32,000 nt of DNA, taken from positions 1 to 32,000 of the forward strand of contig JBHLMI010000014.1 in NCBI GenBank assembly GCA_048938295.1, given 5' to 3'. A model generated the notes under the pieces. It was not told where the DNA came from. It did no database searches and was given only the letters and a program-made list of their open reading frames with translations. The DNA comes from Promethearchaeota archaeon (GTDB lineage Archaea > Asgardarchaeota > Hermodarchaeia > Hermodarchaeales > Hermodarchaeaceae). Positions 1-32,000 of this stretch are shown one piece after another (the first letter of the stretch is position 1; each line of letters opens with the position of its first letter). The translations under genes and the position numbers were made by a program.

Positions 1-285
1 ATGGACCAAGTCTACGCCGGTAACACCAAATACAATCACTTCGACGTTGCACTCTGGACCGCCATGGCCAAACTCCGTGCCCCAATCGACGCCTTCGCCA
101 TTCTCAACGAAGTCGCTGACTGGCATGGTGCCTTTGCATACACTAAGGAGAGCGAGTTGGACCTCGGGATTCGGGGTGTGCGCTCGTATAGTATCGGTGC
201 TGAGGGCGGTATGAACATCATGCGCCTGATTATTGGTCGTGAGCTACTGGGTAAAGAGTTTGTGCCCTACGATCGTCCGAAATAA
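1..285 (+). CDS. Acyl-CoA dehydrogenase, C-terminal part (5'-truncated by the window edge)
   Basis: ILNEVADWHGAFAYTKE..LGIRGVRSYSIGAEGGMNIMRLIIGRELL matches the ACAD C-terminal pattern (HGGxGY..E....R......I.EG...I.R.II.R.LL). Stop TAA at 283-285. Confidence 0.75.
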   Translation: MDQVYAGNTKYNHFDVALWTAMAKLRAPIDAFAILNEVADWHGAFAYTKESELDLGIRGVRSYSIGAEGGMNIMRLIIGRELLGKEFVPYDRPK

Positions 286-991
286 GCTTCGGTGAGTGCA
301 GTTCCTGCACTCCGTCTCTTTTTTTTCTTGAACATTTTACGCTAGGCTCTATTCGGTCCTTGGGGAATAGTTTCAGGAGATAGTAGCCTTGGAATGCAGA
401 CCATAAAACTAAGCCATATACCGCGACTTTTTGCATGGCCGCACTGCTGATAATTGGAACGTGCGCAATGAGGCCAACGAAGTAGACAAAGGCTAGAACT
501 CCAATGATAATACCGATCAGGCCATAAAGGTTTGAATACTCACTGTTAAGCAATATGGCAGCTGAGTAGATGAGAATCGCGATGGCGATAAGGAGGAAGA
601 ACACCTGCGTAGCAATACCATGGTAACTTGGGAAGGCGTCGTTGGCGAAGATGGAGAGGGCAGAGAGAAAGGGCATTGAGGCGATACCGAGGATGGTGCC
701 GATCCAGCTGATGATGAGGAGCAGAGTTGTTTTAGTAAAGAGGGGTCGCAGCGCGAGAAGGAACAAAATACTGGCTATCGCAACAAATGTGCAGGTTATC
801 GCGAAGAGGATGTTGTGGTGGGGAGTGGGCACACCATTGGTGACCGTGAGTCCGAGTGAGCTGAAGGAGTTTAAGAAGAAATTGTAGCCTGGGAATGGGT
901 AGATGGCCATGAGGATAGCGGTAATAATGACGAATTGTATGGGTCCAATTATTCCGAGGTAGACTCCGATTCGTTTCCATGATATGGTCAA
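230..991 (-). CDS. DUF998-family multi-pass membrane protein
   Basis: Five hydrophobic helices; YPFPGYNFFLNSFSSLG and HGIATQVFF motifs typical of DUF998; ends ...MQKVAVYGLVLW. A hydrophilic ~40 aa tail overlaps the convergent ACAD by 56 nt. Confidence 0.7.
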   Translation of the reverse strand: MTISWKRIGVYLGIIGPIQFVIITAILMAIYPFPGYNFFLNSFSSLGLTVTNGVPTPHHNILFAITCTFVAIASILFLLALRPLFTKTTLLLIISWIGTILGIASMPFLSALSIFANDAFPSYHGIATQVFFLLIAIAILIYSAAILLNSEYSNLYGLIGIIIGVLAFVYFVGLIAHVPIISSAAMQKVAVYGLVLWSAFQGYYLLKLFPKDRIEPSVKCSRKKRDGVQELHSPKLISDDRRAQTLYPVAHDQ

Positions 992-1227
992 GGTACATCA
1001 CACTCCAGTGTCATGATTGAGTTGATCTATCTCGGTTGGGCGATTGTTTCTTAAAAGGGTAATACCATGCTGGCTTTCGCTCGGGATTTCCTGGTACATT
1101 ATCCTTACTTGGATATCTTTGAAATTGCGGTGTAATCTATCAAGTGCAAATTCGCCCTTATAAATCTGGAAACCTTAAGACTTTTAAACTGCAAAGCCGC
1201 AGACTCCATTCTGAGGGAAATCTAGTG

Positions 1228-1461
1228 ATGCAACCACCGGAAACCTGGATGCCTCCCCAGATTGCGTTTTCAAGCTGGGGTGAACTCATCACGATACTCA
1301 TCCTCGCAGCAATACTCATTCTCTTATTAGCCCTCTGGTTCCGCCCTGATTATCCAAAAGAACACCGAACCACAGCGCTTCTACTAGTATTCATACTCTT
1401 GATTATATTTGTGATAATATTCTGTGGCATGATATTCATCGGGATACCAATGATGCCCTAA
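1228..1461 (+). CDS. Small 2-TM membrane protein (77 aa)
   Basis: ATG at 1228 after GAGGG; two long hydrophobic stretches (LITILILAAILILLLALWF, ALLLVFILLIIFVIIFCGMIFIGI); followed by a terminator-like hairpin. The ORF track start at 1144 is probably too early. Confidence 0.6.
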   Translation: MQPPETWMPPQIAFSSWGELITILILAAILILLLALWFRPDYPKEHRTTALLLVFILLIIFVIIFCGMIFIGIPMMP

Positions 1462-1482
1462 TGCAAACCATGAATTGCTTGA

Positions 1483-1527
1483 GGAAATGGAGGGAGATTA
1501 TACGCGTTCCCTCCTCTTCCTTTTTTT
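1483..1527 (+). terminator. Hairpin plus U-tract terminator candidate
   Basis: GGAGGGA (1489-1495) pairs with TCCCTCC (1508-1514), extended by GGAA/TTCC, then T7 at 1521-1527. Starts 21 nt after the stop at 1461. Confidence 0.6.
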
Positions 1528-1592
1528 CACTTCGATTAATCCTACAAAATCCTTGAACACTAAAAAATAAAAATAATGAAAGGTAATGGCTC

Positions 1593-4500
1593 ATGAGGTT
1601 GGAGGGTATGTTGAGTAAAAAAAAGGTCTTATCAGGTATAGGAGTGTTTCTCATTGCCAGTTTATGCCTTCCATTGATAATGGCACCAATTCTCTCCGAA
1701 GTAACTTCAAGTACGATTGAGGGAAGCTTTCCTACTATTCCGTCTGATCTTCTTTCTAAGGAATTCGATATTGCGGAACTCAGAGCGAGTGGGAAATATT
1801 TGAATCCAAATGCAGCAAATTGGGTGCCGTTCATTCCTGGTGCACTGCCCGGAACAGCTCCTGATGTCTATGTCCAGTCTTCGGACTATACACGGATTGT
1901 TGTCGCAACCAGGTTTTATGGTATGTGGTCAGGGAATCGAACGATTGGGACTGATGTTTATTCCGTACATGCTATTCCAAGTTGTGGACATTTATCTGAT
2001 GTTGGTTCCCCCGAATTACCTGTCGTTACTAAATTTGTTGAAGTTCCTCCCAATGTTGATGTGACTGTGGAAGTACTCCATCGGGTCACTCGAAGATTTT
2101 CCGGATGCAAAGTTACGCCATTCATCGGTTTCTATCCCAGCGCGACAGGATCTTCAAATACAACTAGCCCCTGGTTCCCACCTCCTTCAAACTTTACTGA
2201 CCCTCCAATTAACTCAACCGTTTATTCTTTCAATCGCTTCATTCCCCTGGACAATGTCTGGTTAAGTGGTGGACTCAAAGCTCATCCCATTTACCTTCGA
2301 GGGCGAAGAATAGTTGGCATAAACATCGTACCCATCCTATTCCACCCACAAAATTCAGAATTAGAAGCTCATTCTTCCCTAACTATTGCTTTGAATTATG
2401 ACAAGCAGGCATCTATTCCGGTTATCGAAGAGCGATTTGTTTCTCGAGTCTTTGAAGAGTTATTCCAATCGTTTCTACTCAATTATCATTCCCGAGCTCG
2501 AAGTTCAGCTTCAGCTCAACTGACCTCATCAAAGATGGCTATGACCGATGAGGGAGTAGATTATCTCATTATTACCGACGAAGCATTTATTGACGAATTA
2601 CAACCACTAATTAGTTGGAAGATGCGAAAAGGGCTTCAGACCCGATGTATTACTGTTCAACAAATCGTCAGAGATGATAACCAGAACCCCGATACGATCA
2701 GCCCCATAGAGAAACGGCGACTAGTTACAGAGTATATTAACGACACCTATTGGGGCGAAACACCTGCCCCAAGTTATGTGCTTTTCGTTGGTGATGACGA
2801 ACATATTGTTCCTCACTATGAATATCAGCACTACGCGGCCGAACATGCAGGTGCATTTGTTGGATCAGACTTAGGCTACTTTACTGTCGACGGCGATGAC
2901 TATATCCCAGATATTCTTTACGGAAGATTTTCAGTTGACACGCCTCAAGAAACCCGAAATCTTGTTAGCAAGACCCTCGATTATGAAAAAGATCCGCCTG
3001 CACGAAGCTCTCATTTCTATGACTACATTACGCCAGTCGCCTATTCATTCATCACAGATCCAGCACGTTCATTTTTCCTTTCGGCAAACAATGTTAGTGA
3101 ACATCTCAGTAATTTTTATGAGATAGATACAGTTTATAGGTCTTTTCCAAACTTTGATGTCGAAGGTACGAAGATAGACATCCGTTCAGCCTTTAATGAC
3201 GGACGGCTCATGATTTATTATGTCGGGCATGGAGCCTCTGAGAATTTTCAAAAATACGTAACTCGTGAAACAATGGATGGTTGGTCTAATCCAATCTTTA
3301 CGACCCGCGATTTCACTGGTTTAGATAACGACGGGATGTATCCTTTAGTAGTTAGCATAGCATGTTGTACAGGATGGTTCGATGGAAACACCGATTGTCT
3401 GGGTGCGAAGCAGGGATTTGAATACCTCTTGGAAGGGGAGTATGAAAGCTTCTGTGAGAATATAACAAGATTAGGTGGAAGTGGGGCGATTGCGGCTATT
3501 GGAGCCACTCGGATGGCAGAGTTTTGGGCTGGTGATGCATTATTTGACGGGATGATAGATTGCATGTGGCCAGATTATCGAGCAGCTTCAGCCTTTGGCG
3601 TCACGCCAACCCTAGGGCAGATGTTGTGGTATGGAAAGATGTTTATGGCTACATATTTGGGATTAGATTCCCGGAGAACTGAAATTACCTATCACATGTA
3701 TCATTTATTTGGTGATCCTGAACTCAAACTGTGGAGAGATGCACCGGGTACACTGACCGTAGAACATCCAGAAGGAATAGGTTCAATGGGAGAACAATCA
3801 TTCTACGTGAAGGTTACCAATGCCTCCTCAGGACAACCAGTTGAATCAGCAACAGTTTCTCTCCAAATGGATGATTTGATCGTTAAATTTGATTCGAATT
3901 CATATGGCTATGCATATTGTTACATTACGCCATCACAATACGGCGGAGTGATGAACATCACCGTAACTCATTCAGATTTCAAACCCTACCTGAACGAAAT
4001 GACCGTAACTCCACATGGTGGATATCTAGAGCTCTCTCTTAATGAAGCAGATGCTAATTATGATCTTACTCTGACAGGCTACGAGTTTGATTATGGTGCA
4101 GTCGATATTGATTTTGGTGGCCATGAATTAAGATGCTATGTTGATGTTGCCACCCAAGGAGAGTTTGTAAATTCATTTGATGTCTTCTCTGGGGTTGAAA
4201 GTCCCGTGAATATTGTTGCAAATCAATTTGGAGGTAACAAGTTAGCAGTAACCCTTTTTGGTCGATTGGATGATCATGCGGATCCGTATATTTATTCTCA
4301 ATGGGATGAAGACACCTGGGCATTGTATTCAGAGTCAAAAAGTGGGCATCCACGGTGGGATAACCCAGATATTGAATTAAGATATCTTCTCCCAGTAGGA
4401 GGGTATGAAGTTCCTCCCGAAACGACACATACTCTTCACGTCACAGTTCACAATAAGGGACATGCAACAGCACGAGGAGTCACCGTTAGCCTGTATGAAG

Positions 4501-5165
4501 GAGAGTGGGGAATAGGACAGCAATCCTGGAGAAGAATCAAGGAATGGATCAATATCCAAATCCCAGGAAAGAGGAGTCACACCCTTTCGACGACTTGGAG
4601 TACCCTAGTTGCCGGTAGTTGGTGTTTCAGAGCTGAAATAAGCTATGACCAGGATGAAAACATTGATAATAACATCGGATTAGAAAACTTGGCAGTTCAA
4701 ACAGTTACTACGCCTGGAACATACCATTTCAAATTTCCATTTTCTATATACAATCCGAATGCAGAGAAAATTAGCTTTGATTCAGTAAACTTGCTGGAGA
4801 GGGAACTGCGTGAAAATCAGCTTGTTCAGATTGAAAGAGAGGCTTCTTATGTATTCAGTCCTCCGCACCTCGAATTAGCAAACTTATCAATAGTAATTCC
4901 AGCTGAAGTTCCATATGGTGAAACTCAAACGTATGTAGTTACTGCAACAAGTGACGGCAGAGTTTATGGAGGTATTGAAGTTATCATCCACAAATTCCCC
5001 ATCGAAATCCCAAGGATATCAGACAAATGGCTTTTAGGTTTCCTCGTCTTACTTATTCTCATAATAATTGTTATTATCCTATCCTATTTTGTGATTCGAA
5101 GTCTAAAGTCAGACAATCAAAGTTCTGATAAACAAAATCAAAATACTGGTACATCTGACCCGTGA
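1593..5165 (+). CDS. Gingipain-like C25 cysteine peptidase: signal/anchor, C25 propeptide, catalytic domain, Ig-like/CARDB domains, C-terminal TM
   Basis: Propeptide GSPELPVVTKFVEVP; YLIITDEAF..LISWKMRKG; YVLFVGD; SDLGY...IPDILYGRF; catalytic His in YVGHG and Cys in SIACCTGWFD; LFGDP; CARDB-like VTVHNKG...DENIDNN; C-terminal WLLGFLVLLILIIIVIILSYFVI. Confidence 0.9.
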   Translation: MRLEGMLSKKKVLSGIGVFLIASLCLPLIMAPILSEVTSSTIEGSFPTIPSDLLSKEFDIAELRASGKYLNPNAANWVPFIPGALPGTAPDVYVQSSDYTRIVVATRFYGMWSGNRTIGTDVYSVHAIPSCGHLSDVGSPELPVVTKFVEVPPNVDVTVEVLHRVTRRFSGCKVTPFIGFYPSATGSSNTTSPWFPPPSNFTDPPINSTVYSFNRFIPLDNVWLSGGLKAHPIYLRGRRIVGINIVPILFHPQNSELEAHSSLTIALNYDKQASIPVIEERFVSRVFEELFQSFLLNYHSRARSSASAQLTSSKMAMTDEGVDYLIITDEAFIDELQPLISWKMRKGLQTRCITVQQIVRDDNQNPDTISPIEKRRLVTEYINDTYWGETPAPSYVLFVGDDEHIVPHYEYQHYAAEHAGAFVGSDLGYFTVDGDDYIPDILYGRFSVDTPQETRNLVSKTLDYEKDPPARSSHFYDYITPVAYSFITDPARSFFLSANNVSEHLSNFYEIDTVYRSFPNFDVEGTKIDIRSAFNDGRLMIYYVGHGASENFQKYVTRETMDGWSNPIFTTRDFTGLDNDGMYPLVVSIACCTGWFDGNTDCLGAKQGFEYLLEGEYESFCENITRLGGSGAIAAIGATRMAEFWAGDALFDGMIDCMWPDYRAASAFGVTPTLGQMLWYGKMFMATYLGLDSRRTEITYHMYHLFGDPELKLWRDAPGTLTVEHPEGIGSMGEQSFYVKVTNASSGQPVESATVSLQMDDLIVKFDSNSYGYAYCYITPSQYGGVMNITVTHSDFKPYLNEMTVTPHGGYLELSLNEADANYDLTLTGYEFDYGAVDIDFGGHELRCYVDVATQGEFVNSFDVFSGVESPVNIVANQFGGNKLAVTLFGRLDDHADPYIYSQWDEDTWALYSESKSGHPRWDNPDIELRYLLPVGGYEVPPETTHTLHVTVHNKGHATARGVTVSLYEGEWGIGQQSWRRIKEWINIQIPGKRSHTLSTTWSTLVAGSWCFRAEISYDQDENIDNNIGLENLAVQTVTTPGTYHFKFPFSIYNPNAEKISFDSVNLLERELRENQLVQIEREASYVFSPPHLELANLSIVIPAEVPYGETQTYVVTATSDGRVYGGIEVIIHKFPIEIPRISDKWLLGFLVLLILIIIVIILSYFVIRSLKSDNQSSDKQNQNTGTSDP

Positions 5166-5300
5166 ACGACCTTCCATAGCGATAATGCTTTGCAAATGAC
5201 CCGAGTGAAAATGAGTTAATAAATTCTATCAATACGAGGGGCATTCGATAAGTATCAAATTTTATATTCTAAAGTGAGATTTTCATTGTAGTTCATATTT

Positions 5301-5320
5301 TTATGTCACCGGTGACATAA
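5301..5320. promoter_or_regulatory. Perfect 20-bp palindrome, candidate operator
   Basis: TTATGTCACC|GGTGACATAA is exactly self-complementary and lies 100 nt upstream of the first regulator ATG (5421). Confidence 0.55.
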
Positions 5321-5349
5321 CGGGTGCGGATTTAGAATTTCGACAAGCC

Positions 5350-5375
5350 GCATAGGTAGTGCAGCGATGGTTTCA
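5350..5375 (+). promoter_or_regulatory. Conserved leader element, copy 1
   Basis: GCATAGGTAGTGCAGCGATGGTTTCA is 23/26 identical to 6530-6555 and ends 45 nt before the ATG. Confidence 0.55.
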
Positions 5376-5420
5376 AACACCCATCTGCAAGATTGTCTAG
5401 TGTAGTTTGGTGTGGTGAGA

Positions 5421-6392
5421 ATGGACGAAATTGACAAGCGGCTCATATTCGAACTTCTCGTTGATTATCGGGCTTCATATCAGTCCATGGCAAAGAAACT
5501 GGACTTATCTGTGAATGCGGTGAAAAAACGGTTTGAAAGGTTGAGAAGTGTGGGCATCATTCGTGGTGGGCTTTTAGCGCCTGTGCCTAGTATGATAGGG
5601 AGTGAGGATTGGGTGGCGATTTTACGCATGGAGGGATTGAGTACCTCAGAAGAACAGTTGGCTAGAGTGGGAGCACACCGGTTGGTTCGGGCAGGGAGCA
5701 TTTTAACCGATGGAAGTATCCTATGCTTTGGAATTGTTGGAGGTGCCAAGGACCTTCAGGAGATTGGGAGCTATTTGCGACAGGTTCCTGGAGTAGAATC
5801 CGTAGAATTCCACACTATTTTGAATGAACCAGGAAAGAGGTGTGAGTTGACCATGGCTGATTTGAAAGTCCTTCGCTGTTTACGCCAGGAGCCACGAATT
5901 CCAATCAGTGAGATTGCCCAACTAACTGGGTTGACACCGCGTCGCATCCGGAAAATACTTATAAATTTACTTGGTGAAAACGGTGCTGAGATAACTTTTC
6001 ATTTGAATTGGGAGCCGCGAGGTGTGGCGCATCCCAATGAGGTGTGTTTTCGTCTGAGTGTTTGGTGGAATTTGAATGCCGGCGGATATACAGCATTCAT
6101 TATTAAGATTCGGCATGCAGAAGGTACTGAAGCCCGTAGTCGAATCGTCAATTGGCTGAAATGCACATATCCGTTTAAGTTCTGGTATGCCTATGCGTCG
6201 GCTTTCGAACCTGTGATTTTTTGTATATTCATGGTTGAGCATTTACATGAATCGATTGACATCGCTAGCGCTGTGACACAATTACCGGAAGCGGTTGATG
6301 TGTATCCGATTTTTGGATATCCCACGAAAGTCTTTCGAAGCCAAATAGATGATTATTTTGAAGCACTCTTCAAACAGCTAGAAGCGGAATGA
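5421..6392 (+). CDS. Lrp/AsnC-type transcriptional regulator with two winged HTH domains, paralog 1
   Basis: MDEIDKRLIFEL..YRASYQSMAKKLDLSVNAVKKR (AsnC-type HTH) and a second HTH DLKVLRCLRQEPRIPISEIAQLTGLTPRRIRK. Start taken at ATG 5421 (alternative GTG 5412). Confidence 0.85.
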   Translation: MDEIDKRLIFELLVDYRASYQSMAKKLDLSVNAVKKRFERLRSVGIIRGGLLAPVPSMIGSEDWVAILRMEGLSTSEEQLARVGAHRLVRAGSILTDGSILCFGIVGGAKDLQEIGSYLRQVPGVESVEFHTILNEPGKRCELTMADLKVLRCLRQEPRIPISEIAQLTGLTPRRIRKILINLLGENGAEITFHLNWEPRGVAHPNEVCFRLSVWWNLNAGGYTAFIIKIRHAEGTEARSRIVNWLKCTYPFKFWYAYASAFEPVIFCIFMVEHLHESIDIASAVTQLPEAVDVYPIFGYPTKVFRSQIDDYFEALFKQLEAE

Positions 6393-6520
6393 TGGATCTG
6401 GCCATCTACTATCGAACCTTTTTTCGGTACAACTTCTTCTTTGTGTATATTTCTGGTGATATTCACTCTGAGGTTTGCATTTTTATGTATGGACCTTGTA
6501 GTGAATGTGGATTCGGACAT

Positions 6521-6555
6521 TGAAACGCTGCATGGGTGGTGCAGCGGTGGTTTCA
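6521..6555 (+). promoter_or_regulatory. Conserved leader element, copy 2, with hairpin potential
   Basis: TGAAA-CGCTGCA-TGGGTGG-TGCAGCG-GTGG-TTTCA forms 12 bp around a 7-nt loop with a 4-nt bulge. Ends 47 nt before ATG 6603. Confidence 0.55.
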
Positions 6556-6602
6556 CATCCCTATCAGATCAATGTAAACCAGAGTAGGTAGGTTTGGGAA
6601 GT

Positions 6603-7589
6603 ATGGACGAAATTGACAAGAACATCATCTTCGAGTTATCTGTCAATTATCGTGTCTCATACCAGACGATTGCCAAGAAATACAATCTTTCGGTGAATGC
6701 GGTGAAAAAACGCATTCAGAAACTGAAAAGTGACGGGATTATTCGTGGAGGGTGGTTGTTTCCGATGAATGCTATGCTGGGGATGGAAAATTGGGTGGCA
6801 CTTGTAAGAACGGAGGATCCGATTCCCTCTGATGCTTTCTTAGACGGTCTTGGAGCGCACAGGTCGATTGATTCCGCCAGTATCCTTACAGATGGAAGTA
6901 TTCTCTGCTTCGGACATTATGCTGGTGCCAAAGGTCTTGAAGAACTTGGTACGTTCTTGCGTCAAACTCCAGGCGTTACATCCGTGGACTTTCACACAAT
7001 CCTTGCTGAGCCGGGTAAGCGTCGGGAACTATCCCTATCAGATTTGAAGGTATTACGCTGTTTACGCCAGGATCCCCGAATGTCGATCAGTAATATATCC
7101 CAGAATACTCGACTTACGCCCCGCCGAATCCGAAAAATAATCCAAGAATTGATTGATGATAAGGGCTCTGAACCGGAACTCTATCTAAACTGGAACTCAC
7201 GAGGAGGAAGCCGCCCCGATCAAGTCTCCTTTAAGGTCAGTATAAACTGGAATTTGAATGCTGGAGGCCATACGACTTTTGTCATTATCATCCGCCACGA
7301 AGAAGGCGCAGAATTTCGATCCAAGATCATAAATGTGCTTAAGGAGAAATATCCGTTCAAATTCTGGTATTCGTATGCTTCAGCCTTTGAACCGGTTATT
7401 TTCTGTGTCTTTGTAGTGGAGCACATGCGCGAAGCAGGAGACATTATTGAGACATTACGACAAACCCCTGAGATCCTCTCAGCGAATGCGATTTATGGAT
7501 ACCCGAGTCGACGGTATCACAGTGTTGTTGATGAGTATTTTGAAGAACTCTTCAAACGCCTAGAGGACTATGTAAAAAAGGCGGATTAA
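6603..7589 (+). CDS. Lrp/AsnC-type double-wHTH transcriptional regulator, paralog 2
   Basis: Colinear with paralog 1: 36/50 identical in the first 50 aa, identical LSVNAVKKR helix, shared WNLNAGG and YASAFEPVIFC. Start ATG 6603 (alternative TTG 6594). Confidence 0.85.
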   Translation: MDEIDKNIIFELSVNYRVSYQTIAKKYNLSVNAVKKRIQKLKSDGIIRGGWLFPMNAMLGMENWVALVRTEDPIPSDAFLDGLGAHRSIDSASILTDGSILCFGHYAGAKGLEELGTFLRQTPGVTSVDFHTILAEPGKRRELSLSDLKVLRCLRQDPRMSISNISQNTRLTPRRIRKIIQELIDDKGSEPELYLNWNSRGGSRPDQVSFKVSINWNLNAGGHTTFVIIIRHEEGAEFRSKIINVLKEKYPFKFWYSYASAFEPVIFCVFVVEHMREAGDIIETLRQTPEILSANAIYGYPSRRYHSVVDEYFEELFKRLEDYVKKAD

Positions 7590-7606
7590 AGCGCTCAAGG
7601 AAAAAC

Positions 7607-7741
7607 ATGAGAGATGCCGTCCTCATCGCAGATGTGTTCATCTTCGACTGGTGGGTTCTCATTGACTACCAGGCCGGTGCAATCTTTCTGTTCATCGGTT
7701 ATTTCATGATGGCTCTCCATATACTACGAGGTAAGAAGTAG
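7607..7741 (+). CDS. Putative 44-aa hydrophobic microprotein (not in the ORF track)
   Basis: MRDAVLIADVFIFDWWVLIDYQAGAIFLFIGYFMMALHILRGKK*; AAGGA upstream; starts 17 nt after the regulator stop; basic C-terminus; followed by a hairpin and T-tract. Confidence 0.45.
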   Translation: MRDAVLIADVFIFDWWVLIDYQAGAIFLFIGYFMMALHILRGKK

Positions 7742-7767
7742 CTAATCCTAGAAGAGATTTTATTTTC

Positions 7768-7808
7768 AGAGTGTAGGGAAATTCTATACTCTCCCTATCT
7801 TCTTTTTT
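7768..7808 (+). terminator. Hairpin plus U-tract terminator candidate
   Basis: AGAGTGTAG (7768-7776) pairs with CTATACTCT (7784-7792), one G-U pair; T6 at 7803-7808. Confidence 0.45.
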
Positions 7809-7839
7809 CGACTCAATTAACATGCAAATTAAAAAATTT

Positions 7840-7966
7840 AGCCGGATCTTCAAGGTTCCTTCCCCTCCATTTTGGCACTTCCCGGTCCAAGAAAAATGGG
7901 TGGCAATGGACCTTTTTTAGGACAACGGATTCGGAGTTTACGTTCAAGTTCCTTGAAGACCCGGCT
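7840..7966. repeat. 16-bp inverted repeat enclosing 95 nt
   Basis: AGCCGGATCTTCAAGG (7840-7855) and CCTTGAAGACCCGGCT (7951-7966) are 15/16 complementary. No target-site duplication seen. Confidence 0.6.
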
Positions 7967-8025
7967 GGTCAGTTTCCACGGTCCGTGTCCCTAGTGTCAA
8001 TGTCGTTCCCTAGTAGTAAGTGTGA

Positions 8026-8169
8026 TTAGCGTCGTGATGTGACGATTGCAAAGTTGATTCGATCGCGGGGAGTGCCTCGGGGGTTCTTTGCCCCTGTCAC
8101 AGCGCGTTCTGCGACAGGCATCTCAGTAATTTTCTTCTTTGTGTGTCCGGTTTCTTTCTTATCGACCAT
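8026..8169 (-). CDS. Basic microprotein B, 47 aa, unknown family (not in the ORF track)
   Basis: MVDKKETGHTKKKITEMPVAERAVTGAKNPRGTPRDRINFAIVTSRR*; SD GGAGGT just upstream of the ATG; clear paralog of 8520-8657. Confidence 0.75.
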   Translation of the reverse strand: MVDKKETGHTKKKITEMPVAERAVTGAKNPRGTPRDRINFAIVTSRR

Positions 8170-8227
8170 TTTCTATCAACCTCCTGACCAAGCAGGACAA
8201 TGATGTATAACCCTGAAATTGCCTATT

Positions 8228-8306
8228 ATTCGATGGGAGCTCGTCAGTGCAAAAATTCGATAAAAAATGATAGAGCGAGCCAACTTTTGCACTCCATGGT
8301 GCAAAA
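8228..8306 (-). promoter_or_regulatory. Upstream module of microprotein B
   Basis: 8228-8253 is 19/26 identical to 8742-8767; GTGCAAAA (8247-8254)-N30-TTTTGCAC (8285-8292); a third site GTGCAAAA at 8299-8306. Confidence 0.55.
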
Positions 8307-8519
8307 ATAGAAAAACAATGTTTTTGAAGAAGGGGGGAACCGGGCCCGTACAAACTCCAAACGGAAGGAACCAAGAAGTGTGGACATCCGCTGCCGGAAC
8401 GCTGCTATGCCGATCCTCCGTCAACGGATGGAGAGGTCGTCGGAGGTTCTGCAGGCCCGATCTCGTCGCTGCGAGTTGGATCTGGTGATCGTGTGTTCAC
8501 CATCTGAATTCCTCACAGC

Positions 8520-8657
8520 TTAGCGTTTGCTTAGCGCCAGCATGACTGCATACCGAGTGCGAGGCTTCGCAGTCGGGTGGGGGTTGCGGCAGCCTGCAAC
8601 AAGGCGCTCACAAGCTGACATATCGGCAAGTTTTTTGTGTTTGTAGGATTTGGCCAT
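8520..8657 (-). CDS. Basic microprotein A, 45 aa, unknown family (not in the ORF track)
   Basis: MAKSYKHKKLADMSACERLVAGCRNPHPTAKPRTRYAVMLALSKR*; SD GGAGGA upstream; paralog of 8026-8169. Confidence 0.75.
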   Translation of the reverse strand: MAKSYKHKKLADMSACERLVAGCRNPHPTAKPRTRYAVMLALSKR

Positions 8658-8685
8658 CTCAAAGTCCTCCAATTGTGTTTGTCAC

Positions 8686-8709
8686 CGGGATCCCTGGGAG
8701 GGAACCCCG
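8686..8709 (-). promoter_or_regulatory. GC-rich hairpin in the leader of microprotein A
   Basis: Minus-strand CGGGGTTCCCTCCCAGGGATCCCG gives a 10-bp stem (one G-U, one bulge) with a CCC loop, about 15 nt upstream of the SD. Confidence 0.45.
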
Positions 8710-8741
8710 TTGCAATGAGATATGGGTAAGGATTTGATATG

Positions 8742-8858
8742 AATTGATGGGAACAAATTAGTGCAAATGTCTGCGGTTCAAGCTCAGAAATCAAGAAATT
8801 GTGAACCATTGTATGCAAAATATTGTACTAAAATCCGTCATTTCTCCGTTTTTTGCAC
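8742..8858 (-). promoter_or_regulatory. Upstream module of microprotein A
   Basis: 8742-8767 is homologous to 8228-8253; ATGCAAAA (8813-8820)-N30-TTTTGCAC (8851-8858). Confidence 0.55.
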
Positions 8859-8960
8859 CAGATTGGCATGATTTCTGTTTTGTAGAACCCATTTGAGTGA
8901 TTGCAAACGAGTTATTTGAAAGTTTTTGGGGAGTTTTTCTCATTATCAACCAGCGGTCTT

Positions 8961-9483
8961 ATGTTAAAGCGAGATGATGAACCGATCGAGGGCTTCCGAG
9001 CTTTACCCCCGTTTCCGGTAATATTAGTCACCGTGCAAGAGAACGTAATGACAGCGGCAGCGTTCCATTTCTATTCATTCAGCCCACTTTGCGTGACGGT
9101 AGGAATTCGTCCACAGACCCACACCTTTAGCCTACTCCCTCAGGTTAAGGAATTCGGGGTTAATATTCCTACGACAACCCAGCTAGAACAGGTGCATGTC
9201 TGTAGGTCTGTGTCTGCCCGGATTGAAGATAAATTTGAGAAAACCGGATTGACCAAGATGAAAGGCAAAGTTATCGATACCGTTCTCGTGGCTGAGTGCC
9301 CTGTGAATTTGGAGTGTCGTGTCGTGCACGAAGTAGCGTTTGAAGGGAAGTCACCGATGGTTTGTTGGTGAGGTCATTGCCGTTCATGTAGCCGAGGATT
9401 ATCAGCGGGATCAGGCCCTTACGTATTGGATGCGGGAGTACCGCCGTGTTGGCGAAGTTTTAGTCACTGTTAAAGGGCTGTAA
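8961..9483 (+). pseudogene. Flavin reductase-like (DIM6/NTAB) protein with a 1-bp frameshift
   Basis: PPFPVILVT, VGIRP, EFGVNIP, DKFEKTGLT and ECPVNLECRV are in frame 1. The conserved C-terminus SHRWFVGEVIAVH...YRRVGEVL* continues in the +1 frame after GGG 9345-9347 to TAA 9481-9483. Confidence 0.8.
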
Positions 9484-9558
9484 AAGAGGTTAGTGAAAAG
9501 GAAAGAGCTTTTCCCCGCGAACTAGTTGGATAACAGAACATGCGGAGTTGTGAGTGAT

Positions 9559-9996
9559 ATGAATCCGTTAGAGGCGTTTCCCTTCAAGAACATGCGGACC
9601 ATCGTCGACTTGGTCGAGGAAGGCGAAGTCGATGTGAGTGCGATTCGTTCCGCGACGGGAATGTGCAGTTTTGATTCCACCGAGGTGTTGGATATGCTCA
9701 CTTATCTCACGAGCTTTGGCCGCGTAGAAGCAGAGGAGGGAGGCTGGCTGCTTCAGAAAACAGAGGAGGAAGCCGCGTATGAGCGGTTTCGGAAGAGTTT
9801 CCTTGAGGCAGCTGTGGCAATTCTTTCGAAATTAACAGAAAAAGCAAAGTCGGTGGAACAGCTCTCGAAGGAGACGGGTCTTAAACTGGAAACCGTGGAG
9901 GTGTACTTACCGTTTCTTGCCGACATCACCCGGTTAGGCGTAATTAGCCGGTGTTCGAACGAGTATCCTCTTACATGGTGCCAGAAATCAGAGTAG
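9559..9996 (+). CDS. Hypothetical protein, probably two winged-helix domains
   Basis: Two HTH-like segments (VDVSAIRSATGM..TEVLDMLTYL..GRVE and KSVEQLSKETGLKLETVEVYLPFL..LGVI). ATG 9559 preferred over TTG 9526. Confidence 0.65.
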   Translation: MNPLEAFPFKNMRTIVDLVEEGEVDVSAIRSATGMCSFDSTEVLDMLTYLTSFGRVEAEEGGWLLQKTEEEAAYERFRKSFLEAAVAILSKLTEKAKSVEQLSKETGLKLETVEVYLPFLADITRLGVISRCSNEYPLTWCQKSE

Positions 9997-10132
9997 CTGT
10001 TCAAGTTGGGAGAGGGTTTCTCCTGCGTTCCCTTGGATTCTAGTTGCTGGTCTATTTGCTAAATAGACAGAAGAAGGACACAGCTTTTATAGGAGAAGTG
10101 TTGGATGCGGCAGGAAGACTGATTCATCTACC

Positions 10133-10213
10133 CTTTACATCATCGCCTTCACACTCGTGATTATCGGCCTTGATTCGATTATCCAAGGACTAACAGTATT
10201 CCGCTCCAGGTAA
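10133..10213 (+). pseudogene. Possible C-terminal relic of an HdeD-like paralog
   Basis: LYIIAFTLVIIGLDSIIQGLTVFRSR* resembles the C-terminus of the downstream gene (FFIIALDALATGIFR*). No in-frame start with an SD. Confidence 0.3.
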
Positions 10214-10368
10214 AAATCCATCATGACAGAGTTCTTCCACACCACGAGCCACTCCCGCAGTTAGAAAGCATAAATCTAAACCTGAATGCTCTAGGGTACG
10301 TTGGGGTGCGCAAAGAGCACAGTATTTATAGTAGAAATAAGGTCAGGCTCTGACTGAGGTTTTGTCAG

Positions 10369-10911
10369 ATGTTAGAATCTACCGCTAAACCCATGCCAGT
10401 ATGGTTCAAATGGGCAAATATCCTAATCGGCATTATCGCATTGATTCTAGGAATTGGTACAATCTTCTTCGCCCCTTTACTAGGTGCTGAAACCTTTGTC
10501 ATCTTCATTGGTGCTCTTCTCCTATTCACTGGAATTCTCAAAACCGTTCACAGTTACCGGTATACAGAGTTTCCACGTTGGCTTCGATACTTGACGATAA
10601 TCTTTGGGGTTGTCATCCTTGGCCTCGGCATTCCTTTAATCATCTATGCAACCGAAGAGCACATCGTCGCGATTCTCATCCTCTTCACCCTTATCCTCAT
10701 TGGTGTCTTCCTTATGATGATCAACATCCAAATCGGTGAACACCCTGGCTCAGGTCGGTCGCTCTTAATTGTATTAGGAGCAGTCGTCGTCATTATCATA
10801 ATTGCTATATGGATCGGTCACTTTCTCGGATTGCTTACCTATCTGTTCTTCATCATGATAGGATTCTTCATAATCGCCCTGGATGCCTTGGCCACAGGGA
10901 TCTTTCGATAA
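10369..10911 (+). CDS. HdeD/DUF308-like 6-TM membrane protein
   Basis: Two three-helix repeats (IIALILGIGTIFFAP...GALLLFTGI and VILGLGIPLIIY...LILIGV). Confidence 0.7.
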   Translation: MLESTAKPMPVWFKWANILIGIIALILGIGTIFFAPLLGAETFVIFIGALLLFTGILKTVHSYRYTEFPRWLRYLTIIFGVVILGLGIPLIIYATEEHIVAILILFTLILIGVFLMMINIQIGEHPGSGRSLLIVLGAVVVIIIIAIWIGHFLGLLTYLFFIMIGFFIIALDALATGIFR

Positions 10912-10956
10912 TAACTTCAGGGAGTCGATTCCAGATAGAGAGTTGGAGGTTAGTGT

Positions 10957-11508
10957 ATGGGAGAAGCACTTCGTCGGATATCAAAGGGGCGGGTAATCAT
11001 TGTCATTCTGCCTAATATCCTCTATTTTGTGATACTTGCGATCGCCGTTGTGATGACTTGGTATTTCCCACAGGTACCATGGCAATTCCTGTCGGGGACT
11101 AGTCTGCTATTTCCGTGGCGCTTTATGGAACTCTTGGGAGGAACCATCTTGTTAATCCTTGCAGTCATGTTCATAGTATGGGGTGTGATTTCGCTAGGGC
11201 GGGACCGAGCTTCAGGGACCGAGATAGGAGCAAGTCGTCGCTCTTCAACCCTTGTGACTAATGGGGCTTACGCCTATTGCCGCCACCCACAAACTCTAGG
11301 TTTTATCCTCGCCACACCAGCATTAGCCTTGATGTTCGACTTTGTACCACTCCTCATTGTTGCCCTTCTATATACGCCCTTGCAGCTCGCCTTACTTGGC
11401 TACGAGGAAGTGGAACTACTCCGACGATTTGGCGACCCTTATGGTACCTACCGCGATGCCGTGCCTTTCATTCTCCCTCGCCGAAAACGGATAGTACCGA
11501 GTACATGA
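10957..11508 (+). CDS. Isoprenylcysteine carboxylmethyltransferase/PEMT-family membrane methyltransferase
   Basis: LVTNGAYAYCRHPQTLG and EEVELLRRFGDPYGTYRDAVPFILP are the Ste14/ICMT-family signature. Confidence 0.85.
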   Translation: MGEALRRISKGRVIIVILPNILYFVILAIAVVMTWYFPQVPWQFLSGTSLLFPWRFMELLGGTILLILAVMFIVWGVISLGRDRASGTEIGASRRSSTLVTNGAYAYCRHPQTLGFILATPALALMFDFVPLLIVALLYTPLQLALLGYEEVELLRRFGDPYGTYRDAVPFILPRRKRIVPST

Positions 11509-11522
11509 AAAGTGACTAGCTA

Positions 11523-11927
11523 ATGACTTTCTTGCCCAAGATTCTACGATGGATTAGCTTAGTCCTTGCACTGATTCTATTGATTGAAGGCGCAGCTCTT
11601 TTCATCGGGATGAATCTTCTAAGCCCAGGGGTTGAGTGGACTCTCACCAATAACCTCTTGTTAATCATCGACATCCTCGTTGCGGCAGGACTGCTTCGAC
11701 TTCTACTCCGGCAAACTAATTTCGATAGGCCAATTGGCCTCTATGTTCTATTAGTCATTACCATCATAACACAAGCATACCGGACCGTTGAGTACTTCCT
11801 ACCAGTTCCCTCGAAATTTATTTTCAACGAGACATTGTTTCTGGTTAATGCCCTTACACTTGGACTGGCTATCACCGCATTGATAATCGGAATCTATTTT
11901 CAAACCAAGTCGAATCACAAAGATTAG
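11523..11927 (+). CDS. Hypothetical 4-TM membrane protein
   Basis: Four hydrophobic helices; starts 14 nt after the previous stop, suggesting co-transcription. Confidence 0.75.
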   Translation: MTFLPKILRWISLVLALILLIEGAALFIGMNLLSPGVEWTLTNNLLLIIDILVAAGLLRLLLRQTNFDRPIGLYVLLVITIITQAYRTVEYFLPVPSKFIFNETLFLVNALTLGLAITALIIGIYFQTKSNHKD

Positions 11928-11945
11928 TTACAGAGCATGGTATCT

Positions 11946-12392
11946 TCACTCAAGATCTTTAAGCGCCTTGCGAATCTCCTTGCCTTGTCTCTGCATTTCT
12001 TCAGCTAGTGGTGTAGTTCCATAATCGGGACCAGCTTGAATGCGTATGCCATCGCCCTCGAATCGGGGAATGACGTGGATGTGAATGTGGGGGATTTCTT
12101 GAAACGCGGCTTTCCCATCAGCAAGCCACACGTTGATACCCTCACTACGGATATCAGATTTTCGCAGGGCAGCAGCAATACGACCGGCAACTTGGAATAG
12201 ACGACCTCCCAGTTCGGGATCAAGATCCTCTAAGCCTGCTGAATGGTGTTTAGGGATTACGAGTGTGTGGCCGGGGGTGATTGGGCGAACGTCAAGGAAG
12301 GCGATGATTTCCTCATCCTCGTAGACAATTGTGGAAGGAATTTGCTTTGTAACGATCTTGCAGAAGATACAGTCTGCGGACGATTTACTCAT
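11946..12392 (-). CDS. HIT (histidine triad) family hydrolase
   Basis: DCIFCKI, AFLDVRPITPGHTLVIPK and the triad PHIHIHVIPR. Confidence 0.92.
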   Translation of the reverse strand: MSKSSADCIFCKIVTKQIPSTIVYEDEEIIAFLDVRPITPGHTLVIPKHHSAGLEDLDPELGGRLFQVAGRIAAALRKSDIRSEGINVWLADGKAAFQEIPHIHIHVIPRFEGDGIRIQAGPDYGTTPLAEEMQRQGKEIRKALKDLE

Positions 12393-12449
12393 AAGGATGA
12401 CTTAGAACCGCCTATTCATAAATGCCTTTGTTCTGAATATTTGAATAGG

Positions 12450-15035
12450 CTATTCTTCTGATCGAGCTTGGTTAAGGATGGGATAGATTTGTTCTGCGTT
12501 GATTATCGCTTTCCCATCGACTTTATAATCCCTAGGATGAACAAAGACGGCATGGGTTTGGTCACCCCCGACGCCACCATGGTTGCCGATTAATTCTTCA
12601 TAAGCAGCAACGGAACCATCAGGATAAACTGGGCTGATAAGTGTGAGATCACCAGCACTCGGGAACTCGGCCAATCGCAAGAGTTGCTTGATGCGGATTT
12701 CAGGTCGCCCATAGGGGATCAGAGGGTTCGTTCCTTCCATATTCCCTGTTCGAAGTTCAACAGCCCCTTCTTTCGATAAGAGAATCGGACCACGATTCTG
12801 GTCCAACACGATAACGAAGCCAACTCCTTCATGAGCGACAAGTTTCGAAATAAAGCCAGGAAATTGGTCTTCAAAGTCTTGTAAAGCTAGACGTTCTTTT
12901 TGTGTATTGAAATAGACTTGAGCCAGGTTACCTGACGCACATACAATGACATCATTTTCATAGACTTCTTCACGCATATCGACTCGTTCTTTCTCTACTT
13001 TTTGACGATAGAAGTGTCGTAGTGCAGTTTTACCCTTCTTACCCTCTACTTCCTCTTTTCCAGCGTTTAAGTCATCGACGAGTCCACCGACATACCCGAC
13101 ATGAGCATCTATGGCTTCAATTTCTCCAACGGATAGCTTACCTTCTAACAAATTTCCAATGAAGTCTTTGATGGAGATGCTATATCGTTGTTTAAATGTC
13201 CACCCCACAGACTGACCATGATCTGAGAGGACAAATAGATGGTAGGGGCGAGGAGCTAGATGTTCGATAGCATGGAGCACTCGCCGAACCTGCTTATCAA
13301 GGCCTCTTAGAGCCTTCAGAGCATCGCTGGTCATGGGTCCCGAATGATGAGCTATCTCATCGTACCCAAGATAGGTAACGTATACTCCAGGTACACCACG
13401 AACGATATCCTGTATCACCATGGAAGTCGCAATGTCACGCATGAAGATATTCGTTGCTGCGCGGACACCAGGATAGAACTTGTGAAACCGATTCATTCGG
13501 GGCTTCCGTCGAGTAATAGTTTGTTTGATTATCTGCCCAATTTCCACGACAAGATCCCAGATTGTATAGATAATACTCCGGTTCATTGCCCAAGGATTGA
13601 GTAGATAATAGTAGAGATCTTTGCTTCGTCGTTTGCTGGCTTCCGTGTCTTTTTCTTGAAGGGTCGACATTGTGAAGAAGGAATAGGTGGCATCACCGCT
13701 TACGAGGTTACTGACACTGGATCCTCCGTTGCGGAGAACCCCCTGCCCATCGGATGCACGTTTATCGATGAAGTGTGCATCTGCCTGTTTGTTTGAAGTC
13801 AACATGCGATCTTCGTTTTTAATGTACCAGCGAAAAGCAGGAATATCGTAGTTATTCCCGTGAAGAATGCCAGCTTGACAGGATGAGGTCATTGAGGGGA
13901 TTCCGCAATCCCAACCAGTAAACTCATGGCTGCCACGGTCCAATAACCTCTGAATGGTGGGCATATATTCACGTTTTAGTGCCGATTGCAAAGCAGGATA
14001 GCTTAGCCCATCGATTTCCAAGGCAACGACGCCGGGAGTCTGAGGAATGTCTTCAGTTGCAATTTCTTTCTGAATTTGTTTGGCAACGTACTGATTAAAG
14101 AAGGTACTATCATCATCGAGTCCTACAACATTTACTACAATCGCATTGAAGGTAGCAAAAATAAGCCCACCGATGAGTGCAGCCGCGATATTAACAATGA
14201 CAAACCCAGGCACAATGAGAGAGAGAAAATAAAGTATGAGCCCGTTAACAAGAAACATTACCACAAAGGAGATAGCAAATCCGATCCACCAGCGGGCAAT
14301 CCATGAGGCGACTTTGGTGAAGATAGGTCGAATGAGCACATTGCTAATAGCAATCAAGGCTACAACAATATAGATTATTCCGAAAGCTGTGAGAACGTCA
14401 CCAGATAACAACCCGACAATGGCAATTCCATTATATAATATCGCGGTTAAAAGCAGAGCAAGGGCATTAAGATTCCAGACCAGGATGAAGCGTCCCAGTC
14501 GGATATTTGCATAGGGTTGGTTGTCTAGCTGCCAGATAAGAAATGCACCAACAAAGAACACATTAATCGCCAATACTACAAAGAACACACCTAATGCCAA
14601 ATTAAGAAAAATGAGAGGCCCAACAGGGGCCACAGGATAAAAGAGGTTAAACACATAACTAAGAATTCCGCCAGTTATTGCTAGAAGGGAAACAGCGACA
14701 CCAAGAGGAACAGCCCATTCCTTCCGGTACGCTGTCCCCAGGGCCACGATCATGCCAATGAGTGCGACAAAGGTGAGAGAAACACCTATTACAAAAAAGA
14801 TGCTGAGTACTGAGTGAACAGTCAGCCCCGCATTTGTAATTTCAGTTAGAATTTGAGCATATAGGATAGGATCAGAAACAGCAATGAAGTTGAGAGCATC
14901 TACGAGACTGACAGGGACTACACTGATGATTCCGCCAATAACCGCGAAGGCAAACATCAACACAAAGTCAATGCCAGCAATGACCCGAACTACTCGTGGG
15001 GCAAGGCATTTTCTTTTGTTTGGGGCTTCAACCAT
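12450..15035 (-). CDS. Multi-TM protein with a 4-TM holin-like (YvlD-type) domain fused to an alkaline phosphatase superfamily domain
   Basis: Holin-like LSNVLIRPIF...VVMFLVNGLILY; phosphatase motifs EIDGLS, SMTSSCQAGILHG (Thr nucleophile), GYDEIAHHSGP, LSDHG, GNHGG. Confidence 0.8.
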   Translation of the reverse strand: MVEAPNKRKCLAPRVVRVIAGIDFVLMFAFAVIGGIISVVPVSLVDALNFIAVSDPILYAQILTEITNAGLTVHSVLSIFFVIGVSLTFVALIGMIVALGTAYRKEWAVPLGVAVSLLAITGGILSYVFNLFYPVAPVGPLIFLNLALGVFFVVLAINVFFVGAFLIWQLDNQPYANIRLGRFILVWNLNALALLLTAILYNGIAIVGLLSGDVLTAFGIIYIVVALIAISNVLIRPIFTKVASWIARWWIGFAISFVVMFLVNGLILYFLSLIVPGFVIVNIAAALIGGLIFATFNAIVVNVVGLDDDSTFFNQYVAKQIQKEIATEDIPQTPGVVALEIDGLSYPALQSALKREYMPTIQRLLDRGSHEFTGWDCGIPSMTSSCQAGILHGNNYDIPAFRWYIKNEDRMLTSNKQADAHFIDKRASDGQGVLRNGGSSVSNLVSGDATYSFFTMSTLQEKDTEASKRRSKDLYYYLLNPWAMNRSIIYTIWDLVVEIGQIIKQTITRRKPRMNRFHKFYPGVRAATNIFMRDIATSMVIQDIVRGVPGVYVTYLGYDEIAHHSGPMTSDALKALRGLDKQVRRVLHAIEHLAPRPYHLFVLSDHGQSVGWTFKQRYSISIKDFIGNLLEGKLSVGEIEAIDAHVGYVGGLVDDLNAGKEEVEGKKGKTALRHFYRQKVEKERVDMREEVYENDVIVCASGNLAQVYFNTQKERLALQDFEDQFPGFISKLVAHEGVGFVIVLDQNRGPILLSKEGAVELRTGNMEGTNPLIPYGRPEIRIKQLLRLAEFPSAGDLTLISPVYPDGSVAAYEELIGNHGGVGGDQTHAVFVHPRDYKVDGKAIINAEQIYPILNQARSEE

Positions 15036-15190
15036 TAGTTGTCTCCTCGGGTGGTAGACTTCTCGTGGGTTGGTCGATTGTGTCCTATTATATTATTGCT
15101 TTTCTCTAATTTCGGTGTCTGTGAGGTGCGAAAGCTATTTGTGGAGTCTTCACAGACTGAGTGTAATATTCAGTGTAAGGTGTGTTTACC

Positions 15191-17023
15191 ATGAAAGGCT
15201 GGACTGGACAGCTCTTACGCATTAATCTAACAACTAAAAAGGCAGCCCCTGAAGCGTATTCAAAAGATTTTGCCCTACAATTTGTGGGAGGGCGTGGCTT
15301 CGCTGCTAAAATCCTTTGGGATGAAGTGCCACGGGGAACCGATCCCTTATCGCCTGGCAACAAGTTCATTGCCGCAGTGGGACCTCTTTCGGGACTTTCA
15401 ATGCCGAATGTTGGAAAGACTGTCGTTGCCGCTAAGAGCCCCTTAACAGGTATGTACGGAGATGGTAATTTGGGAACCCACTTTGGGTCTCAACTCCGTC
15501 GATCAGGCTTTGACTTGGTTGTCGTTGAAGGAAAGGCAGAAAATCCCTGTTATGTTCTCATTGAAGATGAAGAGGTTAGTATCCTTGACGCAGATCACCT
15601 CTGGGGAATGGGCGCTTTTGAAGCGGAACAGAAACTGGAGGATAAGCATGGCAAAAACATCGGCACCCTCATGATTGGTCAAGGTGGCGAAAATCTTGTG
15701 AAATACGCCGTGGTTCGGTCAATGATGGGTCGTGCTGGTGGACGTCCTGGGATGGGTGCGGTTATGGGCTCAAAGAACCTGAAAGCCCTGGTCGCAAAGG
15801 GCAGCAAAACCCCGGAAATTGCAGACATTGCCACGTTTCGGCAACTTGGTCGTGACGGGTTCAAGGACATCCGAGAAAAACCCAACTATGACGAGTGGAT
15901 GTCCCAAGGAACCATGTTGATTCATACGTGGTGTCAAGAATACAGTGTTCTCCCCAGTTACAACTTCAAGGAGGGTCAATTTGAACACGCTAAAGCCCTC
16001 AATGGCGACACGATGGAGACAATGAAAGAGAAGACGCATGGTTGTCCCTCTTGTACAATGCAGTGTGGCCACTGTATCAGAGATTCTGAAGGGAAAACTG
16101 CTGAATTGGACTATGAGAATGTGGCCCTGCTCGGATCCAATATTGGGTTGCGTGACTTACGGGAAGTTGCGACACTAAATCGGTTAGCTGATGAATATGG
16201 CCTCGACACGATTTCCCTTGGTAACACTATTGGTTTTGCTATGGAGGCGTCTGAAAAAGGCATGCTCAAAGAGAAACTCGATTGGGGAGACTACCAAGCG
16301 ACTAGGGAGCTAATCCAAGACATTGCTTTTCGCAAAGGCTCTTTAGGTTCGATACTTGCAGAGGGCACACGTCACGTTGCGAAAAAACTTGGTAATGGTG
16401 CCATGGACTTCGCTATGCAAATCAAAGGACTCGAAGTGTCTGGATATGATTGTCATGCTGCTCCGGGGATGGCTCTCGCATTCGGGGTCTGCTCCATTGG
16501 GGCACACCATAAGGAGAGTTGGATTATTACCTACGAAGTAGATGTCGGGCGTGAAACCTACGATGAAGGTAAGGTAGATAAAGTCATTGAATTACAGCGG
16601 ATTCGTGGTGGGATGTTTGAACAACTAGTTAGTTGTCGCTTTCCTTGGATTGAAGTTGGCTTCGACCTTGGGTGGTATCCGAAATACTTCACCGCTGCAA
16701 CCGGATTGAAATGGAAACTTGATGATTTCTGGAACCTTGCCGATCGAGTCTATTCGTTAGTGCGTGCTTACGCCGTGCGTGAATACAATGGAGAATGGGA
16801 TCGAACGATGGATCACCCTCCAGCCAGATGGTTCGAGCATCCCCTATCATGTGGACCATTGACAGGTGCAACGCTTGACCAAGACGGCTATGAAAAGATG
16901 CTTTCATGGTACTATCAAAAGCGGGGCTGGGATGAGCGGGGAATCCCTACGAAGAAACGATTAACTGAGCAAGGATTAAACTGGGTAATACCCGAGCTTG
17001 AAAGGGTAACGACCCTAGAATAA
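15191..17023 (+). CDS. aor: Tungsten-dependent aldehyde:ferredoxin oxidoreductase family protein
   Basis: GGRGFAAKIL, AAKSPLTG, GRAGGRPGMGAVMGSKNLKA, CPSCTMQC, DEYGLDTISLG, YYQKRGWD. ATG 15191 after GGTG preferred over GTG 15182. Confidence 0.92.
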   Translation: MKGWTGQLLRINLTTKKAAPEAYSKDFALQFVGGRGFAAKILWDEVPRGTDPLSPGNKFIAAVGPLSGLSMPNVGKTVVAAKSPLTGMYGDGNLGTHFGSQLRRSGFDLVVVEGKAENPCYVLIEDEEVSILDADHLWGMGAFEAEQKLEDKHGKNIGTLMIGQGGENLVKYAVVRSMMGRAGGRPGMGAVMGSKNLKALVAKGSKTPEIADIATFRQLGRDGFKDIREKPNYDEWMSQGTMLIHTWCQEYSVLPSYNFKEGQFEHAKALNGDTMETMKEKTHGCPSCTMQCGHCIRDSEGKTAELDYENVALLGSNIGLRDLREVATLNRLADEYGLDTISLGNTIGFAMEASEKGMLKEKLDWGDYQATRELIQDIAFRKGSLGSILAEGTRHVAKKLGNGAMDFAMQIKGLEVSGYDCHAAPGMALAFGVCSIGAHHKESWIITYEVDVGRETYDEGKVDKVIELQRIRGGMFEQLVSCRFPWIEVGFDLGWYPKYFTAATGLKWKLDDFWNLADRVYSLVRAYAVREYNGEWDRTMDHPPARWFEHPLSCGPLTGATLDQDGYEKMLSWYYQKRGWDERGIPTKKRLTEQGLNWVIPELERVTTLE

Positions 17024-17047
17024 CATCCATATTTGAGAGACGAAGCA

Positions 17048-17605
17048 CTAGTCCATCTTATCGGTAAATAGGATCCGGAAGACACACTGGGGATCACCCT
17101 GTAAGCGTCCTGCGATTTGTGTAACTCGAGCGACATAGGGGATTTTGAGGTTATCAATCCAATGTTGTAAGAGTCCTTCCAGCATACCTGAAACTATCTC
17201 ACAGTAGCGTAAATCCATTTCCGCCTCAAAGGTGTCTTGCGAGCAGATGGGACACGATTCTGTGCGAAGAAGCAGTGTTCGATCATCTGTGAATTCTAAT
17301 GAATCAGGAGGTTTTCCGGTTGCCAGTTTCCAATTACGTCCGAGATACTCGTCGACTCTATTTAGGAAAAGATCTGGTGAATTAGGGAAGAAGCCTTCCT
17401 GCGGTTCACCATATCGGCTGACGAGTCCTAGGAGGAGTGGAGTTGTCATAGTCTTTCCAAGGGAATGAAGGGCAGCCTCAATGGCGGTGGGATTTCCGGC
17501 ATGTTCAACGGATAAGGCTTCAACTAGACGCAGATAGAAGATAGGCATTAGTGGACCGGAGAAGAGGGGGGGTTTATGTTCGGGAGTAGTTTCATTAGGT
17601 GTCAT
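17048..17605 (-). CDS. V4R (4-vinyl reductase) domain protein
   Basis: LHSLGKTM...; SCPIC; RYCEIVSGMLEGLL; GDPQCVFRI; SD GAGGA. Confidence 0.75.
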   Translation of the reverse strand: MTPNETTPEHKPPLFSGPLMPIFYLRLVEALSVEHAGNPTAIEAALHSLGKTMTTPLLLGLVSRYGEPQEGFFPNSPDLFLNRVDEYLGRNWKLATGKPPDSLEFTDDRTLLLRTESCPICSQDTFEAEMDLRYCEIVSGMLEGLLQHWIDNLKIPYVARVTQIAGRLQGDPQCVFRILFTDKMD

Positions 17606-17643
17606 ACCGTTTTCCTCTGGATAGTTGGATTTAGTTCCTCCTT

Positions 17644-18888
17644 TCAGTCATCGTCAGCAGATTCTTCTTCAGCAGATTCTTCTTTAGCTGGTTTGCCCGT
17701 AATAGCAGCTTTCACTTTCTCCTTGCGAGAAACCTTTGCAGGAGCTCGTTCACGTAGCTGTCTTTCGGCTTCAGCCAGAGAGCCCATGGGAATTGTTGAA
17801 GGTAATGTGGGTGCTTGTCCCGTTAATTGAGCGATTTCAACTGATTTCTCAGCCCAAAGTACTTGTGCGGGGTGAACTCCAGCTACACGCCAATAGAAGA
17901 AACGATCCCACAATTTTTCTTCAATAGATAAAACGCCAGCGGAAAGTGAAACGAGGTTCAAGCCAAGCCGGTTAAAAGCCTTGGCCACAATTTTGCGTAC
18001 TTCATCACGGATTTCGGCTTCATCACGTAGTGCGCTCATGAAATCGTGTTCTGAGAACTTATCGCGCATCACATTATCAATAAGCGTTTTAAGATACTCG
18101 ACGAGTTCTTGGGAGTTCATTGGAATTCTTTGTTCATGAAGTGTGGAAATCAGTTCCCGGGCATCTTCTACATCAAAGGCGAAGAGCAACCCATAAGGTT
18201 CTTGGAGGCGAATTGACCGATTGAACACGGTCCTAGCTTCTTTACCTTCTCCAGTTGTCACCGGAACATCAAATTCTTCGCGACGCCAAGATTTTCCAGT
18301 CCAAGTAAGTCGAGCTAAATCAGAAGTCTGAGTTACGCCAGTATTGGCATATACATGAACCCGACCCGTATAGATGTAGACAATATTGGCTTTGAACCCT
18401 TGACCCCGCCATCCAGTTTTAATTAAAGGTGAGGGAAATGTTTCAATGGAATAGGGTGTCTCACTGGGTTCCCAGACTTCGTATACTTTAAACTCTCGAC
18501 TACCATCGTTGAATTCCTCTCCATACGCACAACATAGCCAGTCTGGAGGAACGTAGACCTTCGCGTCTTTTTCGAGGATTTCGATTTGTTCCATGTCTCG
18601 TTCCAAATCTGGCGGATGGTAGATGAACTGGGGGAGACGGGCATCCGATTCTTGGATTTCGGTTCCCGAGGGGAGTTTTCGAACAATGGTGTTTCCTGTT
18701 GTGAACCCACCAAAGGCTGCAAGCCTGGTCAGACGCCGTATTGCCCGGATTGCTTGGGCACCCCGATCCTTGTGAGGGGCTTGAATCATTTGCGTCCAAT
18801 AATTTTGACTACCCAAATCTCCGATTGGAATACTGGGATGAGGACCCAGTTGTGGGTCCGGTGCCATTAAACAGATGGTTTTTGCCAC
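17644..18888 (-). CDS. SPFH/band-7 domain protein of the soluble YdjI-like type
   Basis: AKVYVPPDW...TFPSPLIKTGWRGQGFKANIVYIY resembles YdjI-type FKAEVYFV. The SPFH core ends EIRDEVRKIVAKAFNRLGLNLVSLS. No TM helix; GTG start with SD AGGAGG; acidic tail. Confidence 0.6.
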   Translation of the reverse strand: MAKTICLMAPDPQLGPHPSIPIGDLGSQNYWTQMIQAPHKDRGAQAIRAIRRLTRLAAFGGFTTGNTIVRKLPSGTEIQESDARLPQFIYHPPDLERDMEQIEILEKDAKVYVPPDWLCCAYGEEFNDGSREFKVYEVWEPSETPYSIETFPSPLIKTGWRGQGFKANIVYIYTGRVHVYANTGVTQTSDLARLTWTGKSWRREEFDVPVTTGEGKEARTVFNRSIRLQEPYGLLFAFDVEDARELISTLHEQRIPMNSQELVEYLKTLIDNVMRDKFSEHDFMSALRDEAEIRDEVRKIVAKAFNRLGLNLVSLSAGVLSIEEKLWDRFFYWRVAGVHPAQVLWAEKSVEIAQLTGQAPTLPSTIPMGSLAEAERQLRERAPAKVSRKEKVKAAITGKPAKEESAEEESADDD

Positions 18889-18950
18889 GATGAAAGCCTC
18901 CTTCTAATATTTGCGAATACTTCTAGCTTCAAATAACTATTGGTGGATGG

Positions 18951-19805
18951 TTAAAACCCAGTTATTTCATAGCGGTCACCAAGCCGCTCTGCCTTTGCCT
19001 CTTCTTTGCTCCGCCATTCTTCAATGAATTGCTGCATCTTCTGTTGGATTGCTAAATTGCCTGATTGGGCAATCCAATCCATTGAGATATGGACATGATC
19101 TTCTCGCAGCACGATGGTACGGGCTACCGCATCATAATAGCCTCCCTGCCCTTTCGTCCCAAGGTACGATACAAACATGGTGAATAATTTCTGCGCCTTG
19201 TTGTTATAACTTTGAAGCATGCTTTCGGGAACAAGGGGGATTTGTCTGATGATGCGTTTTCCGATGAGATCGTAGATGGCAATTTCTTTGGTCTTTTCGT
19301 GTTTGACCCCACTTTCAAGGAGCGTATAGAAGTCTATGGGCCCGGTAAAACAGCTCTTAAAGAACTCATGGCTTGTACGTTGAAAATCAAGGAGTTCGCC
19401 TGTAGCTTTGACATAAACAATCTCTTGAACACCATCGGAACGTTCCACTGCCAAGTTGATGTGTTTTTTCCATTTGGTATAACCTTGGGGATTTTCCTGC
19501 AGTTCAGGAAGAAATATGAGGGGTACATTGAAGAAGACCTTGCTATGTTTTAGGGCCTTTTCTAGCTCTCCCTTGTATGGTTCAGTAGGTGAGAGCCCTT
19601 CAACTTCTGCTACAAATGCGGCGCGATAGCTTGTTAATATAAAATGGCCATCCTGCCCCTTCACCATAAGGGGGTCGGTCCCAGCCCGAACGCCCTTAGC
19701 GATTTTGGCTTTAGCCACCAAGAGCAAGGTTTCGTCAGCCTTGGGGAGGATGCTCTTGGCGATGGTCAGTTTTTCGGTTGGTTCAAGTTCCCAAGTCAAT
19801 GCCAT
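18951..19805 (-). CDS. Hypothetical protein with an N-terminal PH/GRAM-like domain
   Basis: DETLLLVAK...DGHFILTSYRAAFV...FNVPLIFLPEL fits the PH-superfamily G-x-h-x-LT-x-x-R-h-h-F ... hPL pattern. ATG 19805 after AGGAAGG. Confidence 0.6.
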   Translation of the reverse strand: MALTWELEPTEKLTIAKSILPKADETLLLVAKAKIAKGVRAGTDPLMVKGQDGHFILTSYRAAFVAEVEGLSPTEPYKGELEKALKHSKVFFNVPLIFLPELQENPQGYTKWKKHINLAVERSDGVQEIVYVKATGELLDFQRTSHEFFKSCFTGPIDFYTLLESGVKHEKTKEIAIYDLIGKRIIRQIPLVPESMLQSYNNKAQKLFTMFVSYLGTKGQGGYYDAVARTIVLREDHVHISMDWIAQSGNLAIQQKMQQFIEEWRSKEEAKAERLGDRYEITGF

Positions 19806-19849
19806 TGACCTTCCTGTTTTCAATCTATTATAGAATCTGGATTATTTGA

Positions 19850-22000
19850 TTATTGTCCTAGAAAACGGGTGGCGAATTCAGTAAACTGCGCCATGGTTTC
19901 CTTGGTGATGCTGGGTTTTGTGGCTGTGATGGCTTCTTGGAAGTGTGACATACTTACACGTGACGCTTCCAAGTTCTTGCGTAAAACTGCAAGAACTGCC
20001 TTTCGACACACATTCTGGATATCTGCACCCGAATAGCCTTCTGTAACTGAGGCAAGTTGATCGAGTCTTACATCATCGGCAAGAGGCATATTGCGAGTGT
20101 GAACAGCGAAAATAGCCTGTCGAGTCATCTGATTGGGAGGAGGAGTAAAGATGAAGATATCAAATCGACCAGGTCGTAGCAGAGCAATATCAATCATATC
20201 CGGACGGTTGGTGGCAGCTAACACTACAACGCTTTCAAGTGCTTCCATGCCATCCATTTCGACTAAGAGTTGGTTTACAATCCGTTCGCTTACACGGCTA
20301 TCGTATCCTGATCCTCGGCGTGGAGCAATATTGTCGAGTTCATCGATGAAGAGAACAGAAGGAGCGGCTTGGCGGGCACGGCGGAAGATTTCAGCGATGA
20401 TTTTTTCGGATTCACCAACCCATTTACTCATTACTTCAGCGCCACGAATACTGATGAAATTCGCCTGGCTTTCCGTAGCAACAGCTTTTGCTAGAAGAGT
20501 TTTTCCGGTGCCAGGGGGACCAAAGAGAAGAACCCCTGTGGGTGGTGTGATGTTGAACCGGGAAAAGATATCAGGTCGACTGATTGGCAATTCGACGGCT
20601 TCGTGAAGGGCCTGTTTAGCTTGTTCCATTCCACCAATATCATCCCAACGAACCATAGGGATTTCAACGGCAATTTCCCGTAAGGCGGATGGTTCGACAA
20701 CCTGCCGGGCCGTTTTGAAATCAGTTGCATTGACCACAATCTGGTTAATCATCTCAGGGGGAACTTGCATGTGCTGCTCTTCGATTTTTGGCAGCACACG
20801 GCGTAAAGCACTCAGAGCAGCTTCCTTGACCAAGAAGGCTAAGTCAGAACCCACAAACCCATGGGTTCCTTGAGCGATTTGGTGTAGATCCACGGAATCA
20901 TCCAAGGGAACACCCCGTGTATGGACACGAAGGATATCATACCGACCAAGTGCGTCAGGTACGGAGATATAGATTTCACGATCAAACCGTCCTGGGCGTC
21001 GAAGGGCTGGGTCAACTGCATCCAACCGGTTGGTTGCTGCGAGGACATAGACTTGGTCTCGGTCTTGGAGCCCATCCATGAGGGTCAGAAGCTGGGCAAC
21101 GATACGACTTTCCATGCCTCCTGATTCGCGTCTCGCAGCAATAGCATCGATTTCGTCAATGAAGATGATGGCCGGTTTGTTTTTCTCGGCTTCTTGAAAG
21201 GCGTCTCGAAGAAACTTTTCTGATTCACCATAATATTGGCTGACGATTTCCGGACCATTTATGGCACGGAAGAAGGCTTCGCTTTCTGTCGCAACAGTTT
21301 TTGCTAGAAGAGTTTTTCCACATCCCGGCGGTCCGTGCAGGAGCACACCGTGTGGTGGTTGAATTTTGAGTCGGGCAAAAAGTTCCGGATGGCGAATAGG
21401 CAGCTCGACGATTTCACGGATTCGTGCTATTGCGTCGTCTAACCCGCCAACATCATCGTATGTGGCTGTGGCTATCGGGGGAGTTTCTTCAGGGGCAGTT
21501 TTTTGGAGCTGAATATCAGTGTTGGTTTGGACTATCACGTTGCCGGATGGAACTGTTTTCGCCACATAGAACTTTGCTTCGCCCAGAGCAAACGCTGTAC
21601 GCCCCACTGCAATGATGATATCCTTCTTAATGGGTTTGTTAAGCAAATTTGATCTCAGTAAAGAGGTAGCAAGTTCTTGTCGGTATTCAATTTCTTCGCC
21701 TTTGAGCGGTGTTAAAACAATACTACGGGCCGGTTGCGCCTCTACGCCATGAAGGGTAACGATATCCCCGATACGAACACCTGCATTCAATCGAGTCAAT
21801 CCGTCCATTTTAATAACATTTTGACCATGAAGAGTAGAATCACGTACGGCTAGTGCCGAGACACTTTTCTTCCCCACAATTTCAAGCAACACTCCATCTG
21901 CTAGTTGTAGTTGGTCTAATACTGCTGGATCAACTCGAACTGTGAAGCGCCCAACGTCCACCGCACTCGCTTCAATCACACGCACTGATGCTACACTCAT
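19850..22000 (-). CDS. cdc48: CDC48/VCP (p97) family AAA+ ATPase
   Basis: N-domain ([15 protein letters not shown]); D1 [24 protein letters not shown]; D2 [21 protein letters not shown]. Start ATG 22000 after GGGTG; the ORF track start at 22141 overlaps the divergent gene. Confidence 0.93.
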
Positions 22001-22088
22001 GGCTATACACCCACTATGACTCAACAGATGGGGACTCGTTATTACCCTCGCGAGTAGGATATTTAACTCCGGCGCCTGATAGGAGAAT

Positions 22089-22979
22089 ATGGGTCGAATA
22101 GCTATGACGTCCCCAAAGCCACCTACTATCCATTTTGACACGGGTCATAATGAGGAGCTTGCTCTCGATGAACCAGAATTAACCGAGTTGGTGCGCTTAC
22201 TCAAACTTAACGGGATGCAACCGGTATCTTTGACCACACCCCTTACACCCGAAGCCCTTACAAAATGTAAGGTTGTGGTACTAGGAAATCCTTTGGATTC
22301 TCTATTTACTTCAGATGAAGTTTCGGCTCTCGTTTCCTTTGTAGAAGCCGGTGGAGGACTCCTCATAGTAAGTGGTGCAACGATTTTTGGGAAAGGAGGG
22401 GATGTCGCACGAAAGACAAATCTCAATAAACTCGCAAAGCATTTTCAATTTGAGTTTGCAACCAAAGCCCTTGCACAGCCAGCAGATATTTCCGATGAGG
22501 TGATCAAGGCCGTTCCTGCACACGATCACCCTATACTAGCTGGGATTGGGCCGCTATTCCTGGCATCAGGAGTCAGCCTGCTTTCAGAAGATACAAAAAC
22601 CCATCTTTTCCGAGCTGCAAATATTCCAGGTTCACCAACTGTTGCCATTATCACCGAGAAGAAGGAAGGACGCGTAATTGCCTTCGGTGGTGGAACTTTC
22701 TTCTTCAACGATTATATCCAGTTAAGTAACCATGAACGCCTTCTTGTCCAGATTTTCCGATGGCTCTCAGGCGCCCCTTTGAGCCTCCCACTCCAAGGGC
22801 TTTCTCCCCCACGAATCATCCTAGATGAAGCATCTGCTACGGAAGTCATCGCTGATTTAAGACGGCAACTGGATAAAATAGAGACAGAACTGTCCAGCCT
22901 CAAAGAAGTTATTAATTCCAGCGTCAAGGAAATGGAAAAACTCGTGCGTCAATTTCAAGACGAAGAAAAGGAGACCTAG
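22089..22979 (+). CDS. GldG/IFT52 (GIFT)/DUF4350-like domain protein with a C-terminal coiled coil
   Basis: IHFDTGHNE...VVVLGNPLDSLFTSDEVSALVSFVEAGGGLLIV...NLNKLAKHF; coiled coil LRRQLDKIETELSSLKEVI. Alternative start ATG 22104. Confidence 0.65.
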   Translation: MGRIAMTSPKPPTIHFDTGHNEELALDEPELTELVRLLKLNGMQPVSLTTPLTPEALTKCKVVVLGNPLDSLFTSDEVSALVSFVEAGGGLLIVSGATIFGKGGDVARKTNLNKLAKHFQFEFATKALAQPADISDEVIKAVPAHDHPILAGIGPLFLASGVSLLSEDTKTHLFRAANIPGSPTVAIITEKKEGRVIAFGGGTFFFNDYIQLSNHERLLVQIFRWLSGAPLSLPLQGLSPPRIILDEASATEVIADLRRQLDKIETELSSLKEVINSSVKEMEKLVRQFQDEEKET

Positions 22980-23638
22980 TCTTTTGGGGTAACTAGCTGT
23001 TCAATTCGTAAATGGCGTTCTAACTGTACGGCTTGAAGGTGCTGTAGTCTAAAGTAGTCTAGCATCACCCGGAATACGGGTTGTTGGAGTTCTTTGGCAA
23101 TATCTTCAATTGACCGGTTTCCGTCAATGGCTTCGAGGAAGGGATGCAATTCCTCGGGTGCTTGACTCTTGGGAACAGTATGAATACGGATCGGAATATA
23201 TCGTTCTGAAACCGCATAAGGTCGAAACAGCAGATCGATTTGTGGTGCAATATCACGAAAGTGGCTTAAATCACCTAGCCAGTTCTCTAATAGCTCGCCA
23301 TGTTGGCGCTCCATGATGTTAATCAGGGTCCGCATACGATCACGGATGGCAGGTAGGTCATCAGTGGAGAAGACTGCAACATAGATGTTTTTTCCATATT
23401 CTAAAAGGATTTTAACATCTTCACGGTCAATAACACGGAGGCGCCCATCTTCACGTTCAAGAGTCCGTAATTTTTGTCCATTCTCGGAAATACGACCAAC
23501 CAAGTCAGAAAGAAACATACTTATCGCTGAGAGAAATCCAGTGACTAAATCAGGCTCCATGTTTTCGATTTGGAAGTCCTTTTGGAGTAACGTTCGTCCA
23601 TCTCGATAGACAACATAGAGACTATACAGTTGGGCCAT
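22976..23638 (-). CDS. Longin-like domain plus C-terminal winged helix (NPRL2-like architecture)
   Basis: LYSLYVVYRDGRTLL...EPDLVTGFLSAISMF (Asgard-type longin) followed by YIPI...FLEAIDGNRSIEDIAKEL (wHTH). Confidence 0.7.
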   Translation of the reverse strand: MAQLYSLYVVYRDGRTLLQKDFQIENMEPDLVTGFLSAISMFLSDLVGRISENGQKLRTLEREDGRLRVIDREDVKILLEYGKNIYVAVFSTDDLPAIRDRMRTLINIMERQHGELLENWLGDLSHFRDIAPQIDLLFRPYAVSERYIPIRIHTVPKSQAPEELHPFLEAIDGNRSIEDIAKELQQPVFRVMLDYFRLQHLQAVQLERHLRIEQLVTPKD

Positions 23639-23700
23639 CTGAACTCAACCTTAAATGATAGTTCACTGAAGACGCGAAGAGAGAAAAGCTTTCCGAGACC

Positions 23701-26289
23701 TCATCGAACCCGTTGTGCAATCCGATGGATTTCGCTGATAATTTCACTTGGTGAAGTGAGTTCAGCGCCTAGATAGGTACGTCCCTGGGTGATATAAGCC
23801 ATGTAGAAGCCTAAGAATGGTATTAGCTTGTCTTCTTTGATTCCCACTTCAATGAGATTTGGCGTATTCAGTTCTTGACCGCGTTTACGAGCCCAATCAA
23901 GAATTACCTCATGATGCTTTTTCCGTCTTATTTGGAAAAACTCATGGTGGAGATTGATAGTGACAAGAGGGATTCGATCATTATGCAGTAGGTGACACTG
24001 ATGGAGCACATCAGCGATCGCTTCAGGCAACCCGATATCCGGAGTATCGGAATTTGTCAATTGAATATTGGGCAGGAAATCACTAAAAACCACTACAATT
24101 GGTAAGACATTGGAGTTTCGACGGCGTTCACGTTTAATGGTTTCATGAGCTCGTTTTATTCCCGCAGCTAAGGGGGTATATCCAGAGAGCCGAAGTGACA
24201 TCAGCTTGGCAACCAACCGCGTCCAATTCGTAGTGGGTGCTTGTACTTCCACTGCACCCCAGTCTTTGAGGGCAATGAGTCCAACCCGATCTCGTGTACC
24301 TTCTAAACAATTCTTGAATGCAATCAAGGAGAGCTGAAGTTTATCAAAGCTGCGGAGCATGGAAACACTCAGGTCCACCACAAAAATGATGGTCAGTGGA
24401 GTCCAGCTCTGAAATCGTTTTTCCCGAACATCGGGAGGCTGGATGCGAATCCTGGGCTTTTCCCGAAGTGAAGGATCAGTATGAAGGGCAGCGACTTTAA
24501 TGGTGGCAGGAATATGAATATTCCGAGGAGAGCCTTGAGGAAGCCCGGAGCCAAGGAGCACTCCACCTTCAGTTTCTCGGGATTGCAGAGACCCGGCGCG
24601 TCGTCCAACCTGGCGAATTGACCATTTGGGTGCCCGTTGTCGACCAAAATACCGAGGCTCAAGTAAATCTTCTAAGTCAAAGAGCGGTTTCCCTTCATCC
24701 ATTCGAATTAAAGAAGAGGTGACCGATGGTGAACGTGAACTAGAGGGTTGAGGGGAGGATTTCGCTGCCTTGGGTGGGGTGGAACTCACGGCAGCAGGAC
24801 CAGTTGAATCGCCCTCATGTTTCGCTTGACGATACTTTCCTGTGGTGTCAGGAGGTTGGCTGCCTGAGGCTAGGGCAGGCATCACAGATCCAGGGCGTTT
24901 ATGATATCGGTAAATACGTTCCAGTGCAAGGACCAATCCAGCAGCAACTACTCCACCGATAACGAAGTTGATGGGCCAGGGAATCGGCATAAGGAGGCCG
25001 ATGGCTGCAGCGACGACCATATAAAAACATACAAACCCAGTGTACGAACAGCGTCCCCCAGGACCGCGCCTAGGCGGTGTTCCGAAAAAACGCTCACCAT
25101 CATGACTACTATCCAAAGGATGGTGTTGCTTGAATTTGCTGGTAAGTTTTTGATATTCATCCTTCGTATAAGGTGCTTTATCTTTGGCTTGGGGATTTTG
25201 CGTTTTCGTCTTTTTTCGCGCTTCTTTCATTGCATCTTGAATGTCATTGCGATTAGGAGGTTCGAGAATACCACGCTGGCGAGTGCGATGACTGAGCGCA
25301 AGAGACGCTACGATTTCCACATCTTCAGCTGTGACAGCTGTCCGTCCATCAAATGCAGCAAAGGCCATGGCAGTCTTCGCAATCACAATATCAGGACGAG
25401 CTCCATCAACTTGTAGTCGAGTGGTTAACTGGGCGATGACCTGCATGACTTCATCCGAAATCTCCACCATCTTCATCTTTTCTCGAGCCGCAATGATTTC
25501 AGCTTGGAGTTTCTCTTCTTTTTCAGCCCATTTTTTATGGAGCTCTTGAGGATTTCTTTCAAATTCAATATTTAACCGGATGATTTCAACACGTTCTTCT
25601 GGAGAAAAGGGGCGTTGGATCGCAACGTGAAGGGGGAATCGATCCAACAATTGAGGACGTAGTTCTCCTTCTTCCGGGTTCATAGATCCTACAAAGATAA
25701 AGCGAGCCGGATGACTGACCGAGATGCCTTCTCGTTCAACAACATTGACACCAGTTGCTGCAGCATCAAGAAGTGCGTCCACGATGTGGTCAGGGAGAAG
25801 ATTAACTTCGTCTACATAGAGGATATTTTGGTTCGCATCAGCAAGAATTCCAGGTTTTAGGGCCGCTTCCCCTTCCCGAATAGCCCGCTCCACATCCAAA
25901 CTTCCGACTACACGGTCTTCGGTAGCACTTAGCGGGAGATTGACGACACGCATTTTTTGCATTTGTGTGTTCAGTTTCTTATTCTTTGCAAGTTTTGCCA
26001 TACAGGTGCCACACAGTCCAGTGGGGTCATCAGGATCGCAACGGAACTGGCAATCGGTTACGACAGGAATTTCAGGTAAGAGCGCAGCGAGAGAACGAAC
26101 AACGGTAGTTTTTCCTGTACCCTTCGGACCTGTAATGAGAAGGCCCCCAATGTGAGGATTAATAGCATTGAGTAGAAGAGCGAGTTTTAGTTCGTCGTGA
26201 TTAACGAATGCCGTGAAGGGGAGAACACGGCGTGTGGTTTTACTCGCTTCTGGTGCCAACCTGAGGACCTCTACCTCCCCTGCCCTCAT
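23701..26289 (-). CDS. ChlI-type AAA+ / vWA (ChlD-like chelatase subunit) fusion with an internal TM hairpin
   Basis: LPFTAFVNH.ELKLALLLNAINP, GPKGTGKT, LYVDEVNLL, SMNPEEGELRPQLLDRF; MIDAS VVDLSVSM, SGYTPLAAG, VFSDF; hydrophobic hairpin at about 24919-25050. Start uncertain (TTG 26259 possible). Confidence 0.85.
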   Translation of the reverse strand: MRAGEVEVLRLAPEASKTTRRVLPFTAFVNHDELKLALLLNAINPHIGGLLITGPKGTGKTTVVRSLAALLPEIPVVTDCQFRCDPDDPTGLCGTCMAKLAKNKKLNTQMQKMRVVNLPLSATEDRVVGSLDVERAIREGEAALKPGILADANQNILYVDEVNLLPDHIVDALLDAAATGVNVVEREGISVSHPARFIFVGSMNPEEGELRPQLLDRFPLHVAIQRPFSPEERVEIIRLNIEFERNPQELHKKWAEKEEKLQAEIIAAREKMKMVEISDEVMQVIAQLTTRLQVDGARPDIVIAKTAMAFAAFDGRTAVTAEDVEIVASLALSHRTRQRGILEPPNRNDIQDAMKEARKKTKTQNPQAKDKAPYTKDEYQKLTSKFKQHHPLDSSHDGERFFGTPPRRGPGGRCSYTGFVCFYMVVAAAIGLLMPIPWPINFVIGGVVAAGLVLALERIYRYHKRPGSVMPALASGSQPPDTTGKYRQAKHEGDSTGPAAVSSTPPKAAKSSPQPSSSRSPSVTSSLIRMDEGKPLFDLEDLLEPRYFGRQRAPKWSIRQVGRRAGSLQSRETEGGVLLGSGLPQGSPRNIHIPATIKVAALHTDPSLREKPRIRIQPPDVREKRFQSWTPLTIIFVVDLSVSMLRSFDKLQLSLIAFKNCLEGTRDRVGLIALKDWGAVEVQAPTTNWTRLVAKLMSLRLSGYTPLAAGIKRAHETIKRERRRNSNVLPIVVVFSDFLPNIQLTNSDTPDIGLPEAIADVLHQCHLLHNDRIPLVTINLHHEFFQIRRKKHHEVILDWARKRGQELNTPNLIEVGIKEDKLIPFLGFYMAYITQGRTYLGAELTSPSEIISEIHRIAQRVR

Positions 26290-26400
26290 TCCACTTATAG
26301 AATTTTGGGAAGATGCACCACATCAGATTAAAAAGGCAATAGAAGAATGGCGAGGACGTTTGGGCAAAAGCTTTAGTTTTTTGGAGTCTTCTTTGTATCC

Positions 26401-26919
26401 ATGTCAGCCCAACCTCCGAAGAATCTCCGTGGTGGACTAGCCATCGCTTATGAGGCAGCTCGTGACTACCTTCGTTATATTATCACCGAACTCACCCCAG
26501 AACAAGCTGCAAAGGAACCCACCCCTGAGTCACGCACGATTCTGTATTATTTAACCCATATCGCCAATTCCGAATTATATTGGCTGTCAGCATCAGGTCG
26601 CAAAGTTGTAGTGTACGCAAAAACGGTTCCCCTAAATATTGCTAAGGATCTCTTAGAAGATGTTCGGAAACGCATCCTCCGAGAGCTTAAGGAATGTCCA
26701 GAAGAGGAACTAGTTTTTCAACCACCAACACAGAAAGAAAAACCGAGTCTCGGCTGGGTGGTATCTCACATCACCTTACACACATTGTATCACTCTGGTG
26801 AAATAATCTATGCTCGTTATGCCGTTGGAGGATCCGATCTTCACAGCGATGAGCTTGAAGACTATTGGGGAAAAATGATGGACTCTATTACGAACCTAAT
26901 ATTTTCTACAAAACAATGA
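26401..26919 (+). CDS. DinB/YfiT superfamily protein
   Basis: ILYYLTHIANSELYWL and VVSHITLHTLYHSGEI carry the metal-binding His pattern. Confidence 0.8.
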   Translation: MSAQPPKNLRGGLAIAYEAARDYLRYIITELTPEQAAKEPTPESRTILYYLTHIANSELYWLSASGRKVVVYAKTVPLNIAKDLLEDVRKRILRELKECPEEELVFQPPTQKEKPSLGWVVSHITLHTLYHSGEIIYARYAVGGSDLHSDELEDYWGKMMDSITNLIFSTKQ

Positions 26920-26953
26920 AGTCTACGCTCCCCTTTTAGGACGAATCTCATGA

Positions 26954-27484
26954 TCAAGACACCAGTTTTTTCAGCGTTTTCTCGAAGATAGAGTAGGAAG
27001 TTGGATCAAAGAGACAAAAGATGATACGGCGAAGCGTTGAGTTTGTGTTCTTCACATGATTAATTGCTGTTGAAAGAATTAGGTTTGCTGCCTGCTCCTT
27101 AGGAAAACCAAAAATCCCTGTACTAATAGCAGGAAATGCGATGCTACGTAATTGCTTACTTTCAGCCAGCCTCAATGCATTTTCAACTGCGCTAGTCAGT
27201 TTTTGTTCTTCATCTCCTTCACCCCAGCGGGGACCGACAGCATGAATTACATACCGTGCTTTCAAATTACCACCAGTGGTCAGAACTGCTGTTCCGACTG
27301 AGGTGCCCCCGATATCATCGCATTCCCGTTGGATTGCTGGTCCACCACGTCGTCGAATGGCACCCGCAACACCCCCTCCCATTTGTAGCGATTCATTAGC
27401 AGCATTAACAACCGCATCAGTTGCTAGGTCAGTAATATCCCCTTGAACAAGTTCGATGGTGACTCTGTTGACCAGCTTTTGCAT
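26954..27484 (-). CDS. Macrodomain protein (YmdB/MacroD-like ADP-ribose hydrolase)
   Basis: QGDIT..TDAVVNAANESLQMGGGVAGAI, VIHAVGP, FPAISTGIFGFP. Confidence 0.92.
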   Translation of the reverse strand: MQKLVNRVTIELVQGDITDLATDAVVNAANESLQMGGGVAGAIRRRGGPAIQRECDDIGGTSVGTAVLTTGGNLKARYVIHAVGPRWGEGDEEQKLTSAVENALRLAESKQLRSIAFPAISTGIFGFPKEQAANLILSTAINHVKNTNSTLRRIIFCLFDPTSYSIFEKTLKKLVS

Positions 27485-27592
27485 ACTCCAACACCCATCT
27501 GACCAACCAATACTCGCAAACAGCCTAATATCTCGGATTAAAGGTTTCCCCCAATGAGAAAGCAGTCCTTGGATGAGAGATGCATTTCTAAA

Positions 27593-28258
27593 TTAGGGGA
27601 ATAGGGGGAGCATTCCCCATCCAGTTATCCCCGAAATGAGAATGAACACCCAGCTGATAGCGATGAATAAACCACCAGTGATAAGGAAGCCACGTTTAGC
27701 GCGAGGATCGACTAGCCCCAAATGCTCATCGAGGTATTCGGTTTTGAAGCTTAAACGCACATAATAGATGGCAGCAATTGCCACAGGAACCCAGATGATA
27801 TCAACAAAGGTGAAAAGAACAGCAATAGCTCCAGCGATACCGAAGAGCCAGAAGTCTGCTATAACAAAGCCGATCGTTTCCCAAATTACGCCCACTATCA
27901 TTGCGAGGGGTTCGCGAATTCGCCCCAGGGATTTAGCTCGCCCGATGTAGCCAACGATGAAGGCTTCTGGTGCACGAACGGCGACGATTCCAGGAATGAA
28001 GATTGCAGGTAAACCCACCGCGGTGATCAGAACCCCCTTCCCGATGAGTTGCCCAATGGTTGTGATAATGAGTCCGAAGGATGGTCCATAAAGAATGGAA
28101 ACCGCGAAAATCAGAACCGAAGAGGTGTCAATTGAGCCAATGGGGGGTGGCAGCACGACGGCAAACATCGCCATAAAAGCCATCAAAGCTCCTAGTACAC
28201 CAACAGTCGCTATATACAGAGAGCGGGGGGCCTGCGTCTCTGTTAGTAAATCATTCAT
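27593..28258 (-). CDS. ECF transporter substrate-specific (S) component
   Basis: YIATVGVLGAL...ILYGPSFGLIITTIGQLI...VRAPEAFIVGYI; about six TM helices, 221 aa. Confidence 0.75.
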   Translation of the reverse strand: MNDLLTETQAPRSLYIATVGVLGALMAFMAMFAVVLPPPIGSIDTSSVLIFAVSILYGPSFGLIITTIGQLIGKGVLITAVGLPAIFIPGIVAVRAPEAFIVGYIGRAKSLGRIREPLAMIVGVIWETIGFVIADFWLFGIAGAIAVLFTFVDIIWVPVAIAAIYYVRLSFKTEYLDEHLGLVDPRAKRGFLITGGLFIAISWVFILISGITGWGMLPLFP

Positions 28259-28282
28259 GGTGATTAGTCCTCAATAAGAGCC

Positions 28283-28332
28283 TGATTCTATACATGGCGT
28301 ATATAAGCCTTGTGTAAAATGCCATAGAATCA
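28283..28332. promoter_or_regulatory. Inverted repeat around a TATA-like box in a divergent promoter
   Basis: TGATTCTAT (28283-28291) and ATAGAATCA (28324-28332) are perfectly complementary, with an additional ATGGC/GCCAT pair. GTATATAAG lies between them. Confidence 0.45.
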
Positions 28333-28387
28333 AAAAGGAAGAATTATCTAGAACGTGGCAGGTTCAACCCAGTGAGGGATTGTTGTA

Positions 28388-28933
28388 TTGACCAACAATT
28401 CTGACAAACTTATTCGCCAGCTACATACTAACATCGTTGCTTTAACTCGCACTCCTAATTTTAGGAGGTTAGTCCCGGAAGTGGGGGGGAATTTTGTGGC
28501 TTGCATAACTGGTGCCACTAAATTGTCGCAAGTTGCAGGATTGACAGGTCGTATCATTTTAGTACGTGGCGAACCAAAGCCGATCGGTGAAGTCGAACTG
28601 GGCTGGGCACCCTTTATGGGTCGAGTCCTGTTGAAAGCTCATAGCCTGAACAACACTATCCATTCAGCTGTGTCACTGAAATATTCTACAACTATTGTTG
28701 ATGCAGCGCGTCAAGCAGAGTTACAGGTTGTGGGATTCCGGCTAGGAGAAAACAAGCCTGTTCCCGATTGTATGACGTTGGAGGCACTCAATAAGTTTGG
28801 ATTCGTACCAGAGGTATTGTTTGACTGGGGAGCCCATGGAATCGAGCCGCTCGTTGTTGTGTTTGGCGAGACTCCCACTGTTGTCACCAAACGCGTAAGA
28901 GCAATTCTAGCGAAATTAGCCGTTGATGAGTGA
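28388..28933 (+). CDS. Stand-alone ThiN-like (archaeal thiamine-phosphate synthase) domain protein
   Basis: LVPEVGGNFVAC, VAGLTGRII, HSAVSLKYS, VPEVLFDWGAHGIEPLVVVFG. No N-terminal HTH or ThiD domain. Confidence 0.75.
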   Translation: MTNNSDKLIRQLHTNIVALTRTPNFRRLVPEVGGNFVACITGATKLSQVAGLTGRIILVRGEPKPIGEVELGWAPFMGRVLLKAHSLNNTIHSAVSLKYSTTIVDAARQAELQVVGFRLGENKPVPDCMTLEALNKFGFVPEVLFDWGAHGIEPLVVVFGETPTVVTKRVRAILAKLAVDE

Positions 28934-29693
28934 CAGGAGCTTGACTAATAATCCAAGAAAAGAATCGGAACATACGAATGAGGTGAGCCAAGCGTTTGGT
29001 GCAATTGCCTCATTCTATGATTCATGGTACCAGTCGCCTGTCGGAGGTTACGTCTGGGCTGTTGAAACAGAAGCGATTCAAGCGCTACTTCCAGAACCTC
29101 AAGGTGGAGTCGCGTTAGAAGTGGGTGTTGGAACTGGAATGATAGCAACCATAGTCCAAGATCCCTCACTACAATTTGTGGGTGTTGATGTTGCCTGGCA
29201 AATGCTTGCTATCGCCTATCAGAAACTCCAAAAAACGGAAAATCTACATCTGGTGCGATCCGATGGAGAACACCTTCCTTTTCGAAGGAAATGTTTTGAC
29301 CTAGCACTAGCCATGACGTTGCTTGAATTCGTTCCAGACCCGGACCAAGTTCTATCCGAGATTCATCAATGTCTACAACCTGTCGGGTATCTCCTATTAG
29401 GAATACTTTCATCAACAAACCTGTGGGCAATTGAAAGACGAATCCGGAGTTTCGTTCAACCTGATGTCTTCAGATTTGCCCGATTTCCAAGCCCATGGCA
29501 GGTTATCCGCTTACTTAATCGGAATGGATTTTCACAGGTTCAATATAGGGGTTCCGTGTATGCACCTACGTTTACACCGACACGGTGGCTTCCAAGATTT
29601 GCTTCCTTGGAACCGACATTGGGAACACGGTGGTTGAGTCGTGCTTTAGGTGCTTTCATTGTGTTTTCCGCTAGACGAAGCATGCTCAAGTGA
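28926..29693 (+). CDS. Class I SAM-dependent methyltransferase
   Basis: ALEVGVGTG (motif I), GVDVAWQML, DGEHLPFRRKCFDL, LLEFVPDPDQVLSEIHQCLQPVG. Overlaps the ThiN-like stop. Confidence 0.88.
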   Translation: MSDRSLTNNPRKESEHTNEVSQAFGAIASFYDSWYQSPVGGYVWAVETEAIQALLPEPQGGVALEVGVGTGMIATIVQDPSLQFVGVDVAWQMLAIAYQKLQKTENLHLVRSDGEHLPFRRKCFDLALAMTLLEFVPDPDQVLSEIHQCLQPVGYLLLGILSSTNLWAIERRIRSFVQPDVFRFARFPSPWQVIRLLNRNGFSQVQYRGSVYAPTFTPTRWLPRFASLEPTLGTRWLSRALGAFIVFSARRSMLK

Positions 29694-30672
29694 TTTGGCC
29701 CGTATATCGCGTATATGGGTCTTCTCCAGGTTTAAGACGCTCTGACTTTTCATCAGCTTCAACTATCACCTGCTTCTTTTTGGTGAACGATCCGATGACA
29801 GCCGCCTTTCTGTTGAAACCTTTAACCGACTGGATGATCTCGTTTGCTGCTTCGTTCTCTGTGACGACCAGAAAGTTGCCAAAAGATGAACAATAAAGGG
29901 GGTTCCAGCGCAGATAATTGAATAGATTGAGGCTGGATTCATCCCAGGGAATCTCACTAGCCTGAATCGTGATTCCTAGCCCAGTCGCCTGCTTTAGCTC
30001 AAACAAAGCCGTAGCTAGCCCCCCTTCCGCAATATCATGTAACAGCGCTATTCTTTCCCTGGGAAGGTGGTTTATAAGAGGGACCACTGAGAACGGGCCT
30101 AGGTCAGCTGCAATCTCTTCTCGCCGTGGACGCGAGAGGATTGCATCGACAGTTGACGGCTCCACATTGGCTAAGAACCATAGAGTTTCACGCGCAATTG
30201 GCCCCACCGCAATTAGCACATGTCCAGGAGATACTTTGGGTATTGGAGGGGATTCATCAGGAAGGATACCGATACAGGTGCTCGTGAACACCGGAATAGT
30301 AAGCCCGTCATAACCGCCAGTATGACCCCCGAGGATTTTAAGATTTAACTGGTTCGCCTCTTGACCAAGTTGGGTCATGGTTGTTGAAAGCCATTCTTCT
30401 TCTGTATCTGGTGGATAATATATTCCTAAGGACAGATATTGAGGGGTTGCCCACGCCATAGCGACATCTGTAGCAGAATAATGGACCGCAAAAAACCCAT
30501 AGAACTGAAGAGGTATCCCGAGTACAGGATCTGAGGCAACGACGACATTCCCCTCTATTCGAGCTGAGCCATAGTCTAGGAGAATGGAACGAGGATCATC
30601 GACACGGGGCAAATGTGGAAAAACTAGGCGTTCTAGATCAGGTAACATGAGTTTGCCTTTTGGCAGGGTCAT
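29686..30672 (-). CDS. AIR synthase-related (PurM/HypE/ThiL superfamily) protein
   Basis: VVASDPVLG, AVHYSATDVAM, ILGGHT, PGHVLIAVG, LHDIAEGGLATAL. Confidence 0.82.
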   Translation of the reverse strand: MTLPKGKLMLPDLERLVFPHLPRVDDPRSILLDYGSARIEGNVVVASDPVLGIPLQFYGFFAVHYSATDVAMAWATPQYLSLGIYYPPDTEEEWLSTTMTQLGQEANQLNLKILGGHTGGYDGLTIPVFTSTCIGILPDESPPIPKVSPGHVLIAVGPIARETLWFLANVEPSTVDAILSRPRREEIAADLGPFSVVPLINHLPRERIALLHDIAEGGLATALFELKQATGLGITIQASEIPWDESSLNLFNYLRWNPLYCSSFGNFLVVTENEAANEIIQSVKGFNRKAAVIGSFTKKKQVIVEADEKSERLKPGEDPYTRYTGQIT

Positions 30673-30725
30673 GGTTTAGCCTCCTCTCCTCAGACTGCAT
30701 CTTCGCAGGTTATAATGGATATGGT

Positions 30726-31694
30726 TCATTGATTACCAGCATCCACAGCACTCGTAATATCTTGCCGTTTTAAGAAACGTGGCTCTAACGCAATCAATGC
30801 CGTAGCCAAGAAAATGAGAACAGCTCCAAATGCTTGCCAAATTGCTACAGGCTGGCTAAGAAAGATTACCCCAAATATAACCGCACTTATCGGATCTAGT
30901 AAGAGGATGATTGAAGCCACTGAGGCATCGACTTTTTCGACTCCCACATTCGTCAATAAGTACGGAATGGTAGTGGCGATAAGAGCAAATGCCATGAGAA
31001 AAAGCCATACAGGAAGTGGTTGGAAAAGTTGGATGCCAACAACGCGTGGATCACTGACAAAAAGGCTGATAATGAGAATAATCGGGCCCATCCAAACCAG
31101 GGCAAAAAAGAACCCCCAGAAGGTAGTCACTGATGGCTGGTACCCTTCATAGCCACCCCATTTACGCCCCAAGACCACATAGACAGCAGCGAAGATGGCA
31201 TTCGAGAAAGACAGAATAACGCCGGCGATGGGAACAGCAGCTACATAGGGGAAGATGGGCACAGATACTATCACGGCACCGGCTATCGAGAGGGGTACAG
31301 CAATGAGTCTTATGAACGTCAATTTTTCATTAAGAAAGATACGACCCATGATGAGAGTAATAGCTGGATACAGATAAGTGAGGGAAACAGCCACAACGAC
31401 CGGAGTCCCAATGGCTATGGCCGTTATGTAAACAACTATGCTGAGAGCAATACCGATCAATCCATACACTGCAAAGAAGGAAAGATGTTTTCGTTGAAGG
31501 GTTATCCCTCGATAGGAGTAAGCCAGACCAAGACCGACAAAGAGAAAGAGTACGGTAAAACCAATACGAAACAGCGCTTGTTGTAACGATGAAACACCGA
31601 GAAGCGATAAGTAGTAAGAAAAAACCGGGATAGTTCCAAAGCAGACTGCAGCAGTAACAAGACTCAGATAATTGATCTTTCGAGATGTGCTCAT
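30726..31694 (-). CDS. EamA/DMT family transporter
   Basis: Two EamA repeats (SLTYLYPAITLIMGRIFLNEKL and ASIILLLDPISAVIFGVIFLSQ); about ten TM helices. Confidence 0.88.
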   Translation of the reverse strand: MSTSRKINYLSLVTAAVCFGTIPVFSYYLSLLGVSSLQQALFRIGFTVLFLFVGLGLAYSYRGITLQRKHLSFFAVYGLIGIALSIVVYITAIAIGTPVVVAVSLTYLYPAITLIMGRIFLNEKLTFIRLIAVPLSIAGAVIVSVPIFPYVAAVPIAGVILSFSNAIFAAVYVVLGRKWGGYEGYQPSVTTFWGFFFALVWMGPIILIISLFVSDPRVVGIQLFQPLPVWLFLMAFALIATTIPYLLTNVGVEKVDASVASIILLLDPISAVIFGVIFLSQPVAIWQAFGAVLIFLATALIALEPRFLKRQDITSAVDAGNQ

Positions 31695-31737
31695 TTGAAT
31701 CCGCTCAAAGATTGTTCTGAGGTCCCCGGTGTCTTAA

Positions 31738-31998
31738 TCAATGAATTTTTGACTTGAGGATGGTGACGGCTTCGGCTCCACCATGTAGAGCTTTTAGGTT
31801 TTCTTTCTCAAATCGCTTGAGTTTGCTGTCGGTTTTGATTGTTTGTTCAAGTAACGAAAGTGTAACGCGTTCATCAATGGCGGCGAGGGCACCTAGAGAT
31901 GCCATACCCATGTATCGTACGTGCCCGAGCTGGTCCGCGAGTTTTCGGATGTTTACCTGATATATCGTTGTACCGTTAGTTGGGGATAAATCGGACAG
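31738..31998 (-). CDS. 2-oxoacid:ferredoxin oxidoreductase gamma-subunit family, C-terminal part (5'-truncated; not in the ORF track)
   Basis: Minus-strand frame ...IYQVNIRKLADQLGHVRYMGMASLGALAAIDERV...KRFEKENLKALHGGAEAV...IH* matches the gamma-subunit C-terminus (NMxxLGA ... ENLKA..G). Confidence 0.65.
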   Translation of the reverse strand: MSDLSPTNGTTIYQVNIRKLADQLGHVRYMGMASLGALAAIDERVTLSLLEQTIKTDSKLKRFEKENLKALHGGAEAVTILKSKIH

Positions 31999-32000
31999 GC

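What the first reader, a model, noticed from the sequence alone, without database searches (positions are those of the whole stretch)
8026..8657. Two hidden paralogous basic microproteins (45 and 47 aa) of an unknown family
Seen in sequence: two minus-strand ORFs below the ORF-track cutoff, each with a strong SD (GGAGGA, GGAGGT). The cores KKLADMSACERLVAGCRNP and KKITEMPVAERAVTGAKNP align without gaps (9/19 identical plus L/I, D/E, R/K). With one 2-residue gap, T..PRxR and the terminal S[KR]R also align. Many identical residues use different synonymous codons (AAA/AAG, GAG/GAA, GTT/GTG, GGC/GGG), the pattern expected from protein-level selection. Both are strongly basic (K+R 11 and 12; D+E 2 and 5). 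A has two Cys and B has none. I cannot assign the motif to a known family. Inference: a new small nucleic-acid- or ribosome-binding protein family, or precursor peptides, possibly forming a Cys+/Cys- pair.
Basis: partly seen in the sequence, partly recalled or inferred. Interest (0 to 1): 0.85.

Follow-up and report, generated by a model that had tools for sequence, protein, structure and literature searches.

The report
New Asgard basic microprotein family, RNA-linked
The two tiny ORFs are real, strongly conserved genes of an undescribed family of about 45-residue basic proteins found only in one group of Asgard archaea; each has its own conserved promoter and structured RNA flanks, and their function is still untested.

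Summary
A (8520-8657, minus, 45 aa) and B (8026-8169, minus, 47 aa) are paralogues (BLASTP E 7e-9). They belong to a family with four subtypes (A-D), and this genome also holds C and D. The family occurs in 17 of 18 genomes of the window's GTDB family and in none of about 280 other genomes of the phylum, apart from marginal hits. Across 5.8 billion proteins there are only 42 clusters, all unnamed 'hypothetical proteins' from Asgard MAGs. dN/dS is 0.10-0.15 in every subtype, with near-saturated synonymous sites and conserved SD sites. Pfam, NCBIfam, PHROGs, PADLOC, PDB sequences, the ESM Atlas and a fold search gave no significant match. The core ER-x3-G-x-[RK]-N-P lines up with the HU beta-arm, but not significantly. 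A and B have covarying 5'UTR hairpins, and B's hides its SD. Each is followed by a conserved structured RNA domain. The domain behind B has no Rfam family, and all 14 of its hits lie just downstream of a microprotein gene. RNA-library contigs cover both genes. The best reading is conditionally expressed nucleic-acid-binding microproteins. The Cys+/Cys- idea is not supported. Among earlier notes, the scan had recorded only this same stretch, not other DNA.

The parts
8520..8657 (-). Microprotein A, 45 aa plus stop, pI 10.5, net charge +9; subtype A of the family
   Evidence: ORF; orthologues in 9 or more genomes with dN/dS 0.11; RNA-library contig covers 8496-8622
8026..8169 (-). Microprotein B, 47 aa plus stop, pI 11.0, net charge +7; subtype B
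   Evidence: ORF; dN/dS 0.15; RNA-library contig covers 8006-8170
8665..8670 (-). Shine-Dalgarno GGAGGA of A, inside an invariant ACACAATTGGAGG block
8685..8709 (-). Conserved hairpin in A's 5'UTR; it does not cover the SD
   Evidence: RNAalifold on 10 genomes: 6 of 8 pairs keep pairing through changes on both sides
8738..8767 (-). A's promoter-like block (TTTGCACT-N-GTTCCCATCAATTCATAT), homologous to B's block
   Evidence: direct repeat D1; conserved across genomes
8341..8501 (-). Structured RNA region 3' of A: a hairpin right after the stop (8487-8501) and a multi-branch domain closed by a CGGGCC/GGCCCG stem (about 8341-8459). The A-B spacer is 350-358 nt long in 8 of 9 genomes
   Evidence: 40 predicted pairs, 10 with compensatory changes; spacer lengths; RNA-library contig 8401-8525. 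The ATG-initiated frame here is not conserved as protein
8287..8304 (.). Palindrome TTGCAC-N6-GTGCAA upstream of B, a candidate operator with the half-sites of the Ss-LrpB consensus but 3 bp longer spacing
   Evidence: invariant in 9 genomes; unique in the genome; Ss-LrpB consensus from PMC1802622
8224..8254 (-). B's promoter-like block: half-site TTTTGCACT, then GCTCCCATCGAATAATA (A/T-rich, TATA-like)
   Evidence: invariant in 9 genomes; shared with subtypes A and C
8175..8204 (-). 5'UTR hairpin of B; its 3' arm contains the SD, so the structure occludes the SD
   Evidence: 12-bp stem, 5 pairs with compensatory double changes in 9 genomes
8179..8184 (-). Shine-Dalgarno GGAGGT of B
7828..7968 (-). 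Conserved structured RNA element 3' of B (model R1). It has a 13-bp outer stem followed by a T-run and an invariant core, GGUCC-AUUGCCACCCA-N7-GGACC-GGGAAGUGCC
   Evidence: one copy in the genome (E 7e-39); 14 hits in 13 genomes, all just downstream of a microprotein gene; no Rfam family; RNA-library contigs cover 7893-7945
6594..7589 (+). Double-HTH Lrp/AsnC-type regulator, the conserved neighbour of the microprotein-RNA unit and the candidate regulator
   Evidence: Pfam HTH_24 / HTH_AsnC-type; adjacent in 7 or more genomes in two orientations
5412..6392 (+). Second, paralogous double-HTH Lrp/AsnC-type regulator
8901..9371 (+). Flavin-reductase-like gene, the conserved divergent upstream neighbour of A
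   Evidence: Pfam Flavin_Reduct; synteny in 5 genomes

Best explanation
A and B are two real genes of a lineage-restricted family of about 45-50-residue, highly basic proteins. The layout is a Lys-rich N-terminus, an invariant E-R...G-x-[RK]-N-P core, and a short hydrophobic C-terminal segment ending in S-R-R. I propose that they are nucleic-acid-binding microproteins that are largely unfolded alone and act by binding RNA or DNA. I also propose that they are made only under particular conditions. Each gene is an autonomous unit. Transcription starts from a conserved promoter preceded by a palindrome with Lrp-type half-sites, probably read by the neighbouring double-HTH Lrp/AsnC regulator. For B, translation is gated by a 5'UTR hairpin that hides the SD. 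The transcript ends in a conserved structured RNA domain that either controls the mRNA in cis or is the protein's RNA partner. Shown here: gene reality, purifying selection, family distribution, conserved promoter, UTR and 3' RNA structures, the strict protein-gene/RNA linkage, and presence in an RNA library. Inferred: nucleic-acid binding, the identity of the regulator, conditional expression, and any protein-RNA interaction. My confidence that these are real protein-coding genes of an undescribed family is about 0.95. My confidence in the functional model as a whole is about 0.45, which is the figure given in the confidence field.
For: Paralogy and family. Purifying selection in all four subtypes: dN/dS 0.10-0.15 at pS 0.5-0.66. 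An SD sits 6-10 nt upstream in all 38 copies examined. Charge: pI 10.5-11.9, net +7 to +11. AF2 gives only pLDDT about 60 for both A and B, with the same helix-helix-loop-helix pattern, which fits folding on binding. The only PDB sequence hits are three HU proteins aligned at the DNA-contacting arm motif, and hhalign reproduces the register; this is a weak lead. Subtypes A, B and C share a promoter block and palindrome although the proteins are only 33-40% identical. The half-sites equal those of the Ss-LrpB consensus (PMC1802622). An Lrp/AsnC regulator is adjacent in 7 or more genomes despite an inversion. B has an SD-occluding hairpin with 5 compensatory pairs, and A has a UTR hairpin with 6. 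The 3' RNA domains covary or are invariant. All 14 hits of RNA model R1 lie 70-220 nt behind a microprotein gene and nowhere else. Metatranscriptome contigs from relatives cover both CDSs and both 3' domains.
Against: No binding of any kind has been tested. The HU-arm match is not significant (PDB E 0.6-1.0; hhalign probability 0.3%), and AF2 predicts helices rather than a beta-arm. Subtype C has no structured 5'UTR, and subtypes C and D have no adjacent regulator, so the regulatory model is best supported for the A-B locus only. The regulators' own upstream regions lack the palindrome. One palindrome match in the window is not significant in itself. The RNA evidence is contig-level from one study, so strand, transcript ends and DNA carry-over are unresolved. 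A basic composition alone does not prove nucleic-acid binding.
Confidence: 0.45

Rival explanations
1. The microprotein and the structured 3' RNA form a dedicated ribonucleoprotein or an autoregulatory pair. The protein binds the invariant loop of the RNA encoded right behind it. That would either feed back on its own mRNA or build a small RNP whose RNA may be released from the 3'UTR. This is a sharper version of the best explanation.
For: All 14 R1 hits in 13 genomes lie directly downstream of a microprotein gene and none lie elsewhere. The RNA core is invariant even where the adjacent protein is a divergent A-like form. Related RNA follows the D/E locus. A has its own covarying 3' domain. 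The proteins are strongly basic.
Against: Subtype C is followed only by two simple hairpins and a T-run, so the complex RNA is not universal to the family. Co-location is also expected for a purely cis-acting 3'UTR or terminator. No interaction has been tested.
Confidence: 0.2
2. They are ribosome-associated proteins, either lineage-specific small ribosomal proteins or stress and hibernation factors. This is a special case of RNA binding.
For: The size, extreme basicity and strong SD resemble small ribosomal proteins. RNA-library contig depth is appreciable. Translational gating of B is typical of ribosomal-protein-like control.
Against: There is no match to any ribosomal protein family in Pfam or NCBIfam at E up to 10, nor to any ribosomal chain in the PDB. 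Four to six divergent paralogues per genome, each at its own locus with a private operator-bearing promoter, is unusual for core ribosomal proteins. The family is confined to one taxonomic family.
Confidence: 0.15
3. They are DNA minor-groove binders that mimic the HU/IHF beta-arm, acting as 'arm-only' chromatin or architectural proteins, possibly binding their own operators.
For: The profile hits only HU proteins in the PDB, at the arm segment ERAAR-x-GRNP, without gaps. An independent hhalign places family positions 16-30 on HU 50-64. The invariant R, the near-invariant G and the invariant N-P coincide with the HU arm tip, where, from established knowledge, the Pro intercalates into DNA. The window's genus lacks HU (0 of 14).
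Against: The scores are at chance level (E 0.6-1.0; probability 0.3%). PF00216 does not detect these genes. AF2 predicts a helix over the ER...G segment in both A and B. The HU dimerisation body is entirely absent.
Confidence: 0.1
4. They are small protein modulators of the neighbouring Lrp/AsnC-type regulators, acting by protein-protein contact rather than on nucleic acid.
For: Regulator genes stay adjacent to the A/B-RNA unit in 7 or more genomes despite an inversion.
Against: Subtypes C and D/E sit at loci without such regulators. A net charge of +7 to +11 is more typical of nucleic-acid ligands. No interaction test was run.
Confidence: 0.06
5. They are ribosomally synthesised precursor peptides (RiPPs), or leader peptides or uORFs whose translation, rather than their product, matters.
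For: Small size. One conserved Cys in three subtypes. In some genomes the order microprotein - RNA with T-run - regulator resembles a leader or attenuator.
Against: dN/dS of 0.10-0.15 along the whole length is far stronger amino-acid constraint than leader peptides show. There is no leader/core split. No modification enzyme, protease or exporter lies at any of the four loci.
Confidence: 0.04

Closest known systems
HU/IHF family (Pfam PF00216), beta-arm segment
   Same: A local motif, E-R-A-x-x-G-x-R-N-P, falls in the same register as the HU arm ...ERAAR-x-GRNP-x-TG. Both are small, basic and abundant-type proteins. HU binds nucleic acid through this arm.
   Different: There is no significant sequence similarity and no alpha-helical dimerisation body. 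The length is half that of HU. AF2 predicts helices. PF00216 does not detect the genes. This is a resemblance of about 10 residues, not membership.
CsrA/RsmA with CsrB-type decoy RNAs, recalled from general knowledge as a functional analogy only
   Same: It is a small RNA-binding regulator whose system includes a dedicated structured RNA rich in GGA- and SD-like motifs. Here the R1 element carries several GGA or GGAGG-like runs, and B's own SD is structure-gated.
   Different: There is no sequence or predicted fold similarity. CsrA is bacterial and is not encoded next to its decoy RNA. No binding has been shown here.
Small basic ribosomal and ribosome-associated proteins (for example bL36, eL39, Sra)
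   Same: Size of 40-50 aa, pI above 10, strong SD.
   Different: No profile match. The family is multi-paralogous, each copy with a private operator-bearing promoter, and it is restricted to one archaeal family.
Archaeal Lrp-type operators (Ss-LrpB box 5'-TTGCAAAATTTGCAA-3', PMC1802622)
   Same: The half-sites TTGCA and TGCAA are identical to those of the palindrome upstream of B. Lrp/AsnC-type genes are the conserved neighbours.
   Different: The half-sites here are 8 bp apart (TTGCA-N8-TGCAA) instead of 5, and the centre is not A+T-rich. The local regulators are double-HTH proteins of about 330 aa. Binding is untested.

Membership tests
HU/IHF (PF00216 Bac_DNA_binding) | Significant match to the family profile | tested here: not met
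   No Pfam hit at E up to 10. A six-frame PF00216 search of the genome does not hit any of the four genes at E up to 1. hhalign against an HU alignment gives probability 0.3%, E 0.2.
HU/IHF (PF00216 Bac_DNA_binding) | About 90 aa with an N-terminal helical dimerisation body | tested here: not met
   The proteins are 40-50 aa. The aligned part corresponds only to HU positions 50-64.
HU/IHF (PF00216 Bac_DNA_binding) | Arm motif R-x-x-R-x-G-R-N-P-x-T-G forming a beta-ribbon | tested here: inconclusive
   The sequence motif is partly present in the same register. AF2 models of A and B place a helix there, but at pLDDT about 60.
Known ribosomal protein families (Pfam / NCBIfam / PDB ribosome chains) | Profile or sequence match to any ribosomal protein family | tested here: not met
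   Zero families at E up to 10. No ribosomal chain among the PDB hits.
Zinc-dependent C+/C- paralogue pairs (as in L31, L36, S14) | The C+ member carries conserved CxxC-type Zn ligands that the C- member lacks | tested here: not met
   A has Cys16 and Cys23 only. Cys16 is T, S, V, I or G in orthologues. There is a single conserved Cys and no CxxC pair.
RiPP precursor peptides | Adjacent modification, protease or export genes, and a leader/core organisation | tested here: not met
   The neighbours are Lrp/AsnC regulators, a flavin reductase-like gene, a dehydrogenase-like gene and a gene for a protein of about 425 aa. Conservation is spread over the whole peptide.
Phage (PHROGs) or defence (PADLOC) small proteins | Profile match | tested here: not met
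   Best PHROG E is 0.12, to a family of unknown function. PADLOC gave none. All copies sit at fixed syntenic positions.
Any Rfam family (for the 3' RNA element 7828-7968) | Covariance-model match | tested here: not met
   No match at gathering scores over the window, nor at E up to 5 over 7500-9000.
Lrp-type operator (Ss-LrpB-like box) | 15-bp palindrome TTGCA-W5-TGCAA bound by an Lrp dimer | tested here: inconclusive
   The half-sites are identical but lie 8 bp apart rather than 5, and the centre is not A+T-rich. Binding cannot be tested with these tools.

The most novel reading that the evidence does not exclude
The microproteins and the strictly co-located structured RNAs constitute a previously unknown, Asgard-lineage-specific protein-RNA system. 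In it, a family of about 45-aa RNA-binding proteins would each be paired with a cognate RNA domain, under Lrp-type transcriptional control and hairpin-gated translational control. It would be functionally comparable to small global RNA regulators with decoy RNAs but unrelated to any of them.
Probability: 0.2. Interest if true: 0.8.

Novelty: categorically new. Interest (0 to 1): 0.6.

Why it matters
Small proteins are the least charted part of archaeal genomes, and Asgard archaea are the closest known relatives of eukaryotes. This work gives a well-delimited test case. The family has four to five paralogues per genome and clear purifying selection. It matches no described family, and its regulatory anatomy (operator, SD-occluding hairpin, linked structured RNA with no Rfam family) is unusually well resolved, so it can be taken straight to the bench with synthetic peptides and in vitro transcribed RNA. 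If the protein-RNA pairing is real, it would add a new type of post-transcriptional regulator or RNP to archaea. If not, the work still yields a new conserved RNA motif and a candidate Lrp-type regulon in an uncultivated lineage. The 'categorically new' rating applies to the protein family and the RNA motif. The function is untested, so the biological kind may turn out to be familiar, such as a small nucleic-acid binder.

Tried and rejected
1. Complex prediction on A+B returned 'no answer' (score 0.00, chain pLDDT about 40). It is evidence neither for nor against binding.
2. Foldseek of the A model against the PDB gave no match with E at or below 0.001. The model is low confidence, so this says nothing.
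3. The ESM Atlas feature search gave no usable hit.
4. HU homology: PDB profile hits at E 0.6-1.0 and hhalign probability 0.3%. It is kept only as a motif-level lead, and membership is rejected.
5. The 44-aa PF00216 hit in G033 lies at a contig end and is probably a truncated full-length HU, not an 'arm-only' intermediate.
6. The ATG with an SD-like GAGG just after A's stop opens frames of 18-59 aa without amino-acid conservation. I rejected it as a gene; the region is RNA structure.
7. Genome-wide regulon hunt: the promoter block GCTCCC[AG]T[CG][AG]A occurs 15 times against about 10 expected. Only the microprotein copies have the right context, and the full palindrome occurs once, so there is no wider regulon.
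8. Regulator autoregulation through the same palindrome: only isolated TTTGCA half-sites lie upstream of the regulators.
9. Subtype C's 5'UTR has no conserved structure.
10. Parts of 7600-9000 without RNA-library contigs (promoters, flanks): absence of contigs is not evidence of silence, because divergence or filtering could explain it.
11. Marginal family hits in G034 (E about 1e-3, with stop codons) were not accepted as members.
12. Literature searches found no description of the family or the RNA.

Full report
OBSERVATION. A is 8520-8657 (45 aa) and B is 8026-8169 (47 aa). Their SD motifs are GGAGGA at 8665-8670 and GGAGGT at 8179-8184. The 9/19 identical core, the K+R and D+E counts and the Cys content are all as stated. 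BLASTP of A against B gives E 7e-9 for the single comparison. Rfam finds nothing in the window or, at loose thresholds, in 7500-9000. The similarity is at protein level rather than a DNA repeat: only a 30-nt upstream block repeats.

A REAL GENE FAMILY. A two-sequence profile finds two more copies in the same 2.52-Mb genome, on contigs C57 and C65. A sensitive scan of all small frames confirms exactly four members. In a sample of 301 genomes of the phylum, 17 of 18 genomes of the window's own GTDB family have matches, with 2-6 matches each: 14 of 14 in the genus and 3 of 4 in the sister genus. Outside that family there are only marginal hits that contain stop codons. A profile search of 1.84 billion cluster representatives returns 15 true clusters, all 40-77 aa, plus two repeat-protein artefacts. 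A deeper search with a 46-sequence profile returns 42 clusters. Wherever a source gives a name, it is 'hypothetical protein' from MAGs labelled Thor-, Prometh-, Hod- or Hermodarchaeota.

SUBTYPES AND SELECTION. There are four subtypes. A and B are in tandem in at least nine genomes. C and D carry an extra GSKW-type tail. Invariant positions are E17, R18, N25 and P26; G22, S43 and R44 are above 90% conserved. Pooled Nei-Gojobori dN/dS is 0.11 (A), 0.15 (B), 0.13 (C) and 0.10 (D), at pS 0.49-0.66. Every copy has GGAGG or GGTGA 6-10 nt before its start. These are protein-coding genes under strong purifying selection.

NOT A KNOWN FAMILY. Pfam and NCBIfam give no family at E up to 10. PADLOC gives none, and PHROGs gives only E 0.12 to an unknown-function family. 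The ESM Atlas gives no usable hit. AF2 with the family alignment gives pLDDT 61.7 for A and 60.5 for B, both with the same pattern: a short helix, a helix over the E-R segment, a G-x-[RK]-N-P loop and a C-terminal helix. Foldseek finds nothing significant.

THE HU LEAD. The only sequence lead is that the family profile's best PDB hits are three HU proteins (E 0.64-1.0). They align without gaps at the HU arm segment ERAAR-x-GRNP. A profile-profile comparison with an HU alignment (E. coli hupA plus four Asgard HU genes found) gives the same register, but with probability 0.3%. PF00216 does not detect the genes. I therefore reject HU membership and keep only a motif-level resemblance.

THE CYS IDEA. 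Cys16 of A is not conserved among orthologues. Only the Cys of GCRNP is conserved, and it is Ala in subtype B and in some A-like members. There is no Zn-type C+/C- pair.

CONSERVED NON-CODING ANATOMY, 5' SIDE. Aligning the A-B locus from nine genomes shows flanks as conserved as the CDSs. Upstream, subtypes A, B and C share GCTCCC[AG]T[CG] followed by an A/T-rich, TATA-like run about 60-85 nt before the ATG. A TTTTGCACT half-site precedes it, and further up lies a palindrome:
- B: TTGCAC-N6-GTGCAA at 8287-8304, invariant in nine genomes.
- C: TGAAC-N6-GTTCA.
- A: a hybrid of the two.
Subtype D has a canonical TATA box instead. In the genome the block is essentially private to these genes (15 matches against about 10 expected, and only the microprotein ones in context), and the palindrome is unique. 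So the module was inherited with the duplicates and kept, although the proteins diverged to 33-40% identity.

THE CANDIDATE REGULATOR. The half-sites equal those of the Ss-LrpB consensus 5'-TTGCAAAATTTGCAA-3' (PMC1802622), but they are 8 bp apart here instead of 5. The conserved neighbour of the A/B unit is a double-HTH Lrp/AsnC-type gene. It is co-directional in four loci, in the order microprotein, RNA, regulator. It is convergent in this window and in L027. That makes it the obvious candidate regulator, but the link is inferred. Its own upstream region lacks the palindrome.

UTR HAIRPINS. B's 5'UTR forms a 12-bp hairpin (8175-8204) whose 3' arm contains the SD, and five pairs show compensatory double changes. 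A's 5'UTR has a hairpin (8685-8709) with six of eight pairs covarying, leaving the SD free. Subtype C has none.

CONSERVED NON-CODING ANATOMY, 3' SIDE. The A-B spacer is 350-358 nt in eight of nine genomes. It folds into a hairpin right after A's stop and a multi-branch domain (about 8341-8459) with 10 of 40 pairs covarying. The ATG-initiated frame in this region is not conserved as protein. Behind B lies a 140-nt element (7828-7968). It has a 13-bp outer stem with four covarying pairs, a terminal T-run and an invariant core.

THE R1 ELEMENT IS TIED TO THESE GENES. A covariance model of the element finds one copy in this genome (E 7e-39). In 151 genomes of the phylum it finds 14 copies in 13 genomes, all within the same taxonomic family. 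Each copy lies 70-220 nt downstream of a microprotein gene listed. A related element follows the D locus. So the element is not a generic terminator.

EXPRESSION. One wetland metatranscriptome, available only as assembled contigs, holds contigs 90-97% identical to the window. They cover 8496-8622 (A), 8401-8525 (A's 3' domain), 8006-8170 (all of B) and 7893-7945 (the R1 core). This is consistent with transcription in relatives. It cannot show strand, transcript ends or expression level, and DNA carry-over is not excluded.

INTERPRETATION. The solid result is an undescribed, lineage-restricted family of highly basic microproteins. Each is encoded as an autonomous, elaborately regulated unit, and the A/B type is tightly linked to a new structured RNA. 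My functional commitment is that these are nucleic-acid-binding proteins that fold on binding, and that they are produced conditionally through an Lrp-type operator and, for B, an SD-occluding hairpin. The 3' RNA would be either a cis element or the binding partner. Within that reading, the more specific versions are an RNP or autoregulatory reading (about 0.2), a ribosome-associated reading (about 0.15) and an HU-arm-like DNA-binding reading (about 0.1). Modulation of the neighbouring regulator (0.06) and a RiPP or leader-peptide role (0.04) are unlikely for the reasons listed under the rivals. None of the binding hypotheses could be tested with these tools. The single complex-prediction job gave no verdict.

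NOVELTY AND SCORE. Neither the protein family nor the RNA element matches any curated family or any paper found. Orthologues exist in GenBank only as unnamed hypothetical proteins. I rate the finding 'categorically new' at the level of family and motif. The function is unknown and may prove to be of a familiar kind. Interest is 0.6: this is a clean, testable small-protein and RNA module in Asgard archaea, but without a demonstrated function.

Noticed in passing
own genome contig C65, about 120-205 (minus), held as L004:120-205; orthologues in L030, L032, L033, L034: A fifth small ORF ('E') sits 25-40 nt behind subtype D. It is exactly 27 aa in all five genomes and has its own GGTGAT SD. It keeps only the family's C-terminal hydrophobic stretch plus [ST]RR. 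dN/dS is 0.45, with a variable N-terminus and a conserved C-terminus. It may be a truncated family member.
   Followed up: partly
L030:1795-1960, L032:1789-1950, L033:1159-1306, L034:1168-1308: The RNA element behind D/E shares the outer stem (CGGGUCUUCCGG / CCGGAAGACCCG plus T-run) and the AUCCGUUGUC block with the element behind B, but it has a different interior. It is preceded by a conserved C-box-like ACGATGATGTCAC.
   Followed up: partly
window 7855-7875 (minus strand), inside the R1 element: The invariant 3' half of R1 carries SD-like, GGA-rich runs (AUGGAGGGGAAGG). Even the divergent copies keep GGAG there. This may be relevant to ribosome or protein binding.
   Followed up: no
own genome contig C57 (L003:24-1301, plus strand): A 425-aa TnpB/OrfB-like transposon protein ends about 160 nt upstream of the subtype C gene in this genome only. 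The orthologous locus in G067 (L011) diverges upstream of position -190, which suggests a recent IS insertion next to the C promoter.
   Followed up: no
L038-L041 (genomes G034, G023, G012, G180): Full-length bacterial-type HU genes (PF00216, E 1e-28 to 1e-31) occur in a few other Asgard families (f12: 3 of 3; f13: 1 of 7) but in none of 14 genomes of the window's genus.
   Followed up: partly
window 5412-6392 and 6594-7589 (plus strand): Two tandem paralogous regulators of about 330 aa each carry two AsnC-type HTH domains, with weak NirDL-like HTH hits. In G110 (L017) copies flank the microprotein locus on both sides.
   Followed up: partly
window 1593-5165 (plus strand): A 1190-aa protein with a Peptidase_C25 (gingipain-type) domain and propeptide, which is unusual in an archaeon.
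   Followed up: no
L003, L011, L013, L015, L029 (downstream of subtype C): Subtype C is followed by two conserved hairpins and a T-run, then in most of the C loci by a conserved 341-aa dehydrogenase-like gene. This is fixed synteny, so the family is not mobile.
   Followed up: partly

Follow-up and report, generated by a model that had tools for sequence, protein, structure and literature searches.

The upstream regions of two microprotein genes, mp1 and mp2, in an Asgard archaeal genome were found to carry homologous copies of one promoter cassette, which has three copies in this genome. In this cassette 8-bp boxes recur at base-pair exact spacing, and these boxes probably form an Lrp-type operator array that is bound by the fused Lrp-type proteins encoded in the neighbourhood.

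Source of the sequence and the microprotein genes

The window, i.e. the whole stretch of 32,000 nucleotides that was analysed, comprises bases 1-32000 of contig C4 of an Asgard MAG (2.52 Mb, 66 contigs, 45.8% G+C). The closest named relative of this genome is L010, which is labelled Hermodarchaeota. As shown in Table 1, mp1 and mp2 both lie on the minus strand, so their upstream regions are found at higher coordinates. No tRNA gene was found in a search of the window.

Table 1. Features around the microprotein genes; lattice positions are counted from the anchor word, and box sequences are given in gene orientation and as read on the + strand.
Feature	Position	Strand	Remarks
reg1, fused double Lrp/AsnC-type regulator, candidate binder	5412-6392	+	326 aa; orthologues syntenic
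reg2, fused double Lrp/AsnC-type regulator, candidate binder	6594-7589	+	331 aa; Pfam, PDB alignment, AF2, Foldseek
mp1 microprotein gene	8026-8169	-	47 aa, stop included; ORF list
GGAGG Shine-Dalgarno-like site of mp1	8180-8184	-	10 nt 5' of the mp1 ATG
mp1 anchor	8224-8239	-	CTCCCATCGAATAATA; block plus TATA-like AATAATA; 15 of 15 columns invariant in 7 species
mp1 box, -16	8247-8254	-	TTTTGCAC (+ strand GTGCAAAA); 8 of 8 columns invariant in 7 species
mp1 box, -54	8285-8292	-	GTGCAAAA (+ strand TTTTGCAC); 7 of 8 columns invariant
mp1 box, -68	8299-8306	-	TTTTGCAC (+ strand GTGCAAAA); 8 of 8 columns invariant
mp1 lattice			-106 none; -68 TTTTGCAC; -54 GTGCAAAA; -16 TTTTGCAC
Structured RNA candidate	8338-8520	-	between the mp2 stop codon and the mp1 boxes; ~185 nt, multi-helix
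mp2 microprotein gene	8520-8657	-	45 aa from ATG 8657, stop included
mp2 anchor	8738-8753	-	TTCCCATCAATTCATA; TATA-like ATTCATA; anchor 95 nt before ATG
mp2 box, -16	8761-8768	-	ATTTGCAC (+ strand GTGCAAAT)
mp2 lattice position -54	8799-8806	-	degenerate, GTTCACAA; most orthologues GTTCAAAA
mp2 box, -68	8813-8820	-	TTTTGCAT (+ strand ATGCAAAA)
mp2 box, -106	8851-8858	-	GTGCAAAA (+ strand TTTTGCAC)
mp2 lattice			-106 GTGCAAAA; -68 TTTTGCAT; -54 GTTCACAA; -16 ATTTGCAC
Flavin-reductase-like gene, divergent from mp2			mp2 -106 box ~100 nt upstream of this gene; Flavin_Reduct, E 8e-19

Synonymous differences greatly exceeded non-synonymous ones when mp1 was compared with an orthologue (14 vs 6 over 34 codons) and in two further microprotein comparisons (16 vs 6 and 20 vs 4), indicating that the microproteins are real coding sequences. 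Translation of mp2 probably starts at ATG 8657 and not at the TTG at 8672, since orthologues begin MAKS... and a GGAGG is located 8 nt upstream of this ATG. The Shine-Dalgarno-like site of mp1 is kept as GGA(G/A/C)GGTGA among orthologues. The two proteins are very basic, share about 35% identity and belong to a small, Asgard-only family of three or four subfamilies; searches of Pfam, NCBIfam and the ESM Atlas with the microproteins gave no match. In the AF2 model (pLDDT 61), which was too weak to be used in a fold search, two short helices are seen but nothing that can be recognised as a DNA-binding fold.

Octamer boxes upstream of mp1 and mp2

An earlier note on this DNA had described inverted octamers spaced by 30 nt, with a third site, upstream of each gene. 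When the sequence was read again, all six octamer coordinates proved correct. The resemblance that it had pointed out between the two upstream regions was also confirmed: 8228-8253 and 8742-8767 are identical at 19 of 26 positions, the top 26-mer match between both regions (equalled in 1 of 200 shuffles), and 8198-8208 and 8713-8723 at 9 of 11.

Five of the eight TGCAAAA/TTTTGCA heptamers of the 32-kb window lie within the 660 bp that contain the six octamers; the whole genome holds 488 on both strands (0.19 per kb). A genome-wide scan had been proposed as a check; for TGCAAAA-N30-TTTTGCA it returned two matches in 2.52 Mb, both at mp1/mp2, where about 0.02 are expected per fixed gap. In 100 dinucleotide-preserving shuffles of the window the pattern occurred 0.00 times, and three-box clusters of [AT]TTTGCA[CT] were confined genome-wide to the mp1 and mp2 cassettes. 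A chance origin of the boxes is therefore excluded. The mp1 and mp2 copies are paralogous and thus not independent events, so that independence rests on the orthologous loci described below. When one mismatch per octamer was allowed, the genome scan gave an N30 count of 3, which was not above that of some other gaps, indicating that the signal is carried by the whole architecture rather than by the pair. The additional match of this relaxed scan, on contig C11, proved to belong to a true third cassette.

Architecture of the promoter cassette

For comparison of the cassettes, the anchor word TCCCATYGA was taken as position 0 (8238 for mp1 and 8752 for mp2). Boxes with the 8-bp consensus GTGCAAAA / TTTTGCAC occupy a lattice of four positions relative to this anchor, -106 (<), -68 (>), -54 (<) and -16 (>). 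The array is dyad-symmetric with box-start gaps of 38, 14 and 38 bp: a central palindrome, TTTTGCAC-N6-GTGCAAAA at -68/-54, is flanked on each side by one further box at N30. Between boxes that point in the same direction the distance is 52 bp, or some five helical turns. The regular spacing is base-pair exact in three cassette types and in 7 aligned species.

The 30-nt spacing recognised earlier stands, but the N30 pair with a third site is not the unit, being part of the four-position lattice. Nor are the two N30 pairs matching parts of the two copies, since the mp1 pair occupies (-54, -16) and the mp2 pair (-106, -68). Upstream of mp2, box-like octamers with at most one mismatch were found at all four lattice positions and are more degenerate than those of mp1. 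Because the mp2 boxes are located at the mp1 offsets, the two cassettes are homologous along their whole length, in agreement with the duplicated promoter cassette that had been suggested.

The 8-bp core is the only part common to all boxes, and the -68/-54 pair forms a 22-bp palindrome with a non-conserved N6. The A-rich side of a box is followed by A/T and in many cases by YCGAY (for example GTGCAAAAATTCGAT); this flank varies by lattice position and is shifted by 1 nt in the C11 cassette. A 15-bp extended site, with centre-to-centre distances of 31/21/31 bp that correspond to whole helical turns, is an attractive model, but as the flanks were inconsistent between lattice positions it is retained as no more than an idea.

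The order of elements within a cassette is boxes, invariant CTCCCATCGA block, weak TATA-like heptamer (AATAATA / ATTCATA / ATTGATA) and a 60-90-nt leader with GGAGG. The earlier note had placed TATA-like runs in the spacers. As a shared TATA these could not be upheld, since conservation of the T-run is limited to mp1-type spacers and neither the mp2 nor the C11 cassette has it. The TATA-like element that the cassettes have in common is found 3' of the proximal box instead. This heptamer, 3' of the anchor, is found 61 nt (AATAATA, mp1) and 87 nt (ATTCATA, mp2) before the ATG. Across the genome, TATA-like words peak 40-69 nt before start codons. At promoter distance, an enrichment of about 3- to 4-fold was seen for TTTTAT, TTTATA and CTTAAA, whereas AATAAT, ATTCAT and TTCATA showed none. 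TTATACA, 41 nt before the mp1 ATG, was also tried as a TATA element and was discarded, as L015-L017 have TTAGGTA instead.

Conservation in related genomes

The tandem mp2-mp1 pair was detected in eight other loci from different species. All of these loci belong to one GTDB genus, with NCBI labels varying between Hermodarchaeota and Promethearchaeota, which makes the comparative depth modest. Conservation upstream of orthologous microproteins, on which the earlier proposal had been made to depend, was found for mp1: 23 of 24 box columns were invariant in 7 aligned species of the genus. The anchor was invariant at 15/15 columns, the N30 spacer at 7/30, and both the N6 (0/6) and the preceding 30 nt (0/30) at none. 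About 40% of the codons in adjacent genes carried synonymous changes. The mp1 pattern -68/-54/-16 was present in all 8 orthologous loci (8/8), and its spacing was identical among them save for a 1-nt insertion in L014. Strong constraint on the boxes is supported by this conservation of their positions while the spacers diverge.

The mp2 boxes turn over more than those of mp1 and are largely lost in L016. Some variants nevertheless recur across species, namely ATTTGCAC at -16, which is retained in L010, L011 and L009, GTTCAAAA at -54 and TTTTGCAT at -68.

The three-box pattern TTTTGCAC-N6-GTGCAAA-N31-TTTTGCAC was then searched in 596 Gb of prokaryote species-representative genomes (185,579 species). 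Seven exact matches were obtained, all of them in Asgard MAGs and 5' of genes in the mp1/mp2 microprotein family. The match in L024 precedes a divergent 57-aa family member; it is without CTCCCATCGA, and ATTCATA is found at unchanged distance. Among metagenome contigs, 4 of 6 matches to the three-box pattern were mp1 loci, and the remaining 2 came from an unrelated palindromic repeat beside a uracil-DNA glycosylase gene. A C28 paralogue has a partial anchor-like word upstream in the wrong arrangement, which was taken as chance.

These data bear on the view that the cassettes are a neutral relic, left by a recent duplication or by a small mobile element with terminal inverted repeats, with no regulatory function. 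Paralogy of the two copies alone would account for their shared words, and the unrelated metagenome repeat family has similar octamer palindromes. However, the mp1-mp2 duplication is old, as judged from the low identity of the two proteins, and the boxes are exact despite it. The cross-species footprint with diverged spacers, the syntenic location in all species and the presence of only three genomic copies (mp1, mp2 and C11), every one at promoter distance from a gene, likewise argue against a relic, which we regard as extremely unlikely.

A third cassette and linkage to fused regulators

The third cassette of the same genome reads TTTTACAC-N6-GTGCAAAA-N30-TGTTGCAC-N8-CTCCCGTTGATTGATA at C11:6412-6471. 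Its leader is mp2-like (cacaattggatgg...ATG) and the downstream ORF, of 86 aa, is unrelated; a Pfam search with the 86-aa protein gave no match. The cassette is arranged head-to-head with a gene for a 313-aa paralogue of reg1/reg2. The same variant boxes and the same divergent regulator, with diverged spacers, were found in L033-L035, and the arrangement occurs at one more locus that is known from its gene map alone. TTTTGCA-N8-TGCAAAA has only one other occurrence in the genome, about 135 nt upstream of another regulator paralogue, on C8.

The earlier note had named the adjacent double-HTH regulators as natural candidates for the binding factor, and the gene neighbourhoods bear out their choice as the best ones. 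A fused Lrp/AsnC-type gene lies within 3 kb at every box-bearing locus with enough flank (the window, L010, L011, L013, L015, L016, L017 and L024), in addition to the paralogues on C11 and C8. In L013, L016, L017 and L024 the regulator is directly 3' and co-oriented, and at C11 it is divergent from the array. Other neighbours, including the flavin reductase and C25 peptidase genes, are rearranged between loci, as are orientations. No fused regulator was found on C65 and C57, the 18- and 22-kb contigs that carry box-less microprotein paralogues.

Although autoregulation is common in the Lrp family, it is not evident in the window, since no boxes (at most one mismatch) were found upstream of reg1 or reg2. 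The upstream regions of these two genes share a different conserved element of 26 nt.

A candidate structured RNA between mp2 and mp1

A conserved candidate structured RNA lies in the interval that separates the stop codon of mp2 from the boxes of mp1 (Table 1). RNAalifold predicted 45 pairs, of which 12 had compensatory changes, compared with 5.3 +/- 1.7 in shuffles (0 of 500 reached this number). Paired cells amounted to 89%, against 36-46% when the partner was slid, and the many G-U pairs fix the strand. Searches of Rfam with the whole window at gathering thresholds and with 7950-8950 at E up to 10 gave chance-level matches only. The RNA is single copy in the genome and is present in 9 of 15 searched genomes of the genus, G000 included.

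In a wetland metatranscriptome run (X6), short contigs of relatives cover 8006-8170 and 8401-8622. They do not cover 8171-8400 or 8640-8900, which is not evidence that the boxes are untranscribed. The inferred transcription start cannot be placed with these contigs, because they end within coding sequence.

With mp2, the structured RNA and mp1 all co-oriented, the octamers could in principle work in RNA, as attenuator-like hairpins that switch mp2/structured-RNA read-through into mp1, or in a DNA cruciform. The -54 box would then have two alternative partners, the -68 box across a loop of 6 nt and the -16 box across a loop of 30 nt. Mutual complementarity exists among the three boxes, and palindromic double changes occur at -68/-54 of mp2 in L015 (TTTTGCAT/ATGCAAAA) and L016 (TCTTGAAT/ATTCAAAA). 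Most mp2 variants, however, are uncompensated (GTTCAAAA facing TTTTGCAT/C), and in the C11 cassette one pair with GTGCAAAA is lost through TTTTACAC and one through TGTTGCAC, with no compensation in any of 4 orthologous loci. Since the mp1 boxes do not vary, they are uninformative on compensatory pairing. Moreover, the mp2 and C11 boxes lie 5' of the promoter-like element, with no co-oriented upstream gene to transcribe them, and the exact 30-nt "loop" and anchor distance fit a protein on a helical lattice and not a hairpin. Because of the uncompensated variants, the missing source of an upstream transcript and the base-pair exact "loop" length, an attenuator is disfavoured, and we consider pairing of the boxes in RNA or DNA very unlikely.

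Identity of reg1 and reg2

The Pfam HTH_AsnC-type profile matched the regulators with E values of 5e-17 (reg1) and 6e-16. The AsnC-type HTH spans residues 4-45, and a second HTH with a weaker match was placed at about 146-190. Residues 3-139 of reg2 align over whole Lrp/AsnC chains in the PDB, and the AF2 model of reg2 (pLDDT 72.5) shows the arrangement [HTH-RAM]x2. The genome encodes 10 fused-regulator paralogues.

With full-length reg2, the best Foldseek match was NirDL (siroheme decarboxylase, PDB 4ch7; TM ~0.5, 14% identity), whereas half-length matches were to Lrp, AsnC and FL11. NirDL and AhbAB act as enzymes in the synthesis of heme d1 and heme, and they share with reg1 and reg2 the fused HTH-RAM-HTH-RAM architecture. 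The fused Lrp fold is therefore no guarantee of a DNA-binding role, as the best full-length structural match is an enzyme. Identity as siroheme decarboxylases (AhbA/AhbB) was rejected: the family models have cut-offs of 140 and 125 bits, and reg1/reg2 scored 14.6 and 12. They differ from NirDL/AhbAB in being just 13-14% identical to them, in scores of 12-15 bits where 125-140 is the cut-off, and in having 10 paralogues in the genome, as regulator families have. Since the AhbA/AhbB scores are an order of magnitude under the cut-offs and the halves match Lrp/AsnC/FL11, reg1 and reg2 are treated here as regulators with putative DNA binding.

The boxes might also be a true operator with a binder other than the neighbouring fused Lrp-type proteins, for instance a different winged-helix protein, a general chromatin protein or, in feedback, the basic microproteins. 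Such a reading gains from the lack of boxes upstream of reg1 and reg2, from the choice among 10 fused-regulator paralogues in the genome, from the enzyme nature of the nearest full-length structure to reg2, and from the fact that the very basic microproteins are always co-located. On the other hand, the fused regulators are the sole gene family common to all box-bearing loci despite the rearrangement of neighbours, and the C11 cassette has no microprotein gene yet has a paralogous regulator. The low confidence of the microprotein model, with its lack of a recognisable DNA-binding fold, also speaks against feedback by these proteins. As for a winged-helix protein, a 156-aa wHTH-like gene at 9526-9996 was only sub-threshold in Pfam, and cassette-flanking genes differ by locus. 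Overall, we hold another binder to be unlikely.

Proposed mechanism and comparison with known systems

We propose that a transcription factor uses the boxes as its operator. Lrp-family proteins bind arrays of regularly spaced sites cooperatively, and the fused [HTH-RAM]x2 proteins encoded beside each cassette, here reg1 and/or reg2, would bind the boxes in this manner. Expression of both microprotein genes would thereby be tied to a ligand sensed by the RAM-like domains. As the TATA-like element, which is non-consensus, lies downstream of every box, and with Ptr2 as the model, activation by recruitment of TBP/TFB appears slightly the more probable sign of regulation; repression by wrapping is an alternative of nearly equal probability.

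Two features of the boxes count against an Lrp-type binder. A typical Lrp dimer site is a semi-palindrome of 13-15 bp, unlike the 8-bp non-palindromic cores found here. In addition, the TGCA cores of the central palindrome are about 12-13 bp apart, more than in the Ss-LrpB box.

At ilvIH and pap, Lrp of E. coli acts as an octamer or hexadecamer of single-module subunits on 15-bp sites with a phasing of ~30-33 bp. The multiple, degenerate and helically phased sites resemble the present array, and the E. coli oligomer binds cooperatively and bends or wraps DNA; the bacterial system differs in its sigma-70 promoters and single-module subunits. Ptr2 of Methanocaldococcus jannaschii, in work by Ouhammouch and colleagues from 2003, reportedly activates by TBP recruitment in vitro. 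Its paired Lrp-family sites just 5' of the BRE/TATA of a weak promoter provide the model for activation. Ptr2 has two sites with another consensus, compared with three or four here, and activation was shown in vitro for Ptr2 whereas here it is proposed from position.

A parallel in box sequence is Ss-LrpB of Sulfolobus solfataricus, whose boxes have a spacing of roughly 40 bp. Three regularly spaced 15-bp boxes with the consensus TTGCAAAATTTGCAA are present in its own control region (Peeters et al., PMC1802622). A dimer of this 1x[HTH-RAM] protein binds each of the boxes, which are 15-bp palindromes, and Ss-LrpB wraps about 100 bp of DNA (PMC1802622). The box words TGCAAAA / TTTGCA are found inside this consensus, and both systems combine several regularly spaced boxes with an Lrp/AsnC-type regulator encoded at the locus; the present array of ~100 bp is compatible with wrapping. 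The two systems differ in that the cores described here are asymmetric, 8 bp long and alternate in orientation along a lattice of 38/14/38 bp, a covalently fused 2x[HTH-RAM] protein is the candidate binder, and the targets are microprotein genes, not the regulator's own gene.

A wider reading, which we consider quite unlikely, is that the locus is a self-contained module confined to one Asgard lineage, in which the fused double-Lrp regulator reads the four-box dyad operator and so controls the two basic microproteins and the ~185-nt RNA, the microproteins and the RNA combining into a small ribonucleoprotein of a new kind. The microproteins would then be protein partners of the structured RNA, and the asymmetric 8-bp boxes would reflect a new binding mode, with one specific and one non-specific HTH per pseudo-dimeric polypeptide.

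Significance

Among prokaryotes, Asgard archaea are the nearest relatives of eukaryotes, and hardly any of them have been cultured. A literature search turned up no publication in which a transcription-factor binding site of Asgard archaea had been defined by experiment. The boxes with their linked fused regulators are among the clearest testable regulator-operator predictions in this group. As judged from sequence, the known kind of system to which they probably belong is the Lrp-type operator array; new are the lattice of asymmetric boxes and the fused double-Lrp protein as candidate binder. The target is short and sharp, with three to four 8-bp boxes at base-pair exact spacing. The three cassette variants offer naturally tuned box sequences, and the candidate binders are few: reg1, reg2 and the C11 paralogue. 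These can be tested recombinantly with synthetic DNA, without growing the organism.

To our knowledge, covalently fused double-Lrp proteins have so far been solved as enzymes only (NirDL). Work on this locus would settle whether such proteins serve as DNA-binding regulators, and it would open a way, through regulation, into a microprotein family that is Asgard-specific and uncharacterised, and into the structured RNA next to it.

A third promoter cassette and other elements upstream of fused Lrp-type genes

A third copy of the promoter cassette found upstream of the two microprotein genes (mp1 and mp2) was located on contig C11 of the same genome, where the octamer boxes are variant. This cassette is predicted to drive an 86-aa ORF without a known family, and a gene for a 313-aa fused Lrp-type paralogue lies head-to-head with it. 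The cassette is kept in three compared loci (L033-L035). In the orthologue L034 (1960-1985), the box at -54 is followed immediately by its own mirror image, GTGCAAAATTTTGCAAAA, and in this one orthologue a perfect palindrome arises that resembles those of the Sulfolobus solfataricus regulator Ss-LrpB.

Two more elements precede other fused Lrp-type genes. The palindrome on contig C8 is the sole other TTTTGCA-N8-TGCAAAA of the genome, and the paralogue downstream of it starts at C8:2912. The two copies of a 26-nt block preceding reg1 and reg2, the fused double Lrp/AsnC-type regulator genes of the window, differ at three A/G sites, and the block is distinct from the TTTTGCAC boxes.

The same octamers as in the boxes also compose an unrelated repeat, GTGCAAAAATAGAGCGGAGTGCAACGGAGCGG TTTTTTGCAC..., in the metagenome contigs L028 and L031, where two tandem copies of it precede a gene resembling those for family-4 uracil-DNA glycosylases. 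This repeat is probably a REP-like palindromic element from another organism.

Features located in the genome
Feature	Location	Strand	Description
Promoter cassette, copy 3	C11:6412-6560 (L025:1913-2316)		Variant boxes TTTTACAC / GTGCAAAA / TGTTGCAC
Palindrome TTTTGCAG-N6-TTGCAAAA	C8:2752-2773 (L026)		About 135 nt upstream of a further fused Lrp-type paralogue
26-nt block GCATRGGTRGTGCAGCGRTGGTTTCA	Window 5350-5375 and 6530-6555		Upstream of reg1 and reg2, respectively
Microprotein-family paralogue	C65:243-377	minus	...GCRNPHPTP...SRRGSKW subtype
Microprotein-family paralogue	C57:6850-6999	plus	...GCRNPHPTP...SRRGSKW subtype
Structured RNA candidate, conserved	Window 8338-8520	minus	Between mp2 stop codon and mp1 boxes

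Microprotein paralogues and a structured RNA candidate

The two further microprotein paralogues have ordinary promoters (TTTATATT on C65), with neither boxes nor a nearby regulator. The C57 copy sits just 3' of the end of a TnpB-like ORF carrying a zinc-finger motif (CxxC...CxxC). The longest ORF of mp2 begins at TTG 8672; the orthologues and the position of GGAGG point to ATG 8657 as the true start instead, giving 45 aa.

The RNA candidate between mp2 and mp1 comprises 6 helices with 45 pairs and has no family in Rfam. Its 12 compensatory pairs were matched by none of 500 shuffles. It occurs as a single copy per genome in 9 of the 15 genus genomes searched, this genome included, and its 5' part is covered by metatranscriptome contigs of relatives.

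Follow-up and report, generated by a model that had tools for sequence, protein, structure and literature searches.

Gene content of the locus

In the window (the whole 32,000-nucleotide stretch of DNA that was analyzed), a minus-strand gene encodes P0001, a protein made of a longin domain and a single winged helix (wH). It belongs to a six-gene block at 17048-23638 (TRAPPC3-like, SPFH, PH-like, Cdc48, GIFT, and longin-wH) that is confined to one Hermodarchaeota genus. The genes of the block, the signals upstream of the P0001 gene and the gene beyond them are:

17048..17605, minus strand: TRAPPC3/V4R-like protein (best PDB matches Thorarchaeota TRAPPC3, E = 0.005; Pfam TRAPP 0.0017, below cutoff)
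17644..18888, minus strand: SPFH/Band 7 protein (Pfam 2.8e-6)
18951..19823, minus strand: PH/GRAM-like protein, a lead only (Atlas score 0.89)
19850..22141, minus strand: extra Cdc48/p97-type AAA+ paralogue (true start probably downstream of the listed GTG)
22089..22979, plus strand: GIFT-domain protein with a C-terminal coiled coil (Pfam IFT52_GIFT 1.8e-11)
22976..23638, minus strand: P0001 gene, 220 aa, longin plus single wH (open reading frame with ATG start)
23645-23651, minus strand: Shine-Dalgarno-like AGGTTGA upstream of the P0001 gene (read by eye)
23684-23692, minus strand: promoter-like box AAAGCTTTT upstream of the P0001 gene (read by eye)
23701-26289, minus strand: conserved ChlI/D-like AAA+/vWA fusion that contains an internal hydrophobic hairpin (present in both genera of the family)

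Elsewhere in the window lie two tandem paralogous double HTH/Lrp-like regulators of 326 and 331 aa (5412-7589) and a 1190-aa secreted gingipain/C25-like protein with, by eye, a C-terminal membrane anchor (1593-5165).

The P0001 open reading frame is a real gene under purifying selection and not a chance occurrence, since it has 50 homologues (56 to 89% identity), is present as one copy per genome in 15/15 genomes of one Hermodarchaeota genus, and shows a dN/dS of 0.03 to 0.10 over its longin part (where synonymous sites were unsaturated). Most of the named records among the homologues come from Hermodarchaeota, Ca. Hermodarchaeum yapensis among them; searches of 4 sister-genus genomes (80 to 83% complete) and of other Asgard families turned up no orthologue. 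The GIFT and P0001 genes are convergent and their stop codons share one CTAG at 22976-22979 (4-bp overlap), a tight junction that is seen again at several orthologous loci. The upstream signals of the P0001 gene (23645..23692) also recur at several orthologous loci and suggest that the gene has its own promoter and ribosome-binding site. A 6-bp inverted repeat (TGAACT ... AGTTCA, 14-bp spacer, 23640-23665) lies just 5' of the start codon and is probably not meaningful, as it is present in the closest relative only.

Gene order across the region (AOR, TRAPPC3-like, SPFH, PH-like, Cdc48, GIFT, longin-wH, chelatase-like AAA+/vWA) was identical in 4/4 long loci of the genus, and the stretch from TRAPPC3-like to AAA+/vWA was also found in three contigs carrying 56 to 61% identical orthologues, which end before AOR; block order is therefore the same in each of the 7 long loci that were compared, with orthologue identity as low as 56%. 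In the sister genus, AOR and AAA+/vWA genes abut in 3 genomes, and a search of 4 genomes (80 to 83% complete) recovered none of the five block genes tested. Because these flanks abut without the block genes, positions 17048-23638 appear to have been gained or lost as a unit; its GC content (0.469, versus 0.458 for the genome) does not indicate horizontal transfer. The SPFH gene is present in 15/15 genomes of the genus (81 to 95% identical across it), and a full-length orthologue was not found in 250 other Asgard genomes. Functional coupling of the block is a lead only, because the pattern reflects a single event and the P0001 gene apparently has its own promoter. An obligatory operon link of P0001 with the upstream AAA+/vWA gene is unlikely, since that gene persists in the sister genus, where P0001 was not found, and the promoter-like box lies between the two. 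The genome encodes about 29 small GTPases, 9 of them above the Gtr1_RagA cutoff, and several sit beside other longins. No GTPase gene adjoins the P0001 gene; Asgard GTPases usually lie outside the operons of their longins (PMC10933270).

Domain anatomy of P0001

The AlphaFold model of P0001, built from a 54-row alignment (pLDDT 82, pTM 0.64), comprises a canonical longin (residues 3-141) followed by a strand-helix-helix-helix-strand winged helix (142-215), and the wH predicted alone reached a pLDDT of 93. An earlier note on this DNA had read a longin followed by a wH from short motifs; these are present in the protein (DLVTGFLSAISMF at residues 30-42, RYIPI at 146-150, and IDGNRSI at 171-177), and fold searches of both domains bear out the architecture. 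The features discussed below are:

23216..23632, minus strand: longin domain, residues 3-141, Fuzzy/TRAPP/Sec22-like (fold searches and conservation)
23594..23602, minus strand: beta1-beta2 turn D13-G14-R15 (GAP-type longins have G-P at the same site; PMC12290439)
23417..23470, minus strand: genus-specific insertion, an apparent tandem duplication of 9 residues in the beta3 segment (57-65 / 66-74)
23381..23401, minus strand: tight turn between beta4 and beta5, residues 80-86, with no conserved Arg
22994..23215, minus strand: one wH repeat with its leading beta strand, residues 142-215, equivalent to NPRL2 170-245

Among orthologues, conservation of P0001 peaks in alpha1 (mean identity of 94%) and in beta3-beta5 (92%), with means of 55% for the wH and 50% for its recognition helix. 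This helix is hydrophobic and averages 0.5 basic residues, and the net charge of the wH across orthologues ranges from -6 to +1 (mean about -2). Arginines R15, R49, R68, and R72 are invariant. We infer that the genus-specific insertion (residues 50-65) arose by duplication of the beta3 segment, the two copies being 57-65 and 66-74; pLDDT is low at 56-63, and E63-D64-G65-R66 is nearly invariant.

Relationship to NPRL2

The link between P0001 and the GATOR1 subunit NPRL2, which acts in nutrient signaling in eukaryotes, is transitive, because P0001 and its close orthologues alone miss NPRL2 by sequence: it was reached neither by phmmer with P0001 nor by the orthologue profile or an orthologue wH-only profile. 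A match to Pfam NPR2, on which the earlier note had proposed to check the resemblance, was absent (PF06218 did not match P0001, 38 orthologues, or the genome). Profiles of the wider family do arrive there without any eukaryotic seed. The two-domain family profile matches NPRL2 168-244 in the PDB (E = 4e-4), and the wH family profile matches human NPRL2 170-245 (E = 3e-6) and yeast Npr2 253-317 (E = 2.8e-5) over nearly its whole length; these two are its best natural PDB matches, followed by PqqD and FAM91A1 at about 3e-3. The top two raw PDB matches of the wH profile, designed-looking repeat proteins whose weak repeats had been summed, were set aside. HMMER aligns the family pattern P...IDG.R.I..I to NPRL2 170-245, which confirms the similar NPRL2 pattern given in the earlier note. 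A profile of the longer family members matches NPRL2 170-365 as its best PDB hit (E = 1.2e-5), with the proviso that one of its seeds (P0153) already had a weak NPR2 match. Pfam NPR2 was above cutoff in 0/251 Asgard genomes, and 5/9 of the sub-threshold matches in this set fall on longin-wH proteins, within the wH.

Structural comparison points the same way by a narrower margin. The top three Foldseek matches of the whole model were GATOR1/SEA chains (E = 3-5e-5), and the wH alone also ranked GATOR1/SEA chains first (E = 0.015-0.037, TM 0.58-0.65). With VIA-align, the wH scored Z = 8.0 against 8fw5_C (NPRL3 by elimination), 7.7 against Npr2, and 7.2 against the bacterial HTH_47 protein 3k9t, followed by MarR, ArsR, and TFE domains at Z = 5.5-6.6. 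The resemblance was to be given up if the wH matched generic HTH families equally well and the structure did not superpose on NPRL2. On the former count the family profile favors NPRL2 by a factor of about 1000 over the next natural match in a single stretch, whereas structure does so only marginally (Z of 8.0/7.7 versus 7.2). On the latter, the domains of the whole chain align in order with those of GATOR1 chains but at a TM of only 0.28-0.35 and an rmsd of 15 Å, the predicted interdomain angle being uncertain (pTM 0.64). Common ancestry of the P0001-type wH and the first wH of NPRL2/Npr2 is probable, if by modest margins, and that part of the claimed resemblance is supported; the longin is of another type.

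P0001 is a shortened, distant relative of NPRL2. It shares its domain order and an alignable first wH with NPRL2/Npr2 (the catalytic subunit of GATOR1/SEACIT) and with NPRL3/Npr3, but differs from NPRL2 in having one wH, no GP motif or arginine finger, another longin subtype, and domains that, as modeled, do not superpose together; it is like NPRL3 only in being without GP. NPRL2 and NPRL3 carry two or more wH repeats (PMC3747258). The wH domains of HTH_47, PqqD-RRE, and FAM91A1 have a DG-x-x-(S/T)-x-x-E-I motif region in common with the P0001 family, but they are not joined to a longin and their sequence match is shorter and weaker than that of NPRL2. The architecture itself was already known in Asgard archaea: Liu et al. 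(bioRxiv 10.1101/2020.10.19.343400) described NPRL2-like proteins with a longin and an NPRL2-type C-terminal domain, which occur in most Thor genomes and in some from Loki, and the longins listed for Ca. L. ossiferum include NPRL2-like ones. Compared with the proteins of Liu et al., the P0001 group is found in Hermodarchaeota and combines one wH with a longin lacking GP.

Longin subtype and absence of GAP motifs

In the model, the longin of P0001 is nearer to those of Fuzzy, TRAPP, Sec22, and Mon1 than to that of NPRL2. VIA-align superposed it on Fuzzy with Z = 14.1 (rmsd 2.3 Å, 122 residues), then on Sec22 (13.0), TRAPP (12.8), and Mon1 (12.4), and NPRL2 chains were not among the best 50 matches, an absence that does not exclude a match further down. 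The first longin of Fuzzy/Mon1/Hps1, TRAPP Bet5/Trs23, and Sec22/VAMP7 are the best structural matches of residues 3-141 overall (Z of 12-14, rmsd 2.3-3.1 Å); unlike P0001 they have no wH, and identity to P0001 is ≤18%. P0001 relatives also give weak Sybindin and Fuz_longin_1 matches. The longin GEF platforms (TRAPP, Mon1-Ccz1, and Fuzzy-Inturned) are of the same longin subtype, and their counterpart alpha1 face is conserved in P0001; GEF activity in these longins needs a specific heterodimer. The domain had been called an Asgard-type longin: the longin fold stands, but the type is not exclusive to Asgard archaea, as a shape search (Atlas) also finds proteins from bacteria and Thermoplasmatota (TM 0.54-0.56).

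The beta4-beta5 loop of the longin is where we take R78 of NPRL2 to lie. R78 is the arginine finger of NPRL2 (PMC8534245), and GAP-type longins have a GP motif ahead of beta2 with a neighboring arginine finger (PMC12290439). Neither feature is found in P0001: none of the 54 rows of the P0001 family alignment has the GP motif, P0001 having D13-G14-R15 instead, and a tight beta4-beta5 turn stands where Asgard GP-type longins have a long R-G hairpin. Asgard longins with both motifs (alignment A5: G19/P and R87-G88) served as the positive control, and against them the GAP-type regulator envisaged in the earlier note is not borne out; at the arginine-finger position that it had singled out for checking, P0001 has no conserved Arg. 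The control longins match Pfam Folliculin (9/30, best 5e-6), have no profile similarity to the P0001 family (hhalign 0.2%), and did not turn up when this genome was searched with profile A5; their profile reached neither NPRL2 nor FLCN in the PDB. By these profile comparisons, the catalytic GP/Arg longins form an Asgard family separate from that of P0001. The Asgard FLCN/SMCR8-type longins (PMC12290439) resemble P0001 in their longin fold and as candidate small-GTPase regulators, but they have the GP motif, the R-G hairpin, and the Folliculin match, of which P0001 lacks GP and hairpin. P0001 may still be a regulator of small GTPases.

Candidates for GAP activity occur elsewhere. About 70 GP-longin open reading frames were checked for NPRL2-type repeats in a search that was not exhaustive, and only single-wH forms were found, in one family (f15; L142, L181, and L182). 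One of these (L142:237-947; genomes G056 and G071) is a 236-aa GP/Arg-type longin plus single wH, the latter resembling generic ArsR/TrmB domains, and proteins of this type are a better candidate for a minimal GAP than P0001. In family f9, a large group of GP/Arg-type longins (L034:1-858 = P0206, and L101-L130) is fused to a Rab-like GTPase, with a GP-longin match in 45/45 genomes; at L034 the fusion gene is divergent from an adjoining longin-wH gene. In the genome studied here (G000), two genes (C22:19610-20509 and C50:18651-19568) have a GP-containing longin-like start, a short beta4-beta5 turn, and an adjacent small GTPase gene.

A family of longins with one to three winged helices

A search of 1.8 billion representatives with the P0001 profile gave 809 matches, most of which share the longin only, in many cases as the end part of a large protein. 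Some 25 span both domains, with 1-3 wH repeats and, in some, extra domains such as V4R; 27 family representatives were two-domain or wH-covering. Relatives of 340-370 aa have three wH repeats, whereas P0001 ends after the first, and hhalign relates the P0001 orthologues to the forms with 2-3 repeats at 99.9% over 216 columns (longin plus first wH). The long-form profile matches 117/121 Asgard genomes, partly via the longin alone. By sequence, P0001 is one short paralogue within a large Asgard family of longins with 1-3 wH, whose wH repeats and the C-terminal half of NPRL2/NPRL3 probably have a common ancestor. It had been proposed as a prokaryotic precursor of the NPRL2/3 architecture, a suggestion that the comparison does not support: the gene is restricted to one genus, and longer Asgard relatives match all of the NPRL2 tail. 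Because these three-wH relatives fit NPRL2 better, P0001 is a short paralogue and neither a demonstrated precursor nor a GAP. For a genus-restricted, one-repeat protein without GP, a short or derived paralogue is a simpler reading than a precursor.

Besides many other longins, this genome encodes three additional longin-wH paralogues (C65:6028-7296, C51:14580-15230, and C38:66639-67331). The C65 paralogue has a roadblock insert and more wH repeats and sits ahead of a MinD/ParA-like gene; 1.5 kb separate the C38 paralogue from a small GTPase. The P0001-type wH is mobile and is joined elsewhere in the genome to a zinc-ribbon-like domain, in a gene (C2:8576-9634; L006) directly upstream of a TRAPP/V4R-like gene. 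In family f6 (L073-L075, L077, L080, L081, L083-L088, and L090-L092), tandem paralogous longin plus wH genes of about 275-300 aa each are conserved, at least one with two wH and neither with GP, flanked by a radical-SAM-like gene and another conserved gene; the tandem pair is a candidate NPRL2/NPRL3-like heterodimer. The large surface-type proteins P0080, P0097, P0100, and P0111 end in the same longin (plus wH-like) module, which follows a transmembrane helix in P0097 and is a possible cytoplasmic signaling tail.

Proposed function and alternative explanations

P0001 is probably a noncatalytic, protein-binding adaptor that combines a longin dimer with docking through its acidic wH. A scaffold is the most likely role, rather than an ancestral enzyme for switching off GTPases, because the catalytic motifs of NPRL2 are missing and NPRL2-like proteins of Asgard archaea are already known. 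The longin would pair with a second longin (its own copy or a paralogue) via beta2/alpha1, offering its near-invariant, small-residue alpha1 face to the partner as in the longin dimers of TRAPP, Mon1-Ccz1, and Fuzzy-Inturned; longin dimers act as GTPase platforms (PMC3747258). The acidic wH would dock on another protein and not bind DNA, much as the TINI region of NPRL2 binds DEPDC5 (PMC8534245). The partner could be a small GTPase, one of the roughly 29 whose genes lie at other loci of the genome, or could come from the block itself (the TRAPPC3-like protein, the Cdc48 paralogue, or SPFH), and P0001 would have no intrinsic arginine-finger GAP activity. We infer the dimerization, the partner, and the activity; a homodimer prediction (median score 0.38, mark 0.42) weighs neither for nor against pairing. 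One or more of the invariant arginines (R15, R49, R68, and R72) could be catalytic from some other position, a point against the adaptor reading.

A specific version of the adaptor model makes P0001 the dedicated subunit of a six-gene membrane module, in which the longin and the TRAPPC3-like protein would pair, as in TRAPP, on an SPFH/PH-like membrane scaffold that the extra Cdc48 remodels. We regard this as rather unlikely, even with the identical order in 7/7 long loci, the longin and SPFH genes in 15/15 genus genomes, and a search of 4 sister-genus genomes that found none of the five tested genes, the flanks abutting in 3 of them. Further support comes from a relative (P0061) that fuses longin, wH, and V4R, from the second TRAPP/V4R-like gene of the genome, which adjoins the same type of wH, from the match of the block V4R protein to Thorarchaeota TRAPPC3, and from a published longin-TRAPPC3 fusion in Heimdallarchaeia (PMC10933270). 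The block nevertheless represents one gain or loss and not independent co-occurrence, its flanking genes are just as syntenic within the genus, the sister genomes are incomplete, and the P0001 gene is cut off from the four-gene run by an opposite-strand gene. In its fullest form, a self-contained Hermodarchaeal module forming a TRAPP-like platform on an archaeal membrane, with docking by an NPRL2-type wH and P0001 as the longin subunit, the idea is unlikely.

It is quite unlikely that P0001 is a one-component transcription regulator, with a longin that senses or dimerizes, a DNA-binding wH, and a merely generic likeness to NPRL2. Single-member Pfam matches are indeed mostly to generic HTH domains (HTH_47 18/41, TrmB 6/41, NPR2 3/41), and MarR, ArsR, and TFE follow in the structural ranking; against this, composition and conservation describe an acidic wH with a hydrophobic, poorly conserved recognition helix nearly devoid of basic residues. 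The nearest matches (NPRL2/3, HTH_47, PqqD/RRE, and FAM91A1) are, moreover, wH domains that mostly bind proteins. Least of all do we expect P0001 to be a minimal proto-NPRL2 acting as a GAP on a Rag/Arf-like GTPase, a very doubtful reading. GATOR1/SEA chains lead the whole-model search, the wH ranks NPRL2/Npr2 first, and the genome is rich in small GTPases, including the 9 Rag-like ones; yet P0001 has neither GP motif nor Arg hairpin, the Asgard longins that do are distinct and gave no match in this genome with profile A5, GEF, SNARE, and adaptin longins are a better structural fit to its own longin, and a single NPRL2-type repeat is encoded by a genus-restricted gene.

Implications

Unseeded profile and structure searches support the presence of relatives of the NPRL2/3 wH tail in a widespread Asgard family. 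At the same time, a longin-wH architecture does not imply GAP chemistry, which cautions against labeling such proteins proto-GATOR1. The P0001 gene is a lineage-restricted short paralogue whose added value lies in its conserved block, from which candidate partners can be named; such cases are rare, since most Asgard longins and GTPases are not linked (PMC10933270). Should the six-gene module be real, it would provide a prokaryotic longin-TRAPPC3 pair whose genes lie together and which could be reconstituted.
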